64,000 nucleotides of DNA, taken from contig OX597818.1 in the NCBI GenBank assembly GCA_951406725.2, positions 102,858,001 through 102,922,000 on the forward strand, in the 5' to 3' direction. Each line of letters begins with the position of its first letter. Position 1 is the stretch's first letter. Below are positions 1 to 64,000 of this stretch, piece after piece. The DNA is from Octopus vulgaris. Lineage: Eukaryota. The notes under the pieces are model-generated. The model did not search any database and was not told the DNA's origin. It saw only the letters and a program-made list of their open reading frames with translations. Position numbers and translations under genes: made by a program.

Positions 1-812
1 GCTGGTAGGTGACGCCACTCTTCCCGCGCAAGATTGAAATTTTTTGCGCCGGTATGCCCCATCAGTTTCAGGCTGTAAGACCTAGAATACAGATTTGTAG
101 TGTGTGCTCGTCAGATTTTCATTTTCCCGCAAGATGACCAAAAGCATCGAATAGACATATGCCGTAAAGTTTTTGCAAAAAGCTTATTGATACTCAAATT
201 AAACCATCCAGAAGATTCAGCAGGACTTTGGCGATGATACTATGGGCAAAACTCAGATCAAGGAGCTGTACAACCGTTTCAAACATGGTTGCACCTCAGT
301 GGGGAGTGAGGCACGCTCAGGCAGGCCATCCACAAGCAGATACGAGGAACCGATTGAGAAAGTTCGGTGAATAGTCATGGGACACAGTTACGTGACAATC
401 CAGGAAATTACTCACGAAGTGGGAACATGTATGCTCCCTTTTAACGGGGGATTTTCGTGTTGCGGAGATTGTCGGTGAACGCACCACATAGTCCATGTTT
501 TCCTGGTCAAGAACTACACACCATTTGTTCAACAGGTCCTCTACTTACCCCTTACGGCACTGTGTGACTTCTGGCTCTTCACACAAACTGAAAACGACGC
601 TGAAAGGGAAGCGATTTGAGTCTCTAGAGGAAGTTAAGAGAAAATTGACGGCGGAGCTCCATAGCATTCCAGGGATGACGTTCCAGAGATGTTACCAGCA
701 GTGGCAGAACCGCTGGCAGAAGTATGTGAACTCCCAAGGGCAGTAGTTTGAAGGTGATTAGATAAAAATTGTGAAATGTTAAAATTGTTGGATACCTTTT
801 GAGCGCATCTCG
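1..812 (+). mobile_element. Decayed, internally deleted Tc1/mariner transposon
   Basis: HTH remnants (FGDDTMGKTQIKELYNRFK...RSGRPSTS) and C-terminus (LKTTLKGKRFESLEEVK...WQKYVNSQGQ*FEGD*); right TIR ...GATACCTTTTGAGCGCATCTCG followed by TA. The left end may lie outside the window. Confidence 0.9.
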
Positions 813-1391
813 TATGTTTCCTTTTGAAGACAGATATAATTCGATGAATGTTTGGTTGATATTATTTACAAATCAAGCGACTATTTGACGATTCCTCTGT
901 AGCTTGACCTTTCTTTTATTGTTGCGTTCTGTAGCATTTTCCCAAGCATCCTTCGGAAGAAAGCGCTAAAGGATCCTAGGATACTTCAAAAGAGAGCATT
1001 ATGTTTCTGCTAAAGTCCATTGGCTATCCTACTAGCTGTTGTATATTCATGCCGGCAAACTTCAACAAGATGTTTCATAATAGCTGCTGATTTTGTTTCG
1101 TTGATGGATATGTGACTCAAATGTTGCAATCCAGGTTTTATATGTTACTACAGATGTAAATCTTCGGTTTAGCGTTAATATAAGAATATATGCATCTATG
1201 TATGTATCTACGTGCTACCATTCCTTGAGCAACTCTACGCCTTTTAAATTTTAATATTGTCTAACAAATATTTAATATCCCTGATATGATTATTATCTGA
1301 AGTTTATGAAATATAGGACGGCATTATATCTGCAAGGAGAAAAATCCAGGCGGGCTGGGAAGTAATCTGTTGCTCTACAGTCATATAGTAT

Positions 1392-1680
1392 ACTTACTTG
1401 TACTTGTGGCGACATTCACCCTGGGCGGGTTGAGTCGGCTTCTTCTAGCACCCTCGAGGCATCTTGAACCATGGCAACCCACTGCGCCAGTTCACTGGAG
1501 ATAGCGAGCCAGTCATGGTTCCATCGGCGCAGGCCGACCACCTACGTAGTGTCTGTTTCGGCAACCGGCGGCTCCTCGGTCGTTCTGTCCCTGCGTCTGC
1601 GGACAATCTGCAGCAAACAAGATGTCTCTACATGCGGGATTGTTGGGGACCGCTTGTAAATTCCATATTCCCACGAAACT
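1392..1680 (-). mobile_element. 3' fragment of an RTE-like LINE with (CAAGTA)n tail
   Basis: GC-rich; its terminus TACTTGTACTTGTGGCGACATTCACC...GGGTTGAGTCGGCTTCT matches the copy at 37960. Confidence 0.6.
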
Positions 1681-2477
1681 TCTATGAATTCTCAATGGCA
1701 CTACTAAATACAGTCATATAGTATGCTTATGTATTATTATATCAAGCACAATTCTTCCTCATTGGTTGTAAAATTTATTAACAATTGCCCATATATATTT
1801 GTTAAGGTTTGCTTAGATTAGTCTAGTTGTAATTAGCTCGTCTTCAAATGATACAATAGATTGCTAATTGTAAATCTTTACTCGTTTAATTATTGTTTTC
1901 ACCACAGTGGCGGTTGTAAGAATCATAAACTTTGCTCGCTCATGTGTAACTTGACCATCTTATTGATTTCTGAAGTTGAAACCATAACATCATTAGTCAG
2001 GAATTTCCAACTGCTACTGAACTGATGCGAAAATGAAATAAGAAAAGGCTTCTATTCAATCGCACAATGAAGGATTGCCGCAAATGCTTGCTTAAGAATA
2101 CGTGCCGGTATTCATCAATAAGAACGAACAACAAATTATGGAGTAGGCAACTTTTAATGAATATGTGTATTGTATAAAATCGTGTTCAAGTCGATTCGTG
2201 AATATATGGTTTCACAAAAGATACATTTAATATTCAAAGACAATTAGTAGGGCATCAATTAGGATTTTAAAGTTAAGGTTTCAATCTCAAAACGACCTTC
2301 TTTCATATGATCTAATATGAATATAGAGCTCAGAGCGAGATAAATCAAAGCGCAGAACAATTCGCAAATATAAGTATTGACAGTATTCGACAACTGACGA
2401 GAACTTATTAAAACTTAACAGATAATAAACGTCACATATCATAGAATCCATACAGCTTTATCTTCTCTACATAGAAA

Positions 2478-2650
2478 GTGGTGGTGGTGGTGGTGGTGGT
2501 GGTGGTAGTATTCGTCGTCGTGAAGGAGGAGGATAACGACGATGGTGATGATGATGGTGGTGATGAAGATGGTAATGATGGTGGTGATGGTGATGATGGT
2601 GGTGATAGTGGTAATGGTGATGGTGATGATGGTGGTGATGATGAAGGTGG

Positions 2651-2726
<76 letters not shown>

Positions 2727-2875
2727 GGTGATGGTGGTGATGCTGATGATGGTGATGGTGATGATGATGATGGTGGTGGTGGTGGTGATGATGATGATGA
2801 GGAGGAGGAGGTGGGAGGTGCTGCGGGTGAAGATGACGATATGATGGTTATGATGACGATTAGTCCGACTAAGCT
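2478..2875. repeat. (GAT/GGT)n trinucleotide microsatellite
   Basis: Direct reading. Confidence 0.98.
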
Positions 2876-3308
2876 ATGATCGATCAGTTCGATACACAAA
2901 ATCCTTCCAGTCCTTAACATCATGTCTTTTTTTTTAAATATGATTGTTTAATGTTCAACGAATCCTTTATTTTATAAGCTAATTGACTGGTTTCAGGGAA
3001 ATTTAACAACTCTAACACATCGTGGGACCGCGCAGTCACTTCACCGTTGTGAAAATACAAAGAACTTGTAGTTCTTGTGTAATCCTAGGAATCCTTATTT
3101 ATTCCATTTATCTTCATCTTTTCTTTTTTTCTCTCATAAAGTTGACCAAATATTTTATACGATTCATAAAGACACCAATCACCAAATTGTGTTAATCGAA
3201 TTCATTTAATATAAATAAAGACCCTATGTAAGCTCTCAGTGCCACATTATTCAGTGTACTTTTAGAAATGTTTATGTGAGTGTATATGTATCCGCATTGT
3301 TGTTATTA

Positions 3309-3878
3309 TTTGTTCCTTCTCGAGCCACGCCTGGCTCATTAAGGGCCAGTTTCCTGGTTCCCTTGGCGTATAGGTTCCCCACCTGGACGGGACGCCGGTC
3401 CGTCGCAGGAAATAAATGTTCCTTCTCAAGCCATGCCAGGCTCATAAGGGCCGGTTTCCCGGTTCCCTTGGCGTCTAGGTTCCCCACGTGGACGGGACGC
3501 CGGTCCGTCGCAGGAAATAAATGTTCCTTCTCAAGCCATGCCAGGCTCATAAGGGCCGGTTTCCCGGTTCCCTTGGCGTCTAGGTTCCCCACGTGGACGG
3601 GACGCCGGTCCGTCCCAGGAAATAAATGTTCCTTCTCGAGCCATGCCAGGCTCATAAGGGCCGGTTTCCCGGTTTCAGTGGCGTAGAAATTCCCCACCTG
3701 GACGGGACGCCGGTCCGTCGCGGGATTACTCATTTTTGCCAGCTGAGTGGACTGGAGCAACGTGAAAAATGAAGTGTTTTGCTCAAGAACACAACGCATC
3801 GCCCAGTCCAGGAATCGAAACCACAACCTTACGATCATGAGTTCAACACCCTAACCGCTAAGCCACGTGCATCCACAT
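3309..3878 (-). mobile_element. tRNA-derived SINE with a 4x 105-bp tandemly repeated 3' module
   Basis: tRNA-like head with A/B boxes at ~3805-3878; units start near 3312, 3417, 3522 and 3627; single-module relative at 8000-8250. Confidence 0.9.
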
Positions 3879-4344
3879 ATGTAACCGCATACATAGACAA
3901 AACTCCACCTTTATAAATCGATAAAACGCTAGACTAACAACAAAGTATATTTAACGTTCACGTAGACGATGTCTTTTGTGAGTCTGCTCTGTGGCAGAAG
4001 TGCTATGGCTTGTTACAGTAAGAATGCATCTGATGAAAAGGCTCTGAATAAGTGATAAGATTCCGCACTAGCACTCTGCTGTGCACAGTCCCTATGTAGA
4101 CGAAACAGCTTATGAAGCTAATTGCATACCACTTATTCTTTCGTATGCGTTAATTAACTTTACGCCTTACACTGATCTTCTGTCCTGGCCGGTATACGTC
4201 AATGAATTCACACCTTCCCCTCGCCGCTGCATAGAAATACTTTGCATTCAAGATATACGGCATGATAATGATAATTTTTACAGTGATACTCTAAAGACCT
4301 AAATATTTGTGGAACACGTCATTCCCAATTACTGTGCCAATGTG

Positions 4345-4665
4345 ACGGCGCATGGCTTAGTTGTTAGGGACATTCGGTTCATGATCGTAAGGTCGTGAGT
4401 TCAATTCCCGGCGACGCGTTTGTGTCCTTGAGCAAGACACTTTATTTCACATTACTCCAGTCCACTCGGCTGGCAAAAATGAGTAGTACCTGTATTTCAA
4501 AGGGCCAGCCTTGTCACACACTGTGCCACGCTGATACTCCCCGAGAACTACGTTAAGGGTACAAGTGTTTGTGGAGTGCTCAGCCACTTACACGTTAATT
4601 TCACGAGCAAGCTTTTCCGTTGATCGTATCAGCTGGGACCCTCGTCGCAACCGACGGAGTGCTCC
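4345..4665 (+). mobile_element. tRNA-derived SINE
   Basis: GGCTTAGT...GTTCAATTCCC A/B boxes; relatives at 14670-14950 (-) and 15160-15325 (-). Confidence 0.85.
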
Positions 4666-5134
4666 TATACTATATCAATAGGTTACAAATACTTGCCGGT
4701 TTTTTGTATGCATTATATGAATCTTCTACCTATTTGCGCCAGCAAAAACAGCAACTGAATTATTTTTGTAGGGATATTACTCCTCATTACTAAGACACCT
4801 GCATGAAAATAAAACCGTTGTTTACATAGCAAATGAACTCTAGAAATATAAAGCAACAGCTGACGTTGTTTTCCCAAGGATCTTTCGAAAACCTTACAGA
4901 ACTCAACAACAAAAGACATATCCAGTCACAGGAAGGTCTCTATGTAGTAGTCCGATCTGCTAACAACTACAGGCAAATATTCATCATGTCACACCCCACT
5001 GACTTAAAAATGGCGGGAGACATATGTATCTAAGATACCAGACTCCTGGATATAATTATATCGTAATCAAAGACATTGATAATCAATCCGACCTTACTGA
5101 ACTGTCCTTTTATAAAAGATGTTGAAACCGGATC

Positions 5135-5830
5135 ATTCTTATTTCTTTATTACCCACAAGGGGCTAAACACAGAGGGGACAAACAAGGACAGACAAACGG
5201 ATTAAGTCGGTTACATCGACCCCAGTGCGTAACTGGTACTTTATTTATCGACACCGAAAGGATGAAAGGCAAAGTCAACCTTGGCGAAATTTGAACTCAG
5301 AACGTAACGGTAGACGAAATACCTACTTCTTTAGTACCCACAAAGGGCTAAACACAGAGAGGACAAAAAAGGACAGACAAACAGATTAAGTCGATTATAT
5401 CGACTCCAGTGCGTAACTGGTACTTATTTAATCGACCCCGAAAGGATGAAGGGCAAAGTCGACCTCGGCGGAATTTGAACTCAGAATGTAGCGGCAGACG
5501 AAATACCGCCCAGCATTTCGCCCGTCCTGCTAACGTTTCTGCCAGCTCGCCGCCGAGATCATTCTGATCTCTTTCATGTATTATACAGCGTTTCCTGAAC
5601 TATATTATTTTATTTTGGATACGTCTAGGGCACAATCGTTAGCAGACCAGACAAAATGCTGAGCGACATTTCTTCCGGCTTTACGTTCTGTGTTCAAATT
5701 CCACTGATGTCGACTTTACTTTTCATCTTTTCTGGGTCGATGAAATAAGTTTCAGTTGAGTACGGGGATCAATATCATTGTCTAGACCCCCTTCTCCGAA
5801 ATTTCAGGTGTTGTGCATATAGTAAAAAGA
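5135..5830. mobile_element. Cluster of tandem SINE copies (family with GAGTTCAAATTCCGCCGAGGTCGACTTTGCCTTTCATCCTTTCGGGGTCG core)
   Basis: Two ~180-bp minus-strand modules plus an older plus-strand copy. Same family at 18005-18495, 22040-22795, 32535-32705, 35265-35445, 45530-45710, 47185-47400, 50195-51370, 55745-56805 and 59470-60700. Confidence 0.9.
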
Positions 5831-6351
5831 AAAATGATTTTTGATACGCGTATTTCATTGCCTTTTTAAAGAAAGTACCTAATAATTGCGATTTCTAACT
5901 GAACAAACAACATGCATTTGTAGTAATGCTACGCGAGCTCATGTAGATGTCTTTATACGGTTGCTTGACTACGAGAAATAGAGCCAAATGATCTTCATAC
6001 CGAAGCTTTCTGTCTTTAAAATAAACACGTTTACTTATGTAAGTCTGTACACAATATATCCAACAGGAACAACGCGACTACGACAGGTTTAGGCTTGGGT
6101 TAAACGGACAACACCCACACGATATTTGAGACAAGAAATTGTAATTACATCAGCGTTACAAGTTAGATAACAGCAACTACAGCAACGATAATAATAATAC
6201 GTATATACTAATATTTTGCAGAAGAAACAGAGTCGTTCAAGGGCCGAGAGTTATTCTGTTGTTTCGGCCAAATATTAATTAAAAAGAAAATATGCATATA
6301 CTCATATTTTGAGCTCTAATTTTCCTCTGTGTGTGTATATATATATATATA

Positions 6352-6895
6352 TATACTTTGATACTTTGATACTTTGATAGGTTTCGGCCATTATTGGCCC
6401 AGTCTAACTTAATAGCATCACCTGGTGAAGTCCTTCAAGTCAGAATTTGGGCACTATGGCCCACTCAAGTAGAGAGTTATTGTTTACAGACATATCCGGG
6501 TGTAGGGGGTTTATCCGGGATTTCTTGAAGGAATCTGTCCAAAGACTTCTTGAACCCTATAGGGTCTGTTTCTGTTTTAATGTGTTTTGGTGTAATGTTA
6601 AAGAGAGCGGGGCCAATTGAGGTGAAATAATTGTGCCGTATTGTTGTTATGAGATGAGAGTGCGATTTTTGTTTTGGGCGGATGGCACGGGGCCCAAGTC
6701 TTGGATGTACCTTAAAGGTGATGCCAACATCATTTGGGCAATGCTGATGGAATATTTTCTACATCAGGCAGATGATGTAGCGCTCACGGCGACGTTGGAG
6801 AGAATAAACTTTTAGCTTTTCTAGTCGACCCCAATAGTCGAGGCCTGTCATGCCATCTATCTTTTTTGTGATTGCCCTTTGAGGTGCTTCAACTT
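6352..6895 (-). mobile_element. 3' end of a CR1/L2-like LINE
   Basis: Frameshifted remnants EAPQRAITKKIDGMTGLDYWGRLEKL and FKKSLDRFLQEIPDKPPTPGY; (TATCAAAG)n tail at 6352-6380. Confidence 0.85.
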
Positions 6896-6923
6896 TTATG
6901 ATACTTTTATGATACTTTTATGA

Positions 6924-6963
<40 letters not shown>

Positions 6964-6992
6964 GCAAAATAAGCAACAGGAATGACTCCGGT

Positions 6993-7079
6993 AATTTAGT
7001 ACGATCGTTTCGTACTACATCATTTTATTAAATGTTGTACTACAACAGTTTTAAAATGCTGAGCACTCATCAGCCAATT
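6993..7079 (-). ncRNA. Type I hammerhead ribozyme motif
   Basis: AATTGG-CTGATGA-GTGCT...AGTAC-GAAAC-GATC-GTA-CTAAATT; palindromic stem III (ACGATCGT); long stem II. Confidence 0.8.
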
Positions 7080-7086
7080 ATAGAGG

Positions 7087-7157
<71 letters not shown>

Positions 7158-7220
7158 ATTACACCGTTATTTAAATATCGAACTTATCAAGTGGCCAGCA
7201 TGGGAATAATTATTATTAAA

Positions 7221-7456
7221 ATTATAATTTAGGGCATCTAAGAGATACCACCACGCTTGAAATAGCAGCCAAAACTTGACTCTAAAACCACATTAAAAGT
7301 TTATACAGGACCAGGAGAGAAGACAAAAGGACATAATGAACTAGAAAAAGAAAATTTGTCGTCTCTCCTGGTGCTGTATGAACTTTTAATTTGGTTTCAG
7401 AGTCAAGTTTTGGCTGGTATTTCAAGCGTGGTGGTATCTCTTAGATGCCCTAATTA

Positions 7457-7536
<80 letters not shown>

Positions 7537-7616
7537 ACCACGCTTGAAATAGCAGCCAAAACTTGACTCTAAAACCAAATTAAAAGTTCATACAGCACCA
7601 TGAGAGAAGACAAATT

Positions 7617-7617
<1 letters not shown>
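7221..7617. repeat. Foldback (~105-bp arms at 7221-7327 and 7354-7460) plus a third partial copy at 7533-7617, between (TA)n tracts
   Basis: The arms are reverse complements with a few mismatches. Confidence 0.9.
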
Positions 7618-7659
<42 letters not shown>

Positions 7660-7820
7660 TTAAATGGCTAAAAAACCACTAAGTGGTCAGCTGTATGCTA
7701 GAAGTAGATCACCAACGATCAAACTACAAAGAAAAGAATTTTCTCTAGAGAAAAATTCAGCGGACACCAGAACAATATGCGGGCAAGACAGATGAAAATT
7801 ATATAAAAAACAAGAATTAC

Positions 7821-7896
7821 TCGCAGACCGACGGTTTCGCCTATTAACGAATGAATCACTGACGTAATCCCTCGTCCATAGGGATCGTCAGTACGA
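7821..7896 (-). ncRNA. Type I hammerhead ribozyme motif (GTC triplet, base of stem II mismatched)
   Basis: TCGTA-CTGACGA-tcCCTATGGACGAGGGATTAC-GTCA-GTGATTCATTCGTTAATAGGc-GAAAC-CGTCG-GTC-TGCGA. Confidence 0.7.
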
Positions 7897-7999
7897 TCGT
7901 TCCACAAATAATATAATTTGTAAAACTAACCACCAGTTTTCCGTATAAAAGCAGACACGTGCTTAGTTTCACCGATTACATTGGGGTTAATTTCAAGTG

Positions 8000-8261
8000 T
8001 GTGGAAACGCGTGACTTAGTGGTTAGGGTGTCAGCACCATGATCGTAAGATTGTGGTTTCGATTCCTGAACCGGGAGACGTGTTGTGTTCTTGAGCAAAA
8101 CACTTCATTTCACGTTGCTCCAGTCCACTCAGCTGGCAAAAATGAGTAACACTGCGATGAACTGGCGTCCCGTCCAGCTTGGGAACACATACGCCATAGA
8201 AACCGGGAAACCGGGCCCATGAGCCTGGCTAGTCTTTAAAAGGGCGCATTTATTTTATTTT

Positions 8262-8262
<1 letters not shown>
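8000..8262 (+). mobile_element. tRNA-derived SINE
   Basis: A/B-box head; same family as 3309-3878. Confidence 0.88.
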
Positions 8263-8293
<31 letters not shown>

Positions 8294-8789
8294 TGTATGT
8301 ATGTATGTATGTATGTATGTATGTATGTATGTATGCATGCACGTATCGGCCTAACAGGCCAAGCTTAATATCAAAATATCTAATATATTGGTATTCTGAA
8401 TAGTAAAAGATGGACGGACGTACCACAAACCGGTATACATATATAAACTGCTTTTAAAGGCAATGACAAAAATGTGGAACTGTTTAATACGATCGTATTT
8501 AAAGGATTTAGTGGCGGATGAAGTAGCGGAGACAAAACATTAATGTAGGTAACGCAAGCGTTACTTTCAGCCAACTTTCTGATCATTTATCGATGGTTTG
8601 CGGTGTGAAAGGGCACCGAAATGAAAGGTTCTCTAAGACGAGGTCAGGCTATTTGGCAATCAGGCTATGACCGTTGAAGAGGAATAAGCAGATGAATCTA
8701 GACAAGATAGATATGGTCAGGTGATTAACCACTTCTGTTTGTTTCTAAAATGTTCAAAGCAGGAAGTGTGCGACATTTGTACGTGTATG

Positions 8790-9558
8790 TGTTTATTCCA
8801 ATAACATTCATGGACATACACACATTTATGCTTGTACATAAATACATACATACGTACATACGTACAGAATTGTGTTTCCATATGTGTGTGGAGCAAGGTA
8901 TAAACACACATACAGATATAAATTTATAAACATGTTTATATAAAAACACAAACATAACATTTATAAGCACACAAATACACACGCACATACACACACACAC
9001 ACATACACATACACTCACACATACACATATTCGTGATTAGAGGTATATGTATGTGTATATGTCTCACTCAATATATACCTTTACATAAGCATACATGCGC
9101 AGACAACCTTGTAAATACGTATGTCTATATTAGGATGTACGTATGTATATACATCAAATTATAAGTACAAATGTATGTGTGTGAACATATTTACACATAC
9201 AGACACACGCACACACATACATACATACATACATACATACATACATACATACATACACACACATAATACATTCATGATTGTGTGCATACGTGCACTTTTG
9301 AATCTGTTTTGTAAGTATACATAGTTATATAACCAAGTATGCACGTGTGTATGTGTGCGTGCGTGTGTACATATATAAAGACACAAGAATATATACATAA
9401 ATATATATATATATATCTGCATGTATGTATGTGTCTATATGTATATATATATATATATGTGTATGTATGTTTCTATGTGTACATATATATATATGTGTGT
9501 GTGTGTGTGTGTATGTGTGTATGTATGTATGTATCTATGTATGTATGTATGTACATAC

Positions 9559-9627
<69 letters not shown>

Positions 9628-9765
9628 CATATATATATATGTATATATATATACGTACATATGCGAAACGTGATCGATGGTGTGATAAATTCATTAATAC
9701 ATAGTTGCAGAAAAAGAGGTGTAGGAACAGATAAACGTATATACATACATACATACATACATACA

Positions 9766-9798
<33 letters not shown>

Positions 9799-10211
9799 GC
9801 ATATGTATATATATATATATACACACACAGAAAGTGATAGTGAGGAGCGACTTGGCCATATAGGCGTGGTGTGCGTATGTCTGTGTTTGACTGGCTCTGT
9901 TTGTCAATATGTGTTTTAAATGGTAGTGAGCAGTTAATGTATCTTTCCAAGTGAGAGAAAGTCGATTGAAAAATTGTTCTGCTCCAACAGATTAATTATC
10001 TTACGGGTGAACATACATTTTTATGTGAAGATACTGAATATACTAGATAAATTGATTACAACTGAGCGTACTTCCTGATGTCTGTGTCTGCGTAGTGTAC
10101 ACACACACACACACACACGTACACACGTACACACACACTCATGAGAACGCACACACACGTGCACGTATATACACGCAATTACAAATGTATCGAAAGGTCT
10201 AAGTCAAGTGG

Positions 10212-10258
<47 letters not shown>

Positions 10259-10387
10259 ATACACAAACATATACACAGACTCGCACACACACACATACAA
10301 ACAGACATATATGTATATACACGTATGTATGTATACATATATTTACATGTACTTAAAACATTACGTGCACATATGCTGTTATATATG

Positions 10388-10419
<32 letters not shown>

Positions 10420-10436
10420 ATATATATAAATATACG

Positions 10437-10488
<52 letters not shown>

Positions 10489-10780
10489 TATATATATTTT
10501 TACGCATATATATACATACATATGTATGTATGCATATATATATACATATATATATACATATATATATATACATACATATATATATATATACATATGTATG
10601 TATGTATGTATATATGAATGGCCACAAGTTACCACTTCTACATCGTTATGTGTCCCTATGTATATGTACAGACGCACGTATGTGAGTATATAGTGAGTAT
10701 ATATAGTATATATGTGTGTTGGCTAGTACTTGTATGTGTATGTGTCCGTTCGTGTGCGTGTGTGTGTGTGTCTGTGTGTT
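8790..10780. repeat. Compound (TA)n/(CA)n/(TACA)n microsatellite field
   Basis: Direct reading; explains the YI/CV/HT-rich ORFs. Confidence 0.95.
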
Positions 10781-11079
10781 TGAGCTGACGTGAAGAAATA
10801 TTCAAACGTATTAATTACTAAACTGCTGGCATTTGTTTTATGAGTTCAAATTCTGGTATTCCTAAACGGAACATTAAATTCTGTAGCAAGAGATTTCTCT
10901 AATATTGCTTCAGAACACAAGAATTTCTTTGTTAAAAGGACATTGCTTTCTAGAGACTAACGTGGTGTACGTATACAAGATATATATTTTTTTTTCCACA
11001 AACATAAATACCAGATTTGAATGTGCTGAAATATCAATATCTGAATATATATATAAGTGTGGGGGGGTGTATAGATATA

Positions 11080-11507
11080 CAGGTGTAAGAGTGGCTGTGA
11101 GGTAAGTAGCTTGCTTGCCAGCCACATGGTTCCGGGTTCAATCCCACTGCGTGCCATCTTGGGCAAGTGTCCTCTACTATAGCCTCGGGCCGACCTAAGC
11201 CTTGTGAATGGATTTGGTAGACGGAAACTGAAAGAACCCCGTCGCATATATGTATATATGTATATATCTATATATGTACGTGTATATATATATATGTTTG
11301 TGTGTCTGTGTTTGTCCCTCCAACATCGCTTGACAACCGATGCTGGTGTGTTTATGTCCCCGTAACTTAGCGGTTCGGCAAAACAGCCCGATAGAATAAG
11401 CACTAGACTTACAAAGAATAAGTCCTGGGGTCGATTTGCTCGACTAAAGGCGGTGCTCCCGCATGGCCACACTCAAATGACTGAAACATGTGAAAGAGTA
11501 AAGAGTA
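11080..11507 (+). mobile_element. tRNA-derived SINE with an internal microsatellite and (AAAGAGT)n tail
   Basis: Head GTGGCTGTGAGGTAAG...GGTTCAATCCC. Relatives at 17009-17290, 19570-19700, 23975-24810, 33088-33430, 44990-45222, 46310-46680, 49540-49870, 51620-52040, 52701-53165 and 54630-54850. Confidence 0.9.
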
Positions 11508-11518
11508 ATATATGTGTG

Positions 11519-11750
11519 TAGAGGTTTGGTCAAAAGTCACCCGACAGTAAATCAAATGTCCATAAATAGTATCTGTAATTCTTTATTGACTCGAATGGAA
11601 AATGTGTCACTCAAGAAGGACTTTAGTTTGAACAATTTCCATGATGTTTCATATTTAGATGTTATTACTAAATTCATTCAGTTGTTAAACATAATTCTCG
11701 GAATTAAATAGTTTTGATTTACTGTTGAGTGATTTTTGTCCAAACCTGTA
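11519..11750. mobile_element. Tc1/mariner-type MITE
   Basis: Imperfect TIRs AGGTTTGGTCAAAAGTCACCCGACAGTAAATCAAA / TTTGATTTACTGTTGAGTGATTTTTGTCCAAACCTG, TA-flanked. Confidence 0.75.
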
Positions 11751-11791
11751 CATACATACATACATACGTACATACATACAAACATAAAGAT

Positions 11792-11929
<138 letters not shown>

Positions 11930-12023
11930 CAAGTAGAAAGATAAATTTTATTCAGCACGTAAATTCTGAACTGTATATATATATATATATATATATAGGA
12001 TAAAATCCTTTTATTTAATCCTG

Positions 12024-12065
<42 letters not shown>

Positions 12066-12462
12066 CGCCATACTTATATGGCAGTCTTATAAATATAAGA
12101 CTGCCATATAAGTATGGCGATAACTATTAATTTCCAGTAACGCTGCCGTAATCTCCTTTAGAGAGACTTAGTAATTTTAATATTTCTATTATATATATAT
12201 ATATATATATATATTTATAATTAATCAATATAGGGTGGCAAAAAAAAAAAAAAAAAAAAAAATTTTTTAGAATTCTTTTGCCACCACCGGCCTAGTGGGA
12301 AAAAATTAAATAATGAATAAACCATTTTTAAGTTCAACATCACAATCAAGGAACGGCCATAATAGGCCATTCACCCACTAGAAATAACAGCCAAAAGCTT
12401 TAACCGCAAAATAACATCAATTCCGTAAACCAGGAGAAAATTAAAAAACATTTACCCTGTAA

Positions 12463-12567
12463 TTTCTTATACGATGCACCGTTTCATCTACTGTTTAATG
12501 GTAAACTAACCTGATTAAATTAAATCAAGCCAATCTACCATAGGCCCTTAGATTCATCAGTAAGAAA
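12463..12567 (-). ncRNA. Type I hammerhead ribozyme (array copy 1)
   Basis: Reverse complement of 13761-13865. Confidence 0.88.
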
Positions 12568-12963
12568 TAGCCAAGTCGGAACAGATATTTTTCACGAGGC
12601 ATTCCCGTTGCTGCCTCGGCAATATCTGACCTAAAATTTTCAAATCGTCGCACTCGGCCAAATTTATCGGCAGCAAATAAATATAAGCCGCCGATTCCAT
12701 TACGGAATTAACCAGAAAATTCATAATTAATCAATATAGGGTGGCAAAAAAAAAAAAAAAAAAAAATTGTAGAATTCTTTTGCCACCAGCGGCCTAGTGG
12801 GAAAAAATTAAATAGTCATAAACCATTTTTAAGTTCAACATCACAATCAAGGAACGGCCATAATAGGCCATTCACCCACTAGAAATAACAGTCAAAAGCT
12901 TTAACCGCAAAATAACATCAATTCCGTAAACCAGGAGAAAATTAAAAAACATTTACCCTGTAA

Positions 12964-13068
12964 TTTCTTATACGATGCACCGTTTCATCTACTGTTTAAT
13001 GGTAAACTAACCTGATTAAATTAAATCAAGCCAATCTACCATAGGCCCTTAGATTCATCAGTAAGAAA
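12964..13068 (-). ncRNA. Type I hammerhead ribozyme (array copy 2)
   Basis: Reverse complement of 13761-13865; 501 nt from copy 1. Confidence 0.88.
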
Positions 13069-13760
13069 TAGCCAAGTCGGAACAGATATTTTTCACGAGG
13101 CATTCCCGTTGCTGCCTCGGCAATATCTGACCTACAATTTTCAAATCGTCGCACTCGCGCCAAATTTATCGGCAGCAAATAAATATAAGCCGCCGATTCC
13201 ATTACGGAATTAACCAGAAAATTCATAATTAATCAATATAGGGTGGCAAAAAAAAAAATTTTGTAGAATTCTTTTGCCACCAGCGGCCTAGTGGGAAAAA
13301 ATTAAATAGTTATAAACCATTTTTAAGTTCAACATCACAATCAAGGAACGGCCATAATAGGTATAAGAAATTACAGGGTAAATGTTTTTTAATTTTCTCC
13401 TGGTTTACGGAATTGATGTTATTTTGCGGTTAAAGCTTTTGGCTGTTATTTCTAGTGGGTGAATGGCCTATTATGGCCGTTCCTTGATTGTGATGTTGAA
13501 CTTAAAAATGGTTTATGACTATTTAATTTTTTCCCACTAGGCCGCTGGTGGCAAAAGAATTCTACAAAATTTTTTTTTTTTGCCACCCTATATTGATTAA
13601 TTATGAATTTTCTGGTTAATTCCGTAATGGAATCGGCGGCTTATATTTATTTGCTGCCGATAAATTTGGCGCGAGTGCGACGATTTGAAAATTTTAGGTC
13701 AGATATTGCCGAGGCAGCAACGGGAATGCCTCGTGAAAAATATCTGTTCCGACTTGGCTA

Positions 13761-13865
13761 TTTCTTACTGATGAATCTAAGGGCCTATGGTAGATTGGCT
13801 TGATTTAATTTAATCAGGTTAGTTTACCATTAAACAGTAGATGAAACGGTGCATCGTATAAGAAA
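13761..13865 (+). ncRNA. Type I hammerhead ribozyme (array copy 3)
   Basis: TTTCTTA-CTGATGA-ATCTA[long hairpin]TAGAT-GAAAC-GGTGCATC-GTA-TAAGAAA: 7-bp stem I, intact core, predicted cleavage after A13858. Confidence 0.9.
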
Positions 13866-13990
13866 TTACAGGGTAAATGTTTTTAATTTTCTCCTGGTTT
13901 ACGGAATTGATGTTATTTTGCGGTTAAAGCTTTTGGCTGTTATTTCTAGTGGGTGAATGGCCTATTATGGCCGTTCCTTGATTGTGATGT

Positions 13991-14035
<45 letters not shown>

Positions 14036-14152
14036 TATTTATATATATATACTGTTCAGTATTTACGCGTTGAATAAAATTTATATTTCTTACTTGTTCT
14101 ACAATACATTTCAAAGCTTCGAAAACAAACTTGTTTGTTTACATAGGATGTA

Positions 14153-14333
<181 letters not shown>

Positions 14334-15154
14334 AAACCTAAGGGTGCAAGTATGTCTGTATGAGAAGAAGCATACCACCCAACCACGTGGTTCCGGCTTC
14401 AGTCTTACTGTGTTGTTGGTACATTGGGCAAATGTCTTCTATTATAGCTTCAGGGCAACCACTGTTAGTTTTGTTTCATTTTGTAAAGTAAAAATTTATT
14501 TATATGGTTTATTATCGTTTATATTTTGAATTATTTTTGCTTTACATTTTGAACCATTTACATGTACTTGAAGGCACCAAAACCTTTTAAGTGTTTGGGG
14601 CCTCTATAGGTCTTAATCCGGGCTTGAAAGGATAGAATGTATATGTATGCATGTATGTATTTAAAAACGGGCACTTCACTGGTTACGGCGACGAGTGTTT
14701 CAGCTCGTGAAATTAACGTGCAAGTGGCTGAGCACTCCACAGTCACGTGTACTCGGGGAGATTCATCGTGACACAGAATGTACCAAGGCCGGCCTTTTGA
14801 TATACAGGTACTACTAATTTTTGCCGGCTGAGTGGACTAGAGCAAAGGGAAATAAAGTATCTTCCTCAAGGACACAACGCGTCGCCGAGAATCGAACTCA
14901 TGACCTTACAATCGTGAGCCGAATACCCTATCCACTAAGCCACGCACCTTCACACATCCCCACCCATATAGCCCCGGCGCGCGCGCACGCACACACACAC
15001 ACATGTCATACAGAGGAAATATTGGTGGGTAGATATTAATGTTCTCTTTAAAAATACCACAAATTCTTTTGCCAAACTGCTAGGCCACGCGAACGTAAAC
15101 AAACCATCATTGGTTTTCAAGAAATGGAGAGGGGACTGACACAAACAGATAAGG

Positions 15155-15525
15155 AAGCACTCCGTCGGTTACGACGATGAGGGTTCCGGTTGATCCGACT
15201 AACGGAACAGCCTGCTCGTGAAATTAACGTGAGCACTCCACAGACACGTGTACCCTTAACGTAGTTTTCGGGGATATTCAGCGTGACACAGAGAGTGACA
15301 AGGCCGTCCCTTTGAAATAGAGGTACAACAGAAACAGGAAGAATGAGTGAGAGAAAGTTGTGGTGAAAGAGTACAGCAGGGATCACCACCATCCCCTGTC
15401 GGAGCCTCGTGGAGCTTTAGGTGTTTTCGCTCAATAAACACTCACAACGCCCGGTCTGGGAATCGAAACCGCGATCCTACGAATGCGAGTCCGCTGCCCT
15501 AACCACTGGGCCATTGCGCCTCCAC
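15155..15525 (-). mobile_element. tRNA-Arg-like SINE
   Basis: Head GTGGAGGCGCAATGGCCCAGTGGTTAGGGCAGCGGACTCG...GGTTTCGATTCCC. Relatives at 17368-17495, 24832-25145, 35645-35940, 48523-48825 and 61203-61390. Confidence 0.88.
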
Positions 15526-16572
15526 ACACAAACAGATAATACACTTACAAACAAGCATGTTATATATATATATACTGCGGGCTTACACACAGTTTCTGTT
15601 CACCATATACATTTATTCAGTTATGATCAGTGGTTCGAAGGTTATAGTAGAAAACACTTTCTTGAGATTCCGCGTGTTAGGACTGAACTCTAAACAACGA
15701 TCTTCGTAACCGCGCAGTTATACCTAGCTGACGTACCTTAATAAATCATGAAACTTTCTACTTAACATGTTTAAATGTCACCCACAGATACCAGATTGAG
15801 ACTACAAACAGGCTCGAATAGAGAGGATGTTTAAACCAGCTTCGTACGTAAATAACAGCGTTATATCCTTAAACAGAAAAAGAAACATAATCAGATTTAA
15901 CTCGTCAGAAAATAGAAGGTAAAAACATGGATTTTTAAGTACCCTTCAAGTCGTGCTTAACATATATTTCCTCGATAATCGAAAGATAATGCTTAAATAG
16001 AATTAACGTAAAGGTCAGTTGAACGCCGAAGTAGGGAAAAACAATAAAACGGCAAAACAAACAGTCGACGCGAAACAAAATCTCTCGTAAACAAGCCCTA
16101 ACTTATAATAACACGTAACCAAAGAACGATGGAACTGTTACTGTTGTCTCTTGTTCATATTTGTAATTCCGAACGAAATATGACCAGCATACAATTTATC
16201 CATGCAATAGGTAACAACAGCTAAAAGTTGTGAAAAAAAAACACCGCTAAAAATAGAAGAACATATCGCAAAGCAAAACGAACGTCGTAGAAAATATCTT
16301 TACGGTGGAATTATAAAAATAGAAAAGAACTTCGTTGTCGAACATAACATTTCTGTCGAAGTTATTCAAGAGAAAACTACAAGTTACGACAAAACACTTC
16401 TGATTCCAAGCTATACTTAGATATGGATAGAGAGATCAAATTGTGATGGAGACTTCAAAATATACATGGCATCTATTACTTGGTTGGTGCCACAAACGAC
16501 ATTTTGTCACTAAAAAGGACATAACTACGCACAAGGAATTCAAACGCTTAGAAATAAAGTAAACGAAACAAA

Positions 16573-17008
16573 ATAGGCGCAGATGTGACTCATAGGAGCA
16601 GATGTGACACAAAAGTGCAGGTGTGACACATAGGTACAGATGTGACTTATAGGCGCAGATGTGACTCATAGGTGCAGATGTGACTCTTAGGCGCAGATGT
16701 GACTCATAGGCGCAGATGTGACTCTTTGGCGCAGATGTGACACAAAAGTGCAGGTGTGACACATAGGTACAGATGTGACTCATAGTCGCAGATGTGACTC
16801 ATATGTGCAGATGTGGCTCTTAGGGGCAGATGTGACTCTTTGGCGCAGATGTGACACATAGGCGCAGATGTAGCTCATAGGTGCAGGTGTGACACATAGG
16901 TACAGATGTGACTCATAGGCGCAGATGTAGCTCATAGGTGCAGATGTGACTCATAGGCGCAGATGTGACTCATAGGCACAGGCTTGGCTCATAGGTGCAA
17001 GTGTTGTT
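16573..17008. repeat. 19-bp minisatellite (ATAGGCGCAGATGTGACTC)n, ~22 copies
   Basis: GCAGATGTG recurs at 16693, 16712, 16731 and onward (period 19). Confidence 0.95.
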
Positions 17009-17573
17009 CATAGGCGCATACGTGGTTGTGTGGTAAGACCTTTCCTTCCCAATCACAGGGTTCAGCCCCACTGCGTGACCCCTTGGGCATGTCTCTTCTG
17101 ATATAGCTTCGAACCGACAAAAGCCTTGTGAGTGGATTTGGTAGACAGAACCTGAAAGAAGTCTGTCGTATGTGTGTGTGTCCTTGTCCCCAAGTACCGC
17201 TTGGCAACCACTGTTGGTTTGTTTACATCCGCGTAACTTAGTGGTTCGGCAAAAGACACCAATAGAATGAGTATCAGGCTTTGAATGGAGTTCATGTTTT
17301 GGATAGAAATACCATCCTTAAATTGGTGAGGCATGTTGGCATGTAAGGGCAGTTTAATAGTGATGTTTGTGGAGGTGCAATTGCCCAGTGGTTAGGGCAG
17401 TGGACTCGTGGTCGGAGGATCGCGGTTTCGATTCCCAGACCGGCGTTGTGTGTGTTTATTGAGCGAAAACACCTGAAGCTCCACGAGGCTCCGTAGCATT
17501 TGAACTAAAAAGTTAAAGAACCGGAAGAAATAACAGCAAGCAAATGATTCTGCCAAACCCTAGGCCCTAAATC

Positions 17574-17892
17574 AGCAGTACGGTTCTCGACCATTTTTTA
17601 CTGCTGGTCTGCATTGACTCACATAGCCATTCAATGTTTAAAAGCTAGTCTTATAAACACCATTTCCAAAATTCCTGTTTTGTTTTTCGCAGTTTAACTT
17701 GTATAGTGGTCAGAAACAAGTTAAACCATGTAAAACGTTAGAGAAACCAATCCGTTTCTTGTGATAACGACACCTAATAGCAAATGTTTTTCATAGTCCC
17801 TTAAAATATTACTATTTTGCTTCCATGGACCCCCGAAATTCTTATATGGACCACCAGGAGTTCTATAGAACCCGGTTGAGACCCATTGCCCT
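17574..17892. mobile_element. Decayed hAT-like MITE
   Basis: Termini resemble CAGTGGTTCTCAACC / GGTTGAGACCCATTG. Confidence 0.5.
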
Positions 17893-19040
17893 AAATCAAT
17901 GAAGGAGACCTTAAAAAACATTGGTTCTACAACTTTTCAAAAGCTGAAATTTAAAAAAAACAAATTTTAATATAGCTCACTAGAATAATGTTTTGTTTTG
18001 TTTCTTTTACTCTAGGCACAAGGTCCGAAATTTTGGGGGAGGGCGCCAGTCGATTAGATCGACCCCAGTTCGCAACTGGTACTTAATTTATCGACACCGA
18101 AAGGATGAAAGGTAAAGTCGACCTCGGCGGAATTTGAACTTACAACGTACAGACTGACGAAATAACGCTAAGCATTTCGGCCGGCGTGCTAACGTTTCTT
18201 ATTTCTTTACTGCCCACAAGGGGCTACACACGGAAGGGACAAACAAAGGCAGACAAACGGATTAAGTCGATTATATCGACCTCAGTGCGTGACTGATACT
18301 TATTTAATCGACCCCGAAAGGATAAAAGGCAAAGTCGTCCTCGGCGGAATTTGAACTTTACGGCGGAACGTTACGGCAGACGAAATACCAATTTCTTTTT
18401 CTACCCACAGAGAGGACAAACAAGGACAGACAAACGGATTAAGTCGATTATATCGATCCCAGTGCGTGCTAACGTTTCTGCCAGCTCGCTGCCTTCTCAC
18501 TGCAATAAATTCTGCTACGAAAAACAAATCAAGTTTTGAAGAAACTCAATAGTATTTTAATAGCTGATAGAAGGAAGGTTACTTGTTCAATAAGATATAT
18601 CAACTACGCGATAACATAACCCTCAAAGCATACACACCTGAAATGGACCACATGATAAAAACAAAGGATAATGTAGTAACGCCACAAAAGGGGAAAATCA
18701 ATTCAGTGCCAGGCAATAAACAAGAAAATAAATCAAACAAAATGTAAGAGAAAAGGATATCGTAAAATAAACGGGAAACTGTCAAAGATTTGTGTCCAAC
18801 ATCAACCAAACCGGAAGCAGGCGTAACACGCTATATAATGTATGTAGTTTCTTCAACATTTCTGTAAAATGTTAGACCGCATGACATCAAAATAACAATA
18901 TCTTTGCTCCTATAGCAAACAGTCGTTCTGTTGAAGCATTTCTCAAAAGTCATCAAGGCAATCCACTAAGAGATCAGGAACACACATGAGACTAAAGTAC
19001 CTGTTTCGACTAAGTTGATGACGACAACATCTTGTTGACG

Positions 19041-19444
19041 TCTAAATTTTTATATATAAAGCTGAAATTGTCTGTGTGTGTGTGTGTGGTAGCCTTCAAC
19101 TAACACTATCTCCTCCGAGACCCTGCGGCGCAAGTTGACCAAAATTGAGAGTATGATAGAAGAACTTTGCTCTTCATTCCGTAGAAAATAAAATTCAAAC
19201 CGGATCATGTTAAGACCAAAAAAATTTACATCAAAAAGGTGCTTCTTTACTATGAAAATCCCTATTTTTTACGATTTTTTTTTTTTACTGATGTGTCGCC
19301 ATTTTTCGGTGTATTTCAACCATAAAAATGTTCACTTAAAGAGAATAACAAGCTATGTAATGCAAAATTTTTACTTTTCAAAAATTCCAATCTTAGAGCG
19401 TCGAAAAGAAAATAAACCCGAGCAACGCTGGGCTATACAGCTAG
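19041..19444 (+). mobile_element. Non-autonomous Helitron
   Basis: 5' TC...TATATATAAAG; 3' hairpin CCCGAGCAACGCTGGG followed by CTAG|T. Confidence 0.7.
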
Positions 19445-20160
19445 TTACCTATAATCTTAAACGGTTATTGCATTCATCAACATCTGAATCTACACGTACC
19501 AAAAGTACAAAGTGCTTGATACTAAGCAAAACTAACAGTCTGTGAAGTACACCAATAATCCAAGCATAGTATACTCTTTACTCTTTTACTCTTTCACTTG
19601 TTTCAGTCATTTGACAATGGCCATGCTGGAGCACCGCCTTCAGTCGAGAAAATCGACTCCAGGATTTATTTTTTGTAAGCCTAGTACTTATTCTATCATA
19701 CACACATATATAATTGTTAAACAGGACGTCAAACATGGAAAGAGAGAAGAAAAAAAAGCATAAAAGTTTATAGTTCAACTTTCCGAAGTTATAGAAACCA
19801 AAGCGTGAGTCCTTAGGTGTAATTCTGCGATGATCCATGAGCAAAAGTCTTTAGTTGCATTTCGCTGCATCGGAAATCTACAATGGTTCCATAACTACCG
19901 TCTCGGCTATAACTTTGGAGCCCCAATAATACTTTACAGCACTTACCTAACGTACCTAATAGTTTAGATCACCTGTGAACTAAACTCCTATACTTTGTAC
20001 ATACACATATAAGAAGTTAACCTCACAATCATACGTTCTTTCATTTCCACAGATGCTGCTACACAACTTTAAATATCGCTAATTTGTCACGAATACAACA
20101 GAAGCAGCATTTTCCAGGCATCAGAAACCAAATATATTTTCGTTAATAATTGAACTGATA

Positions 20161-20184
20161 TCTCTCTATATATAAACGGCAAAA

Positions 20185-20219
<35 letters not shown>

Positions 20220-20536
20220 TTTATACAAATTCACAATTTTTCTGTTAGAGGGCTCGCACTTTCTGTGGTCATTCAAAACCGTCCAAGGGTGGTCGTGCAC
20301 ATCTTTACATTTCCCCAGTAATCCCGCAAAGCCATTAAAAATTCAATAGAAGTGATTTTTGTGAATTTTCTATCCAAAACCCAATCAAAATGCCCGAAAC
20401 TTGATACGCCACTTGAATGCCAGCTAGCTGTGATTAGTCGGAGATTTGGACAGTACTCGCGTGTATGTGCGCACACACGCAGCTGTATATGCATGCACTA
20501 GCACTATGACCTGGCGTTGCCGGGTCATAGTGCTAG
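20161..20536 (+). mobile_element. Non-autonomous Helitron
   Basis: A|TC start, GACCTGGCGTTGCCGGGTC hairpin, CTAG|T end; AT target, no TSD. Confidence 0.8.
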
Positions 20537-21274
20537 TATTAATATACACCTACAAACATACATACTGTCGGAAGTATCAATTTTTTAATTTTAACCTTGC
20601 CTTTAGTCGAAGGTCAGTTCTGATAAAGCAGACCTTTGATCAAAATGTTCTTGCTGTATCATATTTTCGAACAATGAATACAGGACAACATTAATCCATT
20701 CATCTTTTAAGCTAATAAACAGTGGCATAGGGAAAATATAGCTATTATATCTAGCAAATAGAGTGATCAAGCCAAGAAATTCTTTGGATCTTTTGTGGTA
20801 AATGCCCAGAAGGAAGGAAGAAACCGTGGTAATAGCAACAATAGCACACGTTTACGTGTAAGTAACGAACAAGACGGCGACAGACAATTGCATTCATCAT
20901 TGTGACTCTAGGCACGTACTTGCATTGTCACATCCAAACTGAAACGTGTTGCATCTACGATAATGCTTTCATAATCTAGCCCAAAGTCGAAACCTCTTCT
21001 TCATCATGTTGTAATTCGATCAATTTCAACAATCGCAATTATTCTATTGTTATCAAAGAGGAATATTTGCAGCAATTTGTCGATTGCTTTTGATTCGGGG
21101 CAACGATTCCTAGCTTCAGTGTTAAAACTTGACATATTGAAACTGTCCGGTTAATAAACATGTAAATTTTATTCAAACCATTTTTCAGTAGCTATTCTAA
21201 ATTTTTTCAAGGGAGTTCTATCATTTATGTAACGTTCCTTCATAAAATAATTACGTTATTTCTCTTTATATATA

Positions 21275-21712
21275 CAGTTGCGGCCAAAATGTTCAGATCC
21301 AATACTTAAATTATCCTTCCTTCGAAGCTTAATTATCTGCTGACGAATTGGTAACGGAGTCAGTGGCATTATATTAACAAAGTACATTGCAAATATTCTT
21401 ACTAATGTTTAGTAAACGAACCGTCACATAAACAAATTCAAAACATTAGAGTTCGCCGGTTAAATATACTAAAACACGGAGTAAAAGCAACCGTTCTGAT
21501 AATTTTGGCCGCCATGGGTTTTGCAGTAAATCACTAAATCATCCATAACTTTTGTATTATCCTCTCAAATTACACCCAAATCTCAGACAATAACAATTAA
21601 TATTGTATTTATTGTCTGTGAAAATTATAGAATATAAAACACCTTTGATAAAAAAATTATATCTACTTTTCTGATGAAAACAATGCCGTTCTGAACATTT
21701 TGGCCGCAACTG
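21275..21712. mobile_element. Tc1-type MITE
   Basis: TA-CAGTTGCGGCCAAAATGTTCAGA ... TCTGAACATTTTGGCCGCAACTG-TA perfect TIRs. Confidence 0.92.
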
Positions 21713-24389
21713 TACATTTTTGTCTTTGTTGCCGTACAATTTCGATAGCTTTCTTACAAATGAGTCTAATACTCTTAGCTTAGATCGAACCATCCCAAGT
21801 GTAACTGCCCGAAATGGTCGTGTGTTCTGGGACTTGACTGATGAAAGAAAGCTAAGAATGACCCGACGTTTTTTGCCTGTCCTTCTAATTGTTGTTTCTC
21901 TTGTCCGCCTTTGTATCGTCTATCTGTCCGTACGTTTTAATGCTCTCAATTGCGCTTTTGTTCCATTTACACACACACACATATCTATATATATATATAT
22001 ACACTTCATAATTAAACATTTTGATAATTTAAAAGCCATCGAGCTGGTAGAATCGTTAGCAGTGCGGGCGAAATGCTTAGCGGTATTTCGTCTGTCTTTA
22101 CGTTCTGAGTTCAATTTCCGCCGAGGTCGACTTTGCCTTTCATCCTTTCGGGGTCGATTAAATAAGTACCAGTTACGCACTGGGGCCGATATAATCGACT
22201 TAATCCGTCTGTCCTTGTTTGTCCCCTCTGTTTTTAGCCCCTTATGGGTAGTAAAGAAATAGGTATTTTATCTGCCGCTACCTTTCTGAGTTCAAATTCC
22301 ACCGAGGTCGACTTTGCCTTTCATCCTTTCGGGGTCAATTAAGTAAGTACCAGTTACGCACTGGTTTCGATATAATCGACTTAATCCGTTTGTCCGTCCT
22401 TGTTTGTCCTCTCTGTGTTTAGCTCCTTGTGGGTAGTAAAGAAATAGGTATTTCGTCAGCCGCTACGTTCTGAGTTCAAATTCCGCCGAGGAGAACTTTG
22501 CCTTTCATCCTTTTGGGGTCGATTAAATAAGTACCATTACGCACTGGGGTCGATGTAATCGACTTAATCCCTTTTTCTGTCCTTGTTTGCCTCCTCTGTG
22601 TGTAGCCCCTTGTATGCAGTAAAGAAATAGGCATTTCGTCAGCCGTTACATTCTGAGCTCAATTTCTGCCGAGATCAACTTTGCCTTTCATCCTTTCGGA
22701 GTCGATAAATTAAGTACCAGTTGCATACTGGGGTCTGTCTAATCGACTGGTCCCCTCCCCAAAAATTTCGGGCACTTTGCCTAGAGTAGAAAAGATTATA
22801 TTAAGCAAATTCATTTAGGAAAAAGAAAACTGACGACATATTTTTAATTTTTAGTATGAAATACGTTCAAGTATTACGCTAAAACTCTTTAAGAGCTCTT
22901 AGACTTTTGAATGATATCGAATACATTTTGAACTTAATATAATAATATTATGAATCTTACGCATCAAAACAGAAATATGAAAATTCAATAAAGGATATAT
23001 TCCAGCGGGTTTCTCTATTTAATGTTATTAATAATAACATTGAACGAAGGTTGAATCTTTGCATTCTAATGTACACCATTTCTGGAAAATAAGTAAAGAA
23101 ATAAACAAATCCGGTTAATTTCCCAGCAGATTTTTATCTCATAAAAGAAAATTCTGCCAGAATATGACAGTATTGCGAGCGAGAAGAGCCAACGATGGTA
23201 ACCAAATGATTAAAGTTACATCATTCAGGCAGTTCATAAAAGCTGTTTGAGACCGAGGAATACTAAAACCTAAATCTTATTGAATTAAATTACACGCTCT
23301 CTACCCTAAATATACTTCCTTCCACAACTTTACCCTCTCCATTATCCGAAAAACAAACACTATACTCGACTCTTTTATTAAAAATCTCAATGTAAACGAA
23401 ATAAAAACCAAACAAAACGCGTAAATGAAAAGGTACGGATATATTTAAAGGTATGTTTTCATTGACATTCGATAACGCTCTAAAGAAATTGCAATCCTCT
23501 CCTTTATCATTTCTTAGCAGAGTATTCGTTACTTCCGTTCTTATCTTTAGAAAATAAGATATAGCAGACATTCACCTATCTCAGTATAAATTCTATTTGA
23601 AGTCACCTTTCATATCTTTGACAGGTATAAATTTTGGTGCTAAGTGTTTATTTCGATAATATCAAACTTTAGCAAATAATCCTGTGACAACATACCGAAG
23701 AAATGCTATTATAAGAAATCAATTGAGGACAATGAAACGGCGAATTTGAGGTACAGATATTATTATCTGCCAAGAAGTGGTAAATGCCGTTTTATTGAAT
23801 TAATATCCATTGAGCCAAAGGGGGAGCGGATAAATTGTAGCTTTACTTGATGGAAACGTCAACCAAATCAACATCAGATTCTGCCCTATTCACTTAAAAA
23901 AATAATGAACGTTTTCAGCAATATAGTCCGAGATACGCATATACGTACGTACATAACAACATAAATACATATACTCATTTTACTCTTTACTCCTGTATTT
24001 GTTTCAGTCATTTGACTGAGGCCATGCTGGAGCACCGCCTTTAATCGAGCAAATCGACCCCCAGGACTTATTCTTTGTAAGCCTAGTACTTATTCTATCG
24101 GTCTCTTTTGCCGACCCGCTAAGTTACGGGGATATAAACACACCAGCATCGGTTGTAAAGTGATATTGGGGAGGGGGACAAACACAGACACACAAACATA
24201 TACACACATATACATATACTTTATTTAAAGCAGCAGAAAATTCAACAAAACCTGTTAGTCTGAGTAACGCGAAACTCAGAGTGACAGGATTTGTTGAATT
24301 TTCAGCTGCTTTAAATAGAGCATATTACTCTACCACTGGTATTTGAGTACTCTTTTTTCCACCTTGTTTCACATTTATGTGTTTACTCC

Positions 24390-24442
<53 letters not shown>

Positions 24443-24606
24443 CAATAATAATTCTCTAAAAGAGATATAGACAGTAACTGCTCGATAACATAAGGGACTA
24501 AGCCATCTGAATATGGCTAGGGACAGGGCAGGGTGGTGGGGGTGTTACTGCTAAATGCAACAGTAACACCCCCACCACCCGCCCTATATTCAGATGGCTT
24601 TAGTCC

Positions 24607-24647
<41 letters not shown>

Positions 24648-25542
24648 GACAGGCTTCTTTCAGTTTCTGTCTACCAAATCCACTCACAAGTCATTGGTCG
24701 GCCTGGGGCTAGAATAGAAGACACTTGCCCAAGGTGCCACGCAAGGGGGAATGAATCCGCAACTATGTAGATCGTAAGCAAGCTACTTACCACAGAGCCA
24801 CTCCTACGCCTTATATACGTACATACATACGTGTAGAGGCACAATGGTCCAGAGGTTAGAGCAACGGACTTGCGGTCATAGGATCGTGGTTTCGATTCCC
24901 AGACCGGGCATTGCGAGTGTTTATTGAGCAAAAACACCTAAATTTCCACGAGGTTCTGGCAGTGGCTGGAGGCGAACCCTGCTGTACTCTTTCACCAAAA
25001 CTTTCGCTCACTCTTTCTTCCTGTTTCTGCAGTACCTGTATTTCAAAGGGTCAGCCTTGTCACATTCTGTGTCACTCTGAATCTCCCCGGGAATTACGTT
25101 AAGGGCACAGATATCTGCGGAGTACCCAGCCACTTGCACGTTAAGGTCTTCAGCCGAACGAATTGGCCCCAGTACTTACTTTTATAGCCTGGTATTAATT
25201 ATTCTATCGGCAGTTTTTGCTGAATCGCTAAGTTACAGAGACGTAAACAGTCCAATACCGAATGCGATGCGGTGGTGAGAAACAAACACAAAGACACATA
25301 CACACACACGTATATATATATATATATACAAAATAAGAAAATGGAGAAATACATCGAAATCAAATATCAATTACCAGATAATACTCAATCACATACTTTA
25401 TTAAACCACTACATAAGAAACTATAAGGTTAAACATAATAATGCAGGGTAAAACAGTGTACATGAAGGGGTGTACATAAAATAGTAATGTTATACAATAA
25501 GTAGAATACGCATAATAGAACATAAATATAAATATAGACTAT

Positions 25543-25669
25543 ATCTTACAGCTGTTTCGGCCATGTAGATATGCATGTCTCATTCAACTCATATTAGCCA
25601 TTTATGGTAGGTCAATATGTAGTTATAAATGAGACATTTACAAAAACACCCTAAGGCCTCTTCGGAGAT
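25543..25669 (-). ncRNA. Hammerhead motif in the left pLTR (CCGAAGA core variant)
   Basis: Near-exact reverse complement of 30580-30706. Confidence 0.75.
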
Positions 25670-27559
25670 TACAAATTAGATTACATATATACTTATAAAG
25701 GTGTGGGTATATACCCATAATAAAACATATACATATACATATGAGTGCATATACTCATACTCATATATATATAAATATAAATATACATAATGATATAAAT
25801 AATAAAAATTAATAAACATACATATGCTCCACATTCAATGTTACAGTTTTTTTAACTTAATGTTGTGATAATTACAATGTAGAAAAACATACACATTAAT
25901 ATCTAAATGTAGATATAGTGAGTCAAGGTTACTTTCTTTTAGTTCTTATTAATTTCCAAAATGTCATTAATGCTAGCATCATTATCACTGTCGTTACCAC
26001 TAATGCTACCAATATCATCATTCATATTATTATCAATAACGCTAATACTGAGAAACAATACATAAATTCATTATTAACAATATAGTCACAATAGTATTAC
26101 AAAACCGTGCAAAGTGTTATATATCCGCATATACATACGAAATATGGAGTACCAGCATTCTGTTTATACTACAATAAATCCACAGGTGTTCATATGTAAG
26201 TCCGATTTTAAGTTTATAATTTTCCTTGTGACAAATACACTATTATTTCAGAAATAGGTACGGATCTAGCGCTAAATTATGATTGGCCTGTGGGTTTGAA
26301 ATTAAATTATCATTGTCTTTCCTACGGTTGGTTTGTTGATAGCTTTAGGTTTCTACTACACTAGCGTAGGCAAGGGAAAAACTATACCAACATTTGTACA
26401 CAATGTAGCGTTTATACACTCACACGCACATATGTATAAACATTGATACACTCCTATATACTGTGTCTGCAGACATTCGCATATACATATATACACATTC
26501 AAATGTATACATGCGCACCCATACGTATAAGAAATATATATATATATATATATCCACCCATGAATACACATATACATACAAAAACATACATACACATATA
26601 TATATACACATGTGGACACATTTCGACGCATAAACATTAATAAATTTTAACGTACTGTGATTGCAAATATTCGCATAAACATATATACATATTCAGATAC
26701 GTACTTGCGTACTCATATGCATAAGAACAACATACACCCTTATAGCCATCTCTGAACATATATATACATACAAACATATACATACACATACATATATATA
26801 TGAACACATTTCGACATTTCTACCTATATTTACTAAATAACAAGATATACGACTGTCCATCAAAGGAAGTATACATGCATACACGATACGTAAGCAGAAA
26901 TTACTATTAATTAAGATATGAGTAAATTAATTATGAATTAAATTAATTATAAATTAATAAGTGCCAAAAAAAAGGAAGAATGAATGGATAAATAAATAAA
27001 TGAATAAAAATACAAGTAAAATAAAAATAAAAACATGAATAAATAAATAAGTAAATAAATAGAAATATATATGTATATATATATATATATATATCTATGT
27101 ATAGATAAATAGATAAATATAATAAAATACAAATTAAGATGAGTACAAGGATAAACTTAAAATGTGAGGATGTCAAACAAATACACGTAAAAAAAACAAC
27201 TTTATATGCTCATCGAAATAAACAAAGTATACTAATTATAGACTCACATTTGTTAAATATTGGTATAGCAAAAACCCAAACCAGTGCCATTAGATATAAT
27301 GTGTCTATACACCCTACAGCCATAAATACTCTGTGGAGATCAGAATAACTATATATTTCAGTATATTTACCACTATATTTTTCAAGCCGGGACAAAATCA
27401 ATCAATATAGAACATATGTATGGAGATACAAAATTATAAATTATGAGGGCCAGTAGTACAGTCCTATATAGAGGAGTGTAATGGGACTATTGGTAGGAAA
27501 ATTAGGTGCTATTTAAATCTAGAGAAAGTATACGCCAATTTGTGAAGGCAGAAGTAATT

Positions 27560-27926
27560 TCTCTCATTAATGTTATTAATAATGGGTAGGCCAGCCTTGA
27601 TGATGAAGAAAATTTCATTGATACATAAAAGAGCATTTTTTATTTCTACTATTGTACACAGGTGCAGATGTTAGTATTTCCCAATCTAATTTAAAATCTA
27701 TGTTCTTACTCTTGAGTTCCCAGATATACGTACTAAGCCCCATAGAGTTCATCCTATTTTTATTTTTAAAAGTATATCTATGATAGTTTAGCCGTTGTTT
27801 TATACTATTTTTAGTCGCACCAATGTACACCTTGCTATTATATTGGGTATTTACAGTGCATTGGTAAACTACCTCTTTCCTCAGGCATTTATTACCAAAC
27901 ACACATTGGTTCCTGCTTCTGCAATT
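27560..27926 (-). pseudogene. GIY-YIG endonuclease domain of the Penelope-like element
   Basis: VVYQC...KVYIGATKNSIKQRLNYH...LSTYIWELK; frameshifted near the C-terminus. Confidence 0.88.
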
Positions 27927-30215
27927 AGTTAGTTAGTTAGTTAGTTAATTTGGCTCAAAAGCAAATAGCAAGGCCATGTAGGGGGACATGGAGTTAAGTA
28001 CAGGGTGGTGTTCATGTAAAGAGTTCAGGCCACTTGAGGTCAAGGGAGGCTTTGAACAAAGCGGTCGTCGGCATCTTCACCATCTCGTCTGGCAGCTTGT
28101 TCCACGGATCCGCAACCCGGACGGAGAAAGCTCCTCTCCTTCGATTGAGATGAAATCGTCGCAGGTAGAGCTTTTCGGAATGACAGGAGTGAAGAACAGC
28201 TCTTTCGAGAGGTTACACTTTCCGCTTATGATGTTGTGGGCGAGAATGAGATCACCACAGCAGCGGCGTTTTTCAAGAGAATAAAGGTCGAGCGTCCTCA
28301 GCCTTTCTTCATAGGACAAATTTTTGAGACCATGAACCATGCGGGTAGCCAGCTTCTGGACTCTTTCGAGATGCTGTATGTCTTTGAGGAGATAAGGAGA
28401 AGAGGCTTGAATCCCGTATTCCAATATGGGTCTCACCAGCGTGACATAGAGTGGTAGGAATATGGCTGCTGTGAGCATTCCGAATGACCGTCGAATCAAG
28501 AACAGAATTCCGCGTGCTTTGTTGGCAGCATGGACGCACTGGGCCGAAGGCGAAAAGGAGGAATCCACCAAGATACCCAGGTCCTTTACCTGATCGGTCC
28601 TCTCCAGCAGCAGACGACCCGGCTCGAAATCAAGTTGAGTTGCAGGAGGAGAGCCAACAGGCAGATTACAGCACTTTGACACGTTCAGACACAGGTCCCA
28701 TTCGTTAGACCACTTCCAAATTTGGTGGAGGCATCGACAAAGATCCTCTATATCACCGCGAGGAGCGACCAGTTTGATATCGTCGGCAAATAGAAGGGTG
28801 TGTTGCGTGAGGTCGTCGGGCAAGTCATTTATGAAGACTAAGAACAATAAGGGCCCAAGCACTGAACCTTGAGGCACGCCACTGCTTGCACTGGAGACGT
28901 CGGACCGCGAACCATTAACTTGGACTTGGAAGGAGCGATCTGAGAGGAAGGCGCCAACCCATCGTACAATATCCGGATGGAAACTATATGCTTGAAGCTT
29001 GACAAGTAATAGGCGGTGGTTTACCGAGTCAAAAGCTTTGGCAAAGTCCACAATAAAACGATGTCAACATCATCACTATCATCGAGGATGCGCGTCACCA
29101 ATTCTTCCATTACCAGTAAGTTGGTCAAGCATGATCTCTTCGGCACGAAGCCGTGTTGGGAATCAGAGATAGAGGCTGTGTTTTTCTTAAGGATGGTTTC
29201 GAACATCTTGCTGATTATTGATGTAAGGGAAACCGGTCGGTAGTTAAGCGGGTCTTCGCGGCTCCCTTTCTTGAAAATTGGGCAGATTATCGCTGTTCTC
29301 TAGTCCGCAGGTATAACACCCGTCGCCAATGACATATTGAATAGACGTGTTAAGGGTTCGCAGATGACCGGCGCCAACGCTTTGATAACCCGTGGGTGTA
29401 TGCCGTCAGGGCCGTGACCCTTGTTGACATCGAGGCCTTGAATAACACATTTGACTTCGTCCCGCGTGATGACCAATCGAAGCATTGGAGGTACCGATCT
29501 ATCAAATGGAGGGGGTTCACGACCATCATCTTGTTTGAAAATAGTTGAAAAAGCCTCGGCAAATAATTGACTCTGTTGATAAGGGTCCTCAATCGATACG
29601 CCTGTTGAGTCTACCAACGTTGCAATCTGGTTGTTCAAGCGGGAATTCCGTTGGACATGGGCAAAGAAGGTTTTTGGATTGCTACTGGCATTTGCCGCGA
29701 TTTTGTATTCATAACTGAAGCGTTCTTCCTTTTCAATTTTCACGGCTCGGTCTCGTTGAGTTTTGTACACCTCAAAAGCTGCAGTCGAATCCAGATTTTT
29801 GAATTCAGCCCAAGCAATATCTCTGAGTCGACGTTCTCGTTTAACCTTCTTCGTCACCCAGGGCTTGTGTTTCTTCTTCTTGGGAAGCCCAACGGGAACT
29901 GCCTGATCAGTCAACCAGATTACATATGCTTTGAGGGATGACCATAGTTCGTCAACTGAGGACAACGTCATCAGGGATCGCCAGTCCAGAAGCGCGGAAG
30001 CCTCGGTTAGAATTTCAAGATTAATTGCAGAGAAGACTCTACGTGGCAGCGAAGTAGTCGTGGGCATAGAAAAAGTTGTGTGCATGACGAACTTCAGGAC
30101 CGCATGATCACTCTTGGCAAGAGGGGCGCAAACAGATACGTCTGACACAGACCGATGCCTTGTCGGATATTCAACATGTTGCGATAGAAAACAATCTTCA
30201 GCCACGTCAAGAAGG
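27927..30215 (-). mobile_element. 5'-truncated CR1-like LINE (end of endonuclease plus RT), frameshifted
   Basis: SDH motif, KGHGPDGI, QHGF, DFAKAFDSV, GVPQGSVLGPLLF, FADD, LERVQ; (AACT)n tail; GCAATT TSD at 27921-27926 and 30216-30221. Confidence 0.96.
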
Positions 30216-30579
30216 GCAATTGCAGCTATTAACAGATTGAGGAGATATAACCTTGGCAGAAATCCCCCTATCTCTATTCCTATTGATAGCATTGCACCTA
30301 TTTTCATTCTACCCAAGTTTATCCTTCTGTCATTATAGAAGCAATCCAATTTCCTGTTGTTAAAGGAGGAAATGATGGTCGCTAGATTATTCGTAATGCT
30401 ATATCCTATTCTAAAACTGTAACATTGAATGTGGAGCATATGTATGTTTATTAATTTTTATTATTTATATCATTATGTATATTTATATTTATATGTATAT
30501 GAGTATGAGTATATGCACTCATATGTATATGTATGTTTTATTATGGGTATATACCCACACCTTTATAAGTATATATGTA

Positions 30580-30706
30580 ATCTCCGAAGAGGCCTTAGGA
30601 TGTTTTTGTAAATGTCTCATTTATAACTACATATTGACCTACCATAAATGGCTAATATGAGTTGAATGAGACATGCTTATCTACATGGCCGAAACAGCTG
30701 TAAGAT
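30580..30706 (+). ncRNA. Hammerhead motif in the right (inverted) pLTR (CCGAAGA core variant)
   Basis: ATCT-CCGAAGA-GGCC[~90 nt hairpin]GGCC-GAAAC-AGCT-GTA-AGAT; palindromic stem III ACAGCTGT. Confidence 0.75.
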
Positions 30707-32709
30707 ATAGTCTATATTTATATTTATGTTCAATTATGCGTATTCTACTTATTGTATAACATTACTATTTTATGTACACCCCTTCATGTACAGTTTTACC
30801 CTGCATTATTATGTTTAACCTTATAGTTTCTTATGTAGTGGTTTAATAAAGTATGTGATAGAGTATTATCTGGTAATTGATATTTGATTTCGATGTATTT
30901 CTCCATTTTCTTATTTTGTATTATGAATTTTACCTTTGCCCATATAATACAATAAATGAATTAATTGTATCGCAATTCTTAACATTTATGTATTAACTTT
31001 GTTTGGTACCTCACTAGCAGTATATTGGACATATGGTATCTCATGGTGGGTTGCATTTACAACTCCTATCTCAATTTGTGTATATATATATATATATATA
31101 TATACACATACATAGAGTGAGGGGGAGGGAGGGAGAGAGAGAGAGACATGTATGTGTATATAAAGGAACTCTTCCAGTTTCCGTGGGTTGTCTTCTAATT
31201 TAGCTGGCCCAGGCCGATCAATCTTGTGAGTCGATTTGCTTGATGGAAACTGAAAGAAGCCCTTTCATCTGTGCGTTCTTGGCAAGGATAAGGCTGATAG
31301 TGACTTCAAAGTTCTGTCTTGGTTAACCACGTCAGACAGTGGTGCAAGTTCAATAGTGTTGAAAAAAGTGAATACTTTAATTGGTTTCGGTGGTTGTAAG
31401 GGAAGCTGTAAGTGGACGTGAGGGAAATACTTGGGGAACGGGAGTGGTGTGTTGAGATATAGGGACCGTTTCGATGGAAGCGTTTTAAATACAAAAAAAT
31501 CAGTCTTTATATCCTTATAGACGTATTATTGGAGTGCCAAATACTGTGGTAATCTTTGAGAGGTCTTCTCATGTAGACACACGATGCGAAATGCACAGAT
31601 GTATCGTAGCAAATGAGATGCGGTATGGGAGCCGGAACTGCCAGCTCACGAGATTTCTGCACAATGCACGACCTCAGTAGCAGGCGCCCAGCCCTGCATA
31701 CCAACCAAATATCACTGCCAACGATATATTCAATAGCAGTGATTCTTCACTCGCTGATATAGAAAATAACCAGCAGACTTCATAAAACGTAAATATTGAG
31801 CGTCGGAAGCAGTAATAATACCACAATGTATTTTGGTATTTGTTCACCATATCTACAAGAGCACCACCCTGATAATGCTCCTTTTACCACCGTGAAAGCT
31901 AGCAGCTCCAACATTCACCGTTCTTCATTTTTTTCTACAGAAATCTATGCAGATCTTTGAAGTGTGATTGAATCTCCTGTCACACACCAGTCATCCAAAA
32001 GCAAGAATTAGGCTGTACCACCTGACCATGTTTGGCATGAAAATCTGGCTACAGATGCTGACTAGTCTCATTTTGACATTAGCTTCCTGTCAAATAGCAC
32101 AGACGCCATGGTTAAGAAGCTTGCTTGACAATCACGTAGCTCTGGGTTCAATCCCATTATGCAGCACTTCAAGTAAGCATCTTTTACTATAGCTCCAGGC
32201 GAACCAATGTCTTGGAAGTGAGTTTGGATGAGGGAAATTGTGAGGAAGCCCGTGTATATATATATTCTTCACCCTCGCACCTCATTTGACGACCGCTCTT
32301 GATTTCCGTCCCTGTAAATTAGAGGCTCGGCTAAAATGACCGACAAAATAAGTACTAGACTTCCGGGTGGGGTGGGGAATCACTGAGTTCGATTGATACT
32401 GGTTACAGCTCAATAACCGAAACAAGTTACAGATAAGGGATATACACTATTAAGTAGATAGGCATTCGTTAGTCTTGAGAGACCATGGATCAGCACCTGG
32501 AGAATTTGTCAGCTGCTGATAGTGGAGTTTCTTAATTCTTAACAGCCCACAAGGGACTACACAGAGGGGACAAACAAACGGATTAAGTCAAAAGGATGAA
32601 AGGCAAAGTCGACCTCGGCGGAATTTGAACTCAGAACATAGCGGCAGACGAAATACCGCTAAGCACTTCGCTCGGCGTGCTAACGTTTCTGCCAGCTCGC
32701 CTCCTTATG

Positions 32710-32975
32710 GTGGAGCAGTTTCTGTTGCTGCTGTACAGACCTACACACGAGTTTCGCTTGCATTTGAAGCTCTCCCCAAGCGTTACTTACTGACTTCTTT
32801 CCTCGAAGGAGCGCATCTTTAGTGGCAATTCCGTTTGCTTGCCCACGCCCAATCCCCTTGCATAGTATTTGTCTCCAGCGTGGGTGATCAATCACGACCT
32901 CCTATTTCAGGACGTCTAGATCTATTGACTTCATATCTCTCTTTTAGACATCTTTGAAACGAAGATGAGCCTGGC
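32710..32975 (-). mobile_element. Decayed RTE-like LINE 3' fragment
   Basis: Remnant translation KRDMKSIDLD...HPRWRQ. Confidence 0.5.
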
Positions 32976-34055
32976 AAATATAGAGGATGCTCATCTGCTG
33001 ATCAGAGTGGTTATCAGTGATGGTAGAGTTGAAATTGCTGAATTCATGGTGGTGGAAGGTTACGTGCATGGAGTTATGAATAGAGTACTCTTTTACTTGT
33101 TTCAGACATATGACTGTGGCCATGCTAGAGCACGCTATTAAACGAGCAAATCAACGCCAGGACTCATTCTTTGTAAGCTTAGTATTTTATCGGTCCCTTT
33201 TGCCGAACCCCTAATTTACGGTGACGTAAACACACCAGCATTGGTTGTCAAGCGATGTTGGTGTGTGTGGGGGACACACACACACACACGACAGGCTTCT
33301 TTCAGTTTCCGTCTATCACATCCACTCACAAAGCTTTGGTCGACCCGAGGCTACAGTAGAAGACACCTGCCCAAGGTGCCATGCAGTGGGACTGAACCCA
33401 GAACCATGTAGTTCGTAAGAAAGCTACTCTTTTTTATCGAATTTGCCATAGAGGCAGTACATAAGAGTATGGTAGCTTGCGGGCTGGACAAGGACCTTAA
33501 TGAGATAAATGATAATGATACAAGGACGATAAGGATGGGAGAAGACAAAAAGCGCCAGCCGACCTTTGCTTCTCTAAAAGCAATTTTTTTTTTTTTTAAA
33601 TACTGAGGTATTAAACCTCTTACAATATTGTTACGCTTTTATGAGCAAAAATGTCCGTTACAATTGAAAACAATTACATCAATAAACTCTTTTGACTCCA
33701 GCAGGTATTCCAGCAAGTTGGGGTCCTTTACACATGATCTATAATCTTCCTTTGTGAAGGAGTCCATTATGTGAGAAAGGTTCCTTTCTTCCAGTACCCG
33801 AGCAGCCACCTGTGGAGGCCACTCTAGAAAACAAGTCGAGTCTATTAGGTCCTGACTATCAAAGGAACTTTCTATATAGTTCTCTACAGCCCCTCCCCTG
33901 AGATAGAAGATGACGTTAACATTTCCACCGTGAGAAAGAATCTTGAAATGCACAATTTACATAAACATTTCTCACACCAGAGATCTGCAATAAACAATAA
34001 ATCCAAAACTCAAGAAGACAAACAGGAAAACAAAGGCCAAGTAGATACTTAAACG

Positions 34056-34061
34056 TTTATT
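34056..34061 (-). terminator. Polyadenylation signal AATAAA of the Ubl-eL40 gene
   Basis: AATAAA about 30 nt after the stop, followed by a T/GT-rich tract. Confidence 0.8.
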
Positions 34062-34092
34062 CAGTTGAACATCACAATAAAATATGTAATGT

Positions 34093-34186
34093 TTACTTTA
34101 GCTTCTTCTTGGGCCGCAGATTATTACTGTGGCCACATTTCCTTTTACGGCAGTTGGTAGCACGTGGGTGAAGGCGAGCATAGCAC
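34093..34186 (-). CDS. UBA52: Ubl-eL40 fusion, last coding exon ([31 protein letters not shown])
   Basis: cttttag|GTGCTATGCT...AAGTAA; 94 nt. Total CDS 103+87+103+94=387 nt = 128 aa plus stop. eL40 C4 zinc-finger cysteines intact. Confidence 0.97.
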
Positions 34187-36400
34187 CTAAAAGAACAGTG
34201 AAAGAAGATATTAATTTACTGGGACACAGAGTAATGTGATAAACAAAGAGTCAATAGTACACTGTCATACAGGGTATTAGAAGTAACAAGTAAATCTCTT
34301 AAATGATACTCCCTACTATACAATATATTTTGTAGCCCAAGCAATCAGTAGTGATCAAGACTGCAATATCTTTGCTTAATTTTCCTTAATTGCAATACAA
34401 AGAATATAACTGGGATTGAATCTGTATGTAGAAGTGAAAGACAAGGATCTAGATAAAAATTAAACCCAGCCCAGGGATTTAGTCAGTCATTCAGAATCTA
34501 ACCACATATATTTTTCTGTGAGAGGGCCTGTCAAGCCAAGTGAAATCGTAGTGCGGCTGACATTGGTACCATGTAACTGGCACTCGGGCCAGTGGCAAAT
34601 AGAGAGCACCTTTTGAGCATTGGACCTCACAGAGGCAATGACAAATGACCAACACCTTTGGCATTCTCATGTTTAAAAACATCCAAGAAGCCTAGGAAAA
34701 TCAGTCATGGCAGATACTGATGTCGTGAACACCCATTACACTCTCAGAGTGGCTGGCATTAGGAAGAGCATCCAGCTGGTGCAGCCTTCCAACCCAAGTC
34801 AAAGCAACCAACCTAAGCCAGCATGGACAACGGACGTTAAATGATGAAGATGACAACATACTAGCATATAAGACACATTTGTAGGGGAAAAGTAATTCTG
34901 TGCATGTAAATACAATGCTGTGACAGTATATTTGAACAAAGTATGAAACCGTAAATTCCTCACATAAACTACATTATATGAGCACTGTATTTCAATTCTA
35001 TCCATCAGATCAACTGCATAATTGTTTCTACTTTGATCAAGAGAATTGTCATACAGTATGTAAAACATACACATACTATGATGTTTCATGTTACCATGAT
35101 TGGCCATCAGGGAGGTGTGCCACACTACCTTGTCATTAACACATTACAAATAGCTGAGAAACTGATAAAAATTACATTCCTCTCACCCTTCTAGAATTTC
35201 ATTTACATTATCATCATAAACCATTTAACCCTTTAGCATTCAAGAGTACCTATTTCTTTACTACCCACAACAGACAAACGGATTAAGCCGATTATATCGA
35301 TCCCAGTGCGTAACTGGTACTTATTTAATCAACCCCGAAAGAATGAAAGGCAAAGTCGACCTCGGCGGAATTTTAACTCAGAACGTAGCAGCAGACAAAG
35401 TACTGCAAAGCATTTCGGCTGGCATGGTAATGATTCTGCCAGCTTATTTATTCACATTATCTTGAATTAATCATGCACTACCTCATAGCTTTATGGTTTT
35501 GAAGATGTGCTCATTTATTCTTCGAATGGCATTGTAAGGTAGGTGTGAGAGGCCAAATCTAGCTGTTTTGAACACAAACCAGGTAAACTATTTGGGATGG
35601 ATATAGCCGATTTAAACGCTAAAGGGATAATGATTTTTTTTTATTTATGTGCCCTTATCAAGCCTAGCCAGGCTCATGGGCCCGGTTTCAGTGGCACACG
35701 TGTTCCCCCAGTTGGATGGGATGCCAGTCCATCGCAGCGTTAGTCAAGAAACAGGAAGAAAGACTGAGATAAAGTTGGGGCGAACGAATACAAGAGGGGT
35801 CGCCACCATCCCCTGCCCGAGCCTCATGGAGCTTTTAGGTGTTTTCACTCAACACACACAACGCCTGGTCTGGGAATCGAAATCGCGATCCTCCGACTGC
35901 GAGTCCGCTGACCTAACCACTGGGCTATTGTGCTTCCACTAAGGGTTAATGATACCATTCATTAATCCTTTAGCATTCTGCCTGTTTTACAGTCAGAACC
36001 AGCCCTTTAGAAACTGTCTTATAATGTTGTTCTATAAATGCTTATGGGTTAAATAATGTATGACACATCAGGTGTGGATTACATATACCAGGTGAGAAGG
36101 TACGAGATGTGATCTCTCCATATAACTGTCAACATGCCATCAGCAATTATTGGTAAGTTAATGCTAACACATGGATGTTTTGGCTTCTTTTTAATACTTT
36201 ACTTGTAAACTTAGCAGATCTAAGCCCATCCATCTCCCTGCCCTACAACACTTGGTCCCTTCTGTAATATAGTTAGTTACATTAAATGCAGGGTAATTTT
36301 TTTTTTTTATACTTGTAAAAATACGAAAGCATAGCCAATATGCTGGCAAATACAGTAATTAATTCCAATCTAAAAACAAACAGTAACAGATTGTACTTAC

Positions 36401-36503
36401 TTTCGGCAGATCATCTTCTCACAGTTGTATTTTGAAGCAAGCATACGTAAACTGGGTTCAATGATACCACCAGGAAGGCGGAGCAGCAAATGGAGAGTAC
36501 TTC
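36401..36503 (-). CDS. UBA52: Ubl-eL40 fusion, coding exon 3 ([35 protein letters not shown])
   Basis: gttgcag|GAAGTACT...CCGAAA|gtaagt; 103 nt; contains the GG junction and the eL40 N-terminus. Confidence 0.97.
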
Positions 36504-36584
36504 CTGCAACACAACAATGAAGAAATAAATATTAATTCAGAAATAATTCACAAAGTACAAACATTCTTACTGTGTTGCCTTACT

Positions 36585-36908
36585 GACACCTGTGCTAATG
36601 GCATGTGAAAAAAACATTTGAGTGAGGTTGTTGCCAGTGCTCCCGGACTGGCTCCTGTGCAGGTGGCACATACAAAGCACCATTTGAGCATGGCCGTTGC
36701 TAGTACCGCCTGCCTGGCCCTAATGCCGGAGGCAAGTAAAATCACCCACAACACTTTCAGAGTGGTTGGCATTAGGAAGGGCATCCAGCTGTAGAAACTA
36801 TGCCAGATCAGATTGGCGTCTGGTGCAGCCAACTGGTTTGCCAGACCTCCGTCAAATTGTCCAACCAATGCTAGCATGGAAAGCAGACGTTAGAAGATGA
36901 TGATGATG
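36585..36908 (+). mobile_element. 3' part of a SINE/LINE-tail family with (GAT)n tail
   Basis: GGTTGGCATTAGGAAGGGCATCCAGCTGTAGAAAC...GCATGGAAAGCAGACGTT; relatives at 34540-34855, 54975-55200, 58878-59063 and 62705-63190. Confidence 0.8.
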
Positions 36909-37572
36909 CACAAGGTGAAAAATCAGAGAAACCCAGTTGCTGATTGGTGCTCGAAGTTATCAAACTCGGAAAAATGAAAAGCTCAGGTTGATCTCAGCCA
37001 GATGGAGTACCACTCTTACACCTAATGCCCTAACAATTGCCATTTGGCTTTCCAAGGTGGCAAAGAATATAGAAGACTTTTTTCAACAGCTGGATGACCT
37101 TGCTGTCATGAATCGTCAATTGTTTTGAAAGCTATTTTCCATTCAACTGGCCTGCACATGTCAAAACTGCAGTATCAACCATTTCCTTTTCTGGATACGC
37201 ACTGGGGTCGATATAACCAACTTAATCTGTTTGTCCCCTCTGTGCGTAGTCCCTTGTGGGCAGTAAAGAAATAAGATAAAGCTTACATTACTAATATTGC
37301 ACAAAAGTTACAGGATAGCAATCAATCGTATTTCATCCTGTTAATGTATCAATTTGATTCACAAGTGAACATAAACAGAGATACATACTATAGGTAAAGA
37401 AAACACTTGTTCAAAAGAACTGTGCAGTAGGATCAAACCTGGAAGCATATCATTGCAAAGAAAACAACACAACTGCTGAGACATTGCAAAAATGTTATGC
37501 TAAACTACCTTTCACCAAAGGACACTAAAACATTTCCAATGCTAAACAACATGAAAATACCAAAGATCTTAC

Positions 37573-37659
37573 CTGTACCAACACCATATTCACTCAAGCT
37601 AGCAGTTTCGTCCAGCTGTTTGCCCGAGTACACAAGTCGTTGCAGGCTCTGGGGGATTC
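37573..37659 (-). CDS. UBA52: Ubl-eL40 fusion, coding exon 2 (GIPQSLQRLVYSGKQLDETASLSEYGVGT-G)
   Basis: ctttcag|GAATCCCC...ACAG|gtaaga; 87 nt, phase 1-1; aligns to ubiquitin residues 35-64. Confidence 0.95.
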
Positions 37660-37957
37660 CTGAAAGACATTTAGCATAATTAAAGATTTAAACATTAAGC
37701 TGTTTATTGTATGACTTAGCTAAGATTCAATTATGATCAGAAAATACATAAAAAAAGAAAATCCTTGCTGGCTAGCTCCATGAATAAGTGTCAAACCCAC
37801 CCTTATCAATGTAACCAACACAGACATGACAAAAGGAGAGGACACTACCAATGTTCCAAAATGTATGCATGAATGGAAACCAAACCTAAAGAACTTGTTG
37901 CTGTGCAGCTCCAACATAAGCACGAGATGGAGAGTGGTTTTTATGATATGCTGAAGA

Positions 37958-38165
37958 TCTTACTTGTACTTGTGACGGTATTCACCCAGTGTGGGTTGAG
38001 CCGGCTTCTCTGGTCCTAACAGCATCACAAACCATGGCGGCCCATGCTCGACGGTTCCATCTGCGGAACTGATAGTACGGAGAGGTACTCCTTTATCATT
38101 GTTGCCCAGGCCTTCAGCTGACTGCCCGTGCGTTTGCGCCAGCTGGCAACAGGGCATCGCGAATC
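37958..38165 (-). mobile_element. RTE-like LINE 3' fragment in intron 2
   Basis: WRKRTGSQLKAWATMIKE remnant; (CAAGTA)n tail. Confidence 0.7.
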
Positions 38166-38464
38166 AGCTGATTTGTGATGCTGGAGATCAACTAACAATG
38201 AGGTGCAAGCACTTTTCAGGTTAAAGATTACATTGCCCATATTAGTCACTATTTTAATGTTCATACTTTTAAAGGTCAAACAGGATTTGTTGAGACAGCA
38301 AAATTACAAACAAGACCACTTGACAAGGAGATAGAAACACAATCTAATATAAATACAATGGGCTTCTTCTCAGTTTCTATTTACCACTTAAACCCACAAA
38401 TTTTTTAATTAATTTTTAATAACAGTTTGAAACTTTGTATACTGGTGGAATGTCTCACACAACA

Positions 38465-39205
38465 CGGTTCACTTTGAACATTTTGGACAAAATTTGGTAT
38501 TTTAGAAGTTATTTTGTGTTAAAGTTGACGCATTTGGATAATTTCAACCAATCAATGATATGTATTCAGTTGAAGAAAGCTACTACTGCTTGCGATAGTA
38601 ATAGAAGAGGAACTTCTGGGCCACCTCTACTAAATGTCACCACTCTGTTCTATTTTATTTATTGTTTACTGCCTGTGTTGTATATTACATGCCTTTTTTT
38701 TTTGATTCTCGTGTCATAACCAGTAAACATCAAAGAATCAACACCAAGAAGGAAGAAATATTATTCATATATATTTATACGTTTACCTGACATTGGTGTT
38801 TTACCTGCACATAAAGTGCAACAGTGTTTAAAAGACCTATAGAGCTATGAGTCTGCAGTTAGCTTTTTCGGCGTTGATGTATATGTAATTTCAAAATGCC
38901 CTATTTTACAACTATGAGATGTATTGTCATTGTTATCATTTTATCTAACTGTAATCAACAAGAAACACATTTTGTCTATATAAAAGTCTTTATTTGATTA
39001 AAGATGGCATTGTCTTCATTCGACATACGAATAGAACAGAGGGGACATTTAGCAGAGACGATACGGAAGTTGTTCATTTTCAATTACTATCGCAAACAGT
39101 AGTAGCCTTCTTCAACCAAATACACATCACTGATTGGTTGAAATTACCCAAATACAACATGAAATAACTTCTAAAATACCAAATTTTATCAAAAATGTTC
39201 TGAGT
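38465..39205. mobile_element. Old inverted-repeat (MITE-like) element in intron 2
   Basis: ~38475-38603 is the diverged reverse complement of ~39083-39200. Confidence 0.7.
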
Positions 39206-39224
39206 AAAACTGTGCTGTGCGAAT

Positions 39225-39531
39225 TACATTATTTACATTTGACGGATATTTGCTCTCATGTTTCAGCTGATAAATCCTCCAGCCTTCGGGCATATGGCAT
39301 AGTGGTTAAGAGCACTGGCTACTAACCCTAGGATTCCGAGTTGAATTCCAGGCAGTGACCTGAATAATAACAACATCGAAAAATAACATGAACCCAGGTT
39401 CAAAATATCCCCCAAGACACCTCATGAAGGTTGGAGAGTATATTAGCAAAAACGTTGAGTAAATAACAAACAAGATGAGGACAAATATCTTTCAAATGTA
39501 AATAATTCCTCATCTCTTAAATATAGAACTG
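39225..39531 (+). mobile_element. tRNA-headed element with a degenerate hammerhead and a 5' inverted segment
   Basis: Head GGGCATATGGCATAGTGG... from 39288; degenerate hammerhead at 39416-39460; 39225-39287 is an inverted copy of its own 3' part. Confidence 0.75.
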
Positions 39532-40559
39532 GGCGTTCCTTTGTTTTAACTTGACAATTCACTTTGGATATCTTCGTGACCCACGAAAATTTGCAGATTA
39601 TACATACACAGATGAAGCAGATAAGAACAAATATGCAAGGCTTTTTGCTGGCATAATTTCATTATATCTATATTCCACAACACATTAATACATAAAAACA
39701 GAACACGCACTCTGTTATGGAGGTCACAACGATATCCGAAGGGAATTGTCGAGTTAAAACAAAGGAACGCCATATTAAAAAGAATTTAAAAATCTGTGAG
39801 CCAAACAGAACAGAACAGATCCTACCCAGGACTATAGGAAATACTTCACCCTTTCACTACATTTCTGTTGAAATACTCTTTGAAACATGCGTTCTCAAGC
39901 ACATTGGCAACAAAAGGATTAATTTAGGTGCTGTGTAGTGGGAGTGAAACCAAAACCACGTGGTTATGAAACAACCATCAGAAATGAAGTTATTAAACGT
40001 ACTAGTTGGAGCATGGCAAATATAATGTATTGTAGACATTACAGCTGAGTACTTTTCTACACTAGTAGATGATGGGTTGTGCTCATAGCAGAAGTATGAA
40101 GGGGAAATCCAGAACACAAACTATACAAAGGATGCCAACAAATTGGGTAACATTTACAACTGTAAGAGTGGACAGATACTATATATTTAAAAAACAGAAA
40201 ATCACCAATAAACATACAAAAAAGGCACTACATAGGAATATGGCTGAGAGCAGAACTTAAGGAAATTCAAATAATGAGCATCTGAGAAAGAAAAAAAAAA
40301 AAAAAAAACCTAGCTCAGTTTAACATGGAAAGGATTTTACAAAAGCAGGAGACAAAACTCTACTAGTAAATACAGGCACACTATGTCATAGTTGCAACTC
40401 TGCTTTTATGGAAAATTAAGTGAGTTTCAATATTTATTGCCAAGCTAATATTGCAGTCCAGAAATATAGGACAAATGCTGCCGTTGATTAGCTCCAAGAG
40501 GCCATCACCTCTAGCTATCTAAGTCACACACGAACCTGTGTCCATTATAACCTTCGAAC

Positions 40560-40930
40560 ATCATCAATCATCATTGTTCGACCGTGGTCGAGACAATGGA
40601 ATTTACCATGCTACGCCAGACTTCACGGTCCATCATGGCATTACGGAGGTCCTGTTGCTGGATGCCTGTATCCCTGGAGATTACATCAGGGTAGGAGAGT
40701 GTGCGCCCTCTGGTATTGCAAGTAAATGGCTTCCAGAGAAGAGCAAAAATTACCACTTTTTCAGCTCTACAACAATGTCCAGCAAACTGGACTCTCCTAC
40801 CTTTCACAAGAGATGACACAGATGGTAGTTTCCCATATATTTGCGTTTTGGTTGGATGGCGGTTCCACGAGAAATTTTGAGCTCTCATAAGGAGGCGAGT
40901 GTAGGTTCCATCCAACCGCCTCTCCTTCGA
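40560..40930 (-). mobile_element. RTE-clade LINE 3' fragment in intron 2
   Basis: ORF 40571-40915 (DGTYTRLL...FAGHC...MMDREVWR); (TGA)n tail. Confidence 0.85.
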
Positions 40931-41403
40931 ACAGATGAGGTCACATATAATGGACGCAGGACTGCCACATTAGCTTGGTGATAACTATTAATATCCAGTA
41001 CCACTGCCGTAGTCTCCTTTACAGAGTCTTAGAAATATCAATATTTCTATAAGTAAATTTCAATTTTTATATAAATATACACAAGCCAAAAACATTTAAT
41101 ACATATGCTCAGCTACTCTATTTCTGTTTTCCTTTATAAAATTCTGATTTTACCATGCCAGACGTTGGCATCCTCAACACATTCGTTCCTCTTCATCTAG
41201 ATGGTTTCCACATGTAATTACCCAAATTTTTGCTAACATTAATCACAATTTATTCCTTTCATACTGTACAACTGCCAAACTGACATAACCACATTCTTAT
41301 GTGTGAAGCAATAAACGTAACTACTTTTTATTTCCATCTATTACTATCAAAACCAGAACAGAAAAGGTTTGATGGAAGGAGGAGAAATGCACAAAATACT
41401 TAC

Positions 41404-41506
41404 CTTCCCTGGCTGTAATTGAATCCATCACATCCATTGTGGTGGTGGATGAATGCATGTCCAGGGCCAGGGTCTTCCCAGCCAAATTCAATACAAAGAG
41501 TTGCAT
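41404..41506 (-). CDS. UBA52: Ubl-eL40 fusion, coding exon 1 (MQLFVLNLAGKTLALDMHSSTTTMDVMDSITARE-G)
   Basis: Acceptor tttcag|ATACGAAAATG (exon starts 41514); 103 coding nt; donor G|GTAAGT; aligns to ubiquitin residues 1-35. Confidence 0.95.
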
Positions 41507-44500
41507 TTTCGTATCTGAAATGAGAAGTCAACAATATCACTGTCTGCATAATATAGTGAAAACAGACACTTCTCCAGATCAACTGCAACGAAGACCCACT
41601 CCATAAATAATTTACAAAGCTAATTCCCCAAACCCAGATTATTAAAATTAGCAAACTCGGAAGAAAATATGAATTTTTGGAAACTTTTAGCACCATAGGG
41701 TATTAGAGAATCCAGATTACATATTCCACTGACTTACCTATCAGCCCTTCATCTAGGTATTAACACCTTTTTTCCCTCAGATGTAGTCTATAATGTTATA
41801 CATGTATTCCCACTACTGGGCAATTTGCTTTTGATGTCAGATCATATCTATAGCAGCATCTTTACTTTTTAATTAGTTTACAAATCACCATCATCACCCT
41901 CAGGTCTGCTCACCATGCTGGCATGGATGGGATGATTTGATAGTTGACCAGCTTAGGAGCTGCCAGGGCTCCATTTGTCTGTTTTGGGGTGGTTTTTACA
42001 GCTGCATGCCCTTTCCAATGGTAACCACTTTACAGAGCATACTAGATACTTTAACGTGGCACCACAAGATGGAGATCTCTCAGCTAAGTAAGGGATGTAT
42101 GCATAGACAGCCAAGATTTTATTTAGTTTAGCATATCTTCTCAAGTACAGCAAACCAGTTCCTTATGTCATCTATGAGGCCCAACATCAGATCTTTCCTC
42201 ACCACTTCATCTTCGGTCTCCCTGGATCTACCCTCTTTTACATGTTCCCTCCCTTTAACTTCTAAGAATTAAATTTGATTCAGTTACAATCACTATATAT
42301 ATATATATTCACTATTGGACAAAGAGAAACACTGCTCAGTGGGATGCTGGTTCTCTGAACACTAAACCTTTTGGCATACATGATACTTTAAATACTAAAA
42401 TACAAAGCCTTGTTTTTAAAGAGCTTATATTGAAATTCAAATTTTCTAACATTATAAGCTATGTATGCATAGCTTAATTCTTAATTCCTTTTCACCATTG
42501 AAAGTTTATCAACACTTCATAATAAATCTAAATTTCAACTCAAAGTACATACACTGAACAAAATTGATCAATGCAATTTTCAAATGTTGCAATGGGGAAA
42601 AGTTACTTAGAACAACCAATAACTTCTACATACAAGAATAACATAATCCATGAATAAAGTTAACCCAATTTGCCTGTGATGCTCCAGGTTTTATGATACT
42701 AAATTCCTGTTTTAAATTATCTAATTTAAAAAACATAAAAATTTTATTACATACCAAATATTTCTTTATTATTATTTTCACAATTTATTGAAGCAAAAAG
42801 TGTTTACAATAGAAATATGGTAACTAATAATTTGTGGGTTTCAACATAATTCCAGAAAAGATTGAAATTTTCTGCAACATTGACTTAAGGATAGGATTCT
42901 TGACATCTAGTTTAGCATGATATGCAGAACTAAGTTCAAATGTAAAATTGTTTGAATTGATACAAGAATAAAACACCTTTCTGGCAACATTTGAAAGTTG
43001 AATCCAATCTCAACCAAACAAATCTCTCACAAGGCTTTGAACCCCAAATATTTCACATCACTTATATAATAAAAGTTTTTCTTATCCCCTTAAACCTACA
43101 AAAATTCGATATTACTTCCCTACCCCCACGAATTCAGCTGTTTCAGACACGTGATTTATACACTGTGCTTCACATAGCAGAGGGCAAAAAGAAAATCGTC
43201 ACTACATTGTGTAGAATTCTGCACAACGCCAGCAATTTTTCAGGGGAAGGGGAAAGTCGGTTAAATGTCAAAAGAAAGGCAAAGTTGATGAGCAAAATGG
43301 TTATCAATGACACCGGTTTCCTATACGCTATCTTTTAAATTAGTGCACATGACTACGAACGTAAAAAATTTAATATCTACGTCTCATCTGCCACCTATAT
43401 AAAATATAGATGGGAAGCATAATAATCATACAGGAGAAAAACAATATATACTAATTGTACACGACCTTGACCTACAGATTACGTTACTAATAACCGACAA
43501 ACATCCAATTAGTTTAAAAGGGTGTTAAGACTCGGCATTTTATTCCTTTATCCATTCTAATATATACCTTCGATCATCAATAAATTATTTCAGCACTAAG
43601 GATATACACGCCCAGAGTTCGGAGATCAGAGCTCTTACGGAGTATAAAAGGGCTAATAAACGGTATTCTTCAGATCATAAGTACCTGAAGTTTATATGTA
43701 TTCAACACAATAAAGTCGTTGTTGTAAACATTTAACATATCCCTATAAGCTTTGAAAACAACAAATAAAATTCATAATTAACATTTTAAATATTAAACCG
43801 TCTTAAAATCGTCCTTGGTCCTGCAAGACAAACTTCCATTTGTTGCAATGACCCCCCAGCAGGATACACCAATTTACTCTCCACCAGCAGCTTAAATAAT
43901 GACAACCCTATCTTCCTACATTCTCTAATATTCTGAACATTAATTGAAGCATAATTTATATCCATATACATAATAGATATCTCCATATCTTGACAAGCAA
44001 CAATACACGAAATTCTCGGCCCTTGAGTCAGTCTTGAACGGCCAAATTACCATATTATACGTGTATAATATGGTATATTATATATATATAAGAAAGGATT
44101 GCGTAATGGGATAATGCCGGACACCTTTGGGTCTCAATGACACGAGAGAGAGATGATTATGATATATATGAACATACACGTTGGAGTTCTATTTTCCTGG
44201 TCGTATCACAAAACCTATTTGTATATGCATGTATATAAATACAACAAAATATCTATCTCCCTGGATAGAGAGGAAAAGGCAGCAGCAGCTTAGTAAAGAG
44301 ATTACTAGCAATTAATGCTATTATCTTGATAGATTAACAAATAACTAAAGTGTTCAACGACATCTTAACCGACTCCGAGTCCGACACGTGGTGTAGCACG
44401 GCAACTACCACGAAACAAATATACAAAGAAAAGACATACACGCTGATTTATGTACAATATAAACAGGTGAGAGGTATTTAGCAACGGTTAGGGTTTAATA

Positions 44501-44584
44501 AAATTACATTTTAATGCTTAAAAGATCCATAAATAAGGAATAAATGCACAAAAATATGCGACGTAAAATAAAATGGTGACTTAC

Positions 44585-44608
44585 CTCAAGTTGAAAAACG
44601 AGAAAGAG
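44585..44608 (-). other. UBA52: Non-coding exon 1 (5'TOP leader) of the Ubl-eL40 gene
   Basis: Minus strand reads CTCTTTCTCGTTTTTCAACTTGAG|GTAAGT: a polypyrimidine TCT/TOP start followed by a consensus donor (GT at 44584-44583). TSS is approximate. Confidence 0.8.
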
Positions 44609-44700
44609 ATGGGGACTATGAACTTCCGGCACGGCTTCGTTCACCCGACAGAGGTCACATCCGCTACGTCATAACCGCTTACAAACTGCTATTCCCGTAT
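44600..44700 (-). promoter_or_regulatory. Ribosomal-protein-type core promoter: TCT initiator and ETS/GABP-like site
   Basis: TCT motif near 44601-44610; GCCGGAAGT at 44622-44630 just upstream; locally CpG-rich; no clear TATA box. Confidence 0.65.
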
Positions 44701-46483
44701 TCTTACTGCACGGAATGTATTTACCGAACACTATATCAGCTGTCGTGTTGCTTTCAGTTGACTACTGCATTCCTTGATAGTAGTAGTCTTTCTTCTAAGC
44801 TGCAGCCTCTTTCTCTCTCTCTCTCTCTCTCTCCATCTATCTAGATATTATGTTTATATATATGCATATACATATATAGGCTTGGTGATGTAACCAAGAA
44901 TTCCAAAATCGGTGTATATATATATATATATTTGTATTCTACTCACAAGTATGTATATGTATATATTTGCATTCTACACACAAGTATATACTCTTTTACT
45001 TCTTTCAGTCATTTGACTGTGGCCATGCTGGAGCACCGCCTTTAGTCGAACAAATCGACCCCAGGACTTATTCTTTGTAAGCCTAGTACTTATTCTATCT
45101 GTTATTTTACCGAACCGCTAAGTTACGGGTATGTAAACACACCAGCATCGGTTGTCAAGTGATGTTGGGAGAGGACAAATACAAACACACATACATATAT
45201 ATACATATATACGACGGGCTTTATATATATATATAATTTATTATTTTATCTAGTTTCGGCGCATGTGCTGTGGCCATGCTGGGGCACCACTAGTTGGTAT
45301 TGCTACATAATTTTACTTCAGGAACGTTTTTTAGGGAATTGATACCTGGTGCATGAGAGAGTTTGCTTCGGCTGCCCTCATCTGCACCTCCTGCCGCGAA
45401 GTTGGTTCATCTGGTTCAAATATATTTATATAATTTTTTAATAAAATTTTACGAAAATATTTGTTTTTTTTTAGATGTTTTGGTTGATTTTTCGAATTTT
45501 TCTTTAAATCCCAGTGATAGACTATTAAATCTTTACTCTAGGCACAAGGCCCGAAATTCTTGGAGAGTGGGTGGGGGGTCCATTAGATCTATCCAGCACG
45601 CAACTGGTACTTAATATATCGACCCTGAAAGGGATGAAAGGCAAAGTCGACCTCGGAGGATCTGAACTCAGAATGTAAAGATAGACGAAATATCGCTAAC
45701 CATTTTGCCATGTGTTCATGGAGAGAAAGATGTTGAAAAATGCCAACGCGTCAAACTGGGAAATGAGGAGGGTGTGAAGTGGTCGTGACGTGCGCTAAAA
45801 ATAACAGCTAATTAGGGTTTAAATCACGGAATGAATAGGTTTTTTTCTTAGTTGTTACATAATCGTTAGAATTCAGTGCGTAGAACATAAATTCGCAGAA
45901 GTTTGCTGAAAATTCCAAAATATAAAAATAAATTGAGGAGTTAGATGAGGTACGTAAAGAAGAATTCCATCTAAATCTCAAAACAAAGGCAAAACGAATA
46001 ATTTTAGACATACGCGTAACAATTAAGAAAAAAAAACGAAAGGCTAAAATTTAGGGTTATGGTTAGGGTTAGTGACAGGATGTTGTCTCAGTTTTAGACG
46101 CAGCAAAGGATTTTAGCTAAATAGAGGGCATAGGATTTGTTAAAATTCGAAAAATTAAACTACGTTAAACTTACAAATTACAATTTTCTCAAGAAAGCCA
46201 AGAGAAAAAAATGTTTTATTTTGACACATTCTACCAGTATACGAAGTTTAAAAGTGTTTAGTTAACTAGAAATTGTGTTGAAAAGTGCCGTTCAAAAGGA
46301 AAAGATCCATATCGCTTGACAACCGATGCTGGTGTGTTTACGTCCCCGTAACTTAGCGGTTTGGCAAAAATGACCGATAGAATAAGTACTAGGCTTCCAA
46401 ACAATAAGTCCTCGGGTCGATTTGCTCGACTAAAGGCAGTGCTCCAGCATGGCCGCAGTCAAATGACTGAAACAAGTAAAAGA

Positions 46484-46526
<43 letters not shown>

Positions 46527-47839
46527 TAACACACACACGAACACAACACGCTTCTTTCAGTTTTTCTATCAAATCCACTCGCAAGGTTTTGGTCGGCTCC
46601 TGGCTACAGTGGAAGACATTTACCCAAGGTGCCACGCAGCAAGACAGAACTCGGAACCATGTTGTTGGGAAGCACCTGTATGCATAATGGATTGCCATAA
46701 GTCCACTAAAAGTGTTACCATTCCGTTTTTTTAAAAGAGACATTCCACTCGCGATCATCTTGTCTTCTACTTGTGACTATTTCGTCAGAAATGTCTGGAA
46801 ATGCATAATTTGTTGAACGATTTTGTTTACGCCGAAGTCTATAGTTTTGCTTATAAATTTAATAAAAAACAAAAACAAAAGAGTTCGGCTCGTTTTCCGC
46901 TCGCCACTCCTCGATTTTTATATTACGTCACTAGCAATTTTTTTCACTCTTTGTGGTTTTTTTTTTTTTTTTGCTCTCCAATTTCTATTAGAAACATCAA
47001 TATTATGTAATTTCCATTGTCGTTAACGTATATCTGCAAACAAAAATGTATATCGCTTTATCCACCAGACTAACTGTTGTTATACATCACTGGTCACAAT
47101 GCGCTTCCAATTCTTTCTGAATTTCGCCACTGTTATCCATCTTGCCTCAAATCGTATTACCATAGTTGCGTCATGAATAATCAATTCTACAATAGGCACA
47201 AGGCCTGAAATTTGGGGGAGGAGGATAGGCCTCAGTACTCAACTGGTACTTATCGACCCCGAAAGGATGAAAGGCAAAGTCGACCTCGGCGGAATTTGAA
47301 CTCAGAACGTAATGGCAGACACCCGGCGTACTAACGTTTCTTATTTCTTTATTGCCCACAAGGGGCTAAACACAGAGAGGACAAACAAGGACAAACGTGG
47401 ATTTTTTCCGATCTCTTGGATATCACTCAGCAACTGTACTGGTTCACCTGTTTAAAATGCACATTTTTTTCTCTTTCCTTTCTTTTGTTTTAAAGTTGTA
47501 TTAGCGTAACCAGAATCAAGGCCCTTAGATACGTATCTCCGAAAAAATTTCATCCAAAGCAAAGGTTTCTTTTCAAGAAGTTATGAGGAAACAAAGTCGA
47601 ATGGAACCCCAAACTTTAGATATACCTCTTTTGATATAAATATATGGATCTGTTCAGTTTGGCTTAGAGATTTTTTTGATTATTTTGTTTATTTCCTCGT
47701 GTTTCTTTCTGTTGAAGAGCGTAGGCTCAAAATGTAAAAGACTTTTTCCCCTTCCTGGGCGTTAAACTAATACACCTGTTTGTTGTTCATACACCTGTCT
47801 TCGACTTTCCTTTTTCTGTAATCTATATATAAATTCTAG

Positions 47840-47889
47840 CAAAAACTGTCTGATGAACGGCAACGAGAAACTCAGAGTAACAGATTTTG
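47840..47889 (+). ncRNA. Minimal type I hammerhead motif
   Basis: CAAAAACTGT-CTGATGA-ACG GCAA CGA-GAAAC-TCAGA-GTA-ACAGATTTTG; one mismatch at the base of stem II. Confidence 0.7.
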
Positions 47890-49365
47890 TTGAATTTTCT
47901 GCTGCTTTAAATAAAGTATAAATATATATATATAGAGAGAGAGAGAGAAGGAGAGAGGGAGAGAGACTTCAACTTACATCGCCTTGAGTTGAGTCTCAAG
48001 TCATTTTCTAGGGTTAGGGAATTAAAGAATTTAATGAAAAAACAAACAAACAAACAAAAACACTAAACGTCAACTTCAGTCGATTTATCCAACGTTACGT
48101 CGGTCTCTCTATGCTTAAGAAGCATAAATTTAAAAGAAAAAAAAAACTCCTGAAAACCAATACTGAAGTGGAAATATATTTTTTAAATGTGTAAAATTAT
48201 GTAGAAATCATTCATTAAAACAGTTACATATTAAAAATCTGTTTGAAATATTGCCTCCGTGTTACGTCTTTTGTATTTTATTTTAGTTGAACGAATTACT
48301 GACGGATGTTCGGGATGTGTCTTTATATGGGTTCTTAGCAATGTAATTTGATTATACATTTGTTAAGGAAGGGACGTTAGCACAATCGGTTGAGTGTCGA
48401 ATTAGTATATTTTGCTTTATTCCAGTTCGTTACGTTCTGAGTTCAAATCTATGTACCTCAATTTCATTGTTTTATTCTTCCGAAGTGTCGAGAAATTTAC
48501 TGTTTCCTACACCAAAAGTTGATGGAGGCACAATGTGGTTAGGGCAGCAGACTCGCCGTCGGAGGATCGTGGTTTCGATTCCCAGACCGGACGTTGTGTG
48601 TGTTTATTGAGCGAAAACACCTAAAGCTCCACGAGATTCCGGCAGGGGGTGGCGGCGACCCCTGTTGTACTCTTTCGGCCCAACTTTCTCTCACTCTTTC
48701 TTCCTTTTTCTTGGCTAAAGCTGCGATGGACTGGCGTCCCGTCCAGCTGGGGGGAACACATACGTCACAGAAACCGGGAAACCTGGCCCATGAGCCTGGC
48801 TAGGCTTGAAAAGGGCGCATAAATATATAACACCAAAAGTTGACACCTCATACCTAAATAAGAAGGGCATACTTTTGTTAGTAGGGGAAGTTTAAGTCTC
48901 AGAAATTTAAATCTTTCATAACTGAATATAACTAATTTAACTTTCGCTTGCGTTTAAACAACTACATCGATCGATGTGTGCACGGAGAATTAAAACATGT
49001 TTTTTCTGAAGGCGTTCCAGCCGTGTGCATTCCGTCTTTACAAGGCTTTCCAAGCAAGAATTCTCCCCACTTTTAAATGCATTCTAACGGTAATTATCCT
49101 ATCTTCACAAAGGCATTCCAAAATTAACCATCCCGTATATCGCTAGTTATTATTGTTGATGAGTCCCGGGTCAGCTCGCAAAGGCATTAGCGACGTGAAT
49201 ATCTATGGATTTTTAACAGACGAAATTTAACGACTAACAAGGAATGTAACTGTTGTTTCTAGCACATTGGGCAACAGTAATGCAAAAACACACGCAAATT
49301 TGTCTCTTTGTTCATTCCCCACCCCGGCTTTGATCAAGTACAAAATATGGGTACTACTTAAGAAG

Positions 49366-49961
49366 AGTGGTTCCGGTGCGCGCACTCGCCTACTCGCGCT
49401 TCCGCGCTAGCTAGTCGTAACTAGTCGATCCTACAACGACTACCTAGCAAAGTAAATAAAACACAAAATAAATAATTTTTTACACAAAGTATATAATAAT
49501 TTGGATCTTTTCACTTAAAAAATCTTTGTTTGAAAAAAGCCCGTCGCATATATATATATATGTCCGTGTTTATTGTGTCGTCTTCTAAGAGTTATACGTT
49601 CTTGTCCATGTTGTATTTTTCTACATACCTTAATATATATATATATATATGTGTGTGTGTGTTGTATATGTTTGTCCCCCCCCCCCACCACAATCGCTTG
49701 ACAATCGATGCTGGTGTGATTACATCCCCATAACTTAGCGGTTTGGCAAAATAAACTGATAGAATAAGTACTAGGCTTACAAAGAATAAGTCCTGGGGGG
49801 AGATTTGCGTAACTAAAGGCGGTGGCTCCAGCATGGCCACAGTCAAATGACTGAAACAAGTAAAAGAGTAAAGTAAATAAAACAAAGTAAGGATCGACTA
49901 GTCAGGACTAGCTAGCTAGTGCGGATGCGTGAGTACGCGAGTGCGTGCCCCGGGACCACTA
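49366..49961. mobile_element. GC-rich inverted-repeat (hAT-like) element with a nested SINE
   Basis: AGTGGTTCCGGTGCGCGCACTCGC...CTAGTCGATCCT / AGGATCGACTAG...GCGAGTGCGTGCCCCGGGACCACT. Confidence 0.75.
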
Positions 49962-51831
49962 TACCCAAAATATGACTGTCTCTTTTTTTCCCAGTCAACA
50001 TAAGTTGAACCACACTATCAGATGTCTTTAAAAAGGTATGGTGCGACAAGGAACGTTTGGACCTAAAAGGAACGAGATGACTAGGGTTTTAAAAGGACAT
50101 ATGATTACAGAAGTGGTGGAATTCTTTTAAAAACCGGTGGATCGCTGTTGGAACGCATCGAAATGACGCACTTAGTTGCGTCATGAATAATCAATTCTAC
50201 AATAGGCACAAGGCCTGAAATTTGGGGGAGGGGGATAGGCCTCAGTACTCAACTGGTACTTATCAACCTCGAAAGGATGAAAGGCAAAGTCGACCTCGGC
50301 GGAATTTGAACTCAGAACGTAATGGCAGACGCCCGGCGTACTGACGTTTCTTATTTCTTTATTGCCCACAAGGGGCTAAACACAGAGAGGACAAACAAGG
50401 ACAAACAAACGTGGATTAAGTCGATTATATCGAACCCAGTGCATAACTGGTACTTATTTAATAGGGCGGCGAGCTGGCAGAAACGTTAGCACGTCAGGCG
50501 AAATGCTTTGCGGTATTTTGTCTACCGCTACGTTCTGAGTTCAAATTCCGCCAAGGTCGACTTTGCCTTTCATCCTTTTGGGGTCGATTAAATAAGTACC
50601 AGTTACGCACTGGGGTCTAAATAAGTACCAGTTACGCACTGGGGTCGATATAATCGACTTCATCCGTTTGTCTGTTCTTGTTTGTACCCTCTGTGTTTAG
50701 CCCCTTGTAGGTAATAAAGAAATAGGTACTTATTTAATCGACCCCGAAAGGATGAAAGGCAATGTTGACCTCGGCAGAATTTGAACTCAGAACGTAGCGG
50801 CAGACGAAATACCACTAAGCATATCGCTCGGTGTGTTAACGTTTCTGCTAGCTCGCCGCCTTCGATAAAGTAAATATTAGTTGAGAACTGGGGTCGATGT
50901 ACCTATTTCTTTACTACCCACAAGGGGCTAAACACAGGGAGGAACAACAAGGACAGACAAACGGATTAAGTCGATTACATCAACCCCAGTGCGTAACTGG
51001 TACTTAATTTATCAATCCCGAAAGGATGAAAAGCAAAGTCGACCTCGGCGAAATTTGAACTCAAAACTTAACAGCAATCGAAATACGGCTACGCATTTCG
51101 CCCGGCGTGCTAACGTTTCTGCCAGCTCGCCGCCTTCGATAAAGTAAATATTAGTTGAGAACTGGGGTCGATGTACCGTTAAGTATTTCGCCTGAAGTTT
51201 TAACGATTCTGCTAGCACCCTACCTTATGCGTCATGAATACTATGTACATGCGCGCGTGAAATTGCACATGCGCAAAGACACAAGAGCTTATATTTTAAG
51301 AATGTAGCAGCAGATGAAATACCTGTAAGCATTTCGTCTGATGTGCTAACGATTCTGCCAGCTCGCCGCCTTTTTCCCCTCAATACCTTATCAATTTGCT
51401 GTTCATGCACACTAACATTACACATCCAATGAAACATACCAGCTTCAGTCCTCTTTCGTCTTCACATATTCTCTGCATTCAGTGCCCACATTTCACTGCC
51501 ATGTGGCAATACTGTTCATACATAGGCATTGTACAGTCTACTATTCACTCAGCCAGAGAGAGACCATGTTGCAAATAGCAATAATAGCTCTCTAGACTTC
51601 CTCCATTCTTTTCATGTTCTTTTATCCTTTTACATGTTTCAGTCACTTGACTGCAGCCATATTGGAGAACCCTCTTATAGTTGAGCAAATTGACCCTGGG
51701 ACTTTGTAAGCCTAGTACTTATTCTATTGGTCTCTCTTGCCAAACCACCAAGTTTTGGGGACATATACACATCAACATTGGTTGTCAAGTGATAGTGAGG
51801 GTGACAAACACAGACACAAACACACACACAC

Positions 51832-51877
<46 letters not shown>

Positions 51878-52096
51878 ACATGACAGGATTCTTTCAGTTT
51901 CTCTCAACCAAATCCACTCACAAGGCTTTGGTCAGCCTGAGGCTATAGTAGAAGGCACTTGCCCAAGGTGGCACACAGTGAGACTGACTCCAGAATTATG
52001 TGGTTAGGAAGCAAGCTTCTTACCACACAGCCACACCTACTCTAAGAGCATCCTCCTCCACTGCTAATTAGGTCACCCAGGCAACAAAAACCATCT

Positions 52097-52350
52097 ACAT
52101 TATTTATATTTGATGGATATTTGTTTTCATCTTGTTTGTTGTTAACACAACGTTTCTGCTGATATACCCTCCAGCCTTCATCAGGTGTCTTGGGGAATTT
52201 TGAACCTTGGTTCTCATTCCTAAGGTATTTTTTGATGTTGTTATTATTATTATTAAGGTCACTGCCTGGAATCGAACTTGGAATCTTGGGGTTGGTAGCC
52301 CACGCTCTTAACCACTATGCCATATGCCCACGAGCATATGGTGTAGTGGA
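52097..52350 (-). mobile_element. tRNA-headed element carrying a minimal hammerhead
   Basis: tRNA-like head at 52329-52258 (A box TGGCATAGTGG, B box GTTCGATTC); hammerhead at 52144-52189; short inverted copy of the head at 52332-52349. Confidence 0.8.
52144..52189 (-). ncRNA. Minimal hammerhead motif
   Basis: GACAC-CTGATGA-aGGCTG-GAGGGTATAT-CAGCa-GAAAC-GTT-GTGTT; stem III reduced to the palindrome AACGTT. Confidence 0.7.
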
Positions 52351-52919
52351 GAAGAAAAATTATCAACTCCTTCCAAGGTGCTTCCTGTTCGTTCAAGAAA
52401 ATCTGCAAAAACTATTTTAACTGTTAGTCTTCTTGTGATTTCACTGCACTTTCTTTGTGACCATAACTTGCACTTGGGTACACTATATAGAATTTCTCCC
52501 TCTATCATTCCCACATATTGAGTAGAGTCCTTTTCCTGAAGGAAGTAGAGGCCCCTTTGTTTTCCTGCTAACAACAACTTTGAGTTTCACTACATTAGAT
52601 TAAAGGCCATTTCATTCCAGTTATTGCTTCCATATCCACACCTGAAATTTCTTTTCTAATTCTAATGCGTATTATGCTCTGAGTATGAGATTATCAATAT
52701 ACTCTTTTACTCTTCTACTCGTTTCAGTCATTTAATTGTGGCCATGCTGGAGCACCGCCTTTATTTGAGCAAATTGACCCAAAGACGTATTCCTTGTAAG
52801 CCTAGTACTTATTCTATCAGTCTCTTTAGCCGAACTGCTAAGTTACAGGTATGTTAACACACCAGCATTGGTTGTCAAGTGATGTGTGTGTGTGGGGGGA
52901 CAAACACAGACACACAAAT

Positions 52920-52960
<41 letters not shown>

Positions 52961-53169
52961 CATGTACATATATACGATGGTCTTCTTTCAGTTTCTGTCT
53001 ACCAAATCCATTCACAAGGCTTTGGTCGGCCCGAGGCTATAGTTGAAGACACTTGCCCAAGGTGCCATGCAGTGGGAATGATCCCGGAACCATGTGGTTG
53101 GTAAGCAAGCTACTTACCACACAGCCACTCCTGCACCTATGCCACACAGTCACTCCTGCACCTATAGGG

Positions 53170-53535
53170 TAAATTTCTGGAGCAACTGGTCTTATATTCC
53201 TCCATTATACATTGGAGGACAGTGGTGGGGGCACTGGGGGGTCTAGTAAACTCTTATTCACACTCTAAATTAATAGTCAAAGTCATGGCTAACTCTCACT
53301 CCATACACAAATTCGTATACCATTCAAAGGTCATTTGTCCATTCCTAGCTTTGTCAGAGACTACCAGGCTATTGAATAAGGGACTCTGTTAAAGGCTTTC
53401 CCTAGGTCAACAAATGTCAAGTACAATGGTTTACTCCTAGCTAATTATTTTTCCTGCTCTTGTCTAACAAAGAAAATGGCATCTGTGCTACTTCTCCCGA
53501 GAACAAAACCATACTGCAATTCAAGTGGATTCTCC
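53170..53535 (-). mobile_element. Heavily decayed RTE-like RT fragment
   Basis: GFVLGRSSTDAIFFVR and FVDLGKAFNRVP remnants. Confidence 0.75.
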
Positions 53536-53744
53536 TGTTGGTTTTGATGTGTGAAAATCCAACAGCCTGTAGCTTTTAAACTAAGCACGCAGATGATTTT
53601 TGTTTTAAGTGATGCAAACATACATCACAAATTCAATGAACAACAAACCACTTATTAGAGTTCTTCATCTTTCAGGTTAGTTGCCAACACTTATATGCTA
53701 CATGAACACCTGGGTTCCAAACCATAAATTTCCAAGTCCTTGAC

Positions 53745-54620
53745 ATTACACACACATACATGCACACACATGCATGCATGAATGCACACACACACACACA
53801 CATGCATGCTCGCACACACATGCACATTAATACATGCATGCATACACACATACATACATGCATGCTCATACATACATGCATACACACACACATGCACATA
53901 CACACATGCATGCACACACGCATACACATGCATGCTCGCACACACATGCACATTAATACATGCATGCATACACACATACATACATGCATGCTCACACATA
54001 CATGCATGCACACACACACACACACATACATACATGTATGCACACACATGCATACACATGCATTCTTGCACACACATGCACATTCATAATGCATGCATAC
54101 ACACACATACATGCATGCTTGCACACACACGTGCATATATGCATGCACACACACATACACAAGCATGCTCGCACATATACACACACATCCATACATGCAC
54201 ATGCATACATACATATACATGCTCACATACACACGTACATAAATACATACATACATACATGCATTCACACAGACACACACACATAGCATGCATTCTCACA
54301 CAGACACATACACACACATTCACATGCATTCTCACACACACGCACATATATATACATGCATTCATACACACACACATACACATGCATTCTTGCACACACA
54401 CACACACACACATGCACATAACACATGCATGCACAAAGACACACACACACATACACATGCGTTCTCGCACACAAACGCACATACATACATGCATGCACAC
54501 ACACAAACACACACACAGACACATTCACATGCATTCTTGCACACATGCACATACATACATACATGCATGCACACACACACACATGCACATACATGTTCGC
54601 ACACATGCAAACACACGAAT
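53745..54620. repeat. Compound (CA)n/(CATG)n low-complexity array
   Basis: Direct reading; includes a ~128-bp higher-order duplication (53800-54000). Confidence 0.95.
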
Positions 54621-55510
54621 ATACACCTACATCTTTTATCTTTTACTTGTTTCAGTCATCAAACTGCAGCAGCCATGCTGGGGCAATGCTTTGAAGAAAT
54701 TTTAGTTGAATGAATCGATCCCAAATACTTATTTATTTTTTTCTTAAGCCAGGTTCTTCTTTTATCAGTTTTTTGGCCCAACTGCTAAGTCACAGGAATG
54801 TAAACTCACCAAACCTTGTTGTCAAGTGCTAGTAGGGGACAGACACATAACAAAGTCAGGCACATGCACATATATACATATACATACATACATGCATACA
54901 TACATACATACATACATACATACATACATACATACATACAAATATATGTGTATATATGTATGTATGTATGTATATGCATCATCATCATCATCATCTTCAT
55001 TTAACCTCTGTTTTCTATGCTGGCATGGGTTGAATAGCTTGTCAGAATCTGGTACAGCCAGGGGTCACCACAAGTTCCATTGTCTGTTTTGACTGGGTTT
55101 CTACAGCTGAATGCCCTTCCTAATCCTAACCACTCCACAGAGTGTACTGGGTGCCCTTTGTGTATCACAATCACAAGTGCTTTTTGAGCGGCACCAACAC
55201 CAGAGCTTTTTACATGACACCTAAGTTTCAGGATCTCAAATCCGTTGTAACGGATGGGTCTTCTCAAGTCCAGCAATTTGCCACATACCTCAGTCCTCTG
55301 CCATCCCCATTGTAAGGTTCAGTATTTTCAGATTGGCCTTCTAAACTTTGTCCCATGTCTTCTTGGGTCTCCATCTTCCACAAATTATGTTGCTTTTGGT
55401 GAGAATCTTATGAGCAAGGAGGGCTCAGTGACAGGGTACATTGTTGTGAAGAATCCAATTCTTTGCATTCCACAGATCTGGCTGCTATCACTGAATATCT
55501 CTGCAGGAGA

Positions 55511-57100
55511 ACTGATTTGTGAGAGATTTAGCTGCTATTTCAAGCTACTCCATTATAAGTCCTTTGTCAGCAAAGTTAATACAATCATTTTACACAATGA
55601 AGAAACATCTGCAGTGAATTTGTACCCCAAATTCCCTCAAGGACAAATATCCATCAATTGTAAATAATGTAAATAATGTACATAATTCCTCATCTCTTAA
55701 ATATAGAACTGTGTTTTGTGTAGTTTGCCTGGGGTTCAAGCCATCCTATTTCTTTACTGCCCACATGGGCAGTAAAGGGCTACACGTAGAGGGCACAAAC
55801 AAGTACAGACAAACGGATTAAGTCGATTATATTGACCCCAGTGCATAAGAGGTATTTATTTAATCAACCCCGAAAGGATGAAAGGCAAAGTTAACCTTGG
55901 CGGAATTTGAACTCAGAATGTAGCGGCAGATGAAATACCGCTAAGCATTACGCCCAGCGTGCTAACGATTCTGCCAGCTTGCCCTTTTACTGTTTGGCCC
56001 CTGATCAGCTCTGATCCAGCAGTTCTAGCATGAAAGACATTCTAGCCATGACCACCTTGTCATAATTTCTGTGACAAGATGTTCATGGCATCATATCTCT
56101 TTATACTACATAAGATATTCTTCATTTGTTTTTAAAACCGAAAAATAGCAAACTGTGATTTGTGAGAGATTTAGCTGCTATTTCAAGCTACTACATTATA
56201 AGTCCTTTGTCAGCAAAGTTAATACAACCATTTTACACAATGAAGAAACATCTGCAATGAATTTGTACCCCAAATCCCCTTGAGGACAAATATCCATCAA
56301 TTGTAAATAATGTAAATAATGCCTTAAATCCGCATCTCTTAAATACAGAACTATGTTTTGTGTAGTTCGCCTGGAGTTCAAACCATCCTAGTTCTTTGCT
56401 GCTCACAAGGTGCTACACGCAGAGAAGATAAACAAGTACAGACAAACGGATTAAGTTGATTATATTGACCCCAGTGCGTAACTGGAATTTATTTAATCAA
56501 CCCCGAAAGGATGAAAGGCAAAGTTGACCTCGGCGGAATTTGAACTCAGAACGTAGCGGCAGATGAAATACCTATTTCTTTACTACCTACAAGGGGCTAG
56601 ACACAGAGAGGATAAACAAAGACAGACAAATGGATTAAGTTGATTATATTGACCCCAGTGTGTAACTGGTACTTAATTTATCGACCCCCGAAAGGAATGA
56701 AAGGCAAAGTTGACCCCTGCGGAATTTGAACTCAGAATGTAACGGCAGATGAAATACCGCTAAGCATTTCGTCTGATGTGCTAACAATTCTGCCAGCTTG
56801 CCTTTTTACTGCTTGGCCTCTGATCAGCTCTGATCAAGCAGTTCTAGCATGAAAAACATTCTAGCCATGACCACCTTGTCATAATCCTTTTGACAAGATG
56901 CTCCTGGCATCATATCTCTTTATACTACATAAGATATTCTTCATTTGTTTTTAAAACCGAAAAATAGCAAACTGTGATTTGTGAGAGATTTAGCAGCTAT
57001 TTCAAGCTACTACATTATAAGTCCTTTGTCAGGTAAGTTAATACAACCATTTTACACAATGAAGAAACATCTGCCGTGAATTTGTACCCCAAATCCCCTC
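55511..57100. repeat. Local tandem duplication (units start ~55513, ~56155, ~56974)
   Basis: TGATTTGTGAGAGATTTAGC...TTTGTACCCCAAAT occurs three times; the second unit has one extra SINE module. Confidence 0.9.
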
Positions 57101-57599
57101 GTCTTGTAGTGCTGTACCTTATCCTCTCGGCAATCTCAACCATTTTTATTTAATATAAGTTTGGTCACGAAATGGATTATGCTCTCTTTCTTTTTTTACT
57201 AACAATAGATTTTTATACTTATGAAAGGAATCATTGCTGGAAGATCTTGGGGAAAATTTGATTTGAATTAATTTGATTTTGAGTCTGCTTCTTTGTCTAG
57301 GCTGCCAGTGGCAACTAGTTTGCTTATTTCATATAATATTCTCAGGAAAATAACTGTTATCACAATTTACCATTCCTGTTTTTCTCTATTACTTTAAGCT
57401 GGCATACAGGATTAAGAAACTGGTGGTATGGACAGAGCAAGTAATGCTAAATTGTAGTAAGCCTCTGGCAATTCAATTCTATAATGATGCAGCTGGGAAA
57501 AAAAAAAAATTCTATTACTGTCTTACAGCTATTTTATCCTCATTGAATGTCGAATAGGTGAGTAGAATGATGGCTTTTCTGTCTTTATATTTACTTTTC

Positions 57600-57644
<45 letters not shown>

Positions 57645-57817
57645 TTATGGAGCAATTTATTTTATGACGGATTCTCATCCTATCTATCACTAACAACTCA
57701 ACAGTGATGGAGCCAATGAAGGTGCTTCGATGTGGCTGGCTTGTTTGGCCTTCTAGAAATAGCAAGTGAAGCACTTTCTGATTACAGCCTTCCCTCTAAC
57801 AAGAAGGTATTCTTGTA

Positions 57818-58369
57818 TAGGGTGGACCAAAATGATCTGACACATTTAGAGGCTTAATAAAAGCACAAAATAAGAAATAAGGAAAAGAAAAATTTTATTT
57901 TCTGAATGTACATATGCTGCCATTTTATTTCTTTAAGTTTTAAAAATTAAATCAGCTAAATGCTTCCCATCATTGTAAACACACTGTTGGAGACGTTCAT
58001 GAAAGTTATCGATAACTCTATGGATCATTTCTTCTGGAATGGTTGCTATTTCTACATAAATTGCATGTTTTAATTCATCAATAGATGGAGGGCGATGACT
58101 GAACACTTTTGATTTTAAATATCACCAGAAGAAATCACATTTCACCATTCCAGAAGAAATGATCCATAGATTTATCGATAACTTTCATGAATGTCTCCAA
58201 CAGTCTGTTGATAATGATGGGAGGCATTTAGCTGATTTAATTTTTAAAACTTAAAGAAATAAAATGGCATTATATGTACAATCAGAAAATAAATTTTTTC
58301 TTTTCCTTATTTCTTATTTTGTGCTTTTATTAAGCCTCCATATGTGTCAAATCTTTTTGGTCCACCCTG
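57818..58369. mobile_element. Foldback Tc1/mariner derivative with ~225-bp arms
   Basis: TA-flanked (T/C)AGGGTGGACCAAAA termini; transposase C-terminal remnant CDFFW*YLKSKVF...DNFHERLQQCVYNDGKHL on the minus strand. Confidence 0.92.
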
Positions 58370-59124
58370 TATAAAGTGGTCCCAAGTGCATTATGCTTTA
58401 GGATAGTGGTTTCAGTCAGATTCTACTCATGTTGCTTCACTCCAGGTCAGTTGTAGTCAAATAGACCTATGATCAAAAGTATTCCAAAGCATTCCTACTA
58501 TGACCATCCAGACAATTTTTTTCCCTATGCTGGAAACCCAGGATATCACTGTCAAAAAAATGACCTTTTCTAAAGGTAGGGTGTGATATCATTGTGATTT
58601 GACTGCTATTTCTAGTAGATCAAGTAACCACGTAGGAATCCTCTTTGGCTTGGATGATTCAAATGTGAACCAGAAGTAGAAATCACTTTTTTTTGTTTGA
58701 TAGTCTGGTAAATTGGAGCCAATAGAAATGGGTAGGGGGTAGGGGCAGGGGGCTAAGCTCATGCATTATGCCCATATTCCCAATCTTTTCACAGTGGTTC
58801 CCCACAGTGGCTCCCAACCCTTTTATTTAAATGAGTTTTCCCATGGATGCTTTTTGATAAGCTTTGTCCTTAACACCATCATCATCATCATCATCATCGT
58901 TTAAGGTCCGCTTTCCATGCTGGCATGGGTTGGACGATTTGACTGAGGACTGGCGAACCAGATGGCTGCACCAGGCTCCAATCTGGTTTGCCAGTCCTCA
59001 GTCAAAGTGTCCAGCCCATTCCAGCATGGAAAGCGGACGTTAAACGATGATGATGATGATGATAAGCATAAGGATTAGCCCCTACGCATTTCTGTTGGCT
59101 CCAATTTAACAGACTATCAACATG

Positions 59125-59216
<92 letters not shown>

Positions 59217-59357
59217 CAGATAGATAGATTGATAGATAAATGGATAGATAGATTGATAGATACATAGATAAATGATAGATAAATAGATTGATAGATAAAT
59301 GATAGATAAATAGATTGATAGCTAGATACATAGATAGATATAGATATATATATATAT
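59125..59357. repeat. (TA)n plus (GATA)n microsatellite
   Basis: Direct reading. Confidence 0.97.
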
Positions 59358-61676
59358 GAAATTTTGAATTTAGTTCATGGACTAAATTCAGTACTACCTC
59401 GCCAGACCACCAGGGGACCGCAGAACCACCGCACTACACCTCAATAGCTGTAGTAACACCACTTTCAAGTTTTGGCACAATGCCAGCAGTTTTGGGGGTC
59501 AAGTGAAGTCAATTACATAGACCCCTGTGCTCAACTGGTACTTATTTTATTGACCCTGAAAGGATGAAAGGCCAAGTTGACCTCAATGGAATTTGAACTC
59601 AGAACATAAAGGCAGATGAAATGCCACAAAGCATTTTGTCTGGTATGGTAACAATTCTGCCAGCTTGCTGCCTTTAGCTATTGTAATATGGGTTCCGAAT
59701 TTTGGCTCAAGGCTAATAATCTGAGTTTGTGGGGGAAAGTAGATTACACTGACCCAGGTGCTCAACTGGCACTCATGTTATTGACTCTGAAATAATGAAA
59801 GGCAAAGTAGAGCTCAGCAAAATTTGATCTCAGAATGTAAAGATAGGTATAAAGCAGCTAAGCATTTTGCCCAGCATGTTAATGATTCTGCTAGCTTGCT
59901 GCCTTATGAAGCAGAATAATATTGGTTTCAAATTATGGCAATTAGCTGACAGAAACGTTAACACGCTGAGTGAAATGCTTAGCGGTAATTTATCTGTCTT
60001 TACATTCTGAGTTCAAATTCCACCGAGGTCGACTTTGCCTTTCATCCTCTCAGGGTCGATAAATTAAATACCAGTTGCATACTGGGGTTGACCTGATTTT
60101 GGGCCTTATGCCTAGAGTAGGAAAGAATATTGATTTCAAATAATGGAGGTGAGCTGGCAGAAACACTAGCCTTTCATCCTCTCAGGGTTGATAAATTAAG
60201 TACCAGTTACACATTGGGGTCGACCTAATTGTCTTAATCCCTTTGTCCCCTCCATGTTTAGCTCCTTGTGTGCAATAAAGAAATAAGAAACAGCATGCCG
60301 GGCAAAATGCTTTGCAGTATTTTGTCTGTCTTTACATTCTCAGTTCAAATTCCGCCGAGGTCGACTTTGCCTTTAATCCTCTCAGTGTCAATAAATTAAG
60401 TACCAGTTGCATACTGGGGTCGATCTAATTGACTGGCCCTCTCTCCCAAAATTTTCGGGCCTTGAGCCTAGAGTAGAAAAGAATATTGATTTAAAATTTA
60501 GGAAGAGAGTCAACAATTTCTAGGGATGGGGTTAAGTCGATTACATCCAACCGATTGTTCAACAAGTACTTATTTTATCAACCCCGAGAGGATAAAAACG
60601 AAACTCAACTTCAGTGGAATTTGAACTCTGAATGTAAAGATAGACAAAATGCTACTAATCATTTTCACCTGACATGCTAATGATTCTGCCAGCTCCCCAC
60701 CTTTGGCTGTTGTAACAGCCAAAGTTTATTATAACTATGTTAAGCTCAATCAAAACAACTCTTCCTTGTGCTACACAAATAAAGAATATCTCTAAATGGT
60801 GGCTTGACCTGCTAGAAATAGCAGTTATATCTTCCTTAAGTTATATTCTATAACCTACAGCTGAAGCAGGGTACTTTAGGTCATGTAGTACTTCATTTCC
60901 AATATCTGAAATGGAAAGAAATGATGAGCACTTTGTAGATGGATCCCCTTTTGGTCAAAGGTCAGCTAATCAGAGTAGACTCTAAAGGGTTAAATGACAA
61001 ACAAGCCACTGAATCCTCACCCGAGTTGCTAGAAATGGCAGTCAAAATCATGCCAAAATCACTTTTTACTTCTGTAAACAAGGCAGGATATATCTGGTAA
61101 TATTGTATGAGATATATTACGTCTGTGTCTGAAAAATTCAAGCTGGCTGGTCGCTTATGATAGAATATCTGACAGGCTTGTGGGTGGACAACAACAACAA
61201 CATAGAGGTGCAATGGCCCAGTGGTTAGGGCAACGGACTCGTATTCTTAAGAACACGATTTCGATTCCCAGACCGGGCATTGTGAGTGTTTATTGAGCAG
61301 AAACACCTAAGCTCCATGAGGCTCCAGAGGGCAGGTGGGGGGACCCTGCTGTACTCTTACACTACAACTTTCTCTCACTCTTTCTTCCTACTTTTGCCAC
61401 AAAGCAGAGGAATAATGGGGTAACCCACTATGGTGTGGTAAACTTTCAGACCCTAGTCTAGATTGTGAATCCTCTGTACCCCAGAGTTCAGCTCTCCACC
61501 CGTTAAAAGTCATCGTTTACGGAATGAGGATAACAATGTAGCTTTCGCGCCCATGCCACCGCCAGTTTATCGCATGTGGTGGGTGGATCTCCACGTAGCC
61601 AGAATCATTCTTAGTAGATTAGAGTAGGCTTGAATTAGAGTTTATTCTTTGTGGCTAATGGCATGTGTCCTGATTG

Positions 61677-61949
61677 GAAGAAGAAGAAGAAGGCGAAGAA
61701 GAAGAAGAAGAAGAAGAAGAAGAAGAAGAAGAAGAAGAAGAAGAAGAAGAAGAAGAAGAAGAAGAAGAAGAAGAAGAAGAAGAAGAAGAAGAAGGAGAAG
61801 AAGAAGAAGAAGAGGAGAAGAAGAAGAAGAAGGAGAAGAAGAAGAAGAAGAAGAAGAAGAAGAGGAGGAGGAGGAGGAGGAGGAGGAGGAGAAGAAGAAG
61901 AAGAAGAAGAAGAAGAAGAAGAAGAAGAGGAGGAAAAAGAGGAAGAAGG

Positions 61950-61982
<33 letters not shown>

Positions 61983-62034
61983 AGAAGAAGAAGAAGAGGA
62001 AAAAGGAGAAGAAGAGGAAGAGGAAAAAGAGGAA

Positions 62035-62066
<32 letters not shown>

Positions 62067-62086
62067 AGAAGAAGAGGAAGAGGAAA

Positions 62087-62159
<73 letters not shown>

Positions 62160-62220
62160 GGAAGATGAAGAAGAAGAAGAAGAAGAAGGGGAAGAAGAAG
62201 AAGAAGGCAACAACAACAAC
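61677..62220. repeat. ~530-bp pure-purine-rich (GAA/GAG)n tract
   Basis: Direct reading; explains the poly-E/K/R/F/S ORFs. Confidence 0.98.
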
Positions 62221-64000
62221 CATTACTTTCCTGTTGTAACTTCCTATTTATGCTTGTTTTGTGATTTTAACAATACGATGCAAATTATCTCCCCTTTGTT
62301 TAGTTTCAGAGAACAATATGAAGTTGTTAATCGTCAAACACAGTTTTATTATTATTATTGAAGCTTATTGAAAAACGCATATTGAGACCCTTTCGAGTAA
62401 TAGAGAACAACAAGGTGATGCTGTTGCTATTTCTAGGGCAATGAGCTGGCAGAATCATTACTACATTCGCAAAATGCTCAGTGGTTTCTCTTCTGGCTCT
62501 TTCATGCTCTGAGGTCAAACTCCGTCAAAGTTGACTTTGCCTGTCATCTTTTTAGGGTCAATAAAATAAGTAGCAGTCCAGTACTGGAATCAATATAATC
62601 AAGCAGTTCCCACCACCAAAATTACAGGCCTTGTGCTTATAGTTGAAAGAATTATTTCTATTGCTTATTGCCAGTTTTGCTCTATTTAAGCAGTTCTATC
62701 ATTATCATCATCATCATCATCGTTTAACATCCGTTTTCCATGCTAGCATGGGTTGGACGGTTCCATAATAGAAGCAACTTACCCAAAGTACCACATAATG
62801 GGACTGAACTCAGGACCATGTGTTTGAGAAGCAAATTTCTTACTACACAGCCATGCCAGCACCCACTATTTTTCAAATATAACATCATCATCATCATCAT
62901 CGTTTAACGTTCGTTTTCCATGCTAGCATGGGTTGGATGGTTCAACCGGGGTCTGGGAAGCCAGGAGGCTGCACCAGGCTCCAGTCTGATCTGGCAGTGT
63001 TTCTACAGCTGGATGCCCTTCCTAATGCCAACCACTCCGTGTGTGTAGTGGGTGCTTTTTACGTGCCACCGGCATAGGTGCCAGGTGAGGCTGGCAACGG
63101 CCACGATCGGTTGGTGCTTTGTACGTGTCACTGGCATGGAGGCCAGTTGAGGCGGCGCTGGCAACGGCCATGTTCGGATGGTTCTTTTTATGATAAAAAA
63201 TTTTGCAGCCATGATCATACCATGAACTAGGCCAATTATACCTAAGACTATATTATCAAATGGAACCTGACCTTCGTTTGTTTAAAATTACAGTATGGCA
63301 TTTGAGAAAGGCCTGACTGCTATATCTAGCATATCAGGTGACTACATAGAAGCTCTGATACCTGTAGATTGTATCATGGGCTGTCTTGCTATATAACAAT
63401 AAAATTACTTCAGTTACAAATAAATATATCTACCTTCTTTAATTAATTAGTTATATATCATTATCAATTAATTACCTAACCTTAATTACATATCATTGTT
63501 AATCAGTCATGTATAGAAAATTAAAAACCTATATTGTTGGTTTTTTTCCCCATTTCTGTTTCACCTTACATTTCAATGTTTCGGTTAATCAAATTCTAGA
63601 TTTTCTTAGTGGTATGTTCCTACATGTTATTCGTGGCCATACTGCAGCAAGATATTCAAGAGCATTCAATGATTGTATCAAAAGGTGTACCAAGTTCTTA
63701 TTGATTTTGTCAGGAATGGAATGGTAAAGTCAAATCAGGTGCAAAGAGATATAATTGCATGAAACAAAATGATGCAAAGATTTGTGGAGTTTTTATGCTT
63801 AATTATTTTTTTTTTTGGTGTACTGATTTTATCATTTTGCATCAATACACACATACACTCATGTATGTGTGTGTGTGTATGTGCAGATGTAAATATACAG
63901 ATATATAGGTGTATATAAATATATGTATTTATATTAGTTTTTACACACTTATACATGCACACATATATATACATACATATAAATATATATATATAATAAA

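Follow-up and report, generated by a model that had tools for sequence, protein, structure and literature searches.

Human UBA52 and yeast Ubi1/Ubi2 encode proteins of 128 aa, in which a 76-aa ubiquitin leader is joined through a Gly-Gly junction to the 52-aa ribosomal protein eL40 (PF01020). Why ubiquitin stayed fused to eL40 and eS31, as a supply in step with ribosomes or as a chaperone, is described as an open question (PMC8122580). In yeast, the eL40-fused ubiquitin acts in cis and can be partly replaced by SUMO, and an uncut Ub-eL40 precursor damages 60S function (PMC6721733, PMC8122580). Dalhuisen et al. (2023, PMC10457151) report diverged ubiquitin in UbL40 of Giardia lamblia and of two Plasmodium lineages, Vivax and Ovale. 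A chaperone-only role was proposed for these leaders; Giardia is the only earlier UbL40 case named there, and no animal is named (PMC10457151). Among other ribosomal fusions, FUBI-eS30 (FAU) has a non-polar residue before Gly-Gly that restricts cutting to USP16/USP36 (PMC10611586).

The gene described here lies in a window of 64,000 nucleotides of Octopus vulgaris DNA (contig OX597818.1). It is the octopus UBA52/RPL40, with a C-terminal eL40 and a single 76-aa ubiquitin-family domain ending in Gly-Gly. It shares length, layout, junction and PF01020 domain with the human and yeast proteins, but its leader is diverged, at 37/76 identity to ubiquitin. Giardia and Plasmodium UbL40 represent the same escape in the same gene, with eL40 unchanged, the predicted fold retained and canonical ubiquitin elsewhere; Plasmodium UbL40 has 11-23 differences and mostly all seven lysines, whereas the octopus leader has 39 differences, two lysines and Pro74. 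FUBI and the octopus leader are both ubiquitin-like and lysine-poor, with a non-polar residue before a di-Gly end, but FUBI precedes another ribosomal protein and has a separate origin, octopus FAU being its own gene on C4. The octopus leader keeps L71, R72, L73, R42, Q49 and K48 and is without K27, the only lysine of FUBI; the I44-patch setting of FUBI is fully hydrophobic (Pro47/Val40), while R42 and Q49 are retained in octopus. The UbS27a leaders of nematodes (C. elegans UBL-1) and protists likewise belong to ribosomal ubiquitin fusions, and the nematode leader, like that of octopus, was freed from conservation within an animal lineage, but in those organisms the eS31 fusion is diverged and eL40 canonical, and in octopus the reverse. 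The novelty that an earlier note on this DNA attached to the fusion is reduced by the published cases in Giardia and the two Plasmodium lineages (PMC10457151) and by database records of ticks, a rotifer and a planthopper in the same state; our literature search found no published animal case of a diverged eL40 leader.

Gene structure, transcripts and copy number

The coding sequence (387 nt on the minus strand, 128 aa plus stop) is divided among four coding exons with AG acceptors and GT donors (Table 1). The translation is that of the earlier note, and database protein P0121 (Octopus vulgaris / O. sinensis) has the same 128 aa. Two introns, at codons 35 and 64, fall at the break points of mis-spliced vertebrate records, e.g., P0223 and P0214. 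A pyrimidine tract runs from 44608, with a TCT, 5'TOP-like start. The true 5' end of exon 1 may be a few bases upstream of 44608, as the contigs give no proof of the start. An Rfam scan of the 64-kb window returned 0 matches.

Table 1. Features of the octopus UBA52/RPL40 gene in window coordinates.
Feature	Position	Strand	Description
Non-coding exon 1	44585..44608	-	pyrimidine-tract start, GT donor next to 44585; joint in runs X1, X11
Exon 2	41404..41514	-	8 nt 5' UTR, ATG 41506, leader codons 1-35; phase-1 intron next
Exon 2 coding part	41506-41404	-	103 nt
Exon 3	37573..37659	-	87 nt, leader codons 35-64; phase-1 intron next
Exon 4	36401..36503	-	103 nt; leader end (LRLPGG, residues 71-76) and eL40 residues 1-22; phase-2 intron next
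Predicted cleavage site	after G76, in exon 4	-	between leader and eL40
Exon 5 coding part	34093..34186	-	94 nt; remaining eL40 and TAA stop
3' UTR	34037..34092	-	AATAAA from 34061; poly(A) addition ~34037-34042

Contigs of four public sequencing runs bridge the introns and terminate in poly(A), which bears out the spliced transcripts that the earlier note had asked for. The joints 36502-37572 and 37658-41403 were both found in 4/4 runs presumed to be RNA, 41514-44585 in two of the four (short side of 34 letters in X1 and 24 in X11) and 34184-36399 in one, and three of the four (X1, X3, X9) have poly(T) loose ends at 34037-34042. None of the listed runs is recorded as RNA; the RNA nature of these four is a guess, backed by the GT-AG joints and poly(A). 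In three large runs, reads pass through the exon-intron borders. All variant sites (17/17) are intronic, a weak signal (P ~0.045 with both exons counted, 0.12 with only the leader codons).

The eL40 domain matches PF01020 with 108.1 bits (residues 78-127). It is identical at 45/52 positions to mammalian-type records, e.g., P0228 (Microtus), the figure given before, and is nearest to bivalves (48-49/52). A PF01020 search of the 2.8-Gb genome gave two matches among 51 scored candidates, both of them exons of this gene, and a search with canonical Ub-eL40 produced 24, with the eL40 part well matched only by the same two exons; no second eL40 locus was found among the best candidates scored in these searches. 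The ubiquitin hit on C9 was rejected as an eL40 paralog (a polyubiquitin fragment with no eL40 within 30 kb), as was a ubiquitin-like hit on C8 after checking. Canonical ubiquitin is encoded elsewhere, in a polyubiquitin gene of 11 identical units on C3 and in the aligned exons of the Ub-eS31 (RPS27A) gene on C4; FAU is a separate locus with the tail RMLGG. The O. bimaculoides ortholog is the deposited sequence of chain m (128 aa) in octopus ribosome structure 9EHO, and the main text of the accompanying paper names neither ubiquitin nor L40. A sole detected eL40 locus that is spliced, polyadenylated, conserved in coleoids and represented in 9EHO agrees with the working gene claimed previously.

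Divergence and conservation of the leader

Aligned to the polyubiquitin unit of the same genome, the leader is identical at 37/76 positions with no indel. K6, K27, K29, K33 and K63 are gone (5/7 lysines) and K11 and K48 are present; I44V, V70L and R74P are substituted, G75-G76 is kept, the tail reads LRLPGG instead of LRLRGG, and the junction is GG/IIEP. These features of the octopus protein are as first described. The domain matches PF00240 (62.1 bits, residues 3-73), but lacks both the near-identity and the seven lysines plus LRLRGG tail of canonical ubiquitin. Hand-picked control animal records (named, non-tick, non-coleoid) have leaders of 74-76/76 in 32/32 scored, with 4 of the 36 unscored.

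The leader is predicted to retain the ubiquitin fold. Modeling, as the earlier note had suggested, gave a beta-grasp with pLDDT 85-91 over residues 1-70 that matched ubiquitin 2zcb_B (Z 16.2, rmsd 0.6 over 73 residues), from an input alignment that held canonical ubiquitin and is thus biased towards this fold. The hydrophobic core is conserved as claimed, with 17 of what we take to be the 18 ubiquitin core positions hydrophobic or aromatic (exception I23T). Surface patches, defined by residue lists taken in part from PMC10611586, are kept in all five coleoid leaders at I36 (4/4), I44 (6/8, with I44V and V70L) and the tail (5/6), and lost at helix 23-34 (2/12 kept), the acidic set (0/7) and the TEK set (0/5).

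The diverged leader is common to three Octopus species, Argonauta and cuttlefish, with identities to the window copy of 73/76 in O. bimaculoides, 64/76 in Argonauta and 55/76 in the cuttlefish cluster. A further coleoid record with a broken eL40 (P0124, 22/52) is outside the five-sequence counts. The eL40 part is identical (52/52) in all full-length coleoid orthologs, and octopus and cuttlefish differ at 21/76 leader positions vs. 0/52 in eL40 (Fisher P 5e-6). In the five leaders, 21 derived residues are invariant and 31 are unchanged from ubiquitin; invariant positions make up 35/42 of residues 35-76 vs. 17/34 of residues 1-34. K48, R42, R72, H68, L8, Gly-Gly and Pro74 are the same in 5/5. 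Cuttlefish has Gln at 11 and K6 present, so the reported retention of K11 and K48 holds for octopus, and among coleoids for K48 alone. With the same leader in octopods and cuttlefish and canonical ubiquitin in bivalve eL40 fusions, the change dates to the coleoid stem or to an earlier point in cephalopods. A metagenome scan with the leader gave 16 loci, all 31-53% identical and no coleoid among them, and an atlas look-up gave generic ubiquitin/NEDD8 clusters only, below 0.9.

Proposed role and alternative explanations

We consider it probable that the eL40 leader folds like ubiquitin, aids eL40 production, is cut after Gly-Gly by a deubiquitinase and stays outside the working ubiquitin pool. 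It is likely a cleaved cis-chaperone like FUBI, a reading of the earlier note that we grade as supported alongside the working gene. In a cephalopod ancestor, constraint on the eL40-fused ubiquitin would have been released; selection would have kept only the leader core, the three hydrophobic patches and the USP-read tail, and chain-forming lysines and E2/E3/receptor surfaces would have been dropped. R74P would hinder E2-to-E3 transfer of the freed leader, and Pro74 may narrow the set of cutting proteases, as the non-polar residue of FUBI does at the same place. Ubiquitin would come from RPS27A and from the polyubiquitin gene with its 11 units. Ubiquitin with a non-native residue 74 is blocked in E2-to-E3 transfer, with R72 enough for E1 (PMC3731359), and R74A lowers HECT transthiolation (PMC11374688); proline is not among the residue-74 substitutions in the available parts of these two sources, and a literature search for R74P and ubiquitin found nothing relevant. 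The conservation of the C-terminal half and the invariant K48, R42, R72 and H68 exceed what a mere solubility tag might require and leave room for a partner. On a di-Gly C-degron fate of the freed leader, the available part of PMC11568203 speaks neither for nor against.

Protease restriction is also the core of a doubtful though possible extension of the cleaved-chaperone explanation, which it would not replace: the leader would act as a gate cut by one or a few USP16/USP36-like proteases, making eL40 release a regulated late 60S checkpoint, as the removal of FUBI does for 40S. A non-polar residue precedes Gly-Gly in coleoids (Pro), ticks (Val/Leu/Met), Seison (Leu) and 7/10 unnamed records (Cys), as in FUBI, where it is a restricting feature, and most hard-tick leaders retain only K27, like FUBI. 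However, the coleoid I44 patch keeps polar R42 and Q49, and the hydrophobic counterpart in FUBI is its second restricting feature (PMC10611586). It is improbable that the freed leader became a coleoid-specific modifier that the ubiquitin E1 activates, that is joined to targets or caps chains through K48, and that has its own readers. The E1 selectivity residue R72, together with Gly-Gly, K48, R42, H68 and L8, is invariant in 5/5 coleoids, octopods and cuttlefish have 21 new residues fixed in common, and the same possibility was raised for the Plasmodium cases (PMC10457151). These invariant residues are, however, the same ones that a USP needs for cutting (PMC10611586), non-native residues at 74 block E2-to-E3 transfer (PMC3731359), and K48 is lost in most tick lineages (kept in 2/13). 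The "lineage-specific modifier" offered in the earlier note is supported by no test and disfavored by the loss of Arg74 and of five of the seven lysines in the octopus protein.

A leader that is never cut, and stays on the ribosome as in Giardia Ub-eS31 with Pro74 blocking cleavage, is very improbable. A proline near the scissile bond can block proteases, and the 128-aa sequence was deposited for 9EHO chain m; in most ribosome entries the complete precursor is given irrespective of its presence, so this deposit is uninformative on leader removal. Giardia eS31 provides a natural uncut ubiquitin-like leader, but in yeast uncut ubiquitin on eL40 impairs GTPase binding (PMC8122580). Gly-Gly and the junction are also invariant in 27/27 aligned fusions, and the 9EHO main text is silent on ubiquitin and L40. 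The chance of a decaying duplicate or of an assembly artefact, with a canonical paralog supplying eL40, is negligible. Genome searches score best candidates only and the assembly may be incomplete, but no second eL40 locus was found, the C9 hit lacks eL40, octopus and cuttlefish agree at 52/52 eL40 positions, and the same sequence occurs in independent runs and records. With spliced transcripts and no canonical paralog found in the genome, the refutation by a decaying duplicate raised in the earlier note fails.

Other animals and biological meaning

Named tick records have leaders with 25-36/76 identity to ubiquitin and a conserved eL40 in 29/29, all with R74 lost (tail LRL[V/L]GG) and Gly-Gly present; like the coleoid leader, they have no paper that we found. 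A rotifer and a planthopper record have a diverged eL40 leader too, and R74 is kept in some diverged leaders (a Laodelphax record, P0181 and 3/10 unnamed records). This survey covers the best 120 of 1208 eL40-region matches. The best 120 of 1258 matches in a full-length homolog search were mostly double-ubiquitin proteins, and the 150 matches listed in a representative-protein search were dominated by polyubiquitin repeats, none informative on eL40 leaders. Many low-identity "leaders" among homologs were mis-spliced or truncated gene models and were excluded as cases. Tick leaders differ from octopus in deletions near 57-61 and in keeping K27, and mostly carry other substitutions; of the 21 changes fixed in coleoids, 6 are also found in the majority of ticks. 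The nearest eL40 to that of ticks belongs to a mite whose ubiquitin is canonical (50/52), whereas octopus eL40 is nearest to bivalves, and separate origins are thereby indicated; on sequence comparison, the diverged leaders of ticks and other animals are apparently independent of the coleoid one.

The question whether such events occur more widely than assumed was raised by Dalhuisen et al. (2023, PMC10457151), and database records answer yes, animals included. The kind of event was already known, and the gain is in scope and testability and not in a new principle. "Ubiquitin-L40" annotations in cephalopods and ticks are probably misleading, in that these genes would yield no ubiquitin. A broader proposal, unlikely as a whole, is that animals repeatedly made the eL40 ubiquitin a second FUBI, with coleoids, ticks and others converging on a non-conjugatable, lysine-poor leader with a non-polar residue before Gly-Gly, a dedicated protease and a gated 60S step, and with ubiquitin supply uncoupled from large-subunit synthesis. 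The octopus gene also shows, by analogy, a way in which FUBI could have originated. An animal gene that is single-copy and conserved, keeps the fold and cutting site and has lost most signaling surfaces separates the supply role from the chaperone role, and the coleoid, tick and other cases serve as natural replicates for telling which residues such a leader requires.

Structure and copy number of the octopus eL40 gene

The window contains a minus-strand gene for eL40 with five exons, identified from the sequence and from contig joints (see table). The joined coding exons give 387 nt, encoding 128 aa plus a stop. The four-exon GT-AG coding sequence proposed in the earlier note agrees with joints across the coding introns in contigs of four runs, which were guessed to be RNA. 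Joint-spanning contigs had depths of ~700 to 25,000, compared to ~2-20 for unique intron contigs. Contig depth cannot rank genes; therefore, our claim concerns splicing of the eL40 gene and not its expression level. High-copy repeats with very high summed contig depth occur in the introns, and these are probably octopus SINEs and LINE remnants. Elsewhere in the window, two long reading frames with a break between them resemble, by their motifs, the endonuclease/reverse transcriptase of a LINE.

Coordinates and records of the features discussed (window positions unless a contig of the searched octopus genome, G000, is named; P-numbers are database protein records)
Feature	Position or record	Strand	Basis or remark
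Non-coding first exon	ends 44585; pyrimidine tract from 44608	minus	sequence
Coding exons	41506-41404, 37659-37573, 36503-36401, 34186-34093	minus	AG acceptors and GT donors
AATAAA	begins 34061	minus	sequence
Joint	41514-44585		2 of 4 runs
Joint	37658-41403		4 of 4 runs
Joint	36502-37572		4 of 4 runs
Joint	34184-36399		1 of 4 runs
Poly(T) ends	34037-34042		3 of 4 runs
Intron repeats	34986-35710, 36600-36900, 37200-37280, 40416-41139		contig depth
LINE-like reading frames	28077-30457	minus	motifs
Polyubiquitin array (L030)	G000:C3:117301601-117304096		
Ubiquitin-like copy (L029)	G000:C8:44684116-44684388	minus	
Polyubiquitin fragment (L052)	G000:C9:41708957-41709025		
eS30 copy (L031)	G000:C27:29112126-29112299		
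Tick records	P0156-P0164, P0170, P0248-P0272		database proteins; tail LRL[V/L]GG
Further diverged leaders	P0238, P0204, P0181, P0207, P0195, P0218-P0245 (subset)		database proteins, including an ENA record

Compared with the octopus genome's own ubiquitin, the leader (N-terminal 76 aa) has 37/76 identity, as the earlier note had estimated, and its lysine losses and the changes I44V, V70L, and R74P are likewise present in the sequence. In the 2.8-Gb genome, PF01020 had two matches among 51 scored candidates, both of them exons of this gene. A canonical Ub-eL40 protein query had 24 genome matches, with good eL40 matches at this gene only. Thus no second eL40 locus, such as the canonical paralog considered earlier, was found among the scored candidates. 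These searches score the best candidates only, so a hidden second copy is unlikely rather than impossible.

Canonical ubiquitin comes from a Ub-eS31 gene (contig C4) and from a polyubiquitin array (C3) with 11 identical units. The array is the sole polyubiquitin array, and a degenerate 43-aa twelfth unit follows it, ending WLRGGF where a one-residue cap would otherwise stand. Two other matches were set aside. L052 is a short polyubiquitin fragment across a unit junction, with no eL40 and no other exons in 30 kb of sequence. L029 is an intronless ubiquitin-like copy (46/76 identity to ubiquitin, likewise ending RLPGG) whose short tail, 11 residues left over from a second unit, runs into a stop; it is probably a degenerate polyubiquitin derivative. 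Octopus FAU is a separate gene with the tail RMLGG, and an eS30 copy without introns and with an internal TGA (L031) is likely a processed FAU pseudogene.

Predicted fold and role of the leader

The structure prediction suggested in the earlier note returned a ubiquitin-like beta-grasp. AlphaFold2, run on a 25-sequence alignment that included canonical ubiquitin, gave pLDDT 85-91 over residues 1-70, and the model matched ubiquitin with Z 16.2 and rmsd 0.6 over 73 residues; Foldseek was concordant. Six of 18 core positions are changed, and at five of these the new residue is again hydrophobic or aromatic. In all five full coleoid leaders the I36 patch is complete (4/4), the I44 patch is largely so (6/8), and Q2, F4, and the tail except R74 are retained; little is left of the helix (2/12), the acidic positions (0/7), or the TEK positions (0/5). 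The retained set is the USP36 contact surface on ubiquitin, as described in the available text of PMC10611586.

Ubiquitin boosts the yield of yeast eL40 in cis, with SUMO as a partial substitute, and uncleaved ubiquitin-eL40 damages 60S maturation and elongation (available parts of PMC6721733, PMC8122580). A leader on eL40 must therefore fold stably and offer a site for cleavage, and these are what the octopus leader retained, the fold as predicted. We infer that it is quite probably a cleaved cis-chaperone, likely without conjugation: it would fold, aid eL40 in cis, and then be cut off, and the freed leader would likely stay unconjugated. A leader that stays uncut, as in the damaging yeast fusion, is distinctly improbable.

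The earlier note had also raised a possible modifier. The ubiquitin E1 selects R72, and E2-to-E3 transfer is blocked by a non-native residue 74, proline not being among the substitutions tested in the portions available (PMC3731359, PMC11374688); a new modifier is a doubtful reading of the freed leader. A protease-gated version of the cleaved leader is possible, although its probability is fairly low. It recalls FUBI, where a non-polar residue at the place of R74 helps exclude most proteases (available text of PMC10611586), but FUBI's hydrophobic I44 setting is absent from the octopus leader. There is very little chance that the gene, at the only eL40 locus found, is a decaying duplicate. Modifier, uncut leader, and decaying duplicate are each less likely than the cleaved cis-chaperone and its protease-gated version.

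Distribution in cephalopods and other animals

The protein encoded in the window is identical to P0121, an entry whose records carry the names Octopus vulgaris and O. sinensis. Leader identity to this protein is 73/76 in O. bimaculoides, 64/76 in Argonauta hians, and 55/76 in a cluster containing Sepia pharaonis; these leaders have 37-40/76 identity to ubiquitin, and their eL40 is 52/52. Twenty-one derived leader residues, including R74P, are invariant in the five full coleoid sequences. Mytilus, Mactra, and Lingula have canonical leaders (75-76/76). The diverged leader occurs in octopods and cuttlefish, so the change is older than their split, roughly 270 million years ago. Octopus and cuttlefish differ at 21/76 leader and 0/52 eL40 positions (P 5e-6). 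Judged from these sequences, constraint on the coleoid leader is weaker than on ubiquitin, yet far from neutral.

The O. bimaculoides protein is also the deposited sequence of chain m in the octopus ribosome PDB 9EHO. In the available text of its paper (PMC13321053), "ubiquitin" and "L40" are absent from the main text, and the supplement names ubiquitin for ligases only. A supplement legend there reports octopus proteasome genes under relaxed selection; the leader change, common to octopus and cuttlefish, predates that pattern.

A search scored on eL40 alone gave 1208 matches, of which the best 120 were listed. Among these, seven tick genera are represented by 29 named records, every one with a diverged leader (25-36/76). 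Most hard-tick leaders outside Ixodes retain K27 as the sole lysine, a state shared with FUBI (available text of PMC8354635). The listed matches also include Seison nebaliae (23/76), a Laodelphax striatellus record (33/76), P0181 (49/76), and ten records at 45-51/76 with mite-like eL40, seven of which end NLCGG and have lost both R72 and R74. Hand-picked control records of other named animals had 74-76/76 in all 32 scored (36 picked, four not scored). One partial eL40-fusion record ends LPGG, and its bacterial label is doubtful. PDB 6zj3 chain L2, presumably from Euglena, is a 126-aa eL40 precursor scoring 104.6 bits versus 153-184 for canonical precursors, a difference that would fit a protist leader that has diverged.

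Ticks have six of the 21 coleoid-fixed changes. The nearest eL40 to that of ticks is from a mite with canonical ubiquitin, and the nearest to that of octopus is from bivalves. Separate origins of the coleoid and tick leaders are the simplest reading of these sequences, the 52 residues of eL40 being too few for a firm tree.

Relation to described cases

Diverged UbL40 ubiquitin was described in two Plasmodium lineages (PMC10457151). In the available text of that paper, Giardia alone is named as an earlier UbL40 case, nematodes are listed for UbS27a only, and the question is posed whether such events are more widespread. Diverged animal eL40 leaders were missed because the survey in a 2021 review dropped leaders with <80% identity (available text of PMC8122580). 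Our literature search, with subscription papers such as Catic and Ploegh (2005) outside it, found no account of such an eL40 leader in cephalopods, ticks, or any other animals. The octopus case is real and its kind is already known, but for animal eL40 it is apparently undescribed, and the octopus eL40 leader provides a good testable angle.
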